Below, one piece after another: positions 1-64,000 of a DNA stretch of 64,000 bases. The notes under the pieces are model-generated. The model searched no databases. It had not been told where the DNA came from and saw nothing but the letters and a program-made list of their open reading frames with translations. The translations under genes and the position numbers were made by a program. The first letter of the stretch is position 1. Each line of letters starts with the position of its first letter. The DNA comes from an uncultured Acidobacteriota bacterium (GTDB taxonomy: Bacteria; Acidobacteriota; UBA6911; RPQK01; JAPXNP01), in the NCBI GenBank assembly GCA_963777605.1, contig CAVZRV010000010.1, forward strand, positions 256,001 through 320,000, in the 5' to 3' direction.

Positions 1-175
1 CCAGTTCGTTGTCGGACATATCTCGCCATTTCAGGACGGCAATTGAATTGGCCCCTTCGTACTTGGTCGAGACCTCGAGCTGAAGGGGCTTCTCGGGTAC
101 TCGTTCAGCCGCCATCAGCCCGCCCATCCAGGCCAGTGCCACAAAAACAACGATGACTTGTTTCAATGCTCTCAT
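1..175 (-). CDS. Secreted protein, probable fibronectin type III-like domain (5' part only, runs off the window)
   Basis: Manual translation MRALKQVIVVFVALAWMGGLMAAERVPEKPLQLEVSTKYEGANSIAVLKWRDMSDNEL. Signal peptide, WxDxSxNE motif typical of FN3 domains, GGAG RBS upstream. Confidence 0.6.
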   Translation of the reverse strand, partial: MRALKQVIVVFVALAWMGGLMAAERVPEKPLQLEVSTKYEGANSIAVLKWRDMSDNEL

Positions 176-219
176 TCACACACTCCTACGTTCAAAGACG
201 GTTATCCTTCAGGTTAGTT

Positions 220-1044
220 TCAACCGCTGAAAACCAGCTCCCGGGCGCGCTCGGTCGCTTTAACCACAGCCTTGATCAGCGTGACACGCAGTTTTCCTTC
301 TTCAAGTTCCATGATTCCGTCAATCGTACAGCCGGCCGGAGTCGTCACCGCGTCCTTCAACAGTGCCGGATGACTGCCGGTTTCGAGTACGACCTTGCTG
401 GCACCAGCCGCCGTCTGAGCGGCCAGCAGCGTGGCGATCTCCCGGGGGAGGCCGACCTTGACACCGGCTTCAGCCAACGACTCCAGGATGATGTAGATGA
501 ACGCAGGTCCGCTGGCAGAGAGTCCGGTGACGGCGTCGAAGTGGGACTCGTCGATGAGAACTGTCCGTCCAACCGAGTCAAAAAGCTCCCGGGTAAGCTT
601 GAGCTGGTCTTCCGTCGCATGTCGGCCGCGGCAGATCGAGGTCATCCCGCTGCCCACCGAACAGGGCGTGTTGGGCATCGCTCGAATGACCGGGACATCA
701 CAGCCGGCCGCCTTCTCAATGAACTGAGTGGTCACGGAGGCGGCCACTGATATCAGGAGTTTCTCGGGTCCGAGGCCGGGAGCGATGGAGCGTACCACTT
801 CCTCCACGCCTCCCGGCTTGACCCCCAGGAGAATGATGTCCGCCCAGGAAGCCGCCTCGAGATTGTTCGTCCCTACCTGGATCTTGAAATCGTCTTCCCG
901 AAGCTGGGCCCGTATCTCGTGTCGAACCGTTCCCCGGACCATATCCGGGGTGGTCAAGCCCCTCTCGAGAAAAGCGCGCGTAAGAATTCCGCCCAGTTTC
1001 CCAAGCCCGATAATCGCCAACTTCTTGTTTTCAATATTGCTCAT
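220..1044 (-). CDS. proC: Pyrroline-5-carboxylate reductase
   Basis: IIGLGKLG Rossmann motif, RAMPNTP, TGLSASGPAF and VTTPAGCT motifs. Confidence 0.96.
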   Translation of the reverse strand: MSNIENKKLAIIGLGKLGGILTRAFLERGLTTPDMVRGTVRHEIRAQLREDDFKIQVGTNNLEAASWADIILLGVKPGGVEEVVRSIAPGLGPEKLLISVAASVTTQFIEKAAGCDVPVIRAMPNTPCSVGSGMTSICRGRHATEDQLKLTRELFDSVGRTVLIDESHFDAVTGLSASGPAFIYIILESLAEAGVKVGLPREIATLLAAQTAAGASKVVLETGSHPALLKDAVTTPAGCTIDGIMELEEGKLRVTLIKAVVKATERARELVFSG

Positions 1045-1129
1045 TACCGTTGCACCTGTCTTTCCTTGGATTCACATCAGCGGGGACGCCAGCGAACAGT
1101 CCCCTTTCCGAAAAACTGACGGAAGGTCG

Positions 1130-1714
1130 TTACTGCTGCCGGTACGACTCTGCGTAGATCCGCTTCAGAGGATTCAGGCAGTAGTTCTCGATTAAGTCGA
1201 GCAACAAAGCCTCTCGCTTGAGAAGGAATTCCTCGTGACTCGGATCGATCTCGAAAGCGAGCCGGAGGATGTCCGCCTTGTCCTTGCGGATGTCAAGGGA
1301 CACGGAGCGGCCCATGCGAGGCTCAAAGTGGAGAAGGTCTCCATACGCGAAGTGGTCGATCTCGGGTTCGGTCCACGGCTTTTCACACCGACTTCGCCAG
1401 TAATGGCTCTTCAGCCGTTCCACGAACCCGTCATAATCGAACCCTTTGGATTTGTTATTCACACTGGCAATGACTCGCAGGCGACCTGACCGCTGCTCGG
1501 CACCGATCCCGTAGGTTACGTTCAGCTCGTCCTGCCTGGAAAACTTGATCCGATGGCTCCCGAACTCGGAAAACACCTTGATTTCCGCCTCCACACCGAG
1601 TTGCTGACCATCCTCTTCGGTGACGTAAAACTGACGGACACGGTCAAACCAGTCCGAGACGATCGTCGCTATTACACCGTTTAATTGTTCAAGTCTTCCC
1701 TGCCGATTGGACAT
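1130..1714 (-). CDS. Hypothetical protein (194 aa)
   Basis: ATG ORF with protein-like composition filling the space between proC and the VWA gene. No motif recognised. Confidence 0.7.
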   Translation of the reverse strand: MSNRQGRLEQLNGVIATIVSDWFDRVRQFYVTEEDGQQLGVEAEIKVFSEFGSHRIKFSRQDELNVTYGIGAEQRSGRLRVIASVNNKSKGFDYDGFVERLKSHYWRSRCEKPWTEPEIDHFAYGDLLHFEPRMGRSVSLDIRKDKADILRLAFEIDPSHEEFLLKREALLLDLIENYCLNPLKRIYAESYRQQ

Positions 1715-1779
1715 AATTCGCTCAGGTCCGTCCCGCCCGAGGTTCCCTAAGTGTAAACGGATCGGTTAAATTAATAAAG

Positions 1780-2670
1780 ATGCCCAAACTTGCTCTGGTT
1801 CCCCTCAGTTTGGCCGCGCTTCTGCTGTCCACAGCGTTTCAGGATACGCAGATTCGGATTGATGTTGAAGCGGTCAATGTTTTTGTCACCGTCACCAATC
1901 GGAAAGGTCAGTTTGTAAGCGGCCTCCCAGAGGACCGTTTCATCCTCTACGAAGACGGAATCCCTCAAGTGCTCACCAATTTCTCCAGCGATCTCAGCCG
2001 CCCACTCCAGATCGCGCTCCTCATGGACACCAGCGGCAGCGTCCGCCTGAAACTCGACTTCGAGAAGCGGGCGGCCGTCAACTTCCTGCGCGGGGTGATG
2101 CGGCGACACGATCAGGCAATGCTGGTCGAGTTCGACGAAGGAGTTTCCTTATTGAACGACTTCACAACCCGGACCTCGGAGATCGTCTCGGAGATTGAAA
2201 GACTCCGGGCAGGCGGCGGAACAGCTCTCTGGGATGCCCTCTATGTGGTTTCCGGGGAGAAGATGACGGGACGCGGGGCGCGGAAGGCGATCGTGGTTCT
2301 TTCCGACGGAGAGGACCTGAACAGCAGGCGGTCGTTTGAGGACACCCTGAAAATGATTCAGTCCTCGGAAGTCACAGTCTATCCGATCGGCACCAGCCGG
2401 TTTGGAGCCAGTTCGAGCAAAAAAGGCGAGGATAACCTGGCCGAACTGGCCGACGAGTCCGGAGGCACTGCCTTCTTCCCCTATTCGGCCGAGCTTCTCG
2501 AGTCGGCGTTTGACCAGATCAACGCCGAACTGAGGAACCAGTACAGTCTCACCTACAGCCCCCGGGACAAGACCCCCGACGGTCGCTTCCGGGAAATCGA
2601 AGTCCGCATCGAAAACGGCGACGGCCTCAAGCTCAGGTACCGTCGCGGCTACCGGCTTCCCGACTTCTAA
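1780..2670 (+). CDS. Secreted VWA-domain protein (acidobacterial VWFA-related type)
   Basis: Signal peptide, MIDAS motif DTSGS, GGGTALWDA, VVLSDGED, LADESGG and C-terminal YSLTY...FREIEV. Confidence 0.92.
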   Translation: MPKLALVPLSLAALLLSTAFQDTQIRIDVEAVNVFVTVTNRKGQFVSGLPEDRFILYEDGIPQVLTNFSSDLSRPLQIALLMDTSGSVRLKLDFEKRAAVNFLRGVMRRHDQAMLVEFDEGVSLLNDFTTRTSEIVSEIERLRAGGGTALWDALYVVSGEKMTGRGARKAIVVLSDGEDLNSRRSFEDTLKMIQSSEVTVYPIGTSRFGASSSKKGEDNLAELADESGGTAFFPYSAELLESAFDQINAELRNQYSLTYSPRDKTPDGRFREIEVRIENGDGLKLRYRRGYRLPDF

Positions 2671-2678
2671 TCGCCCGG

Positions 2679-2879
2679 CTACCTTCTCTTCGGGATGACG
2701 AGCCACAGGATGAGATAGGGGATGAACCCGGGGAGTCCTCCCGGCAACAGCAGAATCAGGAATAGGATCCGGAGCCAGAGGGCACGGATCCCGTAGAATT
2801 CCGCCAGACCTCCGCAGACTCCCCCGATGATGCCGTTCTGCCGTCTCAACTTGCTGTTTTCTGAATATGTTACAGTCAT
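2679..2879 (-). CDS. PspC-domain membrane protein
   Basis: LRR..GIIGGVCGGLAEFYG and YLILWLVIP signature. Start placed at ATG 2879. Confidence 0.88.
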   Translation of the reverse strand: MTVTYSENSKLRRQNGIIGGVCGGLAEFYGIRALWLRILFLILLLPGGLPGFIPYLILWLVIPKRR

Positions 2880-2892
2880 TCCAATTCCAACC

Positions 2893-3102
2893 TCACCACC
2901 GGGTCTGAGTGCGCCAGACATGCAGCGCGATCACCGTCGGCACGACAGCGATCAGGACCAGGAGCATGAATCCGCGAACCGCCGGAAGGCTCAGGAAGAT
3001 GGCCGCCGTGGCAATCGTGAACAAGAGTCCGCCAAAACCGGCCGCGGGAATTTGATCGATCCGAATACCTTCGTGGAATTTCGCGTTCAGTGTGTGTCTC
3101 AT
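2893..3102 (-). CDS. Small hypothetical membrane protein (69 aa, 2 TM)
   Basis: Two hydrophobic stretches, directly upstream of the PspC gene on the same strand. Confidence 0.55.
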   Translation of the reverse strand: MRHTLNAKFHEGIRIDQIPAAGFGGLLFTIATAAIFLSLPAVRGFMLLVLIAVVPTVIALHVWRTQTRW

Positions 3103-3188
3103 AGTGATGCTGATTAAATACGTAAACGACGCCAAAAACGTTCATTGGCGGTTCACCAATCTGGTTCCGTGTTATACTCTCCGCGCTC

Positions 3189-3401
3189 ATGCAGTGGACG
3201 CACAAAGGTATTGAGTTTGCCATCACGACCGAGGATCTGGGACCGTTCGTACTGGCGTCGGCCCGGGTTCCGAGAGAAGGCATGTTCGTCCGGGTCCGCC
3301 CCTTTTCCGCACTCGGTCGAACCGAAGATCAGGCAATCAGCATGCTGAAGTCCCAGATCGAGTTCGAGTATCGCCGCGTGCCGGAATTTGCCGCTTCCTG
3401 A
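3189..3401 (+). CDS. Small hypothetical protein (70 aa)
   Basis: ATG ORF ending 2 nt before the Rieske gene. TATACT hexamer about 10 nt upstream of the ATG. Confidence 0.6.
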   Translation: MQWTHKGIEFAITTEDLGPFVLASARVPREGMFVRVRPFSALGRTEDQAISMLKSQIEFEYRRVPEFAAS

Positions 3402-3403
3402 TC

Positions 3404-3724
3404 ATGATTTTCCACCCGGTCGCCAAGCTCGTCGAGCTTTCTGAGAGCGACGCGAAAGTTGTCCAACTCGAAGGTCGGCAAATCGCTCTCTTCCTGGCCG
3501 GAGGCGAGGTTTACGCCTACGACAATTTCTGCCCTCATCGCGGCGGTCCGCTGGGCGAAGGAATGGTCCGGGACGGGTGTGTAACCTGTCCTTGGCACGA
3601 CTGGACATTCGACCTGAAAACGGGTCGTCATGTTCGATACGCAACTGCTGCCCTGACCCGCTATCCGGCCCGCGTTTCAGGAGATGACGTATTGGTCTGC
3701 CCCTCCCCGGTCAGGCCAGATTAA
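3404..3724 (+). CDS. Rieske [2Fe-2S] ferredoxin (NirD-like)
   Basis: CPH and CPWH Rieske ligand motifs, FDLKTG. Confidence 0.93.
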   Translation: MIFHPVAKLVELSESDAKVVQLEGRQIALFLAGGEVYAYDNFCPHRGGPLGEGMVRDGCVTCPWHDWTFDLKTGRHVRYATAALTRYPARVSGDDVLVCPSPVRPD

Positions 3725-4661
3725 TCAGGGGGGATTCCACGGGTTTGCGGCCGGTCTTGCCGCTGAAGGAAGCTAACTGGCGGTCCGCAAGGTAACTCGA
3801 TCGAACCAGGGGCCCGCTCTCGACGTGGTCGAAACCGAGAGACTCCCCAAACGCCTTCCATTCTGCGAACTCGTCGGGATGATAGTGGCGCACGACAGGA
3901 AGGTGCCAACCGGTTGGGCGCAGGTACTGTCCCAGGGTGAGAATATTGACGCCCCTCTCGACCAGGTCGTTCATGACTTCGCGCAGTTCCTCCGGTTCCT
4001 CGCCAAGGCCCAGCATCAGGCCGGTCTTGGTGATTCCGGTCGGGACGATTTCGCGGGCCCGCTTGAGAACACGGAGCGTCACGTCGTAGCGACCGCCTCC
4101 CCGCGCCACCCGGTAAAGCCTCGGAACCGTCTCGACGTTGTGACCGAAAATCTCGGGTCCCGCATCGAGGACAGTTCTCAGCGAAGATTCCCTTCCCTGG
4201 AAATCGGGCACCAGCACTTCCACCACGCATCCCGGCCGCAATCGGCGGATCTCCGCGATCGTCTCGGCAAAGATCCCGGCGCCACCATCGTCGAGGTCAT
4301 CGCGGTCCACCGACGTGATGACCGCATGCTCAAGGTCCATGGCCGCAACGGCACGGGCGACGCGCCCGGGTTCTTCAAGATCATAGACCGGTGGCTTCCC
4401 CTTGGAAACGGCACAATATCGACAGCCACGGGTACACACTTCGCCGAGGATCATGAACGTTGCGACACCGTGAACCCAGCACTCGCCCATGTTTGGACAG
4501 ATCGCTTCCTGGCAGACGGTATTTAACCCCAGACCTCCAAGCAACTTCCTCAAATTGTGGACCTTCTCTCCGAACGGGGCTCTGACTTTCAACCACTCGG
4601 GGTGCCTTCGTCCGGGCTTCTGCTGAGATTCCGTCATCCCCATCAACATAGCAAATTTCAC
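3711..4661 (-). CDS. lipA: Lipoyl synthase
   Basis: CQEAICPNMGEC auxiliary cluster motif, radical SAM CTRGCRYC, VRSSY. True start may be ATG 4637. Confidence 0.97.
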   Translation of the reverse strand: MKFAMLMGMTESQQKPGRRHPEWLKVRAPFGEKVHNLRKLLGGLGLNTVCQEAICPNMGECWVHGVATFMILGEVCTRGCRYCAVSKGKPPVYDLEEPGRVARAVAAMDLEHAVITSVDRDDLDDGGAGIFAETIAEIRRLRPGCVVEVLVPDFQGRESSLRTVLDAGPEIFGHNVETVPRLYRVARGGGRYDVTLRVLKRAREIVPTGITKTGLMLGLGEEPEELREVMNDLVERGVNILTLGQYLRPTGWHLPVVRHYHPDEFAEWKAFGESLGFDHVESGPLVRSSYLADRQLASFSGKTGRKPVESPLINLA

Positions 4662-4877
4662 CGTTCAGGCCATCCTCAGGCACATGAGAAACGATGGTCG
4701 GGCGGGCCTCACTTTCGCCGGCAGAGAAACCTCCACAACTTGCCGATTCAACGTCTTCGCAGGGGTAGTCTTACAGCCTCGGTCTGGTATAATCCGCCTT
4801 GTGCCGGACAGCCCTGTCTTGTAGCATGGGGCTTTCTTCCAAGTGCCGAAAGTGCGGATAGATACGAGAAGCTCAAG

Positions 4878-5231
4878 ATGCTGAACTATTTTGGTTTCAT
4901 AGTGATGCTGTTGGTTTCCGGGGGAACTGTGGCCGCGATGTTCGCAGTCCACCACTGGCTCGGTCCGCGAGTCAGTAATCGGGTTCATGACGCCCCTTTT
5001 GAATGCGGTAACGAACCCAATCGGATCGTTCGGGGCCGGTTTTCGGTCAAGTTTTTTCTGGTCGCGCTTCTCTTCGTACTGTTTGATATCGAGTTGGTTT
5101 TCCTCTTTCCCTGGGCCGTGGTTTACAAGGAACTGGGACTGTTCGGCTTTGTTGAGATGCTCGTTTTCCTGCTCGTTGTACTTGTGGGACTTTTCTACTC
5201 GGTGAAGAGAGGAGCTCTTGAATGGCAATAG
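4878..5231 (+). CDS. nuoA: NADH-quinone oxidoreductase subunit A
   Basis: PFECG, FSVKFFLVALLFVLFDIE, FPWAV and GALEW motifs. Start at ATG 4878. Confidence 0.95.
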   Translation: MLNYFGFIVMLLVSGGTVAAMFAVHHWLGPRVSNRVHDAPFECGNEPNRIVRGRFSVKFFLVALLFVLFDIELVFLFPWAVVYKELGLFGFVEMLVFLLVVLVGLFYSVKRGALEWQ

Positions 5232-5866
5232 GCCAAGTCACCGTGCCGGCGGAAGGCGGTTTCTTCACCTCTAAGGTTGATCAGGCTGTCGGCTGGGCCC
5301 GGAAATACTCTATCTTCCAGTATCCCTTCGTAACCGCCTGTTGTGGAATGGAATACATGTCGGTCGCCTGCGCCCACTATGACATTGACCGGTTTGGCGC
5401 GGGTCTTCCAAGGTTCTCTCCCAGACAATCGGACGTGCTGTTTGTGGTCGGAACAATCAACCAGAAGATTGCGCCCATCCTCAAGCAGGTTTACGACCAG
5501 ATGTGCGCCCCGAAGTGGGTGATCGCGTTTGGCGTCTGCACCTGCACCGGTGGTTTTTACGACAATTACGCCGTTGTGCGCGGGATCGACCATGTCGTTC
5601 CGGTGGACATCTACATCCCCGGCTGTCCACCTCGTCCGGAAACGGTTCTGGAAGGGTTGATCAAACTGCAGCAGCGTATCCAGAACCAGAAGCCAGGCGA
5701 TCTGATTTACCGATTGGCTGTCCTGAGAATTCCCCAAGGATGTCAGCGACGAAGAGTGGAGCAATCAGGGCTATGGAACAAAGTCTCATACTCCGTAACG
5801 TGCAAGAGAAATTCGGTGACGCGGTGCTGTCATGTCATTCAGCACTCGGAGAAGATACGCTGGTGA
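5222..5866 (+). CDS. nuoB: NADH-quinone oxidoreductase subunit B (3' end probably frameshifted near 5725)
   Basis: TACCGME, SPRQSD and GCPPRPE motifs. Tail after about 5725 is atypical and overlaps nuoC by 94 nt. Confidence 0.92.
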   Translation: MAIGQVTVPAEGGFFTSKVDQAVGWARKYSIFQYPFVTACCGMEYMSVACAHYDIDRFGAGLPRFSPRQSDVLFVVGTINQKIAPILKQVYDQMCAPKWVIAFGVCTCTGGFYDNYAVVRGIDHVVPVDIYIPGCPPRPETVLEGLIKLQQRIQNQKPGDLIYRLAVLRIPQGCQRRRVEQSGLWNKVSYSVTCKRNSVTRCCHVIQHSEKIRW

Positions 5867-6256
5867 TCGCCAGGTCGAGCCTCCTCGAGGTGGCCCGGTA
5901 TCTGAAGGAGGAGGCCGATCCCCGGTTCAACGTCTTGATGGACCTGACTGCCGTCGATTTCTTCAAGCGCAAGCCCCGCTTTGAAGTGGTCTACCACTTT
6001 CTCTCCTTGCCGGCCAAAGCGAGGCTCCGAGTCAAGGTTCCGGTGGGCGAACCCGATCCCGAAGTGGAAACACTCTCGGCCCTGTGGCGAAGCGCCAACT
6101 GGTACGAACGCGAAGTCTATCGACATGTTCGGAATCAAGTTCCGCAATCATCCGGATCTCCGCAGGATTCTGATGTACCCCGAATTTCAGGGTCACCCTC
6201 TGCGCAAGGATTACCCGATCAATAAGAGACAGCCGATTATCGGCCCGAGGGATTGA
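5773..6256 (+). pseudogene. nuoC: NADH-quinone oxidoreductase subunit C, split by a +1 frameshift at about 6121 (real lesion or assembly error)
   Basis: First frame reads MEQ...LTAVD...RFEVVYH...ANWYEREVY. Second frame continues [18 protein letters not shown]...GHPLRKDYP. One extra base in GTC TAT C GAC ATG. Confidence 0.9.
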
Positions 6257-6262
6257 GAACCT

Positions 6263-7639
6263 ATGTCAACCTCAACCGAAATCAAAGAAATCAAGCCGGA
6301 GCAGATTCGTCCCGACGACTTGGACGAACATGAGATGCTTCTCAATATCGGTCCCTCGCACCCGGCCATGCATGGAGTCATCCGGATCCGGACCTTGCTC
6401 GACGGGGAAATGGTTCGGGACGCCGACATCGATATCGGCTACCTGCACCGCGGGTTCGAGAAACACTGCGAAAGCGGTTCATACACCCAGTGCTTCCCGT
6501 ACACCGATCGCCTCAACTATGTTTCACCCCTGATCAACAACTTCGGGTTTGCGCTGACCGTCGAGAAGTTGATGGGGCTCGAGGTCCCGGAACGGTGTCA
6601 GTTCATCCGCGTTATCATGAGCGAGCTTTCGCGGATCGGCGACCACCTGACCTGCATCGGTGCATCGACAATGGAGCTCGGTGCCATGACCGCCTTTCTC
6701 TACATGATGAAGGCACGGGAATGGCTCTGGGAACTGGTCGAAGGCGTAACCGGGGCTCGCCTGACGATCTCGTACGCCCGCATCGGTGGCGTCAAGGGCG
6801 ACTTACCCGAAGGGTTCGAAGACCGCTGCCGCATCGTCCTGGACAAGGTCTGGGACGTAATCGACGAAATCGATGTTCTGGTTACGCGCAACCGCATCTT
6901 CTATGACCGGCTTCGCGACATCGGTGTCATCAGCCAGGAAGATGCCCTCAACTACGGGATCACCGGTCCCTTCCTGCGCTCGACCGGCTGCGACTACGAT
7001 GTCCGCAAGGCCTTTCCCTACCACGCTTACGATCAGGTCGAATTCGACGTTCCGGTCGGCGAGCGGGGGGACAACTATGATCGCTATCTGGTCCGCATGG
7101 AGGAAATGCGGCAGTCGATTCGGATCGTCCGCCAGGCGCTGGACAAACTCCCTGGCGGTCCGACCAACGTTGACCCGGAGGGACGCATTATCGAGCCCAG
7201 TCTGATGGCCGACCTGGGCAAGTTCGGAAAGACCGGTGGGTTGCTCAGGAACGAGGTCCTGATTGAACCGACGCTGGAGGGAGCCCAGAAGAAATTCCAC
7301 GATCGCGTCCGGGCCGACAGCCGGGAAGCATGGCTTCCGGCCAAAGAGCAGGTCTATTCCAACATTGAAGCGCTGATGAACCACTTCAAGATCATCATGC
7401 TCGGCCACGGGGTTCGCCCGCCGAAAGGCGAGGCTTACGGTTTCGTGGAAGGGGCCAACGGCGAACTCGGCTTCTACGTGGTCAGTGACGGCACCGACAA
7501 GGCTTGGCGTGTCCGCTGCCATCCCCCCTGTTTCCCGATCATGGGCGGCCTTCACGAAGTCCTGAAAGGCGACCAGATTGCGGACATCATTGCGACGTTC
7601 GGCTCAGTGAACATGATTGCTGGAGAGCTTGACCGATGA
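6263..7639 (+). CDS. nuoD: NADH-quinone oxidoreductase subunit D
   Basis: GPSHPAMHGV, GYLHRGFEK, DRLNY and C-terminal GELDR. Confidence 0.97.
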   Translation: MSTSTEIKEIKPEQIRPDDLDEHEMLLNIGPSHPAMHGVIRIRTLLDGEMVRDADIDIGYLHRGFEKHCESGSYTQCFPYTDRLNYVSPLINNFGFALTVEKLMGLEVPERCQFIRVIMSELSRIGDHLTCIGASTMELGAMTAFLYMMKAREWLWELVEGVTGARLTISYARIGGVKGDLPEGFEDRCRIVLDKVWDVIDEIDVLVTRNRIFYDRLRDIGVISQEDALNYGITGPFLRSTGCDYDVRKAFPYHAYDQVEFDVPVGERGDNYDRYLVRMEEMRQSIRIVRQALDKLPGGPTNVDPEGRIIEPSLMADLGKFGKTGGLLRNEVLIEPTLEGAQKKFHDRVRADSREAWLPAKEQVYSNIEALMNHFKIIMLGHGVRPPKGEAYGFVEGANGELGFYVVSDGTDKAWRVRCHPPCFPIMGGLHEVLKGDQIADIIATFGSVNMIAGELDR

Positions 7640-8118
7640 ACACATTCCAGTTCACGCCGGAAAACCAGAAACGATTTGAAGAGATTTTGAGCCGGTACCC
7701 GCGAAAACGGGCCGCCATGCTGCCGGCGCTGCACCTGGCTCAGGAACAGAACGGCTTCATCAGCCCCGAGGTGGAACAGTTCGTTGCGGACCAGCTCGAA
7801 GTCCCTGTCGTTGACGTACGTGAGGTCCTCAGTTTCTATACCCTTTTCTTCGACAAGGAGATGGGCCGGCACCACATTCGAGTCTGCTGCAGCCTGTCGT
7901 GTTGGCTGAAGGGAAGCGACGAGGTCACCGCTTACCTCAGGGAAAAGCTTGGCTTCGAGGACGGAGAGGTTTCGGAGGACGGGCGGCTCAGCTGGGAGAC
8001 CGTCCCAGATTGCCTGGGAGCCTGTGAAATTGCCCCGATGATGCAGGTCGACAAGTACTTCGAGGGAGACCTGACCCGCGAGAAGATCGACGAAATTGTG
8101 AAAAAGCTGATGGATTGA
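7636..8118 (+). CDS. nuoE: NADH-quinone oxidoreductase subunit E
   Basis: LPALHLAQEQNG, VCCSLSC and CLGAC [2Fe-2S] motifs. ATGA overlap with nuoD. Confidence 0.95.
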   Translation: MNTFQFTPENQKRFEEILSRYPRKRAAMLPALHLAQEQNGFISPEVEQFVADQLEVPVVDVREVLSFYTLFFDKEMGRHHIRVCCSLSCWLKGSDEVTAYLREKLGFEDGEVSEDGRLSWETVPDCLGACEIAPMMQVDKYFEGDLTREKIDEIVKKLMD

Positions 8119-8141
8119 GAAAGCAGCGGGATTCGCGAATC

Positions 8142-9437
8142 ATGCCAATTGTAAAGGTCTTATCGGAATTTTTTGGAGTCGAAGAAGCGCGCAACCTCCA
8201 GTGGCGGCTGAAACATGGCGGCTACGAAAACGCACGCAAGGTAATCCGGGAGATGACTCCGCAGGACGTCATCGACGAGGTCAGCAAGTCGAACCTTCGC
8301 GGTTTGGGAGGGGCGGGCTTTCCGACCGGTCGAAAGTGGAGTTTTGTCCCCAAGGACACCGACAAACCCAAGTACCTGGCTGTCAACTTTGACGAGGCGG
8401 AACCCGGGACCTTCAAGGACCGGTACATCGGGGAGTGGGACCCTCATCGGCTCATCGAGGGAATTATCATCTGCTGTTATGCTGTCGGGATCCACAAAGC
8501 CTACATTTACATCCGCGGCGAGTACGTCCGTCCCTACGAACGACTCCAGAAGGCAGTCGCGGAGGCCTACGAAGCCGGCATTATCGGCCCCAGGATGCTC
8601 GGCAGCGATTTCAAGCTCGACATTACCATGCACCGGGGCGCGGGCGCCTATATTTGCGGCGAGGAAACCGGCCTGCTCTCTTCCCTCGAGGGAAAGAAAG
8701 GCTGGCCCCGACTGAAACCGCCGTTTCCGGCGCTGGTCGGCCTGTTTGACTGCCCAACGGTCATCAACAATGTAGAAACGTTGAGCCACCTGCCCAAGAT
8801 TATCGAGAACGGGCCCCAGTGGTTCATCGACCTGGGTTGCGAGCGCAATGGCGGAACCCGCCTTTTTTCCCTCTCCGGAAAGGTCAAAAAGCCGGGAGTT
8901 TACGAACTGCCGATGGGCACCCCGTTCCGCGAGTTGATTTTCGAGCATGGGGGCGGCATCCTCGGCGACAAGAAACTCAAGGCGTTCATCCCGGGAGGAA
9001 CTTCCGCAGCGGTCCTCACCGCCGACGAGGTCGACACCCCGATGACGTTCGACGCCCTGGCCAAGTTGAAGTCGATGCTGGGTTCAGGAGCCGTCATCGT
9101 CATGGACGAGGATGTGTGCATGGTCCGGACCCTCCACAACATCGAGCACTTCTTCGCCCACGAGTCCTGTGGGCAGTGCACCCCGTGTCGGGAAGGCACC
9201 GGCTGGATCTACCGCATTCTCTCCCGGATTGTCCGGGGTCAGGGAGTCCCGTCCGATCTGGAAACCCTCCACCACATCGTGGGTAACATGGGCGGCACCA
9301 GTATCTGCGCGCTCTGCGAAGGAGCGGCCATGCCCATGCGGAGTTTCCTCGGCAAGTTTTCCGAGGAATTCGAGTATTTCGTAAAGCACAAGCGCTCCAT
9401 GGTTGAAGACCGTGTGAGAGCTCAAGCCACGGCCTGA
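8142..9437 (+). CDS. nuoF: NADH-quinone oxidoreductase subunit F
   Basis: LRGLGGAGFPTGRKW, EPGTFKDR, GAGAYICGEET and ESCGQCTPCREG. Confidence 0.97.
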   Translation: MPIVKVLSEFFGVEEARNLQWRLKHGGYENARKVIREMTPQDVIDEVSKSNLRGLGGAGFPTGRKWSFVPKDTDKPKYLAVNFDEAEPGTFKDRYIGEWDPHRLIEGIIICCYAVGIHKAYIYIRGEYVRPYERLQKAVAEAYEAGIIGPRMLGSDFKLDITMHRGAGAYICGEETGLLSSLEGKKGWPRLKPPFPALVGLFDCPTVINNVETLSHLPKIIENGPQWFIDLGCERNGGTRLFSLSGKVKKPGVYELPMGTPFRELIFEHGGGILGDKKLKAFIPGGTSAAVLTADEVDTPMTFDALAKLKSMLGSGAVIVMDEDVCMVRTLHNIEHFFAHESCGQCTPCREGTGWIYRILSRIVRGQGVPSDLETLHHIVGNMGGTSICALCEGAAMPMRSFLGKFSEEFEYFVKHKRSMVEDRVRAQATA

Positions 9438-9450
9438 AAGCGAAACCGTT

Positions 9451-11028
9451 ATGCCGACGATCACAATCGATGGAATAGAAGTTACAGTTGAGCCGGGGAC
9501 GACCGTCATCCAGGCGGCGGAAAAGGCCGGCATCTTCATTCCCCGTTACTGTTACCATCCCGGGCTTTCGATAGCTGGAAGCTGCCGGATGTGCCTGGTC
9601 GAGGTCGAAAACATTCCGGTGCTGCAGATCGCCTGCTATTCACGGGTCCAGGACGGGATGAAGGTGACGACCGACTCGGAGGCGGTCAAGAAGGCCCGCC
9701 AGGGGATGCTCGAGTTCCTTCTATCCGACCACCCGCTGGATTGCCCAGTCTGTGACCAGTCCGGGGAATGCGACCTACAGAACTTCTACATGGAACACGG
9801 CCGCTATCAGAGCCTATTCATGGAGAATAAGATCAAGCGGAAGAAGGCGTTCCCGATCGGTCCGCACGTGCTGCTCGACCAGGAGCGCTGCATTCTTTGC
9901 ACCCGTTGCGTCCGATTTTCCGACGAGGTTTCGAAAACCTCCGAACTGGGCGTCATCAATCGTGGAGACCGCTCCTGCATCGACCTTTTTCCCGGCAAGA
10001 CTCTTGACAATCCCTACTCGGGCAACGTCATCGACATTTGCCCGGTGGGCGCTCTGACGGAGCGGGAATTCCGATTTCAGTGCCGGGTCTGGTATCTCTC
10101 CACGCAAGACTCCATCTGCACCGGTTGTGCGCGTGGCTGCAACATTCGGATCCACTACAACAAGGACCGGGCGTACAAGGCGAATGGCCGGCGTGTCATG
10201 AGAATCAAGCCCCGCTTCAACCGGGATGTGAATCAGTGGTGGATCTGTGACAAAGGGCGCTTCGACTATCGATTCATCGATGAAAACCGGATTGAGTTTC
10301 CGTACGCGAGACAGGACGGGCAGCTCCGGCCTTCCGACTGGGACTCCACGATAGCAGCGGCTGCGCGCAGGATCCGGTCCAACATCGACGAGCACGGCAT
10401 CGATTCCGTTGCCGTGCTGGTTTCGCCGCAGCTTTCGAACGAGGAATTGCTGGCAACGCGTCAGCTCTTCGTGGAAGGCCTGGGAATTACCAAAACCGCC
10501 CTTTCGAACCCGTGGGAAGAACCGGGTCCCGAAGACGACATTCTTCGCCGGGCCGACCAGAACCCAAATACGGCCGGAGCCAAACAGGTCGGCTTCTCCG
10601 GGGATTGTGGAACTCTGCTCAAGGAGGCGGCCGCAGGAACGGTCAAACTCCTCTATGTTTTCCGCCACGACCTGGGTGACGCCGAAGCGCGGGACCTTCT
10701 CCAGAAGGCCGACACGGTGATCTTCCAGGGGGTGAACTGGAACGGGACCGCGGAACTGGCAGACCTCGTCCTTGCGGGAGCGACCCACGCCGAGAAAAGC
10801 GGAACATTCGTCAATTTTGAAGGTCGTCTACAGCGGTTCAATCAGGCGCTCGCCCCCCTTGAAGATAGCCTTGAGGATCTCGATATTCTCAAGCGCCTCG
10901 GGGCCGCCCTAAACGTCCAGGTCTCTTCCGGCCCGGATGATCTCCTTAAGGGGTGGCTCGGTGTCGATGCCGAAGAAATTGGAACCGGAGGCGTCCCGCT
11001 GACCAGCATTGAGGCAGTAAGGGCTTAA
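9451..11028 (+). CDS. nuoG: NADH-quinone oxidoreductase subunit G (short form, 525 aa)
   Basis: CYHP..GSCRMC, HPLDCPVCDQSGEC, CILCTRCVRF and CTGCARGC...CDKGR. Confidence 0.94.
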   Translation: MPTITIDGIEVTVEPGTTVIQAAEKAGIFIPRYCYHPGLSIAGSCRMCLVEVENIPVLQIACYSRVQDGMKVTTDSEAVKKARQGMLEFLLSDHPLDCPVCDQSGECDLQNFYMEHGRYQSLFMENKIKRKKAFPIGPHVLLDQERCILCTRCVRFSDEVSKTSELGVINRGDRSCIDLFPGKTLDNPYSGNVIDICPVGALTEREFRFQCRVWYLSTQDSICTGCARGCNIRIHYNKDRAYKANGRRVMRIKPRFNRDVNQWWICDKGRFDYRFIDENRIEFPYARQDGQLRPSDWDSTIAAAARRIRSNIDEHGIDSVAVLVSPQLSNEELLATRQLFVEGLGITKTALSNPWEEPGPEDDILRRADQNPNTAGAKQVGFSGDCGTLLKEAAAGTVKLLYVFRHDLGDAEARDLLQKADTVIFQGVNWNGTAELADLVLAGATHAEKSGTFVNFEGRLQRFNQALAPLEDSLEDLDILKRLGAALNVQVSSGPDDLLKGWLGVDAEEIGTGGVPLTSIEAVRA

Positions 11029-11047
11029 CCGGACAGGGATTGCACGC

Positions 11048-12130
11048 ATGGAATACTACCTTTTTGACGTCGGCAAGGTCCTATTTCTCTTCTCTGTAGT
11101 GATGGGACTGGCGTCGATCCTCACGTGGATGGAGCGTAAACAGAGTGCTGTCATGCAGGACAGAATCGGTGCCAACCGCGCCGACATCCTGGGTTTCCGC
11201 CTGCTTGGCCTGGTCCACATCCTGGCGGACGGCATCAAGATGTTCACCAAGGAAGACTTTGTGCCGGCTCGTGCGAACCGTTTTCTGCACACCGTGGCAC
11301 CGATGGTATCTCTCTTCTTTGCCTTGATCAGTTTCGCGGCCATCCCGTTTGGGGGCGTCTACAACATCGGGGGGTACACGATCTCCTTTCAGGTCTTCGA
11401 CGTCAACGTCGGACTGCTCTACGTCTTCGCGATGATGAGCATGGGGATCTACGGTTTTGTCCTCGCCGGCTGGGCCTCGGCCAACAACTTCGCCCTCCTG
11501 GGAGGCATTCGCGCCTCGGGGCAGATGATCTCCTACGAGATCACCATGGGGGCGACGGTAATTGGCGCGATTATGGTGTACGGGGCTCTCAACCTTCAGG
11601 AGATCGTCCAATACCAGGGTCAGATGGCCTGGGGATGGATTCCGATGTGGGGAGTGCTCCTCCAGCCGGTAGGCTGCCTTCTCTTTCTGACTGCCGCCAT
11701 GGCCGAAACCAAGCGCGTCCCTTTTGACATCCCGGAGGGAGAATCGGAGATCATCGGGTACTTCGTTGAGTACAGCGGAATGCGCTTCGGGATGTTCTTT
11801 TTCACCGACTTCATCGAGACGATCCTGGCGTCGGTCTTGACCGTGACTCTTTTCTTCGGGGGTTGGCAGGTCCCCTTCCTCACCTCAACCGGCTTTGAGT
11901 TCCCGTGGGGGATGTCCATTGCGGTGCCGGTCGTGATTGTGATGCTCCTGCAGGTCGGCGCTTTTCTTTTCAAGGTCTTCCTGGGCTGTTTCTTACTCCT
12001 GCTGGTTCGCTGGACGCTGCCTCGGTTCCGTTGGGATCAGCTCATGCGGCTCGGCTGGACGATCATGCTTCCGTTGTCGATTCTGAATATTGTCGTTACG
12101 GGCTTGGTCCTTTTGATACTCGAGAGCTAG
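11048..12130 (+). CDS. nuoH: NADH-quinone oxidoreductase subunit H
   Basis: ERK...QDRIG, ADGIKMFTKED, QMISYE, PFDIPEGESE and LPRFRWDQLM. Confidence 0.97.
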   Translation: MEYYLFDVGKVLFLFSVVMGLASILTWMERKQSAVMQDRIGANRADILGFRLLGLVHILADGIKMFTKEDFVPARANRFLHTVAPMVSLFFALISFAAIPFGGVYNIGGYTISFQVFDVNVGLLYVFAMMSMGIYGFVLAGWASANNFALLGGIRASGQMISYEITMGATVIGAIMVYGALNLQEIVQYQGQMAWGWIPMWGVLLQPVGCLLFLTAAMAETKRVPFDIPEGESEIIGYFVEYSGMRFGMFFFTDFIETILASVLTVTLFFGGWQVPFLTSTGFEFPWGMSIAVPVVIVMLLQVGAFLFKVFLGCFLLLLVRWTLPRFRWDQLMRLGWTIMLPLSILNIVVTGLVLLILES

Positions 12131-12134
12131 GAAT

Positions 12135-12704
12135 ATGGCAATCAAGGTAGAAGAACGAGAACTCTCGCTGGTCGAGAGGTTGTACATAAGAGAAGTGGTC
12201 ATGGGCCTCGCCGTTACAATGGGCCACTTCGTTCGCAACCTGAGCGTCCACATTGCTCACCTCTTTGGCATGGCCAAGGGCAAGCGGGGTGCCGAAACTT
12301 ACAAGTACCCTGAAGAACGGCGACCGCTGGCACCGAGGCTTCGGACCCTGCATCGCCTGACCCGGCGTCCTGACGGGGCCCCCCGCTGCGTGGCCTGCAT
12401 GATGTGCGAGACGGTTTGCCCGGCACACTGCATCTACATCGTGGCCGGCGAGCATCCCAACCCGCAGATCGAGAAATACCCGGTTCGGTTCGACATCGAT
12501 CTGGGCCTTTGCGTGTTTTGCGGATACTGTGTGGAAGCCTGCCCCGAAGACGCTATCCGGATGGACACCGGCGTTCTGGAGTTCTCCTCCTACTCCCGAG
12601 AAGGCATGGTGCTCGACATGCGGGAGCTTCTCTCACGGTCGGAAACCCCGAAACAGGCACCGGAGACCGAGCAGATTTACGCCACCACAAAGAAGATTCA
12701 GTAG
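12135..12704 (+). CDS. nuoI: NADH-quinone oxidoreductase subunit I
   Basis: YPEE and two CxxCxxCxxxCP motifs (CVACMMCETVCP, CVFCGYCVEACP). Confidence 0.95.
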   Translation: MAIKVEERELSLVERLYIREVVMGLAVTMGHFVRNLSVHIAHLFGMAKGKRGAETYKYPEERRPLAPRLRTLHRLTRRPDGAPRCVACMMCETVCPAHCIYIVAGEHPNPQIEKYPVRFDIDLGLCVFCGYCVEACPEDAIRMDTGVLEFSSYSREGMVLDMRELLSRSETPKQAPETEQIYATTKKIQ

Positions 12705-12802
12705 GCATCGTGCTGGTGGCGCCCACCTGGCTTGAAGGACCCGGTCGGACTCGGCTGACCTGACCGGTCGGGCGTAGCTCGACCCGCTTCTCCCCTCTGT
12801 TC

Positions 12803-13801
12803 CTACAGGGATCCCACGTGTTCGATAATCTGAACGGGGACCGGCATGAAGGTCACGACGAAAATTACCAGAGCCAGCAATGCCAGCCACTTTCGGCCCG
12901 ACCCGAGTTCGGAAAAATTATTGTAGGGCTCGGGATGCCTGAACCGCAGAAAGAGCAGCAGCAGGGCAAACACCTGGTAGCCAAGCACCGGCCAGGAGAG
13001 AAATCCCAAACCGACCAGGGCCGCAAACGTGCAGTAGGACACGATCCGATGAGCCCGGGCACCGAAGAGGGCGTAGACGACGTGGCCGCCGTCCAACTGT
13101 CCCACCGGCAGCAAGTTGATACTGGTGGCCAGCAGGCCGAACCAGGCGGCCCACCCGATCGGATGAAGCCGGATGAAAGCCGGGTCCCCGCTGAAGAACA
13201 GGTTGACCATCAGTCTGAAGACCAGCGGCTCGCCAAATTGAAGTCCGGCATCGATAGATTCGAACCCGTGGAACTCGGTTGAGAGGGCAATGCCCAGAGC
13301 AAGAAGCGGCAGAAGCACGGTGAAACCCGCCAGTGGCCCGGCGATGCCGACGTCGAAAAGTTCGCGACGGTTCTTGAAGAGAGACTTGATCCGAATCACG
13401 GCTCCAAAGGTGCCGAAGAACATGATCGGCGGCGGGGCCGGAATAACGTACGGCAGGCTGGCGTTGATTCCATAACGGCGACAGGTCAGGTAGTGACCCA
13501 TCTCGTGCGACAGCAGAAATGCAAGAATCGCCAGCGCATAGGGCGCACCGGCCAGAATTCCCAACGGGTTGTGAAGCAGGCCGTAGATTTGAGCCATCGC
13601 CTCCTCACCCGACTGGGTCGAAAACTCGAGATCGAGAAGGAAGCCGGCCACCAGGGTCGTCAGAACCGTGATCACCAACAGCACGCCGGCCAGGGTGCGC
13701 TTGGGCCTCGGTTCCGGAATTGTGTAAGGTTCGACAGGAACGAAGCTTCCGACGGACCGACTCGGGAAGCCCTCAGTCGAAGGGGAGAAATCGCCTTCCA
13801 A
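12803..13801 (-). CDS. Site-2 protease, M50 family
   Basis: HEMGH, GIAGPLAG and NLLPVGQLDGGH motifs, multiple TM segments. Confidence 0.93.
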   Translation of the reverse strand: MEGDFSPSTEGFPSRSVGSFVPVEPYTIPEPRPKRTLAGVLLVITVLTTLVAGFLLDLEFSTQSGEEAMAQIYGLLHNPLGILAGAPYALAILAFLLSHEMGHYLTCRRYGINASLPYVIPAPPPIMFFGTFGAVIRIKSLFKNRRELFDVGIAGPLAGFTVLLPLLALGIALSTEFHGFESIDAGLQFGEPLVFRLMVNLFFSGDPAFIRLHPIGWAAWFGLLATSINLLPVGQLDGGHVVYALFGARAHRIVSYCTFAALVGLGFLSWPVLGYQVFALLLLFLRFRHPEPYNNFSELGSGRKWLALLALVIFVVTFMPVPVQIIEHVGSL

Positions 13802-13807
13802 ATCGAA

Positions 13808-14077
13808 TTACTCAGTGAATCGAATTTCTTTGCCGGGTTTGAATCGCACCGTCTTCCCCGGAGGAATCGGAACTTCCGCGCCAGTCCTCGGATTTCGTCC
13901 AATCCCGCTCTTGCGGGGTTTGACGACAAAAACACCGAAGCCGCGCAACTCAATCCGCTCGCCATTCTTGAGCGCATCCTTTAGGGAATCAAAAAAGGCG
14001 TCTACCGCGATCTCAGCTTTAACCTTCGTAATTTCGTTCTTTTCCGATACCCGAGCGACTATGTCCTGCTTTACCAC
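13808..14077 (-). CDS. HU/IHF-family DNA-binding protein
   Basis: IELRGFGVF, GRNPRTG and VRFKPGK. Confidence 0.96.
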   Translation of the reverse strand: MVKQDIVARVSEKNEITKVKAEIAVDAFFDSLKDALKNGERIELRGFGVFVVKPRKSGIGRNPRTGAEVPIPPGKTVRFKPGKEIRFTE

Positions 14078-14091
14078 CGTTGCGTTCCTTC

Positions 14092-14526
14092 CTAACCTGT
14101 TAAAAAGACTATACTTTCATTCTCGCCCAAATTCAAGGTCGCCGAGGGGCTGGGCGGGGCACCCAGGCCCCGGCCCCGACGATTGCAGTACGGGCAACGA
14201 AACTCAAGCAAGTTCCCCTCAAATTCGGCGTAATTGACCCGGCAATCATCCATCGGACACCGGGGAGGCCTGCCCAGTCGAACGCATTCCTGAAGATACG
14301 CCAGGTGAAGGGGTTCCCATTGATCCACTGCGTCCGGAATGCGCCAGTGCCCGGTCGCATCGCAGCCGGAACAGCAGAGGTCCAGAGCAACCGACGGACG
14401 TTCCGAGTAATCGAGAGAAACCGCCACGTCTTCGCCGCAATGTATGCAGCAAGGAGGCTCGGTCAAAGAGAAGTAGTCTCGAACCAGTGCCTCAACTTCT
14501 TCTGAATGGTACGTTGTCTGATTCAA
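14092..14526 (-). CDS. Hypothetical protein with two putative zinc ribbons
   Basis: CIHC...CSGC and CPMDDC...CPYC. Start overlaps the nfo stop (ATGA). Confidence 0.7.
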   Translation of the reverse strand: MNQTTYHSEEVEALVRDYFSLTEPPCCIHCGEDVAVSLDYSERPSVALDLCCSGCDATGHWRIPDAVDQWEPLHLAYLQECVRLGRPPRCPMDDCRVNYAEFEGNLLEFRCPYCNRRGRGLGAPPSPSATLNLGENESIVFLTG

Positions 14527-15395
14527 ATGCCGCCATCCTTGTCGATCAACGAACGGAGAGTGGCGAGGTTGCGCCGGTCGTGCTCGCCATCGTCCCCCTT
14601 GGGGGTTTCCAGCATCTTCGGGATGGAAGCAAGGACGGAATTGTTCATAATCCAGGAAAATCCATCCAGTCCAATCTGTCCGTCGCCAATATGGTCGTGC
14701 CGATCAACGCGACTGCCCAGTTCCCGCTTACTGTCGTTGACGTGGAGAACTCGCAGCTGATCCAACCCGATTACCAGGTCGAACTCCTGAAAGGTTGTCT
14801 CGCACCCTTCGCGGCTGCGCAATTCGTAACCGGCTGCGAAGACATGACAGGTGTCCAGGCAGACAGCCATACGGTCGGGGCAGGAGCAGCCCGCCAGGAT
14901 ATCGCGAAGGTGCTCGAATCGGTGTCCGAGCGTGGTTCCCTGGCCCGCGGTCGTCTCAACCGCTACCTTCACCGAAGTATCCCCGAGCCGGTCGAAGATT
15001 TCCTCAAATGAAGCAATCACCCGCTCCACTCCTTCCTGTTCCCCTTCGCCCATGTGGGCACCGGGATGGGTAACCAGGTAGTCGAGCCCGAGGCGGTTCG
15101 AGCGGTCCATTTCATCGATGAAGGCAGCGATGCTCCGTTCCCGCAGACCTGGATCGGGTGAAGCCAGGTTGATCAGGTAGGAATCGTGGCCCACGACCGA
15201 CTCAAGAGCCGACTCGCGATACTCTTGCTGAAACTCCTCGACCTCTTCTTGAGAGAGTTCTTTCACTTTCCACCGGCTGGGGTTCTTGACAAATATCTGC
15301 AGCACCCGGCAACCGACTTCGGTCGCTCGCCCGATCGAGCGGGAAACTCCGCCCGCGATCGACATGTGTGCCCCCAGGAGACCGTTCTCGTTCAC
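14523..15395 (-). CDS. nfo: Endonuclease IV
   Basis: GAHMSIAGG, HDSYLINL, ETTAGQG, CLDTCH, HVNDSK...DRHDHIG and LETP. Confidence 0.97.
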   Translation of the reverse strand: MNENGLLGAHMSIAGGVSRSIGRATEVGCRVLQIFVKNPSRWKVKELSQEEVEEFQQEYRESALESVVGHDSYLINLASPDPGLRERSIAAFIDEMDRSNRLGLDYLVTHPGAHMGEGEQEGVERVIASFEEIFDRLGDTSVKVAVETTAGQGTTLGHRFEHLRDILAGCSCPDRMAVCLDTCHVFAAGYELRSREGCETTFQEFDLVIGLDQLRVLHVNDSKRELGSRVDRHDHIGDGQIGLDGFSWIMNNSVLASIPKMLETPKGDDGEHDRRNLATLRSLIDKDGGI

Positions 15396-15425
15396 TTTGC
15401 CCTCGATAAAGCGGTTGGGATTGCC

Positions 15426-16850
15426 CTAGCGGACCGGTCCTCGGACCTTCGTAGTGCCTACTTTACCAAGAATGAGGAAGGCAAGTAGGGAAACAACCAG
15501 GGCGACCACGCCGGAAGGAATATTCGAAGAGATGAGTTCCCATCGGGAGAGCAACTCCAGCACCACGCTCAGCGACAGGCCAAGCGAGATACTCACCCGG
15601 GCCGCCCACCGACCGGCCTCACGCCAGTTGAGGCCGAGCGCCAGGGACGGGGTCAAAGCCGCGGCGAAACTGCCGAATGCAAGGATTCCCAGGTAGGCGA
15701 CAAGCGAATTCATCCAGATCGCCAGCGCCCCGGCCACTCCGTAGATCAACAGTGAAAAGCACCTTCCCCAGGCCACCTCGTTTCGGGAGAACCAACCCAG
15801 GTCCTTTCCCAGATCGTGAGTTGCCGCGGCCGCCCCGACTCCAACAAAACTGTCGGCTGTTGACATGATAGCAGCCGTCACCGCGACGTAGGCAAGCGGC
15901 CCAAGCCATCCCGGAGCCACGTCCCTCAGGAAGACGACGATCGCATCGTCGGGATGTGCGAGGGGTGACAGGGTCCCCTCTGTGACCAGGCTCTTGACCA
16001 CAAGACCCACTCCCAGCCAGACCGTGCCGCAGATCAGCATCGAGACCGCCAGGAGAATCGGAAACAGGCGGAGCGACTTCAGGTCGCCGACCATCATAAA
16101 ACGATTGACCACGTGAGGCTGTCCCAGCGACCCGACACTGAACAGAAAGAACCAACTCAGGCAGACAACCGGACCAACACTTCCCCATGGACTGAGCGCC
16201 TCAGGGGAACCCCTGGACAGAACTCGGGACATGTGACTCAGTCCGCCACCCTCTCCGAGAGCAAATCCGAATATCATCAGGGCCACCCACAACATGATCG
16301 AGCCCTGAATGACGTCTGTGTTGACCGTAGCCGTCATCCCTCCGGCCACCGTGTAAAACACCAGCACGCCGACCCCAAGCAGAACCGAAGCGTCGCGACC
16401 GAACGGAGTCAACTGGTTCAAGATCACCGCCAGCGCCTGCAACTGAGCCGCCAGATAAGCCACCACGCCTACCAGGATCGCCAGGGCCGCCAGCCGGCTG
16501 GAGTATGCACAATCGTAACGTCGCCGAATGACCTCGGGAATCGTCAGGCACCGCGCCCCGTGTGACATCTCAAAGAGTGGCTTGGCCAGGACCCAGCACA
16601 TCAGTGCCCCGGTAAAGGAACTCGAAATGGTGATCCAGAAGGAACCCAGTCCAATCTGGTAGAAAAGTCCCGGCCCTCCCACAAAAACGAAGCCGCTCAT
16701 GATCGACGCCATCGTCGTCAACACGAGCACGACAAGCCCCAGTCGGCGACCAGCCAGGAAGTAGTCATCAGGTCCGCGACTCTGCCGTGCGGCACGGACA
16801 CCGATCCAGATGAGGCCAGCCAAGAATGCAATCCCGATCAACGCGCTCAT
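15426..16850 (-). CDS. Sodium:solute symporter (PutP/PanF-like)
   Basis: DYFLAGR, GGMTAT..TD..QG, LGQPH and AAIMSTADS, about 13 TM. Start ATG 16850 overlaps the upstream stop. Confidence 0.92.
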   Translation of the reverse strand: MSALIGIAFLAGLIWIGVRAARQSRGPDDYFLAGRRLGLVVLVLTTMASIMSGFVFVGGPGLFYQIGLGSFWITISSSFTGALMCWVLAKPLFEMSHGARCLTIPEVIRRRYDCAYSSRLAALAILVGVVAYLAAQLQALAVILNQLTPFGRDASVLLGVGVLVFYTVAGGMTATVNTDVIQGSIMLWVALMIFGFALGEGGGLSHMSRVLSRGSPEALSPWGSVGPVVCLSWFFLFSVGSLGQPHVVNRFMMVGDLKSLRLFPILLAVSMLICGTVWLGVGLVVKSLVTEGTLSPLAHPDDAIVVFLRDVAPGWLGPLAYVAVTAAIMSTADSFVGVGAAAATHDLGKDLGWFSRNEVAWGRCFSLLIYGVAGALAIWMNSLVAYLGILAFGSFAAALTPSLALGLNWREAGRWAARVSISLGLSLSVVLELLSRWELISSNIPSGVVALVVSLLAFLILGKVGTTKVRGPVR

Positions 16851-17209
16851 TTGGAAAACCAGGAACGAAAGGAAACCAGGAACGCCACCGGCCCAAGGAG
16901 CAGTGGAACGATCCAGATTCCTCCAAGCATCCAGAATGCTCCCGCCAAGCCATCCGGGCCGAAATCCCTTTCGAATTGAGGAACTCCCACCAGGTAGAGA
17001 ATCACTCCACTCAGCCACAACCAGAGGGCCCAACTCGAATAACGGGGTGCGCCGCCCAACCGGGCCAGGACAGCAATGAAGGTCGTGGCCCCCAAGCCGA
17101 CCACCCAGGAGGAACCGGCAACGATTCCCCCCAGCAAGAACAAAAGCCCGACGACCAACCCTTCAATGATCATAGCGACGACTGACGGCCCCACACCCAC
17201 TGCCGGCAT
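16847..17209 (-). CDS. Small hypothetical membrane protein (120 aa)
   Basis: About 4 hydrophobic segments, ATGA coupling to the symporter gene. Confidence 0.6.
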   Translation of the reverse strand: MPAVGVGPSVVAMIIEGLVVGLLFLLGGIVAGSSWVVGLGATTFIAVLARLGGAPRYSSWALWLWLSGVILYLVGVPQFERDFGPDGLAGAFWMLGGIWIVPLLLGPVAFLVSFRSWFSK

Positions 17210-17314
17210 CCAACCAACAAGTTTCCCAAAACCAGTTCGGCGTCACCCCGACTCCCCCAGGTTGCTCCCCGACGGCCTTTCGGTCAAAAATACAGGAGAC
17301 TTAAAGGAGGATTC

Positions 17315-17602
17315 TTGACACTCGACAAAATCGCCAACTACTGCCAGATCAAAGACTGCCGCGTCCACCTGGGAAGCCCCGACTCCGGGTTTATCACCAT
17401 CGACGGAGAGGGCGTCACCAGTCGCTCGAACAACTACCGACGTTTCCTTGCCCATAACGAACTGGCGTCGCTTCCCAATCCCCGAAAAGCGCTTGAAGGA
17501 GCCGACACCTTCACAATCGAATCCGGAACGGACAGCCGCACTTTCGAACGGGCAGGATTTGAAAGTGAACTGGCCCACTTTTCCAGCCTGATCGGAGCCT
17601 GA
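17315..17602 (+). CDS. Hypothetical protein (95 aa)
   Basis: TTG start with AAGGAGG RBS, followed by a strong hairpin. Confidence 0.7.
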   Translation: MTLDKIANYCQIKDCRVHLGSPDSGFITIDGEGVTSRSNNYRRFLAHNELASLPNPRKALEGADTFTIESGTDSRTFERAGFESELAHFSSLIGA

Positions 17603-17614
17603 ACCGACTTTCAA

Positions 17615-17646
17615 TCCCAATGGGTGCCGGAAAGCACCCATTGGGA
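17615..17646. terminator. Probable bidirectional terminator
   Basis: Perfect 13-bp stem TCCCAATGGGTGC-cggaaa-GCACCCATTGGGA between convergent genes. Confidence 0.75.
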
Positions 17647-17655
17647 AACGACCGG

Positions 17656-19041
17656 TCAGGCGTTTGGGAACCGGCCGCGGAGTCTTCTCAATGCAAGGTT
17701 GGCCGCCGACACAACATCGGCGTTTTCGCTTGCGGCCAGTTTCTGAACCATCGGCAGAGCATCGGCGCCGGCCCGCAGACCCACAACATCCAGCAATCGA
17801 ACGGTAACCGGAACACTTGCAGTCTGCAGGTAAGGGTAGAGCGCCTTAAGCTTGTCGGGCGGAAGATCGAGCAGGTAGTAGTAAGCCTGGTCATTCTCGG
17901 CACGGTCAACGAGTTCAACGATGTGCTCTTCACGCCCCAGCAAATAGAGGGCATACCCCATCGCCAGCTTGGCGCTTTCATCAGTCTCGCGCAGGTACCT
18001 GGTCGCGATCAGAGAAGTGTAGCTGCGATCGCCCATGCGCCCGAGGCCTTCCGCACCAAACCGGCGGTACTCGCTCCGGCTGTCGTTGAGGGCGTCCTCA
18101 AAGATGTCTTTGCTGCTCGGGTCGCCGATGTATGACAACGCCTCGAGGACCTTTCTCTGGAGGTCGTCCGTCCCGGAGACTGGTACGATGCCAAACACCT
18201 TCTTGCGTTCTTCCACTCCCGCGCGATAGAGGTCGTTCAGAACCGGAACCGCCGCCTTCACCCGCAGGTGTCCGGCAGTCAAAATCGCCTCGTCATGGAC
18301 CTTTTTGTCGGGGTCGCGAATGAGTGGAACCACCGCCTCGCCACCTTCCGGATCCCCAATTTTGTAGATGGCCCGAATCAGTTCGACCTTGACGTCGTCG
18401 GAACTCTCACGCCTCAGGGCATCTTCAATGGCTGTCAGCGACGCCGGTGAGCGGAGGATTCCCAGCGCTACCGCTGCGTCCTTCCTGAGCCCCTTGTCGC
18501 GGCTGAAGAGCAGGTCGATGAGCGCGTTGACGGCATCCGAACTGACGGGTACGTAGGGCTCCACCATCCGGGAATCGTAGTCGTCACTAAGGGGGTTCAG
18601 GAAGTCGACAACCTTGCCGACTCCGGACACGAAGCCCCCTTCAGGGTAAACATATATATTGACGATTCCTTCAATCGCCTCCTTCTGGATCCGCGTCTCG
18701 CTGTCGCGTGCCAGCTTGACGAACGCGCCCAGAGCTCGCGTGTCGTGGATTTGAATCAGAGCCCTGGCGGCCGCGTAACGGACGTCCGGATCAGAGTCCT
18801 CGGTGGCCTTGATCAGGCCAGGTACCGCCTCTCGGACCTTGTTGTCGCCGAGAAGCCTGGCAGCCTCCAGCCGGCGGTCCACGTCCGGATGGGTCAAATC
18901 ACGTATCAGGCCTTCGACGCTGCGTTTTTCGGTTTTCTGTGCTGCAGACGCAAATCCGCTGCTTAAGAACGCGGCGGTCAGTAACATGGCAATCCACAGG
19001 GGGAGAGACCTTCCCATGGGTTTGTTCCTTTCTGTAGACAT
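17656..19041 (-). CDS. Secreted HEAT-repeat (PBS lyase-like) protein
   Basis: Signal peptide and repeated L.D.D..VR..AA.AL units. Confidence 0.9.
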   Translation of the reverse strand: MSTERNKPMGRSLPLWIAMLLTAAFLSSGFASAAQKTEKRSVEGLIRDLTHPDVDRRLEAARLLGDNKVREAVPGLIKATEDSDPDVRYAAARALIQIHDTRALGAFVKLARDSETRIQKEAIEGIVNIYVYPEGGFVSGVGKVVDFLNPLSDDYDSRMVEPYVPVSSDAVNALIDLLFSRDKGLRKDAAVALGILRSPASLTAIEDALRRESSDDVKVELIRAIYKIGDPEGGEAVVPLIRDPDKKVHDEAILTAGHLRVKAAVPVLNDLYRAGVEERKKVFGIVPVSGTDDLQRKVLEALSYIGDPSSKDIFEDALNDSRSEYRRFGAEGLGRMGDRSYTSLIATRYLRETDESAKLAMGYALYLLGREEHIVELVDRAENDQAYYYLLDLPPDKLKALYPYLQTASVPVTVRLLDVVGLRAGADALPMVQKLAASENADVVSAANLALRRLRGRFPNA

Positions 19042-19185
19042 TTCCCTAGTTTTCTAATGTAACAAAGTCCTCTGACCGTGTAGATGCGTGAAAACCCGGA
19101 ACTTCGCAGACTCCCCTTGACCTGACGCCTCCCAACTCCAAGAATGAGCAGGATCGTGAATTTCGGATTTCTTGCGGGAGCTTGC

Positions 19186-21747
19186 ATGCATTTGAATCGA
19201 TTCGTTCTGGGCCTTTCCGTCTTTTGGATCGCGGTTTGTCCGTCCTTTGCGCGAATGCCGGGTGCCTCTTTCCAACTCGAGGTTGAAGGGGTGGAATACT
19301 CCGATTCGGTTCCCAGCCCCGCCGACGTGCTCGGACACGAGATCGGAGCAACTCACACCAGGCCCGACCAGGTGGTCCGCTACTTCGAAGCTCTCGCGGC
19401 GCACAGTGACCGTGTCAAAGTCGAATATCACGGCTCGACGTACGAAGGCCGTCCACTGGTTCATGCCGTTGTCTCCTCGCCCGCCAACCTGAAGCGACTC
19501 GATGCAATCCGGCGGGAGAACCTGCGCCTTTCGGATCATCCCGACCAGGTCTCGGACCAGGAAATCGAGAAGATGCCGGTGGTCGTCACGATGGGCTACA
19601 GCGTTCACGGAAACGAGGCGAGCGGGACCGAAGCAGCACTCCTGCTCCTCTACTACCTGGCCGCCGGCAACGGGGAACCGGTTGAACGTGTGCTGGAGCA
19701 CTGCGTCGTCCTGATCGATCCGATGCTCAATCCCGACGGCCGCGCCCGCTTCGTCGAGTGGGTGAACGCAAATCGGGGAAGAGTGGCCAACGCTGACCCG
19801 GAAGACCGGGAGCACCGGGAGCCCTGGCCCGGGGGCCGGACCAATCACTACTGGTTCGATCTGAACCGGGACTGGCTGCCGGTCCAACTCACCGAATCCC
19901 GTGGTCGCTTGCAGCTTTTTCAGGACTGGCGCCCGCAGCTGGTCACCGACTTTCACGAGATGGGCAGCAACTCGACCTTCTTCTTCCAGCCCGGCGTCCC
20001 GACTCGGAACAACCCCAATACGCCGAAGCGGAACTTCGAACTGACTCAACAGATCGGAACCTTCCACGCCAAGTACCTCGATCGGATCGGATCCCTCTAC
20101 TATTCGGAAGAGAACTACGACGACTTCTATTATGGGAAAGGCTCGACCTATCCCGACATCAACGGCTCCATCGGGATTCTCTTCGAGCAGGCGTCCTCGA
20201 GGGGCCTGATGCGCGAAACCGAACTGGGGACGATCGACTTCGGCTTCACGATCCGAAACCAGTTCACGGCCTCGCTCTCGAGTCTCGACGCGGCGGTCAC
20301 CCTGCGCACTGAACTGCTCTCCAACCAGCGGGACTTCTACCGCGAGGCTCTCGACACAGCCCGCAAGAAATCCGTTCGCGCCTGGGTGTTTGGTGACGAT
20401 CACCCCGGTGGCCGTTCGGAGCCCATGATCGACGTCCTGCTGCGACACGGAATCGACGTTTACCAGCTCACGAGGGACCTGACCGTCGGCAATCACACGT
20501 TCAAGGCGGGCCAGAGCTGGATCCTGCCGGAGTTCCAGCGCCAGAGCCGTCTTCTCGATGTCCTGATGGAACGGGTCACGGAATTTCGGGACACGACGTT
20601 CTACGACATCTCGAGCTGGACCCTTCCGCTCGCCTTTGCGGTCAACGCCAGCCCGGTATCGGAGAAACTCGACAGCTACCTGGGAGAGCCGGTCAGGGAA
20701 CCAGTCAAGGCGCCCGGTTCCGTTTCCGGACCCGAAGACCCTTACGCCTACCTCATGGACTGGAACCACTACCGGGCCCCGGAAGCCCTATATCGGCTCC
20801 AGGTCGCGGGCGTGGCGGCACGATCCCTGACCAGTTCGGTCACCGTAAGCAGTGCCGGGAATCTCCGTACGGTTGGTGGAGCAGCAATCGTGATTCCGAC
20901 CACCCAGAAGGATCTCTCCCGGGAACAGGTTCGTGAACTGGTCGAACAGGCATCCCGTGAAACGGGAGTGACTTTCATTGGTGCGGATACCGGACTGACA
21001 GCTGACGGTCCCGACCTTGGCGGCCCTTCCAGCATGCCTCTGAAGACCCCGAAAATCGCGCTTCTGTGCGGCCCTGGCACCTCCTCAAGCCAGGCCGGGG
21101 AGGCTTGGTTCGTACTCAATGAGCGCGCCGGAATCCCGGTCAGCCTGCTCGACTTGGACCGCCTGGAATCCGTGGACCTGTCGCGCTACAACACGCTCGT
21201 CATGCCTGGAGGTTCATTCAGTTCGCTTTCGGAGAAGGACGGTGTAGTGCTGAGAGACTGGGTACGAGAGGGAGGCCTGCTGATCGCCTTTCAGGGAGCG
21301 GTGCGCAACCTGATTGCCATGCAAGTCATCGATGAACAGCTTCGAGACGCTCCGAAAACCACAACCCAGGTTCCCTACAACCAGGTTGAAAGCGCCCATC
21401 GCGCACGCGAAATCCCGGGCTCGATCTTCGAGGCGCAGCTGGACTCGACCCATCCTTTGGCTTCGGGCCTGCCTTCGAAACTCCCGGTCTTTCGGGACAG
21501 CACCCTGTTCATCGAGCCTTCCAAGACGCCGGGGGCGAACGTGGCCGTCTACGGACAGGAACCACTACTCAGTGGCTACGTTGCCACTGAGCCCCTGACT
21601 CAGGTCGCGGGCAGCGCCGCGGTGATTGCCCGCAAGGCCGGCAGAGGGCACGTCGTGTTGTTTGCCGACGACCCCAATTTTCGTGCCTTCTGGTACGGAA
21701 CGAGCCAGCTCTTCTACAATGCGGTCTTTTTTGGGCAGGCGTTCTGA
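19186..21747 (+). CDS. M14 zinc carboxypeptidase with C-terminal GATase-like domain
   Basis: SVHGNE, NPDGR, DLNRDW and DFHEMG. Signal peptide. ATG 19186 has a GGGAG RBS (frame open from 19144). Confidence 0.92.
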   Translation: MHLNRFVLGLSVFWIAVCPSFARMPGASFQLEVEGVEYSDSVPSPADVLGHEIGATHTRPDQVVRYFEALAAHSDRVKVEYHGSTYEGRPLVHAVVSSPANLKRLDAIRRENLRLSDHPDQVSDQEIEKMPVVVTMGYSVHGNEASGTEAALLLLYYLAAGNGEPVERVLEHCVVLIDPMLNPDGRARFVEWVNANRGRVANADPEDREHREPWPGGRTNHYWFDLNRDWLPVQLTESRGRLQLFQDWRPQLVTDFHEMGSNSTFFFQPGVPTRNNPNTPKRNFELTQQIGTFHAKYLDRIGSLYYSEENYDDFYYGKGSTYPDINGSIGILFEQASSRGLMRETELGTIDFGFTIRNQFTASLSSLDAAVTLRTELLSNQRDFYREALDTARKKSVRAWVFGDDHPGGRSEPMIDVLLRHGIDVYQLTRDLTVGNHTFKAGQSWILPEFQRQSRLLDVLMERVTEFRDTTFYDISSWTLPLAFAVNASPVSEKLDSYLGEPVREPVKAPGSVSGPEDPYAYLMDWNHYRAPEALYRLQVAGVAARSLTSSVTVSSAGNLRTVGGAAIVIPTTQKDLSREQVRELVEQASRETGVTFIGADTGLTADGPDLGGPSSMPLKTPKIALLCGPGTSSSQAGEAWFVLNERAGIPVSLLDLDRLESVDLSRYNTLVMPGGSFSSLSEKDGVVLRDWVREGGLLIAFQGAVRNLIAMQVIDEQLRDAPKTTTQVPYNQVESAHRAREIPGSIFEAQLDSTHPLASGLPSKLPVFRDSTLFIEPSKTPGANVAVYGQEPLLSGYVATEPLTQVAGSAAVIARKAGRGHVVLFADDPNFRAFWYGTSQLFYNAVFFGQAF

Positions 21748-21770
21748 TCGGGTCCAACTCCGGATCCCGG

Positions 21771-23012
21771 TTACACGTCGAGGACCCGACCCGTCTCGGC
21801 CGCTTCGGTTGCAACAATGCAGACTCTGGTGACGCGGACGGCCTCGTCCGGCCCGATCAGGTGAGTTCCCTGTCCCCGCAGTTCAGCGACGAAATCGGCG
21901 AAAAGGGACCGGGTCGGAGCCGACTGATCAAGGTTGCGCGGTGCGTTTCCCTCCTGCAGCAAGCTGACCACGGGCGGTTCGCCGATGGTCTCGACGATCC
22001 CTTCCGAGCCAGCGATTCTCAACCGGTCATCCCCGTGGGTCGGAGCGGTTTCGGGTCGAAGGAAATCCATCGTGATGGACACCGAAGCCCCGCCGTCCAT
22101 CTCCATGCTGAGCACAGAAGCATCCTGCACTCCCGGGTAGGCCGCATGCGCCAGGTTGGCCTGAAACGCGCTGACTTTTCTAACTTCAAGCCCCATGGCC
22201 CAGCGGACGTAGTCAACCGCGTGAATCCCCACCCAAAGGATCGTACTGCCGTAGATCTCCTTGTGGCGATAGAACCAGGGCCGATCCTCACCCCACTTGT
22301 AAGATTTCTGGGCCCGCCCGAGGCACGGGAGGCCAATTGCGCCGGTTCGGACAGCCTCTCTCACCGTGTAGATATTCGGTGAATAGCGCATCGCAAACAT
22401 GGCACTCAATCGAATGCCGCTTCGCTTGACCGCCGCTTCCACCTTCTCCAGGTCGGGCAGAGTCACCGCTACCGGCTTTTCGGAGAGAATGTCGATTCCG
22501 GCGTCGGCGGCAGCGACGATGGCATTCGCGTTTCGGGCGTAAGGAAGGGCCACCACGACCAGGTCGAGCGGCTCCTTGTCCAGCATCTCCTGGTAGGTTT
22601 CGTAGACGTGAAGCCCCGGTCCCGCCCACGGACGCCCTTCGAGCCAACGCCGGTTCCTGCTCATGTCGTAAGGCCCTGGACGAGGCGATCCGTCCGAATT
22701 GAACGACCATGAACCATCCTCGAAGGCATATGCCGCAATCCGTGCTCCCGAAACAGTATCGAGTTCATCCAGGACGTACCCGAGATGCCCGTCCCGGCCA
22801 ATCATCCCGATCCTGAGGGGAGCCTCCGGCTCCAGCCTCGGGCCCGTCGAGCCCGGTTTCGATGACGGCTTCCCGGCGGGTGACCGGAGGAGAGCTGCCG
22901 TACCTGCCAGCATGCCCCCGAACTGTCTTCGGGTGAAGCACTTACCCTTCAGGCCGGCGCCGAAATCGGTGGAAATCTTTCGAAGGTGAGAAGTCGAGAA
23001 GCGTTCGCTCAC
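21771..23012 (-). CDS. Gfo/Idh/MocA oxidoreductase with Tat-like signal
   Basis: TRRQF twin-arginine-like motif, SEKP and GIHAVD. Confidence 0.88.
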   Translation of the reverse strand: MSERFSTSHLRKISTDFGAGLKGKCFTRRQFGGMLAGTAALLRSPAGKPSSKPGSTGPRLEPEAPLRIGMIGRDGHLGYVLDELDTVSGARIAAYAFEDGSWSFNSDGSPRPGPYDMSRNRRWLEGRPWAGPGLHVYETYQEMLDKEPLDLVVVALPYARNANAIVAAADAGIDILSEKPVAVTLPDLEKVEAAVKRSGIRLSAMFAMRYSPNIYTVREAVRTGAIGLPCLGRAQKSYKWGEDRPWFYRHKEIYGSTILWVGIHAVDYVRWAMGLEVRKVSAFQANLAHAAYPGVQDASVLSMEMDGGASVSITMDFLRPETAPTHGDDRLRIAGSEGIVETIGEPPVVSLLQEGNAPRNLDQSAPTRSLFADFVAELRGQGTHLIGPDEAVRVTRVCIVATEAAETGRVLDV

Positions 23013-23165
23013 AGTGAGCTTCTACTCCCAAAATGCGGGAGCTGTCAACTTCGGCCGGATGTGAACGAACGCGGAAGTGAGATTCGAAGGAGGGAAAGGC
23101 CGGGGGGAGGGCCGGCGACCCACCCCCCGAATGCGGAACCCGAGGGCCCGCCGATTTCAGTCGGC

Positions 23166-25856
23166 TCACTTTTTCAGGGCAGCATGGGCGGCAGCCAGTC
23201 TGGCGACCGGAACCCGGTAGGGAGAGCAACTGACGTAGTTGAGGCCGAGGTCGTGGCAGAAGGCGATCGACTTCGGATCTCCTCCGTGCTCGCCGCAGAT
23301 GCCGATCTCGAGTTCGGGACGGGTGCCCCGACCCTTTTCGACGGCCATTCTCATCAGGCCACCGACGCCATCCTGGTCGATTGACTGGAACGGGTTCTCG
23401 GGAAGGACGCCGTGCTCGATGTAGGTGAGCAGGAACTTCCCTTCGGCGTCATCTCGCGAGTAACCGAACGTCATCTGGGTCAGATCGTTGGTTCCGAACG
23501 AGAAGAACTGGGCCACCCCGGCAATCGCGTCGGCCGTGACGGCGGCACGCGGGATCTCAATCATGGTCCCGAACTTGTATTCCACATTGACACCGGTCTC
23601 GTCCATCACCGCCTTGGCGATCTCCTCCAGCGTCGGCTGGATCACTTTCAGCTCGTTGACGTGCCCGACCAGGGGAATCATCACTTCGGGTTTGACCACG
23701 ACGCCGCTCTTGGCCTGGCTACAGGCGGCCTCAAAGATCGCCCGAACCTGCATCTTCACCAGGCCCGGCATCACGATGCTCAACCGGACTCCGCGCATTC
23801 CCATCATCGGGTTGCTCTCGTGCAGGTTGCGGATCGCGGCGAGGAGTTCCTCGTTCTCCTTGAGTCCCTCGGTCTGGTTCGAAAGGCGCTTGGCAAGCAC
23901 CTGTTCCAGAACATCTTCTTCGTTGGGCAGGAACTCGTGAAGAGGAGGATCGATGAGCCGGATGATGACCGGCAGCCCGTCCATCGACTTGAAGATCCCT
24001 TCAAAGTCGCCTCGCTGCAGCGGAAGCAACTGGTCGAGAGCTTCCTGACGCTCGGCATCGGTGTCGGCCAGAATCATCTGCTGCACGATCGGAAGCCTTT
24101 CTTCCTCGAAGAACATGTGCTCGGTCCGGCAAAGGCCGATTCCCTGGGCGCCGTATGAGCGGGCGCGTTCCGCATCCTTGGGATAATCGGCATTGGCCCA
24201 CACCTGGAGGCGCCGGAACTCGTCGGCCCAGGACAGGAGCGTGATCAGGTCGGTCTCCTCTTCGAAGTGCGGAGTCTGGGTCGGAATCTCGCCCAGGAAA
24301 ACTTCTCCGGTAGCGCCGTCGAGAGAGATCGCATCACCTTCTTTGATCGTCTTGCCGCCGGCAACAAACTCGCGGTTCTTCTGGTTGATCTTGACGTCGC
24401 TGGCGCCGCAGACACAGGGAACACCGAACTGCCGGGCGACGACCGCGGCGTGGCTGGTGGCTCCGCCTTCACTGGTCAAAATACCCTTGGCCGCCAGCAT
24501 GCCATGAACGTCGTCGGGCTTGGTAAAGGGCCGCACCATGATGACCTTCTTGCCGGCCTTGCCCCACTCTTCGGCCAGATCGGCATCGAACGCCGCCACA
24601 CCTACCGCGGCTCCGGGCGAGGCATTGACGCCCTTGCTAAGAAGCTTGCCTTCCGCCGCGGCAGAGGCCTTGGCCTCAGGATCGAAACGGGGATGCATGA
24701 GGGTGTCGACTTCCGTCGGCTTCACTTTCTTGACCGCCGCTTCCCTGGTGATCAGGCCTTCGTTAGCGAGATCAACAGCGATCTTCACGGAAGCCGCAGC
24801 CGTCCGCTTTCCGTCGCGCGTCTGGAGCATCCAGAGCTTGCCGCGCTCGATTGTGAACTCCACATCCTGCATCTCTTTGTAGTGCTTCTCGAGATTGCTG
24901 CAGATCGTGAGGAACTCTTCGTAAGCTTCCGGCAAGTCTTCGGACAGTTCCTGGATAGCCTTCGTATTCCGGATACCGGCAACGACGTCCTCACCCTGGG
25001 CGTTCAGCAGGTAGTCCCCGTACAGCTTCCTTTCGCCGGTAGAAGGATTCCGGGTAAAGGCAACGCCCGTTCCCGAATTCCAGCCCATGTTCCCGAACAC
25101 CATCGTGCAAATGTTGACGGCGGTACCCAGGTCGTGAGAAATACCGGCTGCATTCCGGTAGTCATTGGCGCGCTTCCCGTTCCAACTCCCGAAAACGGCC
25201 TCGGTCGCCAACTTCAGCTGCTCGTAGGGGTCCTGCGGAAAATCAAAGCCCTTCTCCTGCCGGATGATCCCCTTAAAGGTCTCGGTCAGTTCCTTCCAGT
25301 CATCCGCCGTAAGATCGGTATCGACATTGGCTCCCTTGGCCTTCTTCAGCTCATCCAGTGCCTCTTCAAACAACTCGTCGTCGATTCCGAGAACGACCGA
25401 CCCGAACATCTGGACCAGCCGACGATAGGAATCGTAGACGAAGCGCTCGTCACCCGTGAGCTCAGTCATGCCCTTGGCCGTCTGATCGGTCATTCCGATG
25501 TTGAGGACCGTGTCCATCATTCCGGGCATGGAAAACTTGGCACCGGACCGGCACGATACGAGAAGAGGATTCTTGGGGTCGCCAAAGACTTTCCCGGTCA
25601 ATCTCTCGACCTCTTTCATGGCCTCCCTTTCCTGAACCATGACACCGTCCAGGAACGCAGACCCTTCCGACAGGTAGGTCAGGCAGGCTTCGGTCGTTAC
25701 CGTAAATCCGGGGGGAACAGGCAGTCCAATTCGGGTCATCTCAGCCAGGTTGGCGCCCTTTCCTCCGAGGAACGCCCGAACGTCTTCCCACGCGCCGCCA
25801 ACCGCCTCTTGTGCTTGATCCAGTTCTCCGAATAGATAAACCCATTTCTTCGACAT
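23166..25856 (-). CDS. ppdK: Pyruvate, phosphate dikinase
   Basis: LGGKGANLAEM, SMPGMMDT, GGATSHAAVVAR, GLCRTEHMF, FSFGTNDLTQ and GICGEHGG. Confidence 0.98.
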   Translation of the reverse strand: MSKKWVYLFGELDQAQEAVGGAWEDVRAFLGGKGANLAEMTRIGLPVPPGFTVTTEACLTYLSEGSAFLDGVMVQEREAMKEVERLTGKVFGDPKNPLLVSCRSGAKFSMPGMMDTVLNIGMTDQTAKGMTELTGDERFVYDSYRRLVQMFGSVVLGIDDELFEEALDELKKAKGANVDTDLTADDWKELTETFKGIIRQEKGFDFPQDPYEQLKLATEAVFGSWNGKRANDYRNAAGISHDLGTAVNICTMVFGNMGWNSGTGVAFTRNPSTGERKLYGDYLLNAQGEDVVAGIRNTKAIQELSEDLPEAYEEFLTICSNLEKHYKEMQDVEFTIERGKLWMLQTRDGKRTAAASVKIAVDLANEGLITREAAVKKVKPTEVDTLMHPRFDPEAKASAAAEGKLLSKGVNASPGAAVGVAAFDADLAEEWGKAGKKVIMVRPFTKPDDVHGMLAAKGILTSEGGATSHAAVVARQFGVPCVCGASDVKINQKNREFVAGGKTIKEGDAISLDGATGEVFLGEIPTQTPHFEEETDLITLLSWADEFRRLQVWANADYPKDAERARSYGAQGIGLCRTEHMFFEEERLPIVQQMILADTDAERQEALDQLLPLQRGDFEGIFKSMDGLPVIIRLIDPPLHEFLPNEEDVLEQVLAKRLSNQTEGLKENEELLAAIRNLHESNPMMGMRGVRLSIVMPGLVKMQVRAIFEAACSQAKSGVVVKPEVMIPLVGHVNELKVIQPTLEEIAKAVMDETGVNVEYKFGTMIEIPRAAVTADAIAGVAQFFSFGTNDLTQMTFGYSRDDAEGKFLLTYIEHGVLPENPFQSIDQDGVGGLMRMAVEKGRGTRPELEIGICGEHGGDPKSIAFCHDLGLNYVSCSPYRVPVARLAAAHAALKK

Positions 25857-25967
25857 TTGTTGCTCCCTTCTTAGTCGCATCAGTTATCAGTGTATTCAAT
25901 CCATCCCGGGCCATCGGCATCGCTTGCACAGCAGCAGGACGTCTTGACGGTCCGGTTAGGATTTGGC

Positions 25968-27287
25968 TCAGTCGCCGTAGTAGTCGAGCCCGAGGTGCGT
26001 GATCTGTTCCTCGCCTTTCAGGTGCCGAAGAGTGTTCTTCAGCTTCATCAACTGAATGAACAGATCATGCTCCGGGTACAGGCTCGGCAATGTCATCGGG
26101 CTCTTGAAATAGAACGAAAGCCACTCCTGGATTCCGAACATTCCGGAACGATGGGCAAGATCCATGAAGAGCACCAGGTCGAGGACCAGCGGTGCCGCCA
26201 GAATGCTGTCCCGGCAGAGAAAATCGATCTTTACCTGCATCGGGTAGCCCAACCACCCGAAGATATCCAGGTTGTCCCAACCCTCCTTGTTGTCCTTTCG
26301 CGGAGGGTAATAGTTGATTCGGACCTTGTGATAGAAGTCTTCGTAGAGCTCGGGGTAGAGATTGGGTTGAAGGATGTACTCCAGCACCGAGAGCTTGCTC
26401 TCCTCCTTGGTCCGGAAAGACTCGGGATCATCCAGGACTTCGCCGTCACGGTTCCCCAGGATGTTGGTCGAGAACCATCCGGAGAGACCCAGCAGTCGTG
26501 CCTTCAGTCCCGGAGCGATGATGGTCTTCATCAGCGTCTGGCCGGTCTTGAAGTCCTTGCCGCAGATCGGCAAGCGGTTCTTCTGAGCCAACTCCCGCAT
26601 CGCCGCTATGTCTACCGTTAGATTCGGGGCCCCGTTGGCGAACGGGATTCCCAGCTTCAGCGCCGCATACGCGTAGACCATGCTTGACGGAATCGCCTCA
26701 TCGTTGGCGACCAGTCCCTGCTCGAATTTCTCCAGGGTTTCGTGCACGGTCGTAGGCTGAATGAAAATCTCCGTACTGCCGCACCAGATCATGACCAGAC
26801 GACTGAGGTTCCGCGCCTTCTTGAACTCCAGAATATCGGCCATCAACTGTTCCGCCAACTCCATCTTGTTGGCCCCGGACTTGATGTGTTGGCCGTCCAG
26901 CAGTTTCACGTACTTCTTGTCAAATACCGCTTTCAAGGGACGAAGAGCCGTCAACTCCGGCTTCAGCTGCTCGACCAGGCTTTCGTTCAGGACGCCGCAC
27001 TTCAGCGCGGCCTCGTAGGCCGAATCTTCGAAGGGGTCCCAAGCCAGAAACTCCAGGTCCTGCAACCCGGCCAGGGGGACGAAATCGTTGATTTTCGGGA
27101 CGCGGTTTTCGGTCCGCTTCCCCAACCGGATGGTCCCCATCTGCGTCAGTGAACCAAATGGCCGCCCCAGACCCTTCTTGACCGCTTCGACACCGGCCAC
27201 AAAAGTCGTACTGACAGCACCAAGCCCAACCAGGAGAATTCCCAATTTTCCTTCGGCGTTCGCTATCTGTACCCCTTTATCGCTCAT
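25968..27287 (-). CDS. ino1: Myo-inositol-1-phosphate synthase
   Basis: VGLGAVSTT, GKDFKTGQT, NILGNRDG, DNKEGWD and CRDSILAAP. AGGAGG RBS before ATG 27287. Confidence 0.94.
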   Translation of the reverse strand: MSDKGVQIANAEGKLGILLVGLGAVSTTFVAGVEAVKKGLGRPFGSLTQMGTIRLGKRTENRVPKINDFVPLAGLQDLEFLAWDPFEDSAYEAALKCGVLNESLVEQLKPELTALRPLKAVFDKKYVKLLDGQHIKSGANKMELAEQLMADILEFKKARNLSRLVMIWCGSTEIFIQPTTVHETLEKFEQGLVANDEAIPSSMVYAYAALKLGIPFANGAPNLTVDIAAMRELAQKNRLPICGKDFKTGQTLMKTIIAPGLKARLLGLSGWFSTNILGNRDGEVLDDPESFRTKEESKLSVLEYILQPNLYPELYEDFYHKVRINYYPPRKDNKEGWDNLDIFGWLGYPMQVKIDFLCRDSILAAPLVLDLVLFMDLAHRSGMFGIQEWLSFYFKSPMTLPSLYPEHDLFIQLMKLKNTLRHLKGEEQITHLGLDYYGD

Positions 27288-29337
27288 TTTCTCCTCCTTG
27301 ATGGACAATCTCGGACGGATCCGCGACCACCAAAACCAGATCCGCCACCGACCCTAACAATGCCAATCGATTCCTCCGGAGGTCTGGTTCCTTCGCCATG
27401 ACCAGTACCTCCTCAAAGAAACGGTCAACAGCGGGCCGGATTCCGGCGATGCATCGCAATGCCCCCAGATAATCACCCTGTTCAACAGCGCCCTCTACCC
27501 GAGGTGCCAGCTCCGAGACCGCCTCGAACAGGAGGCTCTCACCCGGCTCCTCAAACTTTGTTTCGTCCACCGCACCAACCGCTTCACCCGCCTTTGAAAG
27601 CAGGTTCTTGGCCCGTTTAAAGGCAGCGGCCAGGGCGCTGAAGTCCGCATCCCCTTTGATCGCAGCTACAGCTCGGGCTCGCTCCCGGGCGTCTGTGGCT
27701 GTCGAAACGCCACCGGAGAACACCGACCGAATCACGTCCGGCTCCAACCCTTCCCGCTCCAGGAGAAAGACCAGCCGGCGATGGAGAAACTCGAGCACGG
27801 TTGGTTTCACGGAGTTCTGATCGAACGTTTCGAAATTTCGCAGGGCAAGGTCCACCAGTTCATCCAGCGTCAGGTCCATGCCGCGCGCTAACAGGAGCGT
27901 GATTAAACCCTGGGCCTGACGCCGGAGAGCAAAGGGGTCACTGGAGCCAGTCGGGATGATTCCGACGCCAAAACAGCCTACGATCGTGTCGATCCGGTCC
28001 GCGATGGAAAGCAGCGCACCGTTCAGCGTCTCAGGGAGAGTGTCGTCGAGAGACACCGGGCGATAATGGTCGTAAATCGACCGCCAGACTCCCTCCGGGA
28101 GGCCTTCCTGGCGCGCGTAGAGCCCCCCCATAATCCCCTGCAGTTCGGTCAATTCGCGGACCATATCGGTGGTCAGATCAACCTTGCAAAGTGCCGCGGC
28201 CTCGTCCAACCCTGCGTCTCCACCCAGTTCCCGGCAGATCGCCCGAATCCGCTCAGCCTTTTCAAAGTAGCTTCCCAGATTCTCCTGAAAGAGCACGTGC
28301 CGGAGGCTGTCAACACGGTCGCGCAGGGATATCTTCTGGTCCGATTTCCAGAAGAATGCCGCGTCTTCGAGGCGAGCCTGGAGCACCTTTTCGTGACCCC
28401 GCCGGATGGATCCCTCCGGGTCGCCGTCCGTGTTCAGCACGGTCAGAAACGCCGGAGCGAGTCGACGCTTACCGTCCAGCAATGAGAAATACTTCTGGTG
28501 ATAGCGCATCACGGTCACCAGAACTTCCCGCGGAATCTCAAGAAAAGCCGGGTCGAAGGCCCCCCTCAAGACCGAAGGGAACTCGTTCAACTGGACTACC
28601 GTCTCCAGCAACGCCTCGTCTTCGAGCACGACCTCCGTTCCGGCTTCGGACTGGAGTCCAGCCTCAATCCGGGCACGCCGCTCGGCGGGATCTACCAGTA
28701 CTCCCGCCCCCCGAAGACTCTCGACGTAGGAGTCAGCATTCGAAATCTCCACGCGGGGGACTCCAATCAGGCGATGTCCCCAACTGACCCGGCCGGAGGC
28801 AACGCCTTCGATTTCAAAAGGAACAACTTCGTCATTCCACAGGCAGACGAACCATCGCAGCGGACGGATGAACCGAAACCGACTTTCCGACCAGTACATG
28901 GTCTTCGGCCAGTTGATCGAGCGAACGATGTCGGGAACGGCCTTCTTGATCAACTCGGAAACCGCCTCACCCGGAACCTGGCGATTGAGAACCAGGTAGC
29001 GTCCCCGATCCGTGTGCTGCAGATCGAGATCCTCGACCGCCACGCCCATCTTGCGCGCAAATCCCACCGCGGCCGGTGTCGGCTTCCCTTCTGAATCGAA
29101 GGCCACTTCGGCCGGCGGTCCAGAGACGACCTCCTCCCGGTCCGGGCAACGTTCCGGGAGACCTTCCATCACTATAACGAGCCGCCGCGGGGTGGCATAC
29201 CTGCGGACTGCGCCGGCATGGACCCGATTTTCCGTCAAAACACGCTCAAAGCTCTCACCCATCTGATTGACCGCGTCCTCAATCATCGCGGCGGGGATCT
29301 CTTCAGTCCCAAGTTCGAATAGGAATCTATTATTCAT
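27277..29337 (-). CDS. glyS: Glycine--tRNA ligase beta subunit
   Basis: [46 protein letters not shown] and RRNRLALL. Confidence 0.97.
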
Positions 29338-30175
29338 CGGTTTCTACGTACCGTTTTGCGATCGCGACCGCCAGAGTGCGAACCCGATTGATGAGACCGA
29401 CTCTCTCGGTGACGCTGATCGCTCCCCGGCTGTCCAGCAGATTGAAAGCGTGAGAACATTTCAGGCAGTAGTCGTAGGCCGGAAGCACGCAGTCGGCTGC
29501 CAGGCAACTCCTGGCCTCGTTTTCGTAAAGTTCGAAGAGCTTGAACAGCAGGTCCTTGTTCCCGACCTCGAAGTTGTATCGGGAAAACTCGTACTCCTCA
29601 CGACCCCGCACCTGGCGATAGCTGGTCGAAGGGCTCCAGGACAGATCGTAAACACTCTCCTTGTCAAATAGAAAAGCGGCGATCCGCTCCAGCCCGTAGG
29701 TGATCTCCGCAGAGATCGGTTCCAGTTCAAGGCCGCCCGCCTGCTGAAAGTAAGTGAACTGGGTAATCTCGAGCCCGTTAAGGAGAACCTGCCAGCCAAT
29801 CCCCCATGCCCCGAGAGTAGGACTTTCCCAGTTGTCCTCCTCGAACCTCAGGTCATTCTTCTCCAGCGGAATACCCAGGGCCCGCAGGCTTTCCAGGTAG
29901 ACGTCCTGCACATCGGCCGGCGAAGGCTTCAGAATCACCTGGAGTTGGTGGTGACGGTAGAGCCGGTTCGGGTTTTCGCCATAACGCCCGTCGGTGGGAC
30001 GGCGGGAAGGCTGCACATAAGCAACGGAATAGGGCTTGGACCCGAGGACTCGGAAGAAGGTCTCAGGGTGCATCGTGCCGGCCCCAACTTCGACGTCGTA
30101 CGGCTGCTGAATCACGCACCCGTAATCCATCCAGAATCCAAGCAGCCTGTGAATCAAGTCTTGAAAAGTCTGCAT
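29330..30175 (-). CDS. glyQ: Glycine--tRNA ligase alpha subunit
   Basis: [39 protein letters not shown] and EITYGLER. Confidence 0.98.
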
Positions 30176-30468
30176 CGTTGGCCAACTGTCCGGGTGATTT
30201 CTGCCTGAGCCCGGTCTCTTTGCCGATGGAATGGGCCGCACCCCGGGAAAGGATGTGCTCAGGAGAGCCCCGCCTGGATCAGGCGGCACCTCAGGTGAGT
30301 ATCCTAGACCGAATTGTCCAGAAGTTTCATTTCGAAATTGTCGTCTTTGGCGTCCCGTCTGGTCGCCCGCTTACCACGGTCCGCCGGAACCCAAAAACAT
30401 TCCAGCTACCAGGCAACACCCAACCGCTTTCGTTGCCCCCGGTTCAGGCTTGCCGCCGGGAAGACCGT

Positions 30469-31107
30469 TTACAGTAAATCCCTCAGCATCCTCTTTGCCT
30501 TGAGTGGCTTTTCAAGCTGAGATTCTATCAGTTTCTCGGCAGCCCGTTCCAAGCAGTCCAGGTCTGCCTCCAGCAATCGCTCATCTTCCAGCTGTGACGG
30601 CGGCAACTTCAAGAACACGGCAGCCCGGGTCGCCACGTCCGCCGGAAGGATTTCCTCCAGGCCCGGCAAGACACCTTCGAGCCGGAGCAACCAGTACTCA
30701 AAGTAGCGCGCGAGCAACTGAATCGATACCGACTCCGACGCATCGATGACTGCAAGGGCCAATCGAAAGAGACGCTCATTCGGAGCCTGCTCCCGCGAAA
30801 ACTCCACCAACAACTCGGCAAAGTATCCAAAGTAAAGACTTTGCGCCCAGTCCAGCCGGTATGCTGGTGAAGGTCGTATGATCTCACAATTCTCTATGAC
30901 AGCCAACTCCTGATTCTCTCGTCTCCGGTAGCTGAGACGAACTTGTGACAGAGGTTCAAGCCCGGATCCGAAACGGCTCTTCGACCGGGCTGCACCGTAG
31001 GCAACCCCTCGCAACTGACCGACTTCCGGACTCAGGAAAACGGCGACCTTGTTGGCCTCACCGAAGGGATAGGTTCGAAGCGTGAGGGCGGAGCAGCTTT
31101 GCAGCAT
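30469..31107 (-). CDS. recO: DNA repair protein RecO
   Basis: GEANK...G.LRGVA.GA..SKSRFG..LEP OB-fold pattern and the classical position upstream of glyQ. Confidence 0.9.
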   Translation of the reverse strand: MLQSCSALTLRTYPFGEANKVAVFLSPEVGQLRGVAYGAARSKSRFGSGLEPLSQVRLSYRRRENQELAVIENCEIIRPSPAYRLDWAQSLYFGYFAELLVEFSREQAPNERLFRLALAVIDASESVSIQLLARYFEYWLLRLEGVLPGLEEILPADVATRAAVFLKLPPSQLEDERLLEADLDCLERAAEKLIESQLEKPLKAKRMLRDLL

Positions 31108-31122
31108 GATCTCCGTCCAGTC

Positions 31123-31929
31123 TCAGTCCGATTCTGCCCGGCTTGCCGCCAGGCCCTCGGGATCCTTGCGCATCCGGTAGCGAATCATCTGGTAGCCACG
31201 CAGAGTCACTCCGCTCAGGACATAGACGGCCGATACCACCATGAGCACTTCTTCGGAGTACCAGATAACCCCGGCCACGAGGAGTGCGAGGAGAAGAACC
31301 GTCAAATGGGACTTCCCCTTCCCCAGGTGCAACCGCTTCGGAGAAGGGTAGCGAAGAGTCGAGACCATCAACAGGCCCAGGCAGTAGGTCACTGCCACAA
31401 GGGAATACTCGGCCGCGATGCTCTCGGGGGCAGCCTTGAACATGTGTACGACAGCGGCGATAAAGCCGGCCCCGGCCGGGATGGGCAAGCCGGCGAAGTG
31501 CTTGAGCTCCTGCACCTGAACGTTGAATCGGGCCAGGCGAATGGCTCCGCAAATGAGAAAGAAGAATGCCGAGAGCCGAGCCAGGTTTCCCAAGTCTCCG
31601 AATCCCCACGAGTAGATCAAAAGCGCGGGGGCGATTCCGAAGCTGATCACGTCGGCGAGGGAATCGAGTTGAACACCGAAGTCTGAAGTTGCGCCAGTCA
31701 TCCGAGCGATACGGCCGTCCAGACCGTCGAGAACCACCGCAATTCCAATCGCAACTGAGGCGTTTTCGAAGTTCCCGTGCAAGGTTGAGATCACCGCGAA
31801 GAAGCCGGCAAAGATGTTCCCGACCGTGAAAAACGAAGGAAGGAGATAAATCGACCTCCTGGGGCGACGCAGCCGCCGTCGAATCGGTTCAGCTTCCGGA
31901 CCTTGATTCATTCCGTCCTGGACTGTCAC
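31123..31929 (-). CDS. pssA: CDP-diacylglycerol--serine O-phosphatidyltransferase
   Basis: DGLDGRIAR...FG.QLDSLAD.ISFG, RLARFN and FAGLPIP. Confidence 0.95.
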   Translation of the reverse strand: MTVQDGMNQGPEAEPIRRRLRRPRRSIYLLPSFFTVGNIFAGFFAVISTLHGNFENASVAIGIAVVLDGLDGRIARMTGATSDFGVQLDSLADVISFGIAPALLIYSWGFGDLGNLARLSAFFFLICGAIRLARFNVQVQELKHFAGLPIPAGAGFIAAVVHMFKAAPESIAAEYSLVAVTYCLGLLMVSTLRYPSPKRLHLGKGKSHLTVLLLALLVAGVIWYSEEVLMVVSAVYVLSGVTLRGYQMIRYRMRKDPEGLAASRAESD

Positions 31930-32528
31930 CGGCCACCTTTCCGCCTGGCGAGAATGGAGGTTCCACCTCGAACCCGATCACCCTCAGAAACAACCATCTC
32001 TGCGTTGGCGGGCACAATTAGGTCAACCCGACTACCGAAACGTATGAGCGCTATTCTATCACCGCACCGAACCGAATCTCCCACCGATTTCCAGGGGATA
32101 ATCCGGCGGGCGACCAATCCGGCGATCAAGGCAAAGGTGACGTCGCCGATGGTGAAAACGTGCTGTTCATTCTCTACCGAGGCACGATCGTCAAACGCCA
32201 GGTGGAACTTCCCCTTGCGATGCTCGCTTCGCTCCACCTTCCCATCGACAGGGGAACGGTTCACATGCACGTTGAAAACCGAGAGGAAGATGCAGATGAC
32301 GGGCCGGTCTCCCTCGGTGCGGATTCGGATCACCTTGCCGTCGGCCGGACTGACGATCGCGTCCGGATCGGCGGGTATCCGGCGTTCGGGATCCCGGAAG
32401 AAAAAGGCGACGAATCCCCCCAGGACCAGGAGGATTACCCCTGCCCAAACCACACCGGCAACCAGGCAGACGACTGCAAGTGCAAAAAGAGGAAGTGAAA
32501 AGAGGTAGCCTTCACGTACAAATCGCAT
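31926..32528 (-). CDS. psd: Phosphatidylserine decarboxylase proenzyme
   Basis: FFRDPER, SPADGKV, IFLSVFNVHVNRSP and RFGSRVD cleavage motif. Confidence 0.95.
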   Translation of the reverse strand: MRFVREGYLFSLPLFALAVVCLVAGVVWAGVILLVLGGFVAFFFRDPERRIPADPDAIVSPADGKVIRIRTEGDRPVICIFLSVFNVHVNRSPVDGKVERSEHRKGKFHLAFDDRASVENEQHVFTIGDVTFALIAGLVARRIIPWKSVGDSVRCGDRIALIRFGSRVDLIVPANAEMVVSEGDRVRGGTSILARRKGGR

Positions 32529-32534
32529 GCTGGT

Positions 32535-32574
32535 AAAAGAAAAAGCCTGCCGGGGCACGAATCCGCCGGCAGGC
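32535..32574 (-). terminator. Rho-independent terminator after the DUF465 gene
   Basis: Stem GCCTGCCGG/CCGGCAGGC with a T-tract on the minus strand (AAAAGAAAAA on plus). Confidence 0.7.
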
Positions 32575-32588
32575 AGATACAAGAGCAC

Positions 32589-32819
32589 CTAGTTGACGGA
32601 TTTCTGAATCTGCACTTCGTGAATCAGGGTCTGCATTTGATCCTTCAACGCGAGCTTCTTCTTCTTAATCACCGTCTCCTCAACCTGTTCATCCATACTC
32701 AGAAAGGGCTTTTCTGAAAACTCGCCCAGTTTCCGCTCAAACTGCTGATGCTCATCAAACAGTTGGCGGAAATGATCGTCAGTTTTGAGCAGATAGTCCT
32801 TTGCCGCCCTTTCATCCAT
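32589..32819 (-). CDS. YdcH/DUF465-family protein
   Basis: D.HFRQLFDEH...KKKKLALKDQM. AGGAGG RBS. Confidence 0.8.
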   Translation of the reverse strand: MDERAAKDYLLKTDDHFRQLFDEHQQFERKLGEFSEKPFLSMDEQVEETVIKKKKLALKDQMQTLIHEVQIQKSVN

Positions 32820-32933
32820 AGTCCCTACCTCCTTGGAAAATGTGATTAAAAAAACGGTGTGATTTATTCGTCTGAGGATTGTGGAATCCAGCATGCTAAC
32901 TAAATTTCACTTTAGCAGATCCACCTAGCCGTT

Positions 32934-34064
32934 TCAAGAAACTTCGGCAGTGCCAAAACGGTCGATTTTCAAAGATTTGCGGCGCAAATGCCGGGTCAGT
33001 CCGAGGTCGATCAACCGGGAAAGGAGTTCCCGGTACGGGAGACCCGAAGCCTCCCACAACTTGGGGTACATGCTGATCTTCGTGAACCCGGGAATAGTGT
33101 TCGGCTCGTTTATCCAGAGTTCCCGGCTGTTACGATCCATCAGAAAATCGACTCGCGCCATCCCCTCGAGGTGCAGTGCCCGGAAGGCCTCCACGGCAAG
33201 CCCCTGGACCCGCGCGATTTCCGCCGATTCCAAAGGAGCCGGAATTATCAACTCCGATGCCTCCGAAAGATACTTGGCCTCGTAGCTGTAAAAGACGTCG
33301 GAGGGCCGGATCTCACCCGGCACCGAAACCGTCGGGGAAAACGATCCCAGAACAGAAACCTCGATCTCACGAGCGTCGATTCCCTGCTCTACGATGACCC
33401 AGTCGTCGAAGGCCAACGCCTCGTCGATGGCGTTTTCCAGCCTGTCGGGCGCCGTACACCGGGAGATCCCAACAGAAGATCCCAGGTTGACCGGCTTGAC
33501 GAACACCGGATAGGGGAATAGCCGCGCCACCTCGGCCAGCAGGGCTTGCGGAGAAGAAGACCATTCGGCACGATCAATACAGCGGCCCGGAACCACAGGC
33601 AACCCGGCAGCAGCCAGGATCTGCTTGCAGTGCATCTTGTTCATGCCCAAGGCCGACCCTCCGACCGACGCCCCCACGTACGGCAGGTCCAGCACCTCGA
33701 GTGCCCCCTGAACGGTTCCGTCTTCACCGTAAGGTCCGTGCAGCACCGGGAAGACAACCGTCTCTTCAGAGGAACAGTTTTCCAAAAACGACACCCAGCC
33801 CACCGCATCGGGAAATTCAGACGGAGCCAGGGCGCCTGCCGGGTCGAGGCCGCGCCGGAGTTCGTCGGCCGACATCGTTGAACCATCCTTCCGGATTCCA
33901 AGCACTGATACCTGGAATCGAGAACGATCGAGATGACTGATCACGGAGGCTGCCGAAAGCAGTGAAACCTCGTGTTCTGCGGATCGTCCTCCGCAAAGCA
34001 GAACGACGTGCCTGCTACCTTCTGGAGACTTGACTCTCGCCCTCGTCGAGTCACTCACGGGCAC
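32934..34064 (-). CDS. ddl: D-alanine--D-alanine ligase
   Basis: [31 protein letters not shown] and [10 protein letters not shown]. Confidence 0.97.
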
Positions 34065-34992
34065 CCTCGTAGGCCTGGATGATCAACTGAACCAAATGGT
34101 GCCGCACGACGTCACGATGGTCGAAGTAACAAAACGAGATCGCTTCGATGTGTTGAAGAATGCGAGAGGATTCCACCAGCCCCGATTTCTGCCCTGCCGG
34201 CAGATCGATTTGGGTGATGTCTCCCGTCACGACCGTCTTGGAGTTGATCCCAATCCGGGTCAAGAACATCTTCATCTGCTCGCTGGTTGCGTTCTGAGCC
34301 TCATCCAGGATGATGAACGAGTCGCTGAGGGTCCGGCCACGCATAAAGGCGATTGGAGCGACCTCGATAATTCCGCGTTCGAGAAACTTCTCCACCTTCT
34401 CGGCGTCCAGCATGTCGTAAAGGGCGTCGTAGAGGGGCCGCAGATACGGATTAACCTTCTCCTGCAAGTCGCCGGGAAGAAAGCCCAGTTTCTCGCCCGC
34501 CTCGACCGCAGGACGGGCCAGGATGATTCGCCGGACCGCCTTGCTCTGGAGCATGGAGACGGCCATGGCCACTGCCAGATAGGTCTTTCCCGTCCCCGCC
34601 GGTCCGATGCCGAAAACCAGGTCATGGCTTTCAATCGAACGCAGGTAGACATCCTGGTTCAGAGACCGGGGAACGACCTCGCGGATTGGAGTCCGGATCG
34701 ACATTCGACCCGTGAAAAGCTTGTGAAGGCTTTCGGCAGAATGCTGGGCAATCTGTCGGAAGGCATTACGCAACTCCCCGTTGGAGAATTGAACGCCCTC
34801 GTTAACCAGAGTGGAGAAATCGGCGAGGATTTGCTCGACTCTCTCCACACCATCCTCGGTACCCTCAATTGACACGCGCGAACCGCGGGCGCTGATTCGA
34901 ACGTCAAAAAGGGATTCCAGGAGCCGAATATTCTCGTCTCGAACGTCGAACAGGATCTCGGCTCCCCGGTCAGGCAGGAGGAGTTTTCTCAA
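34051..34992 (-). CDS. phoH: PhoH-family ATPase
   Basis: [32 protein letters not shown] and GDITQIDL. Confidence 0.95.
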
Positions 34993-35010
34993 TGCGAGAA
35001 CTCCCGAACG

Positions 35011-35265
35011 CTATTCGAGGGACTTGGTCAAGCGAGACTTGTAACGCGCGGCGGCATTGGCATGTATCACGCCTTTCTGGGCCGTCTTGTCGATGATTGA
35101 GAAGACCGTGGGAAGTAGTGCCCGAGCCTCGTCCGCCTTGTTCTCCGAAACCAGGCTCCGGAACTTCTTGATCTCAGTCCTCATCCTCGACCGCTTGCTG
35201 CGATTGGCCTGGCGCCGTTTCCGGTCCTGCCGCATTCGCTTGATGGCCGACTCAATATTCGGCAT
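35011..35265 (-). CDS. rpsT: 30S ribosomal protein S20
   Basis: MPNIESAIKRMRQ...KGVIHANAAARYKSRL. Confidence 0.97.
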   Translation of the reverse strand: MPNIESAIKRMRQDRKRRQANRSKRSRMRTEIKKFRSLVSENKADEARALLPTVFSIIDKTAQKGVIHANAAARYKSRLTKSLE

Positions 35266-35341
35266 AACAGAATACTCCTGAATCTTAGGAACAACTAAAT
35301 GCGCAAATTCGTAAAGAGAGAAATTATAGGGATCTCCGTCC

Positions 35342-36274
35342 TCAGGTGTCAATGATGACCCGTTCAAGGTGGATCCGGCCCAGGGCACCGGAAGTCTTCA
35401 CCAGCCGCTCCGATTCCCTGAGACGGAGCAGGAGATCGACCAACCGTTCCCGGGAATAGCTCCGGATCTCCCTTTCCCGCCCCTTGAAGCTCCACAGCTT
35501 CAACTCCTTGATCGAGTTCATGAAGTTTTTCCGCCGATCAAGCCGTTCCTTCAGAACCAGAACCCGTTTGAAGCTCCAGTACAACAAGGAGAGTAGCTGG
35601 GGCTCCCGAACCCCGGAGTCGAACAGGCTCTGAAGCAGGTGAAGAGCCCGGATTCGATCCCGGTTCGCCAGGGCGCCGATCAGATCGAAAACCTCGTGTT
35701 CTCGACCCGCTACCGCCAGCTTGAACACCGAGTCGACGGTAATCTTCTTACTTTCCCACTCCCACAGGATCAGCTTTTCCAATTCCATCTCCAACTGCTG
35801 GAGATCTTCTCCGACCAACTCAATGAGAAGGCTGGAGGCATCCGGAGCAATTGCAAAGCCCTCTTTACGGGCCTTGCCAGAAAGCCAACTCCGGACACCT
35901 TTGCCGGTGTCCAGACTGACAACGGGGAGTTTCTTGGGCCATCCGGCCGCCTTGCGGCTGCACGCCAGGACCATTACGGTGCGATCGGATGGTTTCTCGA
36001 GGTAGGCCTTAAGCTCACTGTCCCCCTTTTCCCCGCTCCTGACAAAGATCCAGCGACGGGGGCTCATCCAGGGGAGAGTGCGGGCCCTCGACACGACCGC
36101 CTCGGTCCCTTCACTCTCAATGTCATGATCAGACCAGTCGAATGTCCGGGCCGACTCGTCGATTTGCGACCTGCAATGCTCCAGGACACGATCCCTGAGA
36201 TAAGTCTGGTCGGTCATCAACAGGTAGACTGTTTCCGGATCGGCGGTTGATTTGACGAAGTCGGAGAAGTCCAC
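35342..36274 (-). CDS. holA: DNA polymerase III delta subunit
   Basis: Clamp-loader delta pattern (ELEKL, VFDL) and conserved lptE-holA-rpsT gene order. Confidence 0.88.
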   Translation of the reverse strand: MDFSDFVKSTADPETVYLLMTDQTYLRDRVLEHCRSQIDESARTFDWSDHDIESEGTEAVVSRARTLPWMSPRRWIFVRSGEKGDSELKAYLEKPSDRTVMVLACSRKAAGWPKKLPVVSLDTGKGVRSWLSGKARKEGFAIAPDASSLLIELVGEDLQQLEMELEKLILWEWESKKITVDSVFKLAVAGREHEVFDLIGALANRDRIRALHLLQSLFDSGVREPQLLSLLYWSFKRVLVLKERLDRRKNFMNSIKELKLWSFKGREREIRSYSRERLVDLLLRLRESERLVKTSGALGRIHLERVIIDT

Positions 36275-36285
36275 AGCAATCCTTG

Positions 36286-36807
36286 CTAGAAACCCTCGAG
36301 AATCGAAACGACGACACTCTCGGCGAAATCGTTGGCAATCCGTTGAAGAGCGGGATTCATTTCGGAGAAGAAGTTCTCTACATCGACGTTCACAATGTAT
36401 TGTTCACGAAAGATGTACTGGTCGTTCTTGAAGAGGACCGCACCCGTCCGCCGGTCAGTGAGTTCGATGCCGGCGTAGACCGTAACCAGCACGGTCGAAG
36501 CAAATGCCGTGCGGGCAAACGTCACCGGGTTGGCCGTCACCCGGATGACCCGCCCTTTGAGAACGGCATCCGCCTGCGAATTGCCACTGACGACGTCGTA
36601 ATTGGTCCGCTCAACGAGTTCGGAAACAAGCGCCCGCGTCAGGATCTGCTCGACCTTGTAGGTCGTTGTCTGATTCTTAAGCGGCTCGACGTCGATGGTG
36701 TGAATCGGCTGTGGCAACCGGTTCTTTGAAGCCACCCGGTACCCGCACCCGCAAAGCCCAACCACCATGACGACAGCCAACGCGGTGCGTTTCATCTTCG
36801 GCATCAC
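36286..36807 (-). CDS. lptE: LPS assembly lipoprotein LptE family
   Basis: Lipobox ending CGY and position upstream of holA. Confidence 0.8.
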
Positions 36808-37373
36808 TCCCGCTCGCTGTCGACTTTCGAAAGCACTATGCCTTTCTGCGCCTGGTATTTCCCCCTGCGGTCACGGTAAGAGACAGTGCAGATCTCGTCC
36901 GCAGAAAAGAAAACGAGCTGGGCGATGCCTTCTCCAGCGTAGAGCCGGACCGGTGACGGGCCCGTGTTTGAAATCGCCATCGTCACGTGTCCCTCCCACT
37001 CAGGCTCGAACGGCGTGACGTTCACCAGGATTCCGCAACGGGCGTAGGTCGACTTGCCGCTGCAAAGGGTCAAAATATCGCGAGGTATCCGAAAGTATTC
37101 GACCGACTTCGCCAAGAGGAAAGAGCCGGCCGGGACAATGCAGGAGTCGCCCTCGAAGTCCTCGAACAGGCCTCCGTCAACCCCCTTGGGATCAACAACG
37201 TCGGAACCGTTGCCGCGGAAGATCTTGAACTGACGATCGACCCGGAAATCGTATCCGTACGAGGATGGTCCGAAAGAGATCGAGCCGGCCTTCACGAGCG
37301 TGTCCACAAAGGGCTCGATCATCCCCTGTTCCCTTGCCATCTCGACGATCCAATGGTCCGGTTTGACTCCCAT
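36804..37373 (-). CDS. dcd: dCTP deaminase
   Basis: [24 protein letters not shown] and GKYQAQ. Confidence 0.96.
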
Positions 37374-37462
37374 ATTCAAGGCCGGATTCTACCATACCGG
37401 GGGCTTCCCCTCCCCGGGACGAGGACTGCCCAACTCGCCGGATAAAAGGCGGAAGAGAGGCT

Positions 37463-38221
37463 TCACGGGGACTTCCGATGCGGCTCGAGGAGCCGCTCAA
37501 CCATCTCTGCCAACCCGGCATAGGCTTCGGAGCACTCTCTGTGGCGCGCATCAGCGACCGCCCCTTCGATCCCGGCCCCCTGCTTTGCCTGCGCCCCCTC
37601 AAGATGGCAGATCAAAGACTCGCGCCGCGCGGGGTTCAACGCGCCGCGCGCCGGCTCTCCGGAAGATTGTTGAGGTGGTTCCACATTCTGCTCCGCCAGG
37701 GCTTCGAGAACCGCTTCTCTTCTCCCGAGCAGGTTGACCGACAGGTACAAGGCCAACGCGTCGGCCAGGTCTTCTTCCGACCGGTCTCCCGAGCTCAGCT
37801 TGAACAGATCGATAAGGGCATGCCCAATCTCGTGACAGATAACGAACGTGATCGCGCCTTCGTAAAGGTGGTCCCGTTCGGCAGACTCCGGGCTGGGAGT
37901 CCCGGACTCCGGCAGAAGTTGCATGGCATAGGGGATCGAGATCGTCCTCGCCAAGGGATCGTAGTAGGGTCCCATCGAACCCAGCCGGATCGTGACCGAC
38001 ACCGGCAGATCCGTGCTCATTGTGACGGCCTGGGAGATGTCATTGAGCAACTTTGAACGTTGCAGGAATGCATGGACCTCGATCTCTCTCGGCCCCTGTG
38101 GTGGAAGGTAATCCAGCCGGATGTTGGCCGCCTGCACGATCCCAGGGACCAGGAAAACGACTGCGGCGGCCGATGTCACGACCGCGAGGGGGACCACCTT
38201 GCACAAACGGATCATCCACAT
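37463..38221 (-). CDS. Secreted putative metallopeptidase (DUF4344-like)
   Basis: HEIGHAL followed by EEDLAD. N-terminal signal peptide. Start uncertain. Confidence 0.7.
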   Translation of the reverse strand: MWMIRLCKVVPLAVVTSAAAVVFLVPGIVQAANIRLDYLPPQGPREIEVHAFLQRSKLLNDISQAVTMSTDLPVSVTIRLGSMGPYYDPLARTISIPYAMQLLPESGTPSPESAERDHLYEGAITFVICHEIGHALIDLFKLSSGDRSEEDLADALALYLSVNLLGRREAVLEALAEQNVEPPQQSSGEPARGALNPARRESLICHLEGAQAKQGAGIEGAVADARHRECSEAYAGLAEMVERLLEPHRKSP

Positions 38222-38331
38222 CGTCCCGACCTTCCGGTCAAGGTTCCTGAAGCTGCAGCCGCGGTCAAATCTCCCCGGCCGGTTCATCCTTGTCGCACCG
38301 AACCGACTGGAAGCCGGCGCACCCGGCCCGG

Positions 38332-39630
38332 CTAGACCTCCGGATACTCCCACGGAGATCGATAGTCCCGACGCAGCAACCGGTTGGCCTCGTCGTCACC
38401 CGGTACCCGCTCGCTACTGCCGTCCCAATTCACACTCCGGCCAAGCTTCAGCGACAGCATTCCCAGGAGGCTCATGGTCGTCGAGCGGTGCCCGATTTCA
38501 ATGTCGCAAACCGGGGTCCGACCGGTATCGATCGAATCGATAAAATCGGCCCAGAGTTCCGGGATATTCTGCTGATCGGGTTCATGAAGCCGCGGTTCCC
38601 GGTGAACCGGAGGCTCTCCCTTCTTACGCGGATAAAAGGTCCAGCCGTCCAGCCACCCCATGTGGAAGACACCTTCGGTCCCGTAGAAGAAACATCCGAA
38701 TTGATGCGGCTGCTCCGGATTGCCTCCGAACATCCGATGTTCCCACTCGACCGTAAACCCATCGAAATCGAAGGTTGCCACCTGCGTGTCGGGAGCATCG
38801 GAGGCATCCCGCAGGATGTGGCGACCTCCCGTTGAATAGATGCGCGAGGGGAATTTCTGCTCGGTCCACCAGAGGATCTGGTCCAGCCAGTGAATTCCCC
38901 AATCGCCGAGAGTACCGTTGGCATAGTCGAGAAAATTGCGAAAGCCCCGGGGATGGATTTGGGGATTGAAGCGGCGATAGGGAGCAGGGCCGCACCACAT
39001 GTCCCAGTCCAACCCTGCCGGCGCGTCGCGGTCCGCCTGGGCTTCCCCTGCGGAATCCCGGCCGTTGTAGACGAAGGCCCGAACCAGGCTGACCCGGCCG
39101 ACTCTGCCGGATTTCAGGAACTCCATCCCGGATATGTTGTGGGGAGAAACCCGCCTGTGGGTTCCGACCTGGACCGTCCGGCCGGCCTTTCGGGCGGCCT
39201 TGACCATGGCCCGGCCTTCCAGAATCGTGTGACCGATCGGTTTCTCCACGTAGACGTGGGCACCGCTTTCCACTGCCGCAATCGTGATCAGCGGATGCCA
39301 GTGGTCAGGAGTCGCGACGATGACGACCTCGGGTTTCTGCTCCTTCAACAGTTCCCGGAAATCGCGATACGACCGCGGTGCGCTTCCGGTGAGTTGAGTG
39401 ACCTTCTCGAGTCCTGGTTTGAGCTGACGTTCATCGACGTCACACATAGCCACGACGCGGCTTCGGCCGGCTGCAATCGCCGATCCCAGGATATTCATTC
39501 CCCACCAGCCTGTGCCGATCAAAGCGGTGGACATCACCCGCCCTTCAGCCCGGCCAAAAACAGGTGTTCCGAGGGCAACTCCTCCCGCCATCGCGGCCCT
39601 CACGAAATCCCGGCGATTCAGTTTCCCCAT
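38332..39630 (-). CDS. Tat-exported Gfo/Idh/MocA oxidoreductase
   Basis: LNRRDF, IGTGWWG, ATPDHWH, YVEKP and DWGIH. Confidence 0.93.
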   Translation of the reverse strand: MGKLNRRDFVRAAMAGGVALGTPVFGRAEGRVMSTALIGTGWWGMNILGSAIAAGRSRVVAMCDVDERQLKPGLEKVTQLTGSAPRSYRDFRELLKEQKPEVVIVATPDHWHPLITIAAVESGAHVYVEKPIGHTILEGRAMVKAARKAGRTVQVGTHRRVSPHNISGMEFLKSGRVGRVSLVRAFVYNGRDSAGEAQADRDAPAGLDWDMWCGPAPYRRFNPQIHPRGFRNFLDYANGTLGDWGIHWLDQILWWTEQKFPSRIYSTGGRHILRDASDAPDTQVATFDFDGFTVEWEHRMFGGNPEQPHQFGCFFYGTEGVFHMGWLDGWTFYPRKKGEPPVHREPRLHEPDQQNIPELWADFIDSIDTGRTPVCDIEIGHRSTTMSLLGMLSLKLGRSVNWDGSSERVPGDDEANRLLRRDYRSPWEYPEV

Positions 39631-39640
39631 CACTCCTCCT

Positions 39641-40411
39641 CTAATGCATGACTTGCCCACCACAGATGTTATAGGCCTGCCCCGTGATGTTCCTCGCCTC
39701 CTCGGAAACCAGGAAGCGCACCAGCCCGGCAACCTCTTCAGGCTCGATCATGCTATTGAGCGGAACGTGACGCAAGGCCGCTTCTCGAAACTCCGTGTAG
39801 GTTCTGCCGGATTCCTCGGCAAGGCGCTCCATGACCGACTTCGCCATTTCCGTCTCAACCCAACCCGGGCAAAGAGCATTCGCGGTGATCTTCCGGGGCG
39901 CCAATTCCAGCGCCGCGGTCCGGACGAGTCCGATCAGCCCGTGCTTGGCTGCGCTGTAACCGGCCGACCCGGGAGCTCCAAACTTACCGGTGACCGACGA
40001 GATGTAGATCATGCGACCGCCGTCCGGCATGTGTGCCAGCACCCGAGTGGTCAGGTAGTACGGAGCGTCCAGGTTGGCTGCCAGGATGTCGCGCCAGGCT
40101 GCGTCGTCAGGGCGATCCAGCGGCGTCGGGCCAGTCGAGCCTGCGTTGTTGACGAGAATGTCGATCTGGCCGAAGCGTTCGACAACGCGGCCAACGAAGT
40201 TATCGATGTCGACTGGCTTGCAAACGTCACAGGGAACAGTGAGCACGTCGACTCCAGCCGAGGCCAGGTCACGGGCGGCGTCGGTGAGTCTCCCCACGCT
40301 TCTGCCACAAATCGCGACCTTCGCACCGTCAAGGCCAAGGCGACGCGCAATCGCCAGACCGATTCCCGCACTCCCTCCCGTAATCAGAGCGGATTTTCCG
40401 GTAAGTTCCAT
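39641..40411 (-). CDS. Short-chain dehydrogenase/reductase
   Basis: TGGSAGIG, NNAG, YSAAK and PGWVET. Confidence 0.94.
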   Translation of the reverse strand: MELTGKSALITGGSAGIGLAIARRLGLDGAKVAICGRSVGRLTDAARDLASAGVDVLTVPCDVCKPVDIDNFVGRVVERFGQIDILVNNAGSTGPTPLDRPDDAAWRDILAANLDAPYYLTTRVLAHMPDGGRMIYISSVTGKFGAPGSAGYSAAKHGLIGLVRTAALELAPRKITANALCPGWVETEMAKSVMERLAEESGRTYTEFREAALRHVPLNSMIEPEEVAGLVRFLVSEEARNITGQAYNICGGQVMH

Positions 40412-40473
40412 TGGACTAACTATAACCCAGTCCATCCGGCATGGTTGACTCCCGCCGTTCCTTGCAGTAATCA

Positions 40474-41535
40474 GTGAACATGTTTCCCTCGCGGATCGAT
40501 CGAGTTCCTCCGGTGGGTCGAGCCTTCCTCTATCTATTCGTGCTGTCGTTGGCGCCTTCGGTCCCGGTCGTGGCGCAGCAACGGAGTCCGCTCGACGATT
40601 TGCCGTCCAATATCCGCATCCTGACTCAGTTCGGCGAGCGTGCCGTCTGGTCCCCGGACGGAACGCGAGTCGCGTTCGTCCATCGAACGCTGGGCGACGC
40701 GTTCGAGGTCGAGGTCGCAACCGGATCGATCAAATGCCTGACCTGTACCTTTAAGAACGCAGGCTTCTTCCGGGTTCACTACCTCCCCACCGGTGATTAC
40801 ATCCTGATCGGGCCCGTTGAGTCCACCGACCCCCAGCAGGCCCGATGGAACCGCGCGGCCCTCTGGTTTCTGGACAGGAATCGTCAACGACCTCCGGTCA
40901 GCCTCAACCGGAGACTCAACGAGGGGATCGCCACATCAAAGACTTCTCCAACCATTGCCTGGTCCGAGAGTTCCAGCCAGTACCCGGATCGTATACCTGA
41001 GGGCGTCTCGCGACTGATGACCGGAGAGGTCCTTAGCGATTCCAGTGGACCGCACCTGGTCAACATCAGACTGGTGCACCAGGACAAGTGGCCCCACTGC
41101 TGGCTGGAAGCCCAGGACTTTCGTCGAGACGACGCTGAACTGATCTATTCCTGTTACCAACCCGAAACCAAGGCAGACGTCATGGGAGTTGACCTTGCCT
41201 CGGGCAGGACGACCAACTACACGGCGTCCCCCGGAGTCTATGACGAGCCCGAGGGAATCTTCCCCGATGGCCAGTACACCACGGTCGAATCCGACCGGCA
41301 GAACCCAAGGGGAGATCACTACGTCGACATCTGGAAACTCCGCCTCGACAGCATGGGCGCGGATTACCAGCGTCTTACGCACTTCACCGATTACGACGGG
41401 TACAAGGCATCCAACCCCACGATCAGCCCAGACGGCCGGTTCATGGCCTTTCAGTTGGCCATGTCAAAAGACGAGGCCGGAGTGGGATACGGAATCCTGA
41501 TCATGGACTTGGCCGCAAAGTCGGGCACGCGATGA
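40474..41535 (+). CDS. Secreted TolB-like beta-propeller protein
   Basis: Signal peptide and WSPDG, FPDG, ISPDG (PD40-like) repeats. Confidence 0.8.
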   Translation: MNMFPSRIDRVPPVGRAFLYLFVLSLAPSVPVVAQQRSPLDDLPSNIRILTQFGERAVWSPDGTRVAFVHRTLGDAFEVEVATGSIKCLTCTFKNAGFFRVHYLPTGDYILIGPVESTDPQQARWNRAALWFLDRNRQRPPVSLNRRLNEGIATSKTSPTIAWSESSSQYPDRIPEGVSRLMTGEVLSDSSGPHLVNIRLVHQDKWPHCWLEAQDFRRDDAELIYSCYQPETKADVMGVDLASGRTTNYTASPGVYDEPEGIFPDGQYTTVESDRQNPRGDHYVDIWKLRLDSMGADYQRLTHFTDYDGYKASNPTISPDGRFMAFQLAMSKDEAGVGYGILIMDLAAKSGTR

Positions 41536-41871
41536 GGTTGCCGTCCGGAAGGCAATCGTGACCACGGCCCTTCACGGGTTCCGAGAAGCCAACTGAAACA
41601 AATCCTGCAAGTTGCCGACAACCAGCCCAACCGCGCTAGCCCAATCTCCCGTGCCTCCTCCCGTCAGATTTCGAAAAGTCAAACCAGAGTTGGACTATTT
41701 CTCATGCCCCACCTTGACTTTTTTCCTTCCGAAATCCCTCCAACTCGAACAAGTCCCATGAAATTAATGTCTTATGAAATCTTCAAGAATTGGAACGGGA
41801 CCTGCGATAACAGCCGGTTGACAGTGCCCCGGCCAGGGGACACGAACAGAAACCCAAACAGGAGGTGTGAA

Positions 41872-42093
41872 GTGAGAAGAAAGGTCATCGCGTTACTCGT
41901 CCTACTAATCCTGCCATTCCTGATGGCAGCCCCAGCAGCCGTGCCAGTCAGCGCTGACTGGGGCTACGCATACGCCAAGATGGGCATGTCTGACTTCGAA
42001 TTGGGCGTTTGGAGTGTTGGCACAGGGATCATGTGTGCCATGTCCTTCACAGGAGTAGCCGGTATCGGCTGTGTAGTATCCTCTGCCCTCTAA
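41872..42093 (+). CDS. Putative bacteriocin/RiPP precursor peptide (73 aa)
   Basis: GTG start with AGGAGGT Shine-Dalgarno. Leader MRRKVIALLVLLILPFLMAAPAAVPVSA, core DWGYAYAKMGMSDFELGVWSVGTGIMCAMSFTGVAGIGCVVSSAL. First gene of a Yip1/SpoIIM/ABC operon. Confidence 0.78.
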   Translation: MRRKVIALLVLLILPFLMAAPAAVPVSADWGYAYAKMGMSDFELGVWSVGTGIMCAMSFTGVAGIGCVVSSAL

Positions 42094-42110
42094 TGGATTG
42101 AAGGGGTTCT

Positions 42111-42752
42111 GTGAAGCTTACATTCGTATTTGAACCTTGGCACTACTTCGAATCAAAGCTTAGTCTAAGGCCAAATTGGATAGTCGCAGCCGCGGGTCCC
42201 CTTCTCTGCTTCCTTCTGCATTGGTTCTCCTTCTGTGTTATTCACAACAAACTCACACATCAAGTTGAAACAGACCTTGGCGATCGGCTGGCAGTCCTAA
42301 TATCAGCTAAATGGATCTATGTGATGGATTTCTTTGGAGCAGCAGGTTATGTCCTTATGCCAATTTTCGCAGCTACCATTGTGGCCTGTGTCGATATCCT
42401 TGCCCGGCAACCGAAGAAGTTGGATCGCTTCTTCGAATTCACCGGACTAAGTTTCTATAGTCTTTTACCCTATCTGCTTTCAGTGCTCTTACTAGCTCTC
42501 GCCTTTGATCCTCCCGCAATGAAGGCCGTCGGCCCAATCTCGAATGAAGATATTCGTTCCACTATTCAAGATTTTATGATCAGCGTCCGAGCAACGCCAA
42601 CTATCCTCTTGATCACGAATTTAGGCATCCTTTTCGATGGTTGGCTGGCAATTTTGATCGCCAATTCGTATCGAAGTGTTAACCAGTGTTCCCGAACAGC
42701 CTCGATTGCCACCTCAATCGGAGTCTTCGGGATGATTGTCCTCACGACTTGA
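42111..42752 (+). CDS. Yip1-like membrane protein
   Basis: N-terminal F.P..YF......PNW pattern and about 5 TM helices, same layout as the Yip1 protein at 62460. Confidence 0.68.
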   Translation: MKLTFVFEPWHYFESKLSLRPNWIVAAAGPLLCFLLHWFSFCVIHNKLTHQVETDLGDRLAVLISAKWIYVMDFFGAAGYVLMPIFAATIVACVDILARQPKKLDRFFEFTGLSFYSLLPYLLSVLLLALAFDPPAMKAVGPISNEDIRSTIQDFMISVRATPTILLITNLGILFDGWLAILIANSYRSVNQCSRTASIATSIGVFGMIVLTT

Positions 42753-42759
42753 GGAGAAC

Positions 42760-43290
42760 ATGAAAGACCTCCGTAATTTGGTCCTAATTAACATCTCAAT
42801 TCTCGGCGCCGCAGTTTTTCTGGGGATAGTGCTTGGATGGGATTCCGCAGGTCTCTTCACGATACAAGAACCTAAGTGGATGGGATTCTCAACCGCGCTC
42901 CAAGACTTTGTAAGAATTTCTCTGAATAACCTTTTCCTAGTCAGTCTCGCAGTAGTAGGCGCCGTTACTTTTGGGACGATGTCCATCGCCATCGTGATCT
43001 GGAACGGTCTATTCTTAGGATTCAATTTACCTACGATTGCTGCGCTGGGCATTCAAGAAGCCGGCTATCTCGTCCTCTACCTGCCGCTTGAATTTCTGGG
43101 AATCTGCATGGCAGCGACCGTAGGTGAATCCGCAGGCTGGTGGCTGTTCCGCTCTCTTATAAGCCCTACCCCTCCGGATTATGGAAGTTGGAGAGGCACC
43201 GTTGGACTTGCGAAGACTTCTGCTCTTCTCATTCTTGCTTCGGCTGGACTCGAGACGACCGCAAAGATAATTCGGAATTATGGAACCTAA
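42760..43290 (+). CDS. SpoIIM/DUF95-family membrane protein
   Basis: I.LNN...G..TFG......NG..LG...LE pattern ending in LET. GAGGAG RBS before ATG 42760. Confidence 0.8.
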   Translation: MKDLRNLVLINISILGAAVFLGIVLGWDSAGLFTIQEPKWMGFSTALQDFVRISLNNLFLVSLAVVGAVTFGTMSIAIVIWNGLFLGFNLPTIAALGIQEAGYLVLYLPLEFLGICMAATVGESAGWWLFRSLISPTPPDYGSWRGTVGLAKTSALLILASAGLETTAKIIRNYGT

Positions 43291-43780
43291 ATTACGATCC
43301 AAGTGGAAGAGGCTGGACCACCGCGCCGCATTTCTGGCTTTGGGCGTGACATTGGCCGTGCTCGCATCAGCGGGAGCCCTGATCCATCCTCACCCACCAG
43401 ACCGGGAGAATCTCTCTGGAATTATGTGCGTTGATCTTGACGGGAACTCCAGGGAGTGCACTCAAGTCATGGGAAACAAATCCCTTCTAGTTTTCAGTGT
43501 CTTCTGCACAAATTGCCGGGATCTCATCTCAGAGATTCCGCGCTCTGAGAAACTGGTCGGAATCAGCTCTCACTCTCTCCCCTATTTGCGCTATTACCGA
43601 ATCAAGCTGGGGATTCGGTGGCCGATCGTGCGTGTTGAAAAGCCCGTACTCCGCGAAATTGGGGTAACCACGCTGCCTACGCTACTCAGACTTGACGCCA
43701 ACGGGAAAATCGTGTCCCGTCTAACTGGAAAGGCGAACATCCTATCGGCGATTCGACTGCTTCATGAGGACCAACGATAA
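43280..43780 (+). CDS. Membrane-anchored thioredoxin-fold protein (TlpA/ResA-like)
   Basis: N-terminal TM, LLVFSVFCTNC (CxxC) and cis-Pro loop GVTTLPTLLRLDANGKI. Confidence 0.78.
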   Translation: MEPKLRSKWKRLDHRAAFLALGVTLAVLASAGALIHPHPPDRENLSGIMCVDLDGNSRECTQVMGNKSLLVFSVFCTNCRDLISEIPRSEKLVGISSHSLPYLRYYRIKLGIRWPIVRVEKPVLREIGVTTLPTLLRLDANGKIVSRLTGKANILSAIRLLHEDQR

Positions 43781-44646
43781 TGGCCACACTTCGAATCTCA
43801 GATCTGGTCAAGCGATTTCCGAAATTCCAACTTGGACCGATCAACTTCGAGCTAACCCCCGGGACAGCCTGCGGTCTGCTTGGGCCAAACGGGGCGGGCA
43901 AGTCCACGCTGATGAACTGCATCGCGGGGCAACTTACGCCTGATGAAGGGAAGGCTAGTTGGGATGACACGCCCCTCACCCGTCGAAACTGGAAGATCCG
44001 CGAACGCGTCGGATACGTACCGGAGCAGAGCCGCATGTACGACTCCGTGACAGTCGCTCAGACTCTCCTTCTATGTTCCAAGATATACGCACAGTGGGAC
44101 AGCAGATTTGTGTCAGATTGGCAACAACGATTCCAACTCGACGGGATTAAGAAGGTTGGGAATCTGTCAAAGGGCATGCGCACGAAACTGCAACTGCTTG
44201 TTGGGTTGGCACACGGTTCAGAACTCTTGCTCTTGGATGAGCCTACAGCAGGCTTGGATCCCGATGCCCGTGTCGACCTTCAGCATTATATTCGTCAACT
44301 GATCAAGGCAAAGAGCGCGTGTGCCATCATCTCATCACATCTCTTTGAGGACATCGAGACCATGGCTAGTCACGTCAAGATTATCCGTGCAGGACGAATC
44401 GTATTCGACCTCGCGACCACTGAACTTCCTGGGCTGAGGCTTTTTCGAGTTATTTCCGGAGCTGCCTCCAAGAGCAAGGTCTCAGAGCTGGCCCTTCTAG
44501 CGTCTCACAATCAGGATGGGGACCTTCTGTTGCTGGCCCCCGAATCGGCAAAACCAATGATAGAGAGGCAATGTCCAGAATGTTTCATCACGGCTGAGAC
44601 GATCAGCTTAAAACAGATATATTTTCTAACCAAGAACGAGTCCTGA
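43780..44646 (+). CDS. ABC transporter ATP-binding protein (ABC-2 exporter type)
   Basis: Walker A GPNGAGKST, LSKGM signature, LLLLDEPTAGLDP and SSH. TAATG overlap with the upstream gene. Confidence 0.96.
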   Translation: MATLRISDLVKRFPKFQLGPINFELTPGTACGLLGPNGAGKSTLMNCIAGQLTPDEGKASWDDTPLTRRNWKIRERVGYVPEQSRMYDSVTVAQTLLLCSKIYAQWDSRFVSDWQQRFQLDGIKKVGNLSKGMRTKLQLLVGLAHGSELLLLDEPTAGLDPDARVDLQHYIRQLIKAKSACAIISSHLFEDIETMASHVKIIRAGRIVFDLATTELPGLRLFRVISGAASKSKVSELALLASHNQDGDLLLLAPESAKPMIERQCPECFITAETISLKQIYFLTKNES

Positions 44647-44649
44647 TTC

Positions 44650-45300
44650 ATGAGACACGTATTCATTCTGATTGCCAAGGAACTATTCATACACCGCCTT
44701 GAATTGTCTATATCAACGGCAGGAATTTCAGGAATCGCTATATTTGCGTTCCAAATGAGATCTCCGGAAACCTACACGCAAGGTCTTGTAATCATTTCTA
44801 TGCTCAATGTTGCTCTAATGATGGCCTCGACAGAGTGGCTTTCTTACATGGAGCGGGCTAAGGGAACCTTTCTCTGGCTTCGTACGCTTCCTGTTTCGGA
44901 CAAAGCAGTAGTCACTGCAAAATTCGTTACGAACGGGATAATTCTCACTTGCTGCTACCTCTCAGCTGTCTTAATCCTGAATCTACATGTCGCTGTTGAG
45001 CGCCTGCTTCCAGTTATCGCATTCTGGTTGGGATTGCTTTCTCTTGGATCCTTTATGCTCTTCACTAAGCTCGTGTTGAGCCGGCGGCTCGGGCCGAGCG
45101 TCCCGCTGATGGTAGTCTTCGTTCTCATGATGGGTTGGAGGGCACTCTCCACTCGAGCACCCCACGCGGCGTCGATGGTGTCTAGTTTCCTTTCGAATCC
45201 CTTTGTCTTCATCACGCTCGAGGTTCTCTCAATCCTGTCCTTCTGGTACATGATGTGGATCTGGATTGCCTCCCGAGACACTCACAAACTAATCGACTGA
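44650..45300 (+). CDS. ABC-2 type permease
   Basis: About 6 TM helices and ER.KGT...LRTLPVS...VV.AKF motif. Confidence 0.88.
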   Translation: MRHVFILIAKELFIHRLELSISTAGISGIAIFAFQMRSPETYTQGLVIISMLNVALMMASTEWLSYMERAKGTFLWLRTLPVSDKAVVTAKFVTNGIILTCCYLSAVLILNLHVAVERLLPVIAFWLGLLSLGSFMLFTKLVLSRRLGPSVPLMVVFVLMMGWRALSTRAPHAASMVSSFLSNPFVFITLEVLSILSFWYMMWIWIASRDTHKLID

Positions 45301-45514
45301 CCGGACCTCTCGGATCTCTGTCTTGAGGTCCCAGCGGTCCTTTGGGTCCCATTTTCCCGGTTCTTGAGACCGCGACGGGACCGTGGGGCTTCTGATGAAA
45401 TGGATATCTTTGCCTCTCCACAATCGGCCGCCCAACCGGGCGCGGCTTTCCCTGACCCCTGGCCCTTGATTGAAATCAGTTCCTGGCCGGTCGATACTGG
45501 GATTGCAGGGGCAC

Positions 45515-45946
45515 ATGAAAATGAAGCAACCATCCTGGCTGGAAGAACTCGATCACACGGCTGACGCAGGCATTGTCGTCTCCGCCGGAAATCTCTCCGA
45601 ACTTTTCGAGCGGACGGCATGGGCGATGTTCAACCTGATCCTCGACATGGATGTGGTTCGACCCGTCGAGCAGGAATCGATGGCAGTGGAAGGATCCGAC
45701 CTGGAGGACTTGATGGTTCGCTGGCTCTCGGAACTCAACTATCGGCACATCACCAGAGCCAGAGTGTTTGGCGGCTTTCGAGTCAAAGAGATTAACGAGC
45801 GGTCCCTGCGCGCGGACATTCAAGGAGAGGCGATTGCCCCTGGTCGCCACTCCGTCTTCGCCGAAATCAAAGCCGTTACCTATCATGGACTCAGTATCAT
45901 CGCGACTGATCGCGGGTTTCAGGCTAGAGTAATCTTTGATCTGTGA
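45515..45946 (+). CDS. Archease
   Basis: LDHTAD, WLSEL, EIKAVTYH and terminal IFDL. Confidence 0.95.
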   Translation: MKMKQPSWLEELDHTADAGIVVSAGNLSELFERTAWAMFNLILDMDVVRPVEQESMAVEGSDLEDLMVRWLSELNYRHITRARVFGGFRVKEINERSLRADIQGEAIAPGRHSVFAEIKAVTYHGLSIIATDRGFQARVIFDL

Positions 45947-45953
45947 GGCAGCC

Positions 45954-47396
45954 ATGGCAGACATAACCCTCGTCAAGCGGACTGACTTCTGCTGGGAAAT
46001 TCCTCCCCGGGGCGGGATGCGTGTTCCGGCCAGGATTTACGCGACCGAGCAAATGGTCGATGCCATCCTCTCGGACAATGCTCCTCAACAGGCGATGAAC
46101 GTCGCTCACCTGCCCGGCATCGTGAAGGCGTCGCTCGCCATGCCGGATATCCACTGGGGATACGGCTTCCCGATTGGAGGCGTGGCCGCATTCGATCCCG
46201 ACGAGGGGGTGATCTCCCCGGGCGGAGTCGGCTACGACATCAACTGCGGCGTCCGCCTCATGGCAACCCACCTGGAACTCAGTGCCGTCAAACCGAAGAT
46301 CAAGGCTCTGATGCAGGACCTCTACATCCAGATTCCGACCGGCGTCGGCGCCTCGGTGCCGCAAAAGGTGAGCCGGAAAGAACTCGAGCACGTGGTCCAG
46401 GAAGGAGCCGGCTGGGCAGTCAAGAACGGACTCGGCGAGCGCGCTGACCTTGACCTCATCGAAGAATGCGGCTGCATCCGGCAGGCCGATCCCGGGCAAG
46501 TCTCGGAACGGGCGTGGGAACGGGGTTTTGCCCAACTCGGCACGCTCGGATCTGGCAACCATTTTCTGGAAGTGGGCTACGTTGCCGAGATCTACGATCG
46601 GGACGCAGCACAGGTCCTGGGCCTGCAGGAAGACCAGGTCACGGTGATCATTCACTGCGGCTCCCGCGGTTTCGGGTACCAGGTCTGCGATGATTTTCTC
46701 GCGCTCATGGACAAGGCGGCCCGAAAATACGGAATCGAATTGCCCGACCGCCAACTGGCTTGTGCACCAGTCCAATCCGAAGAGGGACAGGCGTACCTGG
46801 GTGCCATGCGCTGCGCCATCAACTACGCATTCGCAAACCGCGAGGTCATCGCCCAGCGGGTCCGCGAGTCGTTCCTCAGGGCCCTCTCAATCTCGCCGCG
46901 CGATCTCGGCGCGCGCACCGTCTACGAGGTCGCCCACAACATCGCGAAGTTCGAACAGCACGAGGTTAGCGGGAAGAATCGCATGCTCTGCGTCCATCGC
47001 AAGGGCGCCACGCGGGCGTTCGGTCCCGGTGAGCGCGAGATCCCGGAACGCTACCGGTCGGTCGGGCAACCCGTCCTCGTACCGGGTGACATGGGTCGTT
47101 ACTCCTACGTCCTGGTCGGCACCAGCCAGGCAATGGAGGAGACTTTCGGAAGTACCTGTCACGGCGCAGGCCGGGCCATGAGCCGCCACAAGGCGATAAA
47201 GGCGGCACGCGGCCGGGATATCAGCCGTGAACTGGAGAGCAAGGGGATTTTCGTGATTGGCCACAGCAATAGAACGCTGGCCGAAGAGATCTCCGACGCG
47301 TACAAGGATGTTTCGGAGGTGGTGGACGCGTGTCAGGGAGCCGGGATTTCCCGAAAGGTCGCACAGTTGAGGCCCATCGGATGCATTAAAGGTTGA
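45954..47396 (+). CDS. rtcB: RNA ligase RtcB (archaeal-like)
   Basis: MPDIHWGYGFPIG, GVGYDINCG, GTLGSGNHF, HNIA, VHRKGAT, HGAGR and AYKD. Confidence 0.97.
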   Translation: MADITLVKRTDFCWEIPPRGGMRVPARIYATEQMVDAILSDNAPQQAMNVAHLPGIVKASLAMPDIHWGYGFPIGGVAAFDPDEGVISPGGVGYDINCGVRLMATHLELSAVKPKIKALMQDLYIQIPTGVGASVPQKVSRKELEHVVQEGAGWAVKNGLGERADLDLIEECGCIRQADPGQVSERAWERGFAQLGTLGSGNHFLEVGYVAEIYDRDAAQVLGLQEDQVTVIIHCGSRGFGYQVCDDFLALMDKAARKYGIELPDRQLACAPVQSEEGQAYLGAMRCAINYAFANREVIAQRVRESFLRALSISPRDLGARTVYEVAHNIAKFEQHEVSGKNRMLCVHRKGATRAFGPGEREIPERYRSVGQPVLVPGDMGRYSYVLVGTSQAMEETFGSTCHGAGRAMSRHKAIKAARGRDISRELESKGIFVIGHSNRTLAEEISDAYKDVSEVVDACQGAGISRKVAQLRPIGCIKG

Positions 47397-47471
47397 CCTC
47401 GCTGACTGGTCGTTAGTTGAGAGGATTCGCCGGTCACCCTGCGGATCTCTCCCGGACAGGAGGATGAATTC

Positions 47472-47999
47472 TTGAAACGAAAAGTCACAGCTACGCTGTT
47501 CCTGGCCCTGTGCCTGCTCCCTTCGGCGGCCTTATCCCAGTCGAATCCGGCAGATCCTTCCGACGTCGAGTCCGAAGACGCGATTCTGAAGGCCGTCTAC
47601 GAGACCATCTCGGGTCCTGCCGGGGAAGGCCGTAATTGGGAACGGTTTCGTTCCCTGTTCCTCCCCGAGGCCCAACTGGTCTCCACATTCAAGCGGCTGG
47701 GCCAGGAGAAGGTTCAATATCGAGCGATCACACCGGAGGAATACATCACTCTCTCCGGCCCGGTCCTCCAACAGAAAGGGTTCTTTGAGAGAGAGGTTCA
47801 CCGCGTGGCCGAACAGTACGGCCCGATCGCCCAGGTTTTCAGCACCTACGAATCCCGCCGTAACCCGGCAGACAAGCCGTTCGCCCGCGGGATCAACAGC
47901 TTTCAGCTCCTCAACGACGGGGAGCGCTGGTGGATCCTGAGCATCTTCTGGACGAGTGAACGCCCGGATCTGCCGATCCCGGAGAAGTTCTTGCCCTGA
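47472..47999 (+). CDS. Secreted hypothetical protein, probable NTF2-like fold
   Basis: TTG start with AGGAGG RBS, signal peptide, RGINSFQL...WWILSIFW. Confidence 0.8.
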   Translation: MKRKVTATLFLALCLLPSAALSQSNPADPSDVESEDAILKAVYETISGPAGEGRNWERFRSLFLPEAQLVSTFKRLGQEKVQYRAITPEEYITLSGPVLQQKGFFEREVHRVAEQYGPIAQVFSTYESRRNPADKPFARGINSFQLLNDGERWWILSIFWTSERPDLPIPEKFLP

Positions 48000-48014
48000 A
48001 GTCAGGGTTGCAAG

Positions 48015-48210
48015 TTTCTGGTTCTTGGTTTCTGGGGTGATGCCCGCCGCGCTGAGGAGACTATTCAGGCAATTCATCCAGTTCGCCCAGATCATCCAGA
48101 CGAAATTTCCGGTTCGAGACTGTATTCGCCGGGCAAGCTGCCCGGCCGCCATCCCAGGCAGGGTTGCCTGGATTACTCGCCACGAGGAATCAGGAACGAG
48201 GCACCAGGAA
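48015..48210. repeat. Intergenic element: degenerate heptamer arrays flanking a double-hairpin unit
   Basis: 3x TTYYTGG at 48015-48035 and 4x degenerate CCAGGAA at 48183-48210. Hairpins CCGGGCA-agc-TGCCCGG and CCAGGCA-gggt-TGCCTGG. Confidence 0.75.
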
Positions 48211-48218
48211 CCCATGCT

Positions 48219-50117
48219 TCACTTGCCTGATCCGCTTTGGTGGATCGGCAAGCGAACCTGGGAGGGATAAGCCGCCGAGTGATGAACACGGTTCCTGGCT
48301 ACCACCGGCTCTGATTCGTCGAAGTTGTTTCCTCCCGTGTTGAGGTTGCGCTCGAACCGGGGAAAATTGCTGCTGGAAACTTCGATCCGGATCTGGTGAC
48401 CCGGTGCAAAATAGTTGCTGGTGGACAACGGACTCAACTCGAGCGGGTAGACTTTCCCCTCTTCCATGAAGACTTCCTTATCGTACCCCTCCCGGTAGCG
48501 CGCTCGCTGGATAGTCTCATCCAGGTTGTAGGCGGTCCCGTCCGGGTAGACATCGATCAACTTCACGGTGAAGTCGGTGTCCCTGGCGTCCGAAGAAACA
48601 TAGAGCGTGATCTTCACCGATCCGGTCACCTCGATCCCCTCCTTCAGCGGATCGGTCGAGTAGACCAGGATGTCATCCCGGGTTTCCAACTGGCGCTGGT
48701 CGTAGGCTCCTGCATCGAGAGCATTTCCCATGCAGCAGACATTTCCTCCGTGGGACGGCACCGGGAACGAGGGATCGTAGGTGAAGCCGTCCGATCGGTT
48801 GTCCGACCCGGGCTTCCCGGTGGTTAGACGGCCGTCACCGAAAACGCTGTTGGCATGTCCCGCTCCCGCCAGGTAGTAGGTCACCATCTCGGTTTCCTTC
48901 GGAGGCCAGGTGGACGACGATTGCCAGCGATTTGATCCCATGGTGTAGTACTGCACTTTCGGGGTCTTCTCGAGTATTCCGTTGTCCTCTCCCTTCAGCC
49001 ACCGGTCGAACCACCCGTAGATCAGGTCATCATAGTCAAGCCGGGCATCCCCCATGTGGCGTTCCCCGACAACGGTGTCCTCAGTAGAACGCCAGTAGCC
49101 GCAGTGGCCGGTCGGTGCGACCACCGCAAACTGGTTGTCGGCCACTTCGGGATCGGTCGCATGGTGCGTCACATGGTTGAACAGAGCCAGGTTAGGGCTG
49201 ATCGAGACATCGTACCAGGACATAAACCAGAGCGAGGGCACTCCGAAGGGCATATTGTCGTGGTACAACCCGCCTTCATACCAGGCCGGATCATTCGGCT
49301 TGCGGCGGATCATCTTCTCGTAGATCCCCTTGGGACCCTGAACGTTCTTGATGATGTCCTGCACCGGAAGATCGCGGAGGGCCTCCGACCAATCCACCCG
49401 GGGCATCTCAGGGGCAAGGTCAAAGAACCGCGACACTCGAACCCGGTCCTCCTGGGTCATGTTGGATGGAAAGGTAGGCCGAAAATCGTTCTGCACGCTG
49501 TAGAGCCAGACCGTAAACAGCATCTGCTGGGCCCCACCGCGGTACCAGTTTCCCTGTTCGTAGTATTGATCGACTCGGCCGACCCCGGCCCCGAATCCCA
49601 TCGGGACCATGGCCGCGTGTGCCGGATGGTTGAGGGCGGCAACCGCCATCTGCCACTCGGCCGTCGACGAGCATCCGAGCGTCCCGACTTTCCCGTTCGA
49701 CCAGGGCTGGTTCGAAATCCAGGTAAGGGCGTCATACCCGTCGCTGGTCGGAGTTCCCAGGATGTCCCAATCTCCTTCCGAAAAATACCTGCCTCGCTCG
49801 TTCTGGACGACAAATGCGTACCCGCGCGTGACGGCCGTGTAGGCCTCGGAGTAGGTGCGCGTGTTCAGCTTGCCATCTCGCCAGGCATTGAAATTGTAAG
49901 GCGTTCGGGAAAAGATCGTCGGAACGGGCGTGTCCGTCCTCGGCCGGTAGACGTCGGTGGCGAGGCGCACTCCGTCACGCATCGGAACCATCAACTTCTG
50001 CTCGATGACGGCGACATCCTGGAGCTGTTCCAGGATGTCGTCCTGGGCCCATCCTGGGGTCACGATCGACGGTGCGGCCAACGCTCCCAACCAGCACAAC
50101 AGCAAGCATCTCTTCAT
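48219..50117 (-). CDS. CocE/NonD-family serine hydrolase, secreted
   Basis: [23 protein letters not shown], nucleophile region GCSSTA and SSSNFPRF. Signal peptide from ATG 50117. Confidence 0.93.
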
Positions 50118-50266
50118 CTTCCCAACACCCTTCCTCCAGCAGACCTCCCGAGAATCAGGCTCGATCAAGGGGTCCCTTTGGCTTTTCCGAAATCGCATAT
50201 TACCTGCCCGGGCAAGGAAAAGCGACCGCCTTCTGAGAGCTAAGCTGAAGCTTCATTCAGGATGAG

Positions 50267-50358
50267 TTCCTGGTTCCTGGTTCCTGGTTCCTGGTTCCTG
50301 GAGGCACACTAATCCAGGCGGCTCTGCCTGCTATGGCGGCCGGGCAGCTTGTCCGGCG
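50267..50358. repeat. (TTCCTGG)5 array plus inverted copy of the 48127-48175 hairpin unit
   Basis: Five perfect heptamers at 50267-50301. 50310-50358 is the reverse complement of 48127-48175 at 43/49 identity (hand alignment). Confidence 0.85.
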
Positions 50359-50964
50359 GAAGTGAACCTTCTCAGGGTGTGCTGCCGAAATCACCTTCGG
50401 AGCGAAATCTGAATCGTCTCTCCGTGCCCAGTCCGCCAGCGGGCGCACGAAGCCCCCGGGCAAAGCCTCCGGCGGGGGCCAAACCCCTAACCCCATCTAG
50501 TATTAACGAACGAGTTGGAAAAAGTGCGAAGAGACCGCGGGAAGAATGTGAAAAAGGTGCCGTTTGCAGGGAGAGGAAGCGAAAGGACCTCTGGGAGCAA
50601 GGATGTAGAGACAACCCAGGGAGAGGCGGCTCTCCATCCCAGTTTGGGCAACATACCCCTCAATCCAGGATTCTTGATCTCCGGTTTGTTCTGAAACAGT
50701 CCGCCACCGGGACTAAATCGCACTTTCAGCACTTTCAGTGCTCCATTGCCGTCCCGGCTCCCATTCCCGGGGCGTTGCCGCCGGGCTAAAGATGACCCTG
50801 CGCAGTTGTTTGTGCGCTCATCTGGCGATGCTTCACCGGTTTCACTCTGCGGATGATCTCCGCAGCGCGGAGGGCGGGGCTGACCTGCAGACAAGTCCCG
50901 ACGAAAGATCGTAGAATTGGTCCTCGCGGTTTAATGGGATGGGAACGTTCCTGGATCACGGATA

Positions 50965-51582
50965 ATGACATTTGCAACGCATTCGACTCGACGCCTCGCT
51001 GCCGACCTGGACCTCAACACGGATACTCTCGCGACGGGACCGTATTCCCGGATGTCGACCCGTTTTCGGAAGTCCTTCTTCATGTTCGGGGTCGAAATCG
51101 TGGACGTCAGAATCCGCTTTGGCATGCAGACGGCAGATCGCCTCGAGGCTGCCGCCCGCTCCAACGGTTCGGGAAACCGCACGGTCGATCGGCTTGCCGA
51201 AATTGCGCTTCGGTCAGAGGATGCCCTGGTCGAGATCCACTTCCTGAGGCCCGTAAACCTGGGACTGTTCCTTGGCGAATTGAAGCGCAATTCCAGGGCG
51301 GTCTACGAATGCGGCCTCATCGACCTCGATCTCTACCAGGAAATTGCGAGCAGCCTGACCAGCTGGTACTCCTTCCTCAATGGCCGTGGAGTCCGAGCAA
51401 ACGACCGCATGATTTACCGGATCGAAGGCGAAGGCTTCCGGGTTGTCTACCAGTCCGGCGACGCCCGGGTCCTTTTCGACCGCTGCTACGAGGGACCGAA
51501 GCGGCGTTTGGCAATCCTTGGCGCCTACTTTCACTCCGGGTCTGAGTTCCGGAATCCCTTGATCCGTTCCGTGCTGGCCTAG
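50965..51582 (+). CDS. Hypothetical protein (205 aa)
   Basis: ATG ORF with host-like codon usage. No motif recognised. Confidence 0.65.
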   Translation: MTFATHSTRRLAADLDLNTDTLATGPYSRMSTRFRKSFFMFGVEIVDVRIRFGMQTADRLEAAARSNGSGNRTVDRLAEIALRSEDALVEIHFLRPVNLGLFLGELKRNSRAVYECGLIDLDLYQEIASSLTSWYSFLNGRGVRANDRMIYRIEGEGFRVVYQSGDARVLFDRCYEGPKRRLAILGAYFHSGSEFRNPLIRSVLA

Positions 51583-51762
51583 GAATATGTTTCCAAGACC
51601 CGCGAACGCCTCTAATCTGGATCACTGCTGCTCCGGGAATTTCCAGGTCGCCAGAGAAAGACTTGCTTGAATCAGACTTCCAGTGTAAATCAGGACAAGG
51701 CCGCATCCTGACACGAGCAACCGCTCTGGACCGAATGAACTGCTGCCGAAAGGACTCACTGG

Positions 51763-53721
51763 ATGAAACGTGCGCGATCCCTCCGCTTCTTCGTTCTATT
51801 GGTGTTACTGGGGAGCCCCTCGCTGCGGGCTGCCGTTTCGCTTCCAGAGATCTTCTCTGACCACATGGTCTTGCAGCGTGACCGGGTCAACCCGGTCTGG
51901 GGTTGGGCGGGGCCGCGGGAACGCATCGCCATCGACATCGCCGGCCATCACTATGAGACGGTCGCCGACGAGAACGGGACCTGGCGCATCGACCTCGCCC
52001 CGATGGCAGCCGGTGGCCCATTTGTCCTCGGCGTTCGGGGGGAGAACCTGCTGCGGGTTGAAGATGTCCTGATCGGCGAAGTCTGGTTCGCTTCGGGCCA
52101 GTCCAACATGCAGTTCTCAGTCGGGTCGACCACCCGGGCCACGCGGACGATCGGGTCGAGCCTGAACCCAAACGTCCGCCTGTTCAAGGTGGTCCAGCAC
52201 AGCGCCCTGGAACCCAGGTCACATAACCCCTCGAAGTGGGAAAGCTGTTCCCCTGCAACGGTTCCCGGGTTCTCGGCAGTAGCCTATTTCTTTGGAAGCG
52301 AGATTCAGAAAAGCCTGGGCGTGCCGGTGGGATTGATTGATTCGAGTTGGGGTGGAACCAACGCAGAAGAATGGACCCGTCACCGGGAACTGGAGGCAAT
52401 TCCAATGTTTGAGGCCCTCCTTGAGCGCTGGAGAACAGTCCCGGAGGCCACCCGGCATCTCTTTTCGGGGAACTTCGAGGTGGAATTATCGCTCGACGAC
52501 CTGATCTTCCTGCCCGAGGATCCAAACGACCATCCGATGGCCCTGGACGACTTTCAGGACGGTGACCTGATCAACCGGCTCTTTGGCCGTTGGACCGCCA
52601 GCGCTCCAAGCCCGTGGGGGAGCCGAACCATGTCGGTGGACCAGGGAAGCAACCCCAGCCTGCATTTTGCGTCGAGTTCCCGGCCCGGAGGGGTCAACTC
52701 GGTCCGGGTGGACTACACGCCCGGCCGCTACATTGACCTGAGCCGTTATGGGGCACTCCAGTTTCGCTGTCGCGGTAAAGGTTTTCTGAAGGTCCGTTCG
52801 ATTCAGCCTGACGTGACCGACTCCGACGACTACGCGACCGGCATGATTCCCCTGACCTCGGACTGGCGAACCCTGACAGTCCACTTCGAAGAGCTGGCCC
52901 AGGCTGGATGGGGCAAGCAACAGTCATTCACCCGAAAACGACTCTCCGGGGCCGTTTTCGAGGTTCTGCCCGCCGAGTCGATGCCACGTCCCCCATCGGG
53001 ACTTTACAACGGCATGGTGGCTCCGTTCCTCCCGTTCAGCGTCAGAGGCGCCCTTTGGTACCAGGGCGAAGGAAACGCCGGACGTGCATACCAGTACCGC
53101 CACCTCCTGCCGACCATGATCGAAAGCTGGCGCTCTTCCTGGGGTGCACCGGAGCTCCCGTTCCTGGTCGTCCAGCTTCCCGGGTACCGGCAACGGGTCG
53201 CGGAGCCGTCTGACAGCGACTGGGCGGAACTGCGCGAGGCTCAGTTGATGACGGCACTATCGGATGATCGCGTTGACCTGGCGGTGACCATCGATCTCGG
53301 CGAAGATGACGACGTTCATCCTCGCGAGAAGGAGGAAGTAGGACACCGCCTCGCCCTGCTGGCGAGGAATCGTATCTACGGCCAGGAAGTCGTCGCCTCG
53401 GGCCCGGTCTATCGGTCCTTTGAGCGAGAAGGAAACGTGATTCGAATTCACTTTACCGGGATCGGTGGCGGCCTCGCGAGTGCGGGCGGCGACCCGTTGC
53501 GGGGATTTACGATCGCCGGCGACGACCAGCGGTTCCTGCCCGCCGAGGCCCGGATCGAAGGAGACACAGTCGTCGTTTCCGGCAGAGGGATCGACGCGCC
53601 GGCCGCGGTTCGCTACGCGTGGGCGGACAACCCCGATTGCAGCCTATATAACGCCGAGGGTCTCCCGGCCTCTCCATTTCGTACCGACGACTGGCCGGGA
53701 GTCACGTTCGACAAGCGCTGA
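51763..53721 (+). CDS. Sialate O-acetylesterase-like SGNH esterase with inserted carbohydrate-binding domain
   Basis: FSDHMVLQR, SGQSNM, WGGT, WYQGEGN and DVHP. Confidence 0.9.
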   Translation: MKRARSLRFFVLLVLLGSPSLRAAVSLPEIFSDHMVLQRDRVNPVWGWAGPRERIAIDIAGHHYETVADENGTWRIDLAPMAAGGPFVLGVRGENLLRVEDVLIGEVWFASGQSNMQFSVGSTTRATRTIGSSLNPNVRLFKVVQHSALEPRSHNPSKWESCSPATVPGFSAVAYFFGSEIQKSLGVPVGLIDSSWGGTNAEEWTRHRELEAIPMFEALLERWRTVPEATRHLFSGNFEVELSLDDLIFLPEDPNDHPMALDDFQDGDLINRLFGRWTASAPSPWGSRTMSVDQGSNPSLHFASSSRPGGVNSVRVDYTPGRYIDLSRYGALQFRCRGKGFLKVRSIQPDVTDSDDYATGMIPLTSDWRTLTVHFEELAQAGWGKQQSFTRKRLSGAVFEVLPAESMPRPPSGLYNGMVAPFLPFSVRGALWYQGEGNAGRAYQYRHLLPTMIESWRSSWGAPELPFLVVQLPGYRQRVAEPSDSDWAELREAQLMTALSDDRVDLAVTIDLGEDDDVHPREKEEVGHRLALLARNRIYGQEVVASGPVYRSFEREGNVIRIHFTGIGGGLASAGGDPLRGFTIAGDDQRFLPAEARIEGDTVVVSGRGIDAPAAVRYAWADNPDCSLYNAEGLPASPFRTDDWPGVTFDKR

Positions 53722-53741
53722 GCTGGAAGGAGGCACGTTCT

Positions 53742-55871
53742 ATGAGAATGAAACACGCCTTGTCATCGCTCTTCCTCGTTATTCTGCTGACGGTAATTGC
53801 GCCGGCCGAAACCCGGCAGCGGTTCGACACGATTCTCTACGGAGCCTCCTACTACCACGAGTACATGCCCTACGATCGCCTCGACCAGGATGTCGAGCTG
53901 ATGAAACAGGCCGGCATCACCGTCGTCCGACTCGGAGAATCGACCTGGTCGAGCTGGGAACCTGAACCGGGCCAATTCAAGTTCGAGTGGATGGAGCGGA
54001 TCCTCGACCGGCTCCATGAGGCCGGCATCAAGGTGATCCTGGGAACCGCGACTTACTCCATCCCGCCGTGGCTTTACCGGCTTCACCCTGAGATTCTCGT
54101 CTTTCGACTCACCGAAGCGCCTCCTACCAACCGCGATGGTTACTCCACATACCCGGGCCGCACAACGCCGGGTGCCTACGGTCCTCGCCAGAACATGGAC
54201 ATCACGCATCCCGCCTACCGTTACTACGCGGAGCGGCTGATCCGCCAGGTGATCGCTCACTTCAAGGACCATCCTGCCGTCATCGGATACCAAATCGACA
54301 ACGAGACCCATCCACCGGGCTTTCCAACCGAGAACACGCAGAAACTCTTTGCCGACTACCTCCAGGAGAAATTTCATACCGTGGACCGGCTCAACCAGAT
54401 CTGGGGTCTGACCTACTGGGGCCAACTGATCGGGAACTGGAGGGAGCTTCCACCGATCGACGGCATACTGAACCCCGGCTTCAAGCTGGAATGGGAACGC
54501 TTCCAGCGTAAGACGGTGACCGACTTCCTGGCCTGGCAGGCGGCCATCGTGCGGGAATACGCGCGCCCGGACCAGTTCATCACGCACAATTTCATCGGAG
54601 GCGTGCGAACCGACATCGATCAGCCCGCGATCGCCCGCTTCCTCGACATCTCCGCCGTCAACCCCTACCACCGGGTACAGGACGAGCTGGACGGCGAGGC
54701 CATTGCACTCTCCGGGGATCTCAACCGGTCCCTCAAACAGGCCAACTACCTCGTGACGGAGACCAACGCGCAGGGGATCGGGTGGGATTCGCGCGGCCAG
54801 CAACCCCCGTACGACGGGCAACTTCGCCTCAGTTTCTACAGCCACGTCTCGAGTGGGGCCAACCTGGTGGCTTACTGGCACTGGCACTCGCTGCACTACG
54901 GCCAGGAGACGTACTGGAAGGGGATCCTGTCCCACGACCTGGAACCGAACCGTGCCTACCGGGAAGTCAGCCGCATCGCCCAGGAACTGAAGACGCAGGG
55001 ACCCCGGCTCGCCAACCTCCGGATCAAGAACCGGGTGGCGATCCTCTCAAGTGTCGATTCCTTCCAGGGCCTTCGCTTCATGCGGTTCAGCGACCGCGTG
55101 AACTACATGACCGTGCTCAGCCAGCTTCACAGGGCCCTCTATCAACTGAACGCCGGGTGCGACTTCGTATTCCCCAAAACGGAGAATCTCTCCAGGTACC
55201 GGGTGATCCTGGTTCCGCCGCTCTATGTCGCCGACGACGCCCTGCTCGAGAGGCTTTCCGACTACGTCGAAGGGGGAGGACACCTGCTGATGTGTTTCAA
55301 GAGTGGATTTACCAACGAGTTCTCTACCGTCCGGTGGGAACGGGCACCGGGGCCCCTCCGGAAAGCCGCCGGCTTCAGCTACCAGGAATTTTCCAGCCTG
55401 ACCAAACCGCTTCCGCTGGCCGGCGATCCCTTCCGGGCCGGCGATGAGAACCGGGCCTCGGTCTGGGCCGAGTTCCTCCTCCCGGAAACGGCCGACGTGC
55501 TGGCCCGTTACGATCATGTCTTTTTCGGCCAGTTCCCGGCTATCACCCGGAACCGATTCGGGAAGGGTTCATTGACTTACGAGGGAACCTGCCTGACCGA
55601 CCTGCTCCAGAAGAAGCTTGTGAAAGATGTGCTCGAGCTGGCGTCCCTGACCGGGCCCGATCAGGACTTGCCTGCTCCGGTCCGGGTCAAGCATGCCATC
55701 TCATCCGATGGAAGACCGGTTCACTTCTACCTGAACTACTCGGGCGACCGACAGCGATTCTCATACAGCTACCAGGACGGCAGCGAAAGCCTGAGCGGAG
55801 GCAAAGTCAACCGGGGACAGGAACTCTCCGTCGGGCCCTGGGACCTGGCGATCGTCATCGAAGAGCCATGA
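53742..55871 (+). CDS. GH42 beta-galactosidase
   Basis: YGASYYHE, WSSWEP, QIDNE acid/base, VTET nucleophile region and trimerisation domain. Confidence 0.92.
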   Translation: MRMKHALSSLFLVILLTVIAPAETRQRFDTILYGASYYHEYMPYDRLDQDVELMKQAGITVVRLGESTWSSWEPEPGQFKFEWMERILDRLHEAGIKVILGTATYSIPPWLYRLHPEILVFRLTEAPPTNRDGYSTYPGRTTPGAYGPRQNMDITHPAYRYYAERLIRQVIAHFKDHPAVIGYQIDNETHPPGFPTENTQKLFADYLQEKFHTVDRLNQIWGLTYWGQLIGNWRELPPIDGILNPGFKLEWERFQRKTVTDFLAWQAAIVREYARPDQFITHNFIGGVRTDIDQPAIARFLDISAVNPYHRVQDELDGEAIALSGDLNRSLKQANYLVTETNAQGIGWDSRGQQPPYDGQLRLSFYSHVSSGANLVAYWHWHSLHYGQETYWKGILSHDLEPNRAYREVSRIAQELKTQGPRLANLRIKNRVAILSSVDSFQGLRFMRFSDRVNYMTVLSQLHRALYQLNAGCDFVFPKTENLSRYRVILVPPLYVADDALLERLSDYVEGGGHLLMCFKSGFTNEFSTVRWERAPGPLRKAAGFSYQEFSSLTKPLPLAGDPFRAGDENRASVWAEFLLPETADVLARYDHVFFGQFPAITRNRFGKGSLTYEGTCLTDLLQKKLVKDVLELASLTGPDQDLPAPVRVKHAISSDGRPVHFYLNYSGDRQRFSYSYQDGSESLSGGKVNRGQELSVGPWDLAIVIEEP

Positions 55872-55890
55872 CGACCGGCTTCGATCCGAC

Positions 55891-58323
55891 TCAGAAGCTC
55901 AGGAAATAGGAGACTTTGAAAAAGAGCTGCCAGCTGTCACTGGCGAGGCTCGACCAAGGCACCAGAATCGAATCGGCTTCACGAGCCAGGAGGTACCGGT
56001 TCCGCAGGTTGCTGTTGTAGCCCAGGTAGAAGGCAGTCCACGGATTGACCTGGTAGGTGACAAGCATATCGAAATTCAGATTCCGTCGCGTTTCCAGTTC
56101 GGTGAACTCCTGGTTGGCCAACACCGCGTCGTACTGAACGATCAGGCGGGCTGAGAGGGGTCGGCTGAACTGCCAGTTGGTTTTCACCCGGGCAATGTGA
56201 TTGTTGAAAACGCTTTGCCCCGAACCGCGCTCGAGAACCCGTGCCAGCAGGTAGGTTCCCTGAACACGTACGGACCGGCCTGGATAGAACGTCAGCTGAA
56301 GGTTCCCCTCTGTAGAATCGCTCAGCCTGGGTGGACGGCCCGCGGCTGGGACCAGGTTCACGAGAGTACCCTGCGCAAACTCCCCCTGGATGCCAACGTT
56401 CTGCCAGTAATTCGAACTCCAGAAGAACCCGTTTCGACCGCTCGAAAACCTCGACCGCTCCGTCAGGCTGTCGAAGTCGTCGGGACTCAGCCGCTCCACC
56501 GTACCTGTATAGAACAGGCCCAGGTTCGTCTGCCCGATCAACTCCGCATTGAAGTCGAGGCTGTAGAGCATATCCAGCGGTTCGCCGGCATGATTCCAGG
56601 TCGGGTTCACGTTCACATCTGGACCGAACGCGATCAAGGTCTTCCCTTCGGGCCGAAAACGATAGCTTAGAAATTGTCGAACTCCCCGAATATCGCGACG
56701 CAGTGGCACTCTCCGGATTCGCGGACTGCCCGGCCTCGACGTCCTCGTTGACCCGGGCAGGTAGCCGGTGAGGGTTTGAAAGCCGGGGCTCCGGTCGTTG
56801 TATTCGAACGTGTAGGAGAGTTTCCTCCCGGTTCGCTGTATGGACCCGTCGTAGGCCGGTCCTGCCGAGGTGACTCCATCGATGTCTCGGGTTGAACTGG
56901 TCACTCCCTGGAATGCGGCCACCCAGTTCTGGCTGAGCTTGAATCGCCCGTCAATGCCTCCAACACGATTGTACGACTCGTCGAATTCCCGATTCGTGAA
57001 TATCACTCCGACGGTGGATTGTCTGCCGATCTCCCGGTTGACCCGAAAGACACCGTAGTAGGTCCGCTTGCCCGAGAGCGGGTCGTCCTCAGGCACCGCC
57101 TTGCCCGCAGCTTGATCGTCAGCGAGCAGCAGGCCGATTGCGGTCTTACCGACTTTGCCGGTCAGTCGTCCCCCGAACTCGGGGTCTGCGATCCGACGCG
57201 TGAAAAGGAGGTTCATAGGAGTCTCAAAGTAGCTCGCATTCTCCAGGAAGAAAGGCCGTTTCTCGGGAAAGAAGACCTCGAAACGCTGGTTCACAGTGAC
57301 CTGGGGTTCGTCCGACTCAACCTGGTTGAAGTCGGGATTGAGGGCTACATCGAGCACGAGGCTGTCCCGGAATACCATCTTCAGATCAACCCCCGCGTCA
57401 AAGTCAGCGCTCTCTCGAACGAACGTGGGCTCCCCCTGTTCGGAAAGGGCCCGATACGAGCGGAAAAATCCGTACGGAATTGCCTGAATGTTCCGTCCCG
57501 GCGAGACATTTTCGAGACCTTCGAGAGTTGCCTCCTGGTTCAGCCTGCCTTCGATCCTGCTGGTCACGCGGGGCCAGAACGAACCTTCGTTTGCCCGCGG
57601 AATGAAGCGAGTCAAAATAATTCCCCACTTAAGCTGCCGGGTAGCCGGGAAACGAAGGCTTTTGAAAGGGATCGCCATCATCGCGACGTAGCCCTGGTCG
57701 GTCAGTCTCCCGTCTGACTTCCAGATCGTGTCGAACGAAGCGTCATACTGACCGGTCTCCCGTTCCGTCCACATGGCGTCCAGCTGTATACCCAGCGGGT
57801 TTAGCGTAAAGGCGTACGCTCGCAGCTGGTCGTCGAAGGTATCGAGGAAGAGATCCACCCGGTCGTCCCGGGTGATGTCCTCACGGCGGGACATCCGGGC
57901 CCGAATCTTCTCCGGCTCGCTGTCAAAACAGACATAGATCGCGTAGAAGTAATCGTCGTCGTAGCCGACATAGGCTTCGGTTTTCTGAGAGGCGGGTTCC
58001 CCGTCTCGCGGAATCCACTGGACGAATCCATCAACTTTGGTCAGTTCCCGGGCGAGATCGGGAGGTGGCTTCATCCCGGTGAAATCACTAATCTCAGGGG
58101 GACGGGAGAGCCGGTTGACCGTGATCGAGACTCTTCCCGTCGTAGACGTTTCGGCCACAGAAAGATCGACAAATGTGAGCAGCACCAGCAAACAGAGCGC
58201 GAGCCGCCGATGGCCCCTCCGGAGACACCCGTCCGCTCGTACAGCTTGAGTGCATGAATAGAACATGAGCCAAACCACCCCAGCAAAAGCAACACCATCG
58301 CCTGCACGCACCACGCGCTTCAA
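55891..58323 (-). CDS. CBM9-like plus DUF5916 protein (probable outer-membrane)
   Basis: IPFKSLRF, NPDFNQVESD, RFEVFFPEKRPFFLE and terminal aromatic KVSYFLSF. Start uncertain. Confidence 0.85.
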   Translation of the reverse strand: MKRVVRAGDGVAFAGVVWLMFYSCTQAVRADGCLRRGHRRLALCLLVLLTFVDLSVAETSTTGRVSITVNRLSRPPEISDFTGMKPPPDLARELTKVDGFVQWIPRDGEPASQKTEAYVGYDDDYFYAIYVCFDSEPEKIRARMSRREDITRDDRVDLFLDTFDDQLRAYAFTLNPLGIQLDAMWTERETGQYDASFDTIWKSDGRLTDQGYVAMMAIPFKSLRFPATRQLKWGIILTRFIPRANEGSFWPRVTSRIEGRLNQEATLEGLENVSPGRNIQAIPYGFFRSYRALSEQGEPTFVRESADFDAGVDLKMVFRDSLVLDVALNPDFNQVESDEPQVTVNQRFEVFFPEKRPFFLENASYFETPMNLLFTRRIADPEFGGRLTGKVGKTAIGLLLADDQAAGKAVPEDDPLSGKRTYYGVFRVNREIGRQSTVGVIFTNREFDESYNRVGGIDGRFKLSQNWVAAFQGVTSSTRDIDGVTSAGPAYDGSIQRTGRKLSYTFEYNDRSPGFQTLTGYLPGSTRTSRPGSPRIRRVPLRRDIRGVRQFLSYRFRPEGKTLIAFGPDVNVNPTWNHAGEPLDMLYSLDFNAELIGQTNLGLFYTGTVERLSPDDFDSLTERSRFSSGRNGFFWSSNYWQNVGIQGEFAQGTLVNLVPAAGRPPRLSDSTEGNLQLTFYPGRSVRVQGTYLLARVLERGSGQSVFNNHIARVKTNWQFSRPLSARLIVQYDAVLANQEFTELETRRNLNFDMLVTYQVNPWTAFYLGYNSNLRNRYLLAREADSILVPWSSLASDSWQLFFKVSYFLSF

Positions 58324-58434
58324 GCTCTCACAGCGTCAAAGAGCATATCACCCGATCAGTCTGAAACGATTCTTTCTCTCTCCGCATAACAGAATTAAGA
58401 GGCGTTCTTACTATCCTGAACCACAGGAGTTGAT

Positions 58435-59370
58435 ATGGAAGCGACCGATTTTGAACGAGTTGCCATCCTGGGAGCCACTGGTCCGACGGGCCGACACCTG
58501 GCCGCAAGGTGCCGGGCTGATGGCCTGCGCGTCAGGGTGGTTTCACGAAACCTGCGCCACCTCGAGGAGGTCTTTCCCGGCGACGACATTGAACGAGTCC
58601 AAGCCGATCTGCTTGATCAAGACGCCACGACCAGGGCCGTTGATGGACAAGACCTTTTGTTCGACTGTGTCGGCCTCCCGCCGGATCTGATGGCGGCTCA
58701 CCCGAAAGTTGCACGGAATATCTCCAGGGCAATTCAGCCGCAGAGAATACCCTGTTACCAGATATCGAGCTTCTGGTCGTATCTCCCGGTCACGAGCCTG
58801 CCCCTGAGCGAGTCCCATCCCAGATCTGGAGGATCAGACTGGATCCGATACCGAAGAGGTGCTGAGGACCTGCTCCTGGCGGCCGGCGCCTCGATCCTGC
58901 ACCTCCCTGATTTCTACGGTCCGTGGGTACACACGAGCGTCCTGCAGAATGCCCTCCAAGAAGCCTTCGAAGGTAAGGTAGTCAACTGGATGGGGCCTCC
59001 GGACCTGCCCCGCGAACACGTCCACGTCGAGGATGCCATCGATGCTGCGCTGCGCCTCGCCCGCGCCGCTCCAGACCCGGGGCGCTGGATCGTTCCGGGG
59101 TCCGGCCCCCTTTCCGGAAACGAACTGACGGGTATCCTTCGCCGCTTGCTCGGCGAGAAAGTCAGAATCCGAACCGCGGGATTCTGGACTCTAAGAATGG
59201 TCAGCCTCTTCAACCGCGACCTTCGCGGCTTCATGCAAATGGTCCCCCACTACCTCAAACCGATCTCCTATGATGCGTCCAAGCTGGAAGGATCGATTGG
59301 AAAAATAACCACCAAGTCCTACGAATCAGGAATTGCAGAGACCCTGGCATGGCTCAAACAGGAGGGGTGA
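58435..59370 (+). CDS. NAD-dependent epimerase/dehydratase family protein
   Basis: ILGATGPTG and PDFYGP. Confidence 0.88.
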   Translation: MEATDFERVAILGATGPTGRHLAARCRADGLRVRVVSRNLRHLEEVFPGDDIERVQADLLDQDATTRAVDGQDLLFDCVGLPPDLMAAHPKVARNISRAIQPQRIPCYQISSFWSYLPVTSLPLSESHPRSGGSDWIRYRRGAEDLLLAAGASILHLPDFYGPWVHTSVLQNALQEAFEGKVVNWMGPPDLPREHVHVEDAIDAALRLARAAPDPGRWIVPGSGPLSGNELTGILRRLLGEKVRIRTAGFWTLRMVSLFNRDLRGFMQMVPHYLKPISYDASKLEGSIGKITTKSYESGIAETLAWLKQEG

Positions 59371-59469
59371 CAGGGAACGGAACATGCCACAGTTACCGCC
59401 GGGCCACACCGCTGGAGGCCAACCTCCAACCACCGCGATCTGCTGCGATCTTCTCCTGAAATGAAATAA

Positions 59470-60075
59470 TCAACAGACCGGCATGCGCACGATCGTCCGC
59501 TGCGATTCGGGTAACGCATCACGCGGGTCGCCCAGGTAAATTTCATGGTGGAGACCATGAAATGAGAGCCCGCGCTCACGGACATACTCGCTCATCTTCT
59601 CGACCGACTCGCGGACTTCCCCGGTACCGCCGAGATGGAGGACCTGCACACATCGTCCCTCGTGCAGATCGAGGACTCGAACCTTGGACACCTCCGGCTC
59701 GGCTCCTCGAACCCGGAGCGCATCGACAGCCGTGGCGACATGCTCCGGACGGACATAGTCCGGAATCCGCAGCAACAGACGCCAGTTCCAGTCGCTTCGG
59801 GGTTCAATGAAGAAATCGCCGGGCCCCATCACACCCCAGAAGAAGACCTCCAACAGCCCCATCAAATAGCTTCGACCCCGGCTTTCGAAATCGGACTGTG
59901 TCTGGCAGGCAACCGCCATCAGTGCGTCCAACCGCCTTCGATAAACCTCCTGCTCAGGGTCTCCCATGCCCTCGATCACGAGGTAGCGAGCGGCTGAGAC
60001 GTCGATAAGGCAAGGATCTGCCGATGCCTGGTACTCTTGATCGACACTCGAGAAAGCGTTTTCCGTTCCCGACAT
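59470..60075 (-). CDS. GyrI-like domain protein
   Basis: YLVIEG.GDP, EGRCVQVLH.G, HHEIYLGDPR and RTIVRMP. Confidence 0.85.
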   Translation of the reverse strand: MSGTENAFSSVDQEYQASADPCLIDVSAARYLVIEGMGDPEQEVYRRRLDALMAVACQTQSDFESRGRSYLMGLLEVFFWGVMGPGDFFIEPRSDWNWRLLLRIPDYVRPEHVATAVDALRVRGAEPEVSKVRVLDLHEGRCVQVLHLGGTGEVRESVEKMSEYVRERGLSFHGLHHEIYLGDPRDALPESQRTIVRMPVC

Positions 60076-60113
60076 ACTCCAACTCTACTACGGAAAGCTG
60101 GACTCGACAATTG

Positions 60114-62303
60114 CTACAGGTTCTCCAGGATGAACCGGGTGATCAGCAAACGCAGATGGTAGACGTGACGCGGGGATCGAACGCCGTGACGGGCCCCGGG
60201 GTAAAGCATCAGATCGAACATCTTCGCCGCTTTCTCGAGTTCGTCGACGAGCTTGATTGTGTTCTGCATGTGCACGTTGTCATCGATCGTCCCGTGGATC
60301 AGAAGGAGCCGCCCTTCCAGGCTGGAAGCGGCCTCAATGACCGAGGTCGATTGGTAACCGGACGAGTTGGTCTGCGGAAGTCCCATGTAGCGTTCCGTGT
60401 AAATGCTGTCGTAGAGGTGCCAGTCTGTGACCGGCGCACCAGCGATCCCGACCTTGAAACTGTCACTGTGAGTGAGAGCATAGGAGGTAAAGTACCCGCC
60501 GTAACTCCATCCCCAAACCCCGATTCGGGAACCGTCGATAAAAGGCTTCTCCCGCAGCCAATTCACGGCGTCCTCGAGGTCGCGCAGTTCCACTTCGCCA
60601 AGCCGGTGATGAACGGGCCACGAGTACTTGGCTCCCTTTCCGCTGGCCGACCGGTTGTCACAGTAGAAGACCAGGTAACCTTTCTGCGCCATCATCTGGT
60701 GCCAGAGGTAGCCCGTCCCGCCCCAAGAGTTCCGGACTGTGGGCGATTGAGGGCCGCCGTAGACACTGATCAAGACCGGGTAACGCCGGTCTTGAGAGAA
60801 ATTCGGAGGCTTGATCCACATGGCCTCCATCTCGAATCCGTCGCGGGCCGGGACTTTGAAAAACTCCACTTTGCCCAGTCGATACTCGGCCAGTTTGGAC
60901 TTGTCGCCGCCGCCGAGTTCCCGAACCAGGCTCCCGTCCGCACGATGCAGCGAAACCTGGCGCGGAGTTGAGATATCACTCCACGAGTCGATATATAAGC
61001 CACTCTTGGAACTCAACTTTACCGAGTGAAAACCATCTCTTCGTGTGATCCGTTCCCGGTTCGTGCCGTCCAGGCGTATGCGATAGAGGTGCTGTTGAGG
61101 TGCCCCGTCCGCTTTACCGGAAAAATAGACCCACCCGGCATTCTCATCGACACCTTCCAGGCCTGTGACTTCCCACTCGCCCGAAGTCACTGGTCCCAGC
61201 AGCTTCCCTTCCGCGGAGTAGTGGTAAATGTGACGAAAGCCGTCCCGCTCACTCTCCCACAGGAACGAACCATCCTCCATCCACTCCGGTTCACCGAGCA
61301 CGTTGACCCACGCCGGCGACTCCTCCCGGAAAAGCACGGTCTCTTCCCCGCTCGAGCGGCTGAGCGCGGCCAGGTCCAACCAGTTTTGTTCCCTGTTCTG
61401 GACCTGGCAGATCACACGATTGGAATCGGGCGCCCACTTGACCCGGACCAGGAGAGGCTCATCCCGGAAGTAGCGCTCAAGGTTGGCCCACCGGAGCGCC
61501 CCGTCGTTCACCGAGATAATTCCGAGCCGCACCTTCGGGTTCGGGTCTCCAGGCTTGGGATACCAGGTTTTCTCGATCTTGAGTTGAACCGGGCGGTGGT
61601 CCACGACCGTAAATTCGGGCACATTCTGTTCGTTCAGCTGTAGAAACGCAATCGACGAGGAGTCCGGGCTCCACCAAAAACCTCGAAACCGTCCCCGTCC
61701 ATAGACCTCCTCCTGGTAAACCCAGTCCAGTTTCCCGTTGAGGACAGTGGGAGAACCGTCTTCGGTCAGCCGGGTAGAGAAAGAACCGTCAACCGCAACC
61801 ACCCAAAGGTCGTTTCCTTTCACAAAAGCCGCCATCTTCCCGGAAGGACTCAGTTGCGCTTCTTCCTCCTCTTCCCGATCACTAGTCAGCCTCGTTAGGC
61901 GGTTCTGCTCACGGTCGTATGCAAAGAGATCACTGCCCCAACTGATCAGGAAGGTCCGCTCGTCTTGTGCCATCTCCACATGTGACTTCCGTGCCAAGGT
62001 CCCCGAATCCTCCCCGTTGAAGCCTGTGAGCTTCTCCGCCGCGGCCTGGAGCTGGTTCGGGTCCAGCAACGTCTCGGAGTCCCCACTCCCGGCATCGACT
62101 CGCACGAGCCGGTTGTTGGACTGTCGTTCCAGGTAGTGCCTGCCGTCAGACAGCCACTCACGGCTGACGGGAGGCGGCCCATCAAAGTCGATCTGGTGGT
62201 CAGGTTCGTAGAGTTCCTCGAGTGTCAGCAGTTGGTCTTGAGCAAGGCCGAACGAGGCCGTCAGGAGGCACGGCAATGCGAATCTCAGGCAGCTTTTGAA
62301 CAT
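60114..62303 (-). CDS. S9B dipeptidyl peptidase IV
   Basis: DWVYQEE, GWSYGG, DDNVH and C-terminal catalytic His region. Signal peptide from ATG 62303. Confidence 0.95.
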   Translation of the reverse strand: MFKSCLRFALPCLLTASFGLAQDQLLTLEELYEPDHQIDFDGPPPVSREWLSDGRHYLERQSNNRLVRVDAGSGDSETLLDPNQLQAAAEKLTGFNGEDSGTLARKSHVEMAQDERTFLISWGSDLFAYDREQNRLTRLTSDREEEEEAQLSPSGKMAAFVKGNDLWVVAVDGSFSTRLTEDGSPTVLNGKLDWVYQEEVYGRGRFRGFWWSPDSSSIAFLQLNEQNVPEFTVVDHRPVQLKIEKTWYPKPGDPNPKVRLGIISVNDGALRWANLERYFRDEPLLVRVKWAPDSNRVICQVQNREQNWLDLAALSRSSGEETVLFREESPAWVNVLGEPEWMEDGSFLWESERDGFRHIYHYSAEGKLLGPVTSGEWEVTGLEGVDENAGWVYFSGKADGAPQQHLYRIRLDGTNRERITRRDGFHSVKLSSKSGLYIDSWSDISTPRQVSLHRADGSLVRELGGGDKSKLAEYRLGKVEFFKVPARDGFEMEAMWIKPPNFSQDRRYPVLISVYGGPQSPTVRNSWGGTGYLWHQMMAQKGYLVFYCDNRSASGKGAKYSWPVHHRLGEVELRDLEDAVNWLREKPFIDGSRIGVWGWSYGGYFTSYALTHSDSFKVGIAGAPVTDWHLYDSIYTERYMGLPQTNSSGYQSTSVIEAASSLEGRLLLIHGTIDDNVHMQNTIKLVDELEKAAKMFDLMLYPGARHGVRSPRHVYHLRLLITRFILENL

Positions 62304-62459
62304 GGCGGCAATCTTAGCATCGGCCACCAGTACTGGCACGTCAAAGCTCCGCCGGACGGGAACAGAGCGCGAGATTTCTCGCCAAGCCCATTGAAAAAGC
62401 GCCCCGCACGGAATACAAACGCTTCCAGAACCGTATTGCCACCATCAAGGAGGAGGAGA

Positions 62460-63200
62460 ATGGAAGCACACGTACCGTCCGTCGGTCCCGAGCAGCAGGC
62501 AACCAAAGGAGCTTTGTGGAGGCTCCAGGGAATCTTCTTCGAGCCATCGGCCACGTTCGAAGACATCAACCGGAAACCGGGCTTCGTCGTTCCGCTGTTA
62601 GTCGGGATACTGTTGGCTCTCGTCACCTGGCAGGTGATTGGTCACCTCGTCAACCTGCAAGAGATCCTGATGGTGAGCATGAAGACGAACCCTCAAGTGG
62701 CCGACAAGGTTTCCCCCGAACAGATGCAGCAGCAGGCGAGCTTTCTGGTTCCCTTTATACAGTATGTGGCTCCCCTGCTGGGAGTCCCGATCATGATCTT
62801 CCTGACCTCGGGCGTACTTATGCTGATGGTCTGGATCTCCGGCTCGGAAACGACCTTTTCTAAGATCGCGAGCGTGGTCTCCTACTCGATGTTCCTCCAG
62901 GGCTTGATTGGAGGCATCCTTATGATCCTGGTTTTCGCTCTGGCCAGCGATCCCCTCGCAATTGACCTGAAAAACCCGGTCATGACCAACATTGGAAGAT
63001 TCGTAGACGCAAGCGAATCTCCGGTGCTCAACCGGTTGCTGTCTTCAGTGGATATCCTGGTCTGGTACGTGATCTTCCTGCTCGGCCTCGGCCTCTCGAA
63101 AATCGCGCGCCCAATGACTATCGCCCGCGGGGTTATCCTTGTTGCGGTCCCGTACCTGCTCTACGTAGCCGCTTCAGCAGGACTGGCAGCATTATTCTAG
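62460..63200 (+). CDS. Yip1-family membrane protein
   Basis: IFFEPSATFEDI..KP.F..PL pattern, 5 TM helices, AGGAGG RBS. Confidence 0.85.
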   Translation: MEAHVPSVGPEQQATKGALWRLQGIFFEPSATFEDINRKPGFVVPLLVGILLALVTWQVIGHLVNLQEILMVSMKTNPQVADKVSPEQMQQQASFLVPFIQYVAPLLGVPIMIFLTSGVLMLMVWISGSETTFSKIASVVSYSMFLQGLIGGILMILVFALASDPLAIDLKNPVMTNIGRFVDASESPVLNRLLSSVDILVWYVIFLLGLGLSKIARPMTIARGVILVAVPYLLYVAASAGLAALF

Positions 63201-63206
63201 GAAGGG

Positions 63207-63234
63207 AAAAATGGGAGGCGGAGATCCCGCCTCC
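63207..63234 (-). terminator. Terminator of the rpoA-rplQ operon
   Basis: GGAGGCGG/CCGCCTCC stem with a T-tract on the minus strand. Confidence 0.7.
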
Positions 63235-63252
63235 TGAGGTCTGTAGCTGAGG

Positions 63253-63789
63253 TTACTTTGCCGGCTTGGACTCGGGAGCCTTTTCAGCCTTCTTCGTGCG
63301 CTTCTTGGCAGTGCCGGCAGGTTTGGCAGGCTTCTTCTCTTTGCCCGAAGCAGCACTCTTGGAAGCAGCCTTCTTCCCTGAAGACTTGGTTTGCTTAGCC
63401 TTTTTGGCCGGCTTCTCTTCTTCCCCCTTGGGTGCTGCGTCAACGAACTCGAGAAGAGCCATCTCCGCCGCATCCCCGGGCCGGACTCCAAGGCGGAAGA
63501 TCCGGGTGTAGCCGCCGTTTCGGTCGGCAAAACGCGGAGCCAGCGAGTCGAACAACTTGAACACTACCTCTTTTTTTCGGAGGTAGGACAACGCCTGCCG
63601 CCGGGCATGGAGATTTTCCCGCTTTCCCAGCGTGATCATTCGTTCCGCGGCGGATCGCACTTCCTTAGCCTTCGGAACCGTCGTGACCATCTTCTCGTTC
63701 TCGAAAAACTCAGTCACCATCGTGCGCAACAGCGCCTTCCGATGGCTTGTTGTTCTGCCCAGCCTACGGCCGGCTCTACGGTGTCGCAT
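63253..63789 (-). CDS. rplQ: 50S ribosomal protein L17 with Lys/Ala-rich tail
   Basis: [12 protein letters not shown]...TTVPKAKE...RNGGYTRI. Confidence 0.98.
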
Positions 63790-63860
63790 CTTCTCCTCCG
63801 CTCAAATCCTGATAGCCTTCACAGGCAGAATTCACATCCATTCCCGACGGAAATATCGCG

Positions 63861-64000
63861 CTAGTCCTCGGATTCCTGGCCTCCAATGAGCCTGCCCTGT
63901 TCGTCGATCCTCATTCCAAAAGAGAGTCCCATATCAGCGAGAATTTCCTTGATCTCATTGAGGGACTTTCGGCCGAAATTCTTCGTTTTAAGCATCTCGG
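63861..64000 (-). CDS. rpoA: RNA polymerase alpha subunit (3' end only)
   Basis: Manual translation [29 protein letters not shown]...stop, directly upstream of rplQ. Confidence 0.96.

Follow-up and report, generated by a model that had tools for sequence, protein, structure and literature searches.

The closest described systems are the circular-bacteriocin clusters of Bacillus, in which the backbone for pumilarin, altitudin A/S and cerecyclin is described as a precursor, a SpoIIM protein, a YIP1 protein, an ABC ATPase and a permease (PMC8534725; bioRxiv 10.1101/2025.10.31.685828). Some of the Bacillus clusters described carry several precursor genes. Cores in the described subgroups are 58-82 residues long, and disulfide bonds are stated to be absent from circular bacteriocins (PMC6131525). 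[quoted passage not shown] Cutting and ligation of circular bacteriocins are given as unsolved; suspicion falls on DUF95/SpoIIM and Yip1, the roles of which are unproven even in model systems (PMC6131525). Removal of the DUF95 gene of leucocyclicin Q leads to the accumulation of mature circular peptide inside the cells, from which it follows that cyclisation precedes export (PMC6131525). A mining study placed 6,925 of 6,928 predicted circular-bacteriocin precursors in Bacillota, while another study noted one Gram-negative cluster.

The window analyzed here is a 64-kb stretch of DNA from an LPS-bearing, soil-type acidobacterium. Six co-directional ORFs form a tight array at 41872-45300 on its plus strand (ORF listing of the window). 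By analogy with the clusters above, the array is probably a locus for peptide production, export and self-protection of the circular-bacteriocin type, with a disulfide-looped product. As in the Bacillus clusters described, the same four machinery families stand beside a small precursor gene, and several precursor genes can occur in acidobacterial loci as well. The gene set had been called circular-bacteriocin-like from the outset, and it matches the published clusters, YIP1 included (PMC8534725; bioRxiv 10.1101/2025.10.31.685828). Shared features are the precursor gene, the ABC ATPase with a membrane partner, SpoIIM/DUF95 and YIP1, the SpoIIM and YIP1 families being recognized partly through homologues. 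Unlike the Bacillus clusters as described, the acidobacterial operon lies in a diderm, its core is 40-45 instead of 58-82 residues long, and its peptide has a Sec-like leader and two conserved cysteines (for which the bond is predicted) encoded near a thioredoxin-like or VKOR-DsbA gene. It also lacks a small immunity gene and a CycB/As-48B-like protein, and the precursors share no sequence similarity. The long leader, hydrophobic core, low or negative charge and minimal gene set recall subgroup II (PMC6131525), the described members of which differ in having 58-residue cores without cysteine and in being confined to Bacillota; homology to them was not detected.

Operon layout and genomic setting

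The features of the operon and of the region upstream of it are listed in Table 1. The number of genes, their shared direction and their gaps and overlaps are as first stated: taking ATG 42760 as the start of the SpoIIM-like gene, the five junctions are +17, +7, -11, -1 and +3 nt, and the six genes are translationally coupled.

Table 1. Coordinates of the operon features in the window
Feature	Position	Strand	Remarks
Sigma-54-type -24/-12 promoter-like element	41791..41806	+	TGGAAC-N5-CTGC; peptide start 81 nt downstream; putative function
Shine-Dalgarno sequence AGGAGG of the peptide gene	41860..41865	+	Sequence reading; peptide GTG 6 nt downstream
Precursor peptide gene, 73 aa	41872..42093	+	GTG start; inside longer frame 41704-42093; homologues in 18/19 related loci
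Yip1-like multi-pass membrane protein, 213 aa	42111..42752	+	PF04893 E 0.013, sub-threshold; syntenic in related loci
SpoIIM/DUF95-like membrane protein, 176 aa	42760..43290	+	ATG 42760 after GAGGAG; 184 aa from TTG 42736
Membrane-anchored thioredoxin-like protein, 166 aa	43280..43780	+	CTNC motif; basic N-terminus, then one hydrophobic helix
ABC transporter ATPase, 288 aa	43780..44646	+	PF00005 (ABC_tran) 4.4e-29, over threshold
ABC-2 type permease, 216 aa	44650..45300	+	ABC2_membrane_5 6.6e-5, 23.0 bits vs cut-off 25, sub-threshold

Sigma-54 promoters combine a GG at -24 with a GC at -12, set at a fixed distance, and need an enhancer-binding protein. The window copy of the promoter-like element departs from the sigma-54 consensus, and the window holds two matches to the pattern, which was written after the site was seen and is weak alone. 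Of 21 family peptide genes, 11 have TGG-N9-TGC at a distance of 81-109 nt upstream; the background rate is 0.125 per 300 nt.

The G+C content is 50.5% in the operon and 58.5-60% in the flanks; within the lineage of the window the drop amounts to 8-12 points. An LPS-containing host had been proposed and is borne out by the acidobacterial assignment and by LptE, encoded at 36310-36702 on the minus strand (44.9 bits, above the cut-off). The operon contains no outer-membrane exit component (membrane-fusion or TolC-like gene) and no large membrane protein of the CycB/As-48B/CirB type. Small ORFs beyond the six genes, including a small hydrophobic or cationic immunity gene, were not found in it. The missing exit gene leaves release from a diderm cell unexplained and counts against a production locus.

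Machinery proteins and related loci

The gene content (peptide, Yip1-like, SpoIIM/DUF95, CxxC thioredoxin, ABC ATPase, ABC-2 permease) is that of the original prediction, with the Yip1-, SpoIIM- and thioredoxin-like proteins identified largely through their homologues. The SpoIIM-like protein itself scores 22.4 bits against PF01944 (cut-off 26.9) with profile positions 5-159 of 163 covered, yet all 14 of its homologues examined match that family (best 1.9e-13); its AF2 model has a pLDDT of 90.5 and five long helices. For the Yip1-like protein, the 15.9 bits against PF04893 are below the cut-off of 28.6, and the family is recognized in 8 of its 11 homologues, at best with 9.7e-13. That the Yip1-, SpoIIM- and thioredoxin-like proteins of the window are all below the Pfam cut-offs is a point against a production locus.

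The ATPase shares 47-52% identity with its counterparts in related loci. Its best NCBIfam matches are the phenol-soluble-modulin exporter Pmt (PmtA, 2.4e-41) and lantibiotic-protection transporters (galliderm_ABC, 4.6e-32). ABC-2 exporters of these two kinds export a membrane-active peptide and protect the producer. The scores fall far short of the equivalog cut-offs (141.9 vs 350 bits), and systems of both kinds are without SpoIIM, Yip1 and thioredoxin partners. The permease carries the family motif GTFxWLRTLP in the alignment; a scan for this motif across 185,579 species genomes returned 12 loci, all in Acidobacteriota.

The gene order of the window lineage is peptide, Yip1, SpoIIM, thioredoxin, ATPase, permease. 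Synteny is kept in other genomes, so the arrangement is more than chance, and across Acidobacteriota the module is conserved as a whole, along with the peptide gene. Homologous peptide genes, one to three per locus and diverged where in tandem, are present in 18 of 19 related loci; the possibility that homologous operons would lack an upstream small peptide is thereby dismissed. Loci L043-L047 and L059-L068 resemble the window operon in the peptide family, SpoIIM, ABC ATPase, ABC-2 permease, multipass (Yip1) protein and sigma-54-type promoter; they carry an orphan of about 410-418 aa, in place of which the window lineage has the thioredoxin-like gene. A candidate immunity protein with four transmembrane helices occurs only in another locus type (L054, L011). 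The peptide profile matches 8 of 401 sampled genomes of the phylum, all eight of which are among the strongest SpoIIM matches, with the peptide gene adjoining SpoIIM. SpoIIM/DUF95-like genes as such are found in 49 of the 401 genomes, also outside such loci, and the distribution is patchy (a SpoIIM-like gene in 4 of 60 relatives).

Precursor family, cysteine pair and thioredoxin-like protein

On inspection, residues 1-28 of the precursor form a signal-peptide-like leader, with RRK, 17 hydrophobic residues and V-S-A before D29. Residues 29-73 form a core of 44-45 aa, DW...C55-x11-C67 plus six residues. A K/R followed by a hydrophobic run of at least nine residues is present in 51 of 54 family peptides, and the conserved part starts from the Trp, which a linker of 0-39 residues separates from the leader. 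The family core of about 40-45 aa starts at a conserved Trp or other aromatic residue (mode 40 aa from the aromatic residue, 35 cases) and ends in a small or hydrophobic residue. Two cysteines are located in the last 30 residues of 54 of 60 family peptides (C-x10-C in 44), and the peptide ends exactly six residues past the second in 53 of 54. The window belongs to a subfamily with ...AKMGMS... and C-x11-C. In 31 of 54 peptides there is no signal-peptidase-type site at the core boundary. Over its last 25-30 residues the core is sufficiently hydrophobic to remain in the membrane. Family cores are neutral to acidic, unlike most bacteriocins, which are cationic; this speaks against a production locus.

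The peptide family is a rare one: 1.84 billion representatives yielded 61 clusters, and all named genome records found to carry it are Acidobacteriota. Some 60 small two-cysteine peptides of a hard-to-culture soil phylum make up this new family. The Pfam and NCBIfam searches with the window peptide gave no family above its cut-off, and the peptide profile matched no bacteriocin, and no solved circular bacteriocin, among all PDB chains. AF2 gave only a moderate model for the precursor (pLDDT 69), which is silent on ligation. Peptide identity between loci is 27-28%, compared with 22-36% for the membrane proteins, so that the peptide is not faster-diverging. This rate, the missing small cationic immunity gene and the lack of a match to a solved circular bacteriocin also count against a production locus.

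The thioredoxin-like protein reaches no curated family threshold by itself (Thioredoxin_2 E 0.069, ResA 0.0055), but a profile of four sequences matches solved thioredoxins at 5.7e-5, with the CxxC and the cis-Pro stretch (G-I-x-S-V/L-P-T-L-L) aligned, in agreement with the assignment first made. The CxxC is invariant in all four sequences, with a varying middle dipeptide (TN, PS, PA, GA), and only nine relatives were found at E<=1e-5 among 5.8 billion proteins. The CxxC, thioredoxin fold and N-terminal anchor resemble ResA/TlpA-type oxidoreductases, and the gene stands beside that of a cysteine-containing secreted peptide. Thioredoxin-fold accessory proteins accompany class II bacteriocins that contain disulfides. 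A disulfide in the peptide core is plausible from the sequences, given the conserved cysteine pair and the thioredoxin-like or VKOR-DsbA genes in six loci. The one locus with a peptide lacking the pair (L042) carries no oxidoreductase gene.

The thioredoxin-like gene is lineage-specific: it is confined to four loci, and two others carry a VKOR-DsbA fusion. It therefore belongs to one lineage as an accessory, outside the core of the system; about 12 loci with cysteine-pair peptides carry no oxidoreductase gene, so it is dispensable for the family. Locus G010 has no peptide gene but has kept the thioredoxin gene, consistent with that gene serving another purpose than the maturation of a peptide from its own locus; like the dispensability, this counts against a production locus. 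The recruitment of a thioredoxin-like gene and a VKOR-DsbA fusion in different branches offers a natural experiment on how disulfide enzymes join peptide loci.

Proposed function and alternatives

If the operon is a production locus, it would be transcribed from the sigma-54-type promoter, and the 73-aa precursor would cross the inner membrane by means of its Sec-like leader and be cut after VSA28 to give a hydrophobic, slightly acidic 45-aa core. The membrane-anchored, presumably periplasm-facing thioredoxin-like protein (CTNC) would form or proof-read a single disulfide between Cys55 and Cys67, by which a Gly/Pro-rich loop would be closed close to the C-terminus. SpoIIM/DUF95, Yip1 and the ABC-2 transporter would have the roles supposed for them in the circular-bacteriocin clusters of Bacillota, handling a peptide embedded in the membrane (releasing or secreting it, perhaps also maturing it) and protecting the producer, and the product would be a membrane-active competition peptide. 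The tandem diverged peptides, the patchiness, the GC drop and the peptide-less G010 are bacteriocin-like habits and support this function. Being compact, divergent and located in a diderm, the six-gene version would be a minimal system for probing SpoIIM and Yip1, and even a linear, disulfide-looped product would show the SpoIIM-Yip1-ABC module in use for peptides other than circular ones.

The core might in addition be cyclised head to tail, with ligation at or next to Trp30 to Leu73, which would make it a new and very small class of circular bacteriocin; we regard this as rather doubtful. The signature triad of precursor, DUF95 and ATPase is present together with YIP1 and the permease, nothing follows the core at the C-terminus (the constant distance of six residues after the second cysteine), and the core opens with a conserved aromatic and closes with a small or hydrophobic residue. 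Peptides without a signal-peptidase-type site at the core boundary (31 of 54) would need a second processing event before the conserved core is released, and neutral or acidic, very hydrophobic cores with long leaders are also known from subgroup II (PMC6131525). Against cyclisation stand a core shorter than in every described subgroup, the stated absence of disulfides from circular bacteriocins (PMC6131525), and a leader of Sec-type appearance, whereas leucocyclicin Q is cyclised before export (PMC6131525). The precursor is similar to no known precursor, a large membrane protein of the As-48B/CirB type is missing, and the AF2 model is uninformative on ligation. The further step, that this would be the smallest backbone-cyclised bacteriocin (about 40-45 residues), with one disulfide and matured periplasmically after Sec export in a diderm, is given a low probability. 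If true, the SpoIIM/DUF95-Yip1 pair, the role of which in ring closure was never pinned down, could act outside the cytoplasm, and circular bacteriocins would have a second home, independent of the first, in Acidobacteriota, where at least three peptide families would represent them (that of the window, a long-loop variant, and a Gly-rich 63-aa type in the same genome).

Two explanations dispense with production of a weapon. It is improbable that the operon encodes a housekeeping ABC-2 exporter complex for envelope maintenance, in which the small protein resides in the membrane as accessory or substrate, SpoIIM and Yip1 form the scaffold and the thioredoxin-like protein sees to envelope redox upkeep. 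The membrane-compatible C-terminal part of the core, the acidic or neutral charge, the missing outer-membrane export gene, a peptide that evolves no faster than its neighbours and the SpoIIM/DUF95-like genes widespread in the phylum would suit such a role, but a system found in 8 of 401 genomes is too rare and patchy for housekeeping, its tandem diverged peptide copies and its composition unlike the flanks do not fit, and the gene set is that described around proven bacteriocins. An immunity or resistance island alone, in which ABC-2, SpoIIM, Yip1 and the thioredoxin-like protein (perhaps reducing its disulfide) protect against a foreign peptide and the small ORF is a mere remnant, decayed or regulatory, is very improbable. 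Locus G010, with SpoIIM, thioredoxin and ABC genes and no peptide gene found with profile A6 (96% complete genome), resembles an orphan immunity locus, and ABC-2 transporters of this type, as in the PmtA and lantibiotic-protection matches, confer peptide immunity in known systems. Against an island stand the intact peptide gene of the window, with its strong Shine-Dalgarno sequence and all family hallmarks kept, and the presence of at least one intact peptide gene in 18 of 19 loci.

Operon architecture and genomic setting

The operon consists of six plus-strand open reading frames (ORFs) encoding, in order, a 73-aa peptide precursor, a Yip1-like protein, a SpoIIM-like protein, a thioredoxin (Trx)-like protein, an ABC ATPase and an ABC-2 permease. 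It is real and conserved. The ORF listing of the window gives junctions of +17, +7, -11, -1 and +3 nt, in agreement with the original prediction (start codons and other features are listed in the table below). The G+C content of the operon is 50.5%, and that of its flanks 58.5% and 60%. Of 21 family peptide genes, 11 have a sigma-54-type element at a distance of 81-109 nt upstream; the window gene is among them, with a weaker copy. In the window scan, consensus sigma-70 promoters and terminators were not more numerous than in shuffled sequences, and no Rfam family matched anywhere in the window. The LptE gene on which the claim of an LPS-containing host relied was confirmed; because of its presence in the window, and because the relatives of the genome are recorded as Acidobacteriota, the host is regarded as a diderm acidobacterium.

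The upstream neighbour encodes a protein of 353 aa that looks secreted and contains a beta-propeller repeat of PD40/WD40-like type (2.4e-07); the G+C content here is normal, and the gene is therefore placed outside the island. Directly downstream of the operon are an archease gene (PF01951, 4.5e-38) and a 486-aa ORF which, judged from its sequence, is taken to be RtcB; the pair seems unrelated to the operon. Archease identity among the closest relatives was only 31-33% when flank synteny was examined for an insertion.

Coordinates of features in the window and in related loci
Feature	Record	Position	Strand	Remark
LptE gene	window	36310-36702	-	over cut-off
Upstream neighbour	window	40474-41535	+	
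Sigma-54-type element	window	41791-41806		weaker copy of family element
Six-gene operon	window	41872-45300	+	
Peptide gene start	window	GTG 41872	+	AGGAGG 6 nt upstream
SpoIIM-like gene start	window	ATG 42760	+	most likely start, preceded by GAGGAG
Trx-like gene	window	43280-43780		
Archease gene and 486-aa ORF	window	45470-47396	+	
Locus of genome G010	L008 (G010:C12:702000-713000)	3168-5773	-	
Yip1-like gene of genome G012	L009	5593-6251	-	split over two frames
VKOR-DsbA fusion gene	L048	3887-5089	-	
VKOR-DsbA fusion gene	L051	3638-5077	-	
Second locus of the window's genome	L054 (G000:C27:331000-344000)	4178-7683	-	
Gly-rich peptide locus of genome G024	L011 (G024:C1:1987000-1998000)	4529-6355		
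Orphan gene beside Yip1	L047	2641-3873	+	

Peptide family and machinery proteins

When 1.84 billion representative proteins were searched exhaustively with an HMM of the peptide, 61 clusters were recovered at E<=0.001 (37 at E<=1e-10). One entry of the protein collection, P0009, is an unrelated 883-aa tandem-repeat protein in which one short profile motif matched 12 times, and it was excluded from all counts. Two Cys residues are found within the last 30 residues of 54 of the 60 family peptides, and 53 of these 54 end exactly 6 residues past the second Cys. The spacing is C-x10-C in 44/60 and C-x11-C in the window peptide. There is a conserved aromatic residue, usually Trp, frequently with Gln, Ala, His or Asp in front of it; from this residue to the end the stretch is 40 residues long in 35 of the 60 peptides, and the net charge of the 60 cores is mostly 0 to -3. 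A signal-peptide-like start (basic, then an uninterrupted run of 9 or more hydrophobic residues) is present in 51/54, the run lying 0-39 residues from the conserved Trp. Small residues at -3/-1 fall exactly at the core boundary in only 23/54; in the window peptide, a V-S-A|D-W site coincides with this boundary. From the core-boundary pattern, the functional unit is therefore taken to be the C-terminal core of 40-45 aa, and freeing it would need a second cut in many relatives.

AF2 modelled the window precursor with moderate confidence (pLDDT 69), placing helices at residues 2-18, 23-36, 41-58 and 62-72, with Cys55 and Cys67 flanking a turn. No sequence relatives of the peptide were found in Pfam, NCBIfam or PDB. 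A DUF3309 match (19.1 bits, under cut-off) falls on the leader and was rejected, as were a lipoprotein signal (no lipobox by eye) and PEP-CTERM or GlyGly-CTERM sorting signals (no C-terminal basic cluster by eye).

The ABC ATPase has a clear Pfam match (4.4e-29); its nearest NCBIfam model is PmtA (2.4e-41, far under the equivalog cut-off). The SpoIIM, Yip1 and Trx assignments proposed for three of the other proteins held at family level, but the window proteins themselves, the permease included, remained sub-threshold: the SpoIIM-like protein reached 22.4 bits against PF01944 (cut-off 26.9) with nearly the whole profile covered, the Yip1-like protein 15.9 bits against PF04893 (cut-off 28.6), the permease 23.0 bits against ABC2_membrane_5 (cut-off 25), and the Trx-like protein E 0.069 against Thioredoxin_2, with a weak NCBIfam match to ResA (0.0055). 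Scanned singly, 14/14 SpoIIM-like homologues matched PF01944 (best 1.9e-13) and 8/11 Yip1-like homologues matched PF04893 (best 9.7e-13). A profile of four Trx-like proteins aligned with solved thioredoxins over the CxxC and cis-Pro stretch (5.7e-5; ResA 0.018). For the SpoIIM-like protein, AF2 gave a confident model of five long helices (pLDDT 90.5), and Foldseek found no solved structural relative in PDB at E<=0.001. The complex prediction for the Yip1-like and SpoIIM-like proteins (score 0.01, mark 0.32) is evidence in neither direction.

Conservation of the module and distribution of disulfide enzymes

In its own genome the SpoIIM-like protein occurs once at high identity. It is present in 4/60 relatives, compared by the ORFs of 11-kb contexts; a tblastn search of plasmids with this protein gave no match. 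Genomes G012 and G007 hold the whole set in unchanged gene order, with a Trx-like gene that encodes CxxC and a peptide of 72 aa that shows 27-28% identity. In G012 the Yip1-like gene is broken into parts of 87 and 131 aa, possibly a frameshift or pseudogene. G010 has the SpoIIM, Trx, ATPase and permease genes without peptide and Yip1, and the peptide profile A6 found no peptide anywhere in this 96% complete genome. In G024, a different small peptide adjoins SpoIIM.

Across the phylum, a profile search found SpoIIM-like genes in 49/401 genomes, a tally that takes in one unpublished genome (G202), which enters no other result. The peptide profile matches 8 of the 401 sampled genomes, each time adjoining one of the strongest SpoIIM matches. 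The contexts of the best matches, screened with jackhmmer and a peptide HMM, added six genomes with peptide, SpoIIM, ATPase, permease and Yip1. The permease motif [GQ][TS]F[ALV]WLR[TS][LM]P occurs at 12 loci in 185,579 species genomes, all in Acidobacteriota MAGs and mostly in Vicinamibacterales; seven new loci among these also hold the module (G007 and L060 are the same contig). Nineteen loci were examined for family peptide genes (window, L008-L010, L042-L048, L051, L059, L061, L063-L066, L068), and 18 carry one to three each; the peptide of L059, missed by the first HMM, was identified by eye. Because of these 18 loci and the eight SpoIIM-adjoining matches, the expectation that homologous operons have an upstream small peptide is upheld. 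L065 and L066 are near-identical copies close to both ends of one chromosome record, with peptides differing by few residues, and may represent a true duplication or an overlap of assembly ends.

The Trx-like gene is confined to the window's family (4 loci). All four proteins have an N-terminal hydrophobic anchor and an invariant CxxC (CTNC, CPSC, CPAC, CGAC). The family is very rare, with 9 proteins at E<=1e-5 among 5.8 billion, and a metagenome scan with the Trx protein recovered only three genes, all of generic Trx type (30% identity) and lacking the module. In the protein collection the window gene is represented by a 103-aa product (P0068) starting after the membrane anchor; the 166-aa form is favoured because it is supported by the homologues and by P0067 (81% identical, also 166 aa), one of the nine proteins.

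In L048 and L051, both from a different genus, the operon includes a VKOR-DsbA fusion (VKOR 1.1e-24, Thioredoxin_4 8.3e-12, DSBA 5.9e-6). Their peptides are a long-loop variant with more residues between the Cys pair, and the fusion gene follows a conserved small protein with 2 TM segments downstream of Yip1. Among the loci, L042 is the one whose peptide is without the Cys pair, and it lacks an oxidoreductase; about 12 loci that encode Cys-pair peptides also have no oxidoreductase gene. From this distribution, a dedicated disulfide enzyme is therefore regarded as an optional accessory, recruited at least twice. The comparison supports a disulfide in the predicted product and shows the putative Trx gene to be outside the core system; the redox direction is not readable from sequence.

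Comparison with circular bacteriocins and additional loci

Of the predicted circular-bacteriocin precursors in published work, 6,925 were traced to Firmicutes, 2 to Actinobacteria and 1 to Thermotogae (PMC8534725), and SpoIIM is described in almost every circular-bacteriocin cluster (PMC7132975). PF01944-guided mining recovered nearly all clusters from Firmicutes, with five from propionibacteria and one from the Gram-negative Novosphingobium (PMC5695211). Precursor, SpoIIM, YIP1 plus an ABC transporter of two components are given as the typical backbone for pumilarin and altitudin, and 58-82 aa as the range of circular-bacteriocin cores, in bioRxiv 10.1101/2025.10.31.685828. PMC6131525 describes these bacteriocins as free of disulfides, with leaders of 2-48 residues, and direct evidence for a role of DUF95 in circularisation as wanting. 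Clusters for leaderless bacteriocins likewise contain Yip1 proteins (PMC11580447). A full-text search found no publication on a circular-bacteriocin cluster in Acidobacteria; supplements of the mining papers may list non-Bacillota clusters. Compared with these published features, the window machinery has the composition of a circular-bacteriocin cluster. The peptide departs in three respects: its size, its content of Cys and the sequence, for which no relation was found.

The best reading is that the operon is probably a bacteriocin-type peptide locus, combining circular-bacteriocin machinery with a lineage-specific disulfide enzyme. Head-to-tail cyclisation of the product, one option in the original prediction, is possible but rather unlikely. 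One main weakness of the bacteriocin-type reading is that it does not account for passage through the outer membrane. A membrane role of the operon other than as a weapon is considered improbable. L008, the sole locus of the 19 without a peptide gene, could represent either a remnant or an orphan immunity locus, and for the window operon, with its peptide gene in place, a role in immunity only is very improbable.

Vicinamibacterales loci (L047, L043, L046, L065, L066) have, beside Yip1, a conserved orphan that is about 410 aa long and is absent from the window operon. The orphan has no match in Pfam or PDB, and a weak ESM-Atlas lead points to MchC/SelO-like clusters (0.87).

The window's genome contains a second, more distant locus, L054. 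Its 85-aa precursor has a signal-like leader and a Gly-rich, two-Cys core of about 63 aa, a size nearer to known circular bacteriocins. The locus also encodes a protein with 4 TM segments (about 140 aa), SpoIIM-like and Yip1-like proteins, an ABC ATPase and a permease of the ABC-2 type; it has no Trx. The peptide of L011 (86 aa, Gly-rich, without Cys) resembles that of L054; no Pfam family was found. Its neighbours in L011 are a TM protein of 130 aa, a SpoIIM-like protein and one that is weakly Yip1-like.
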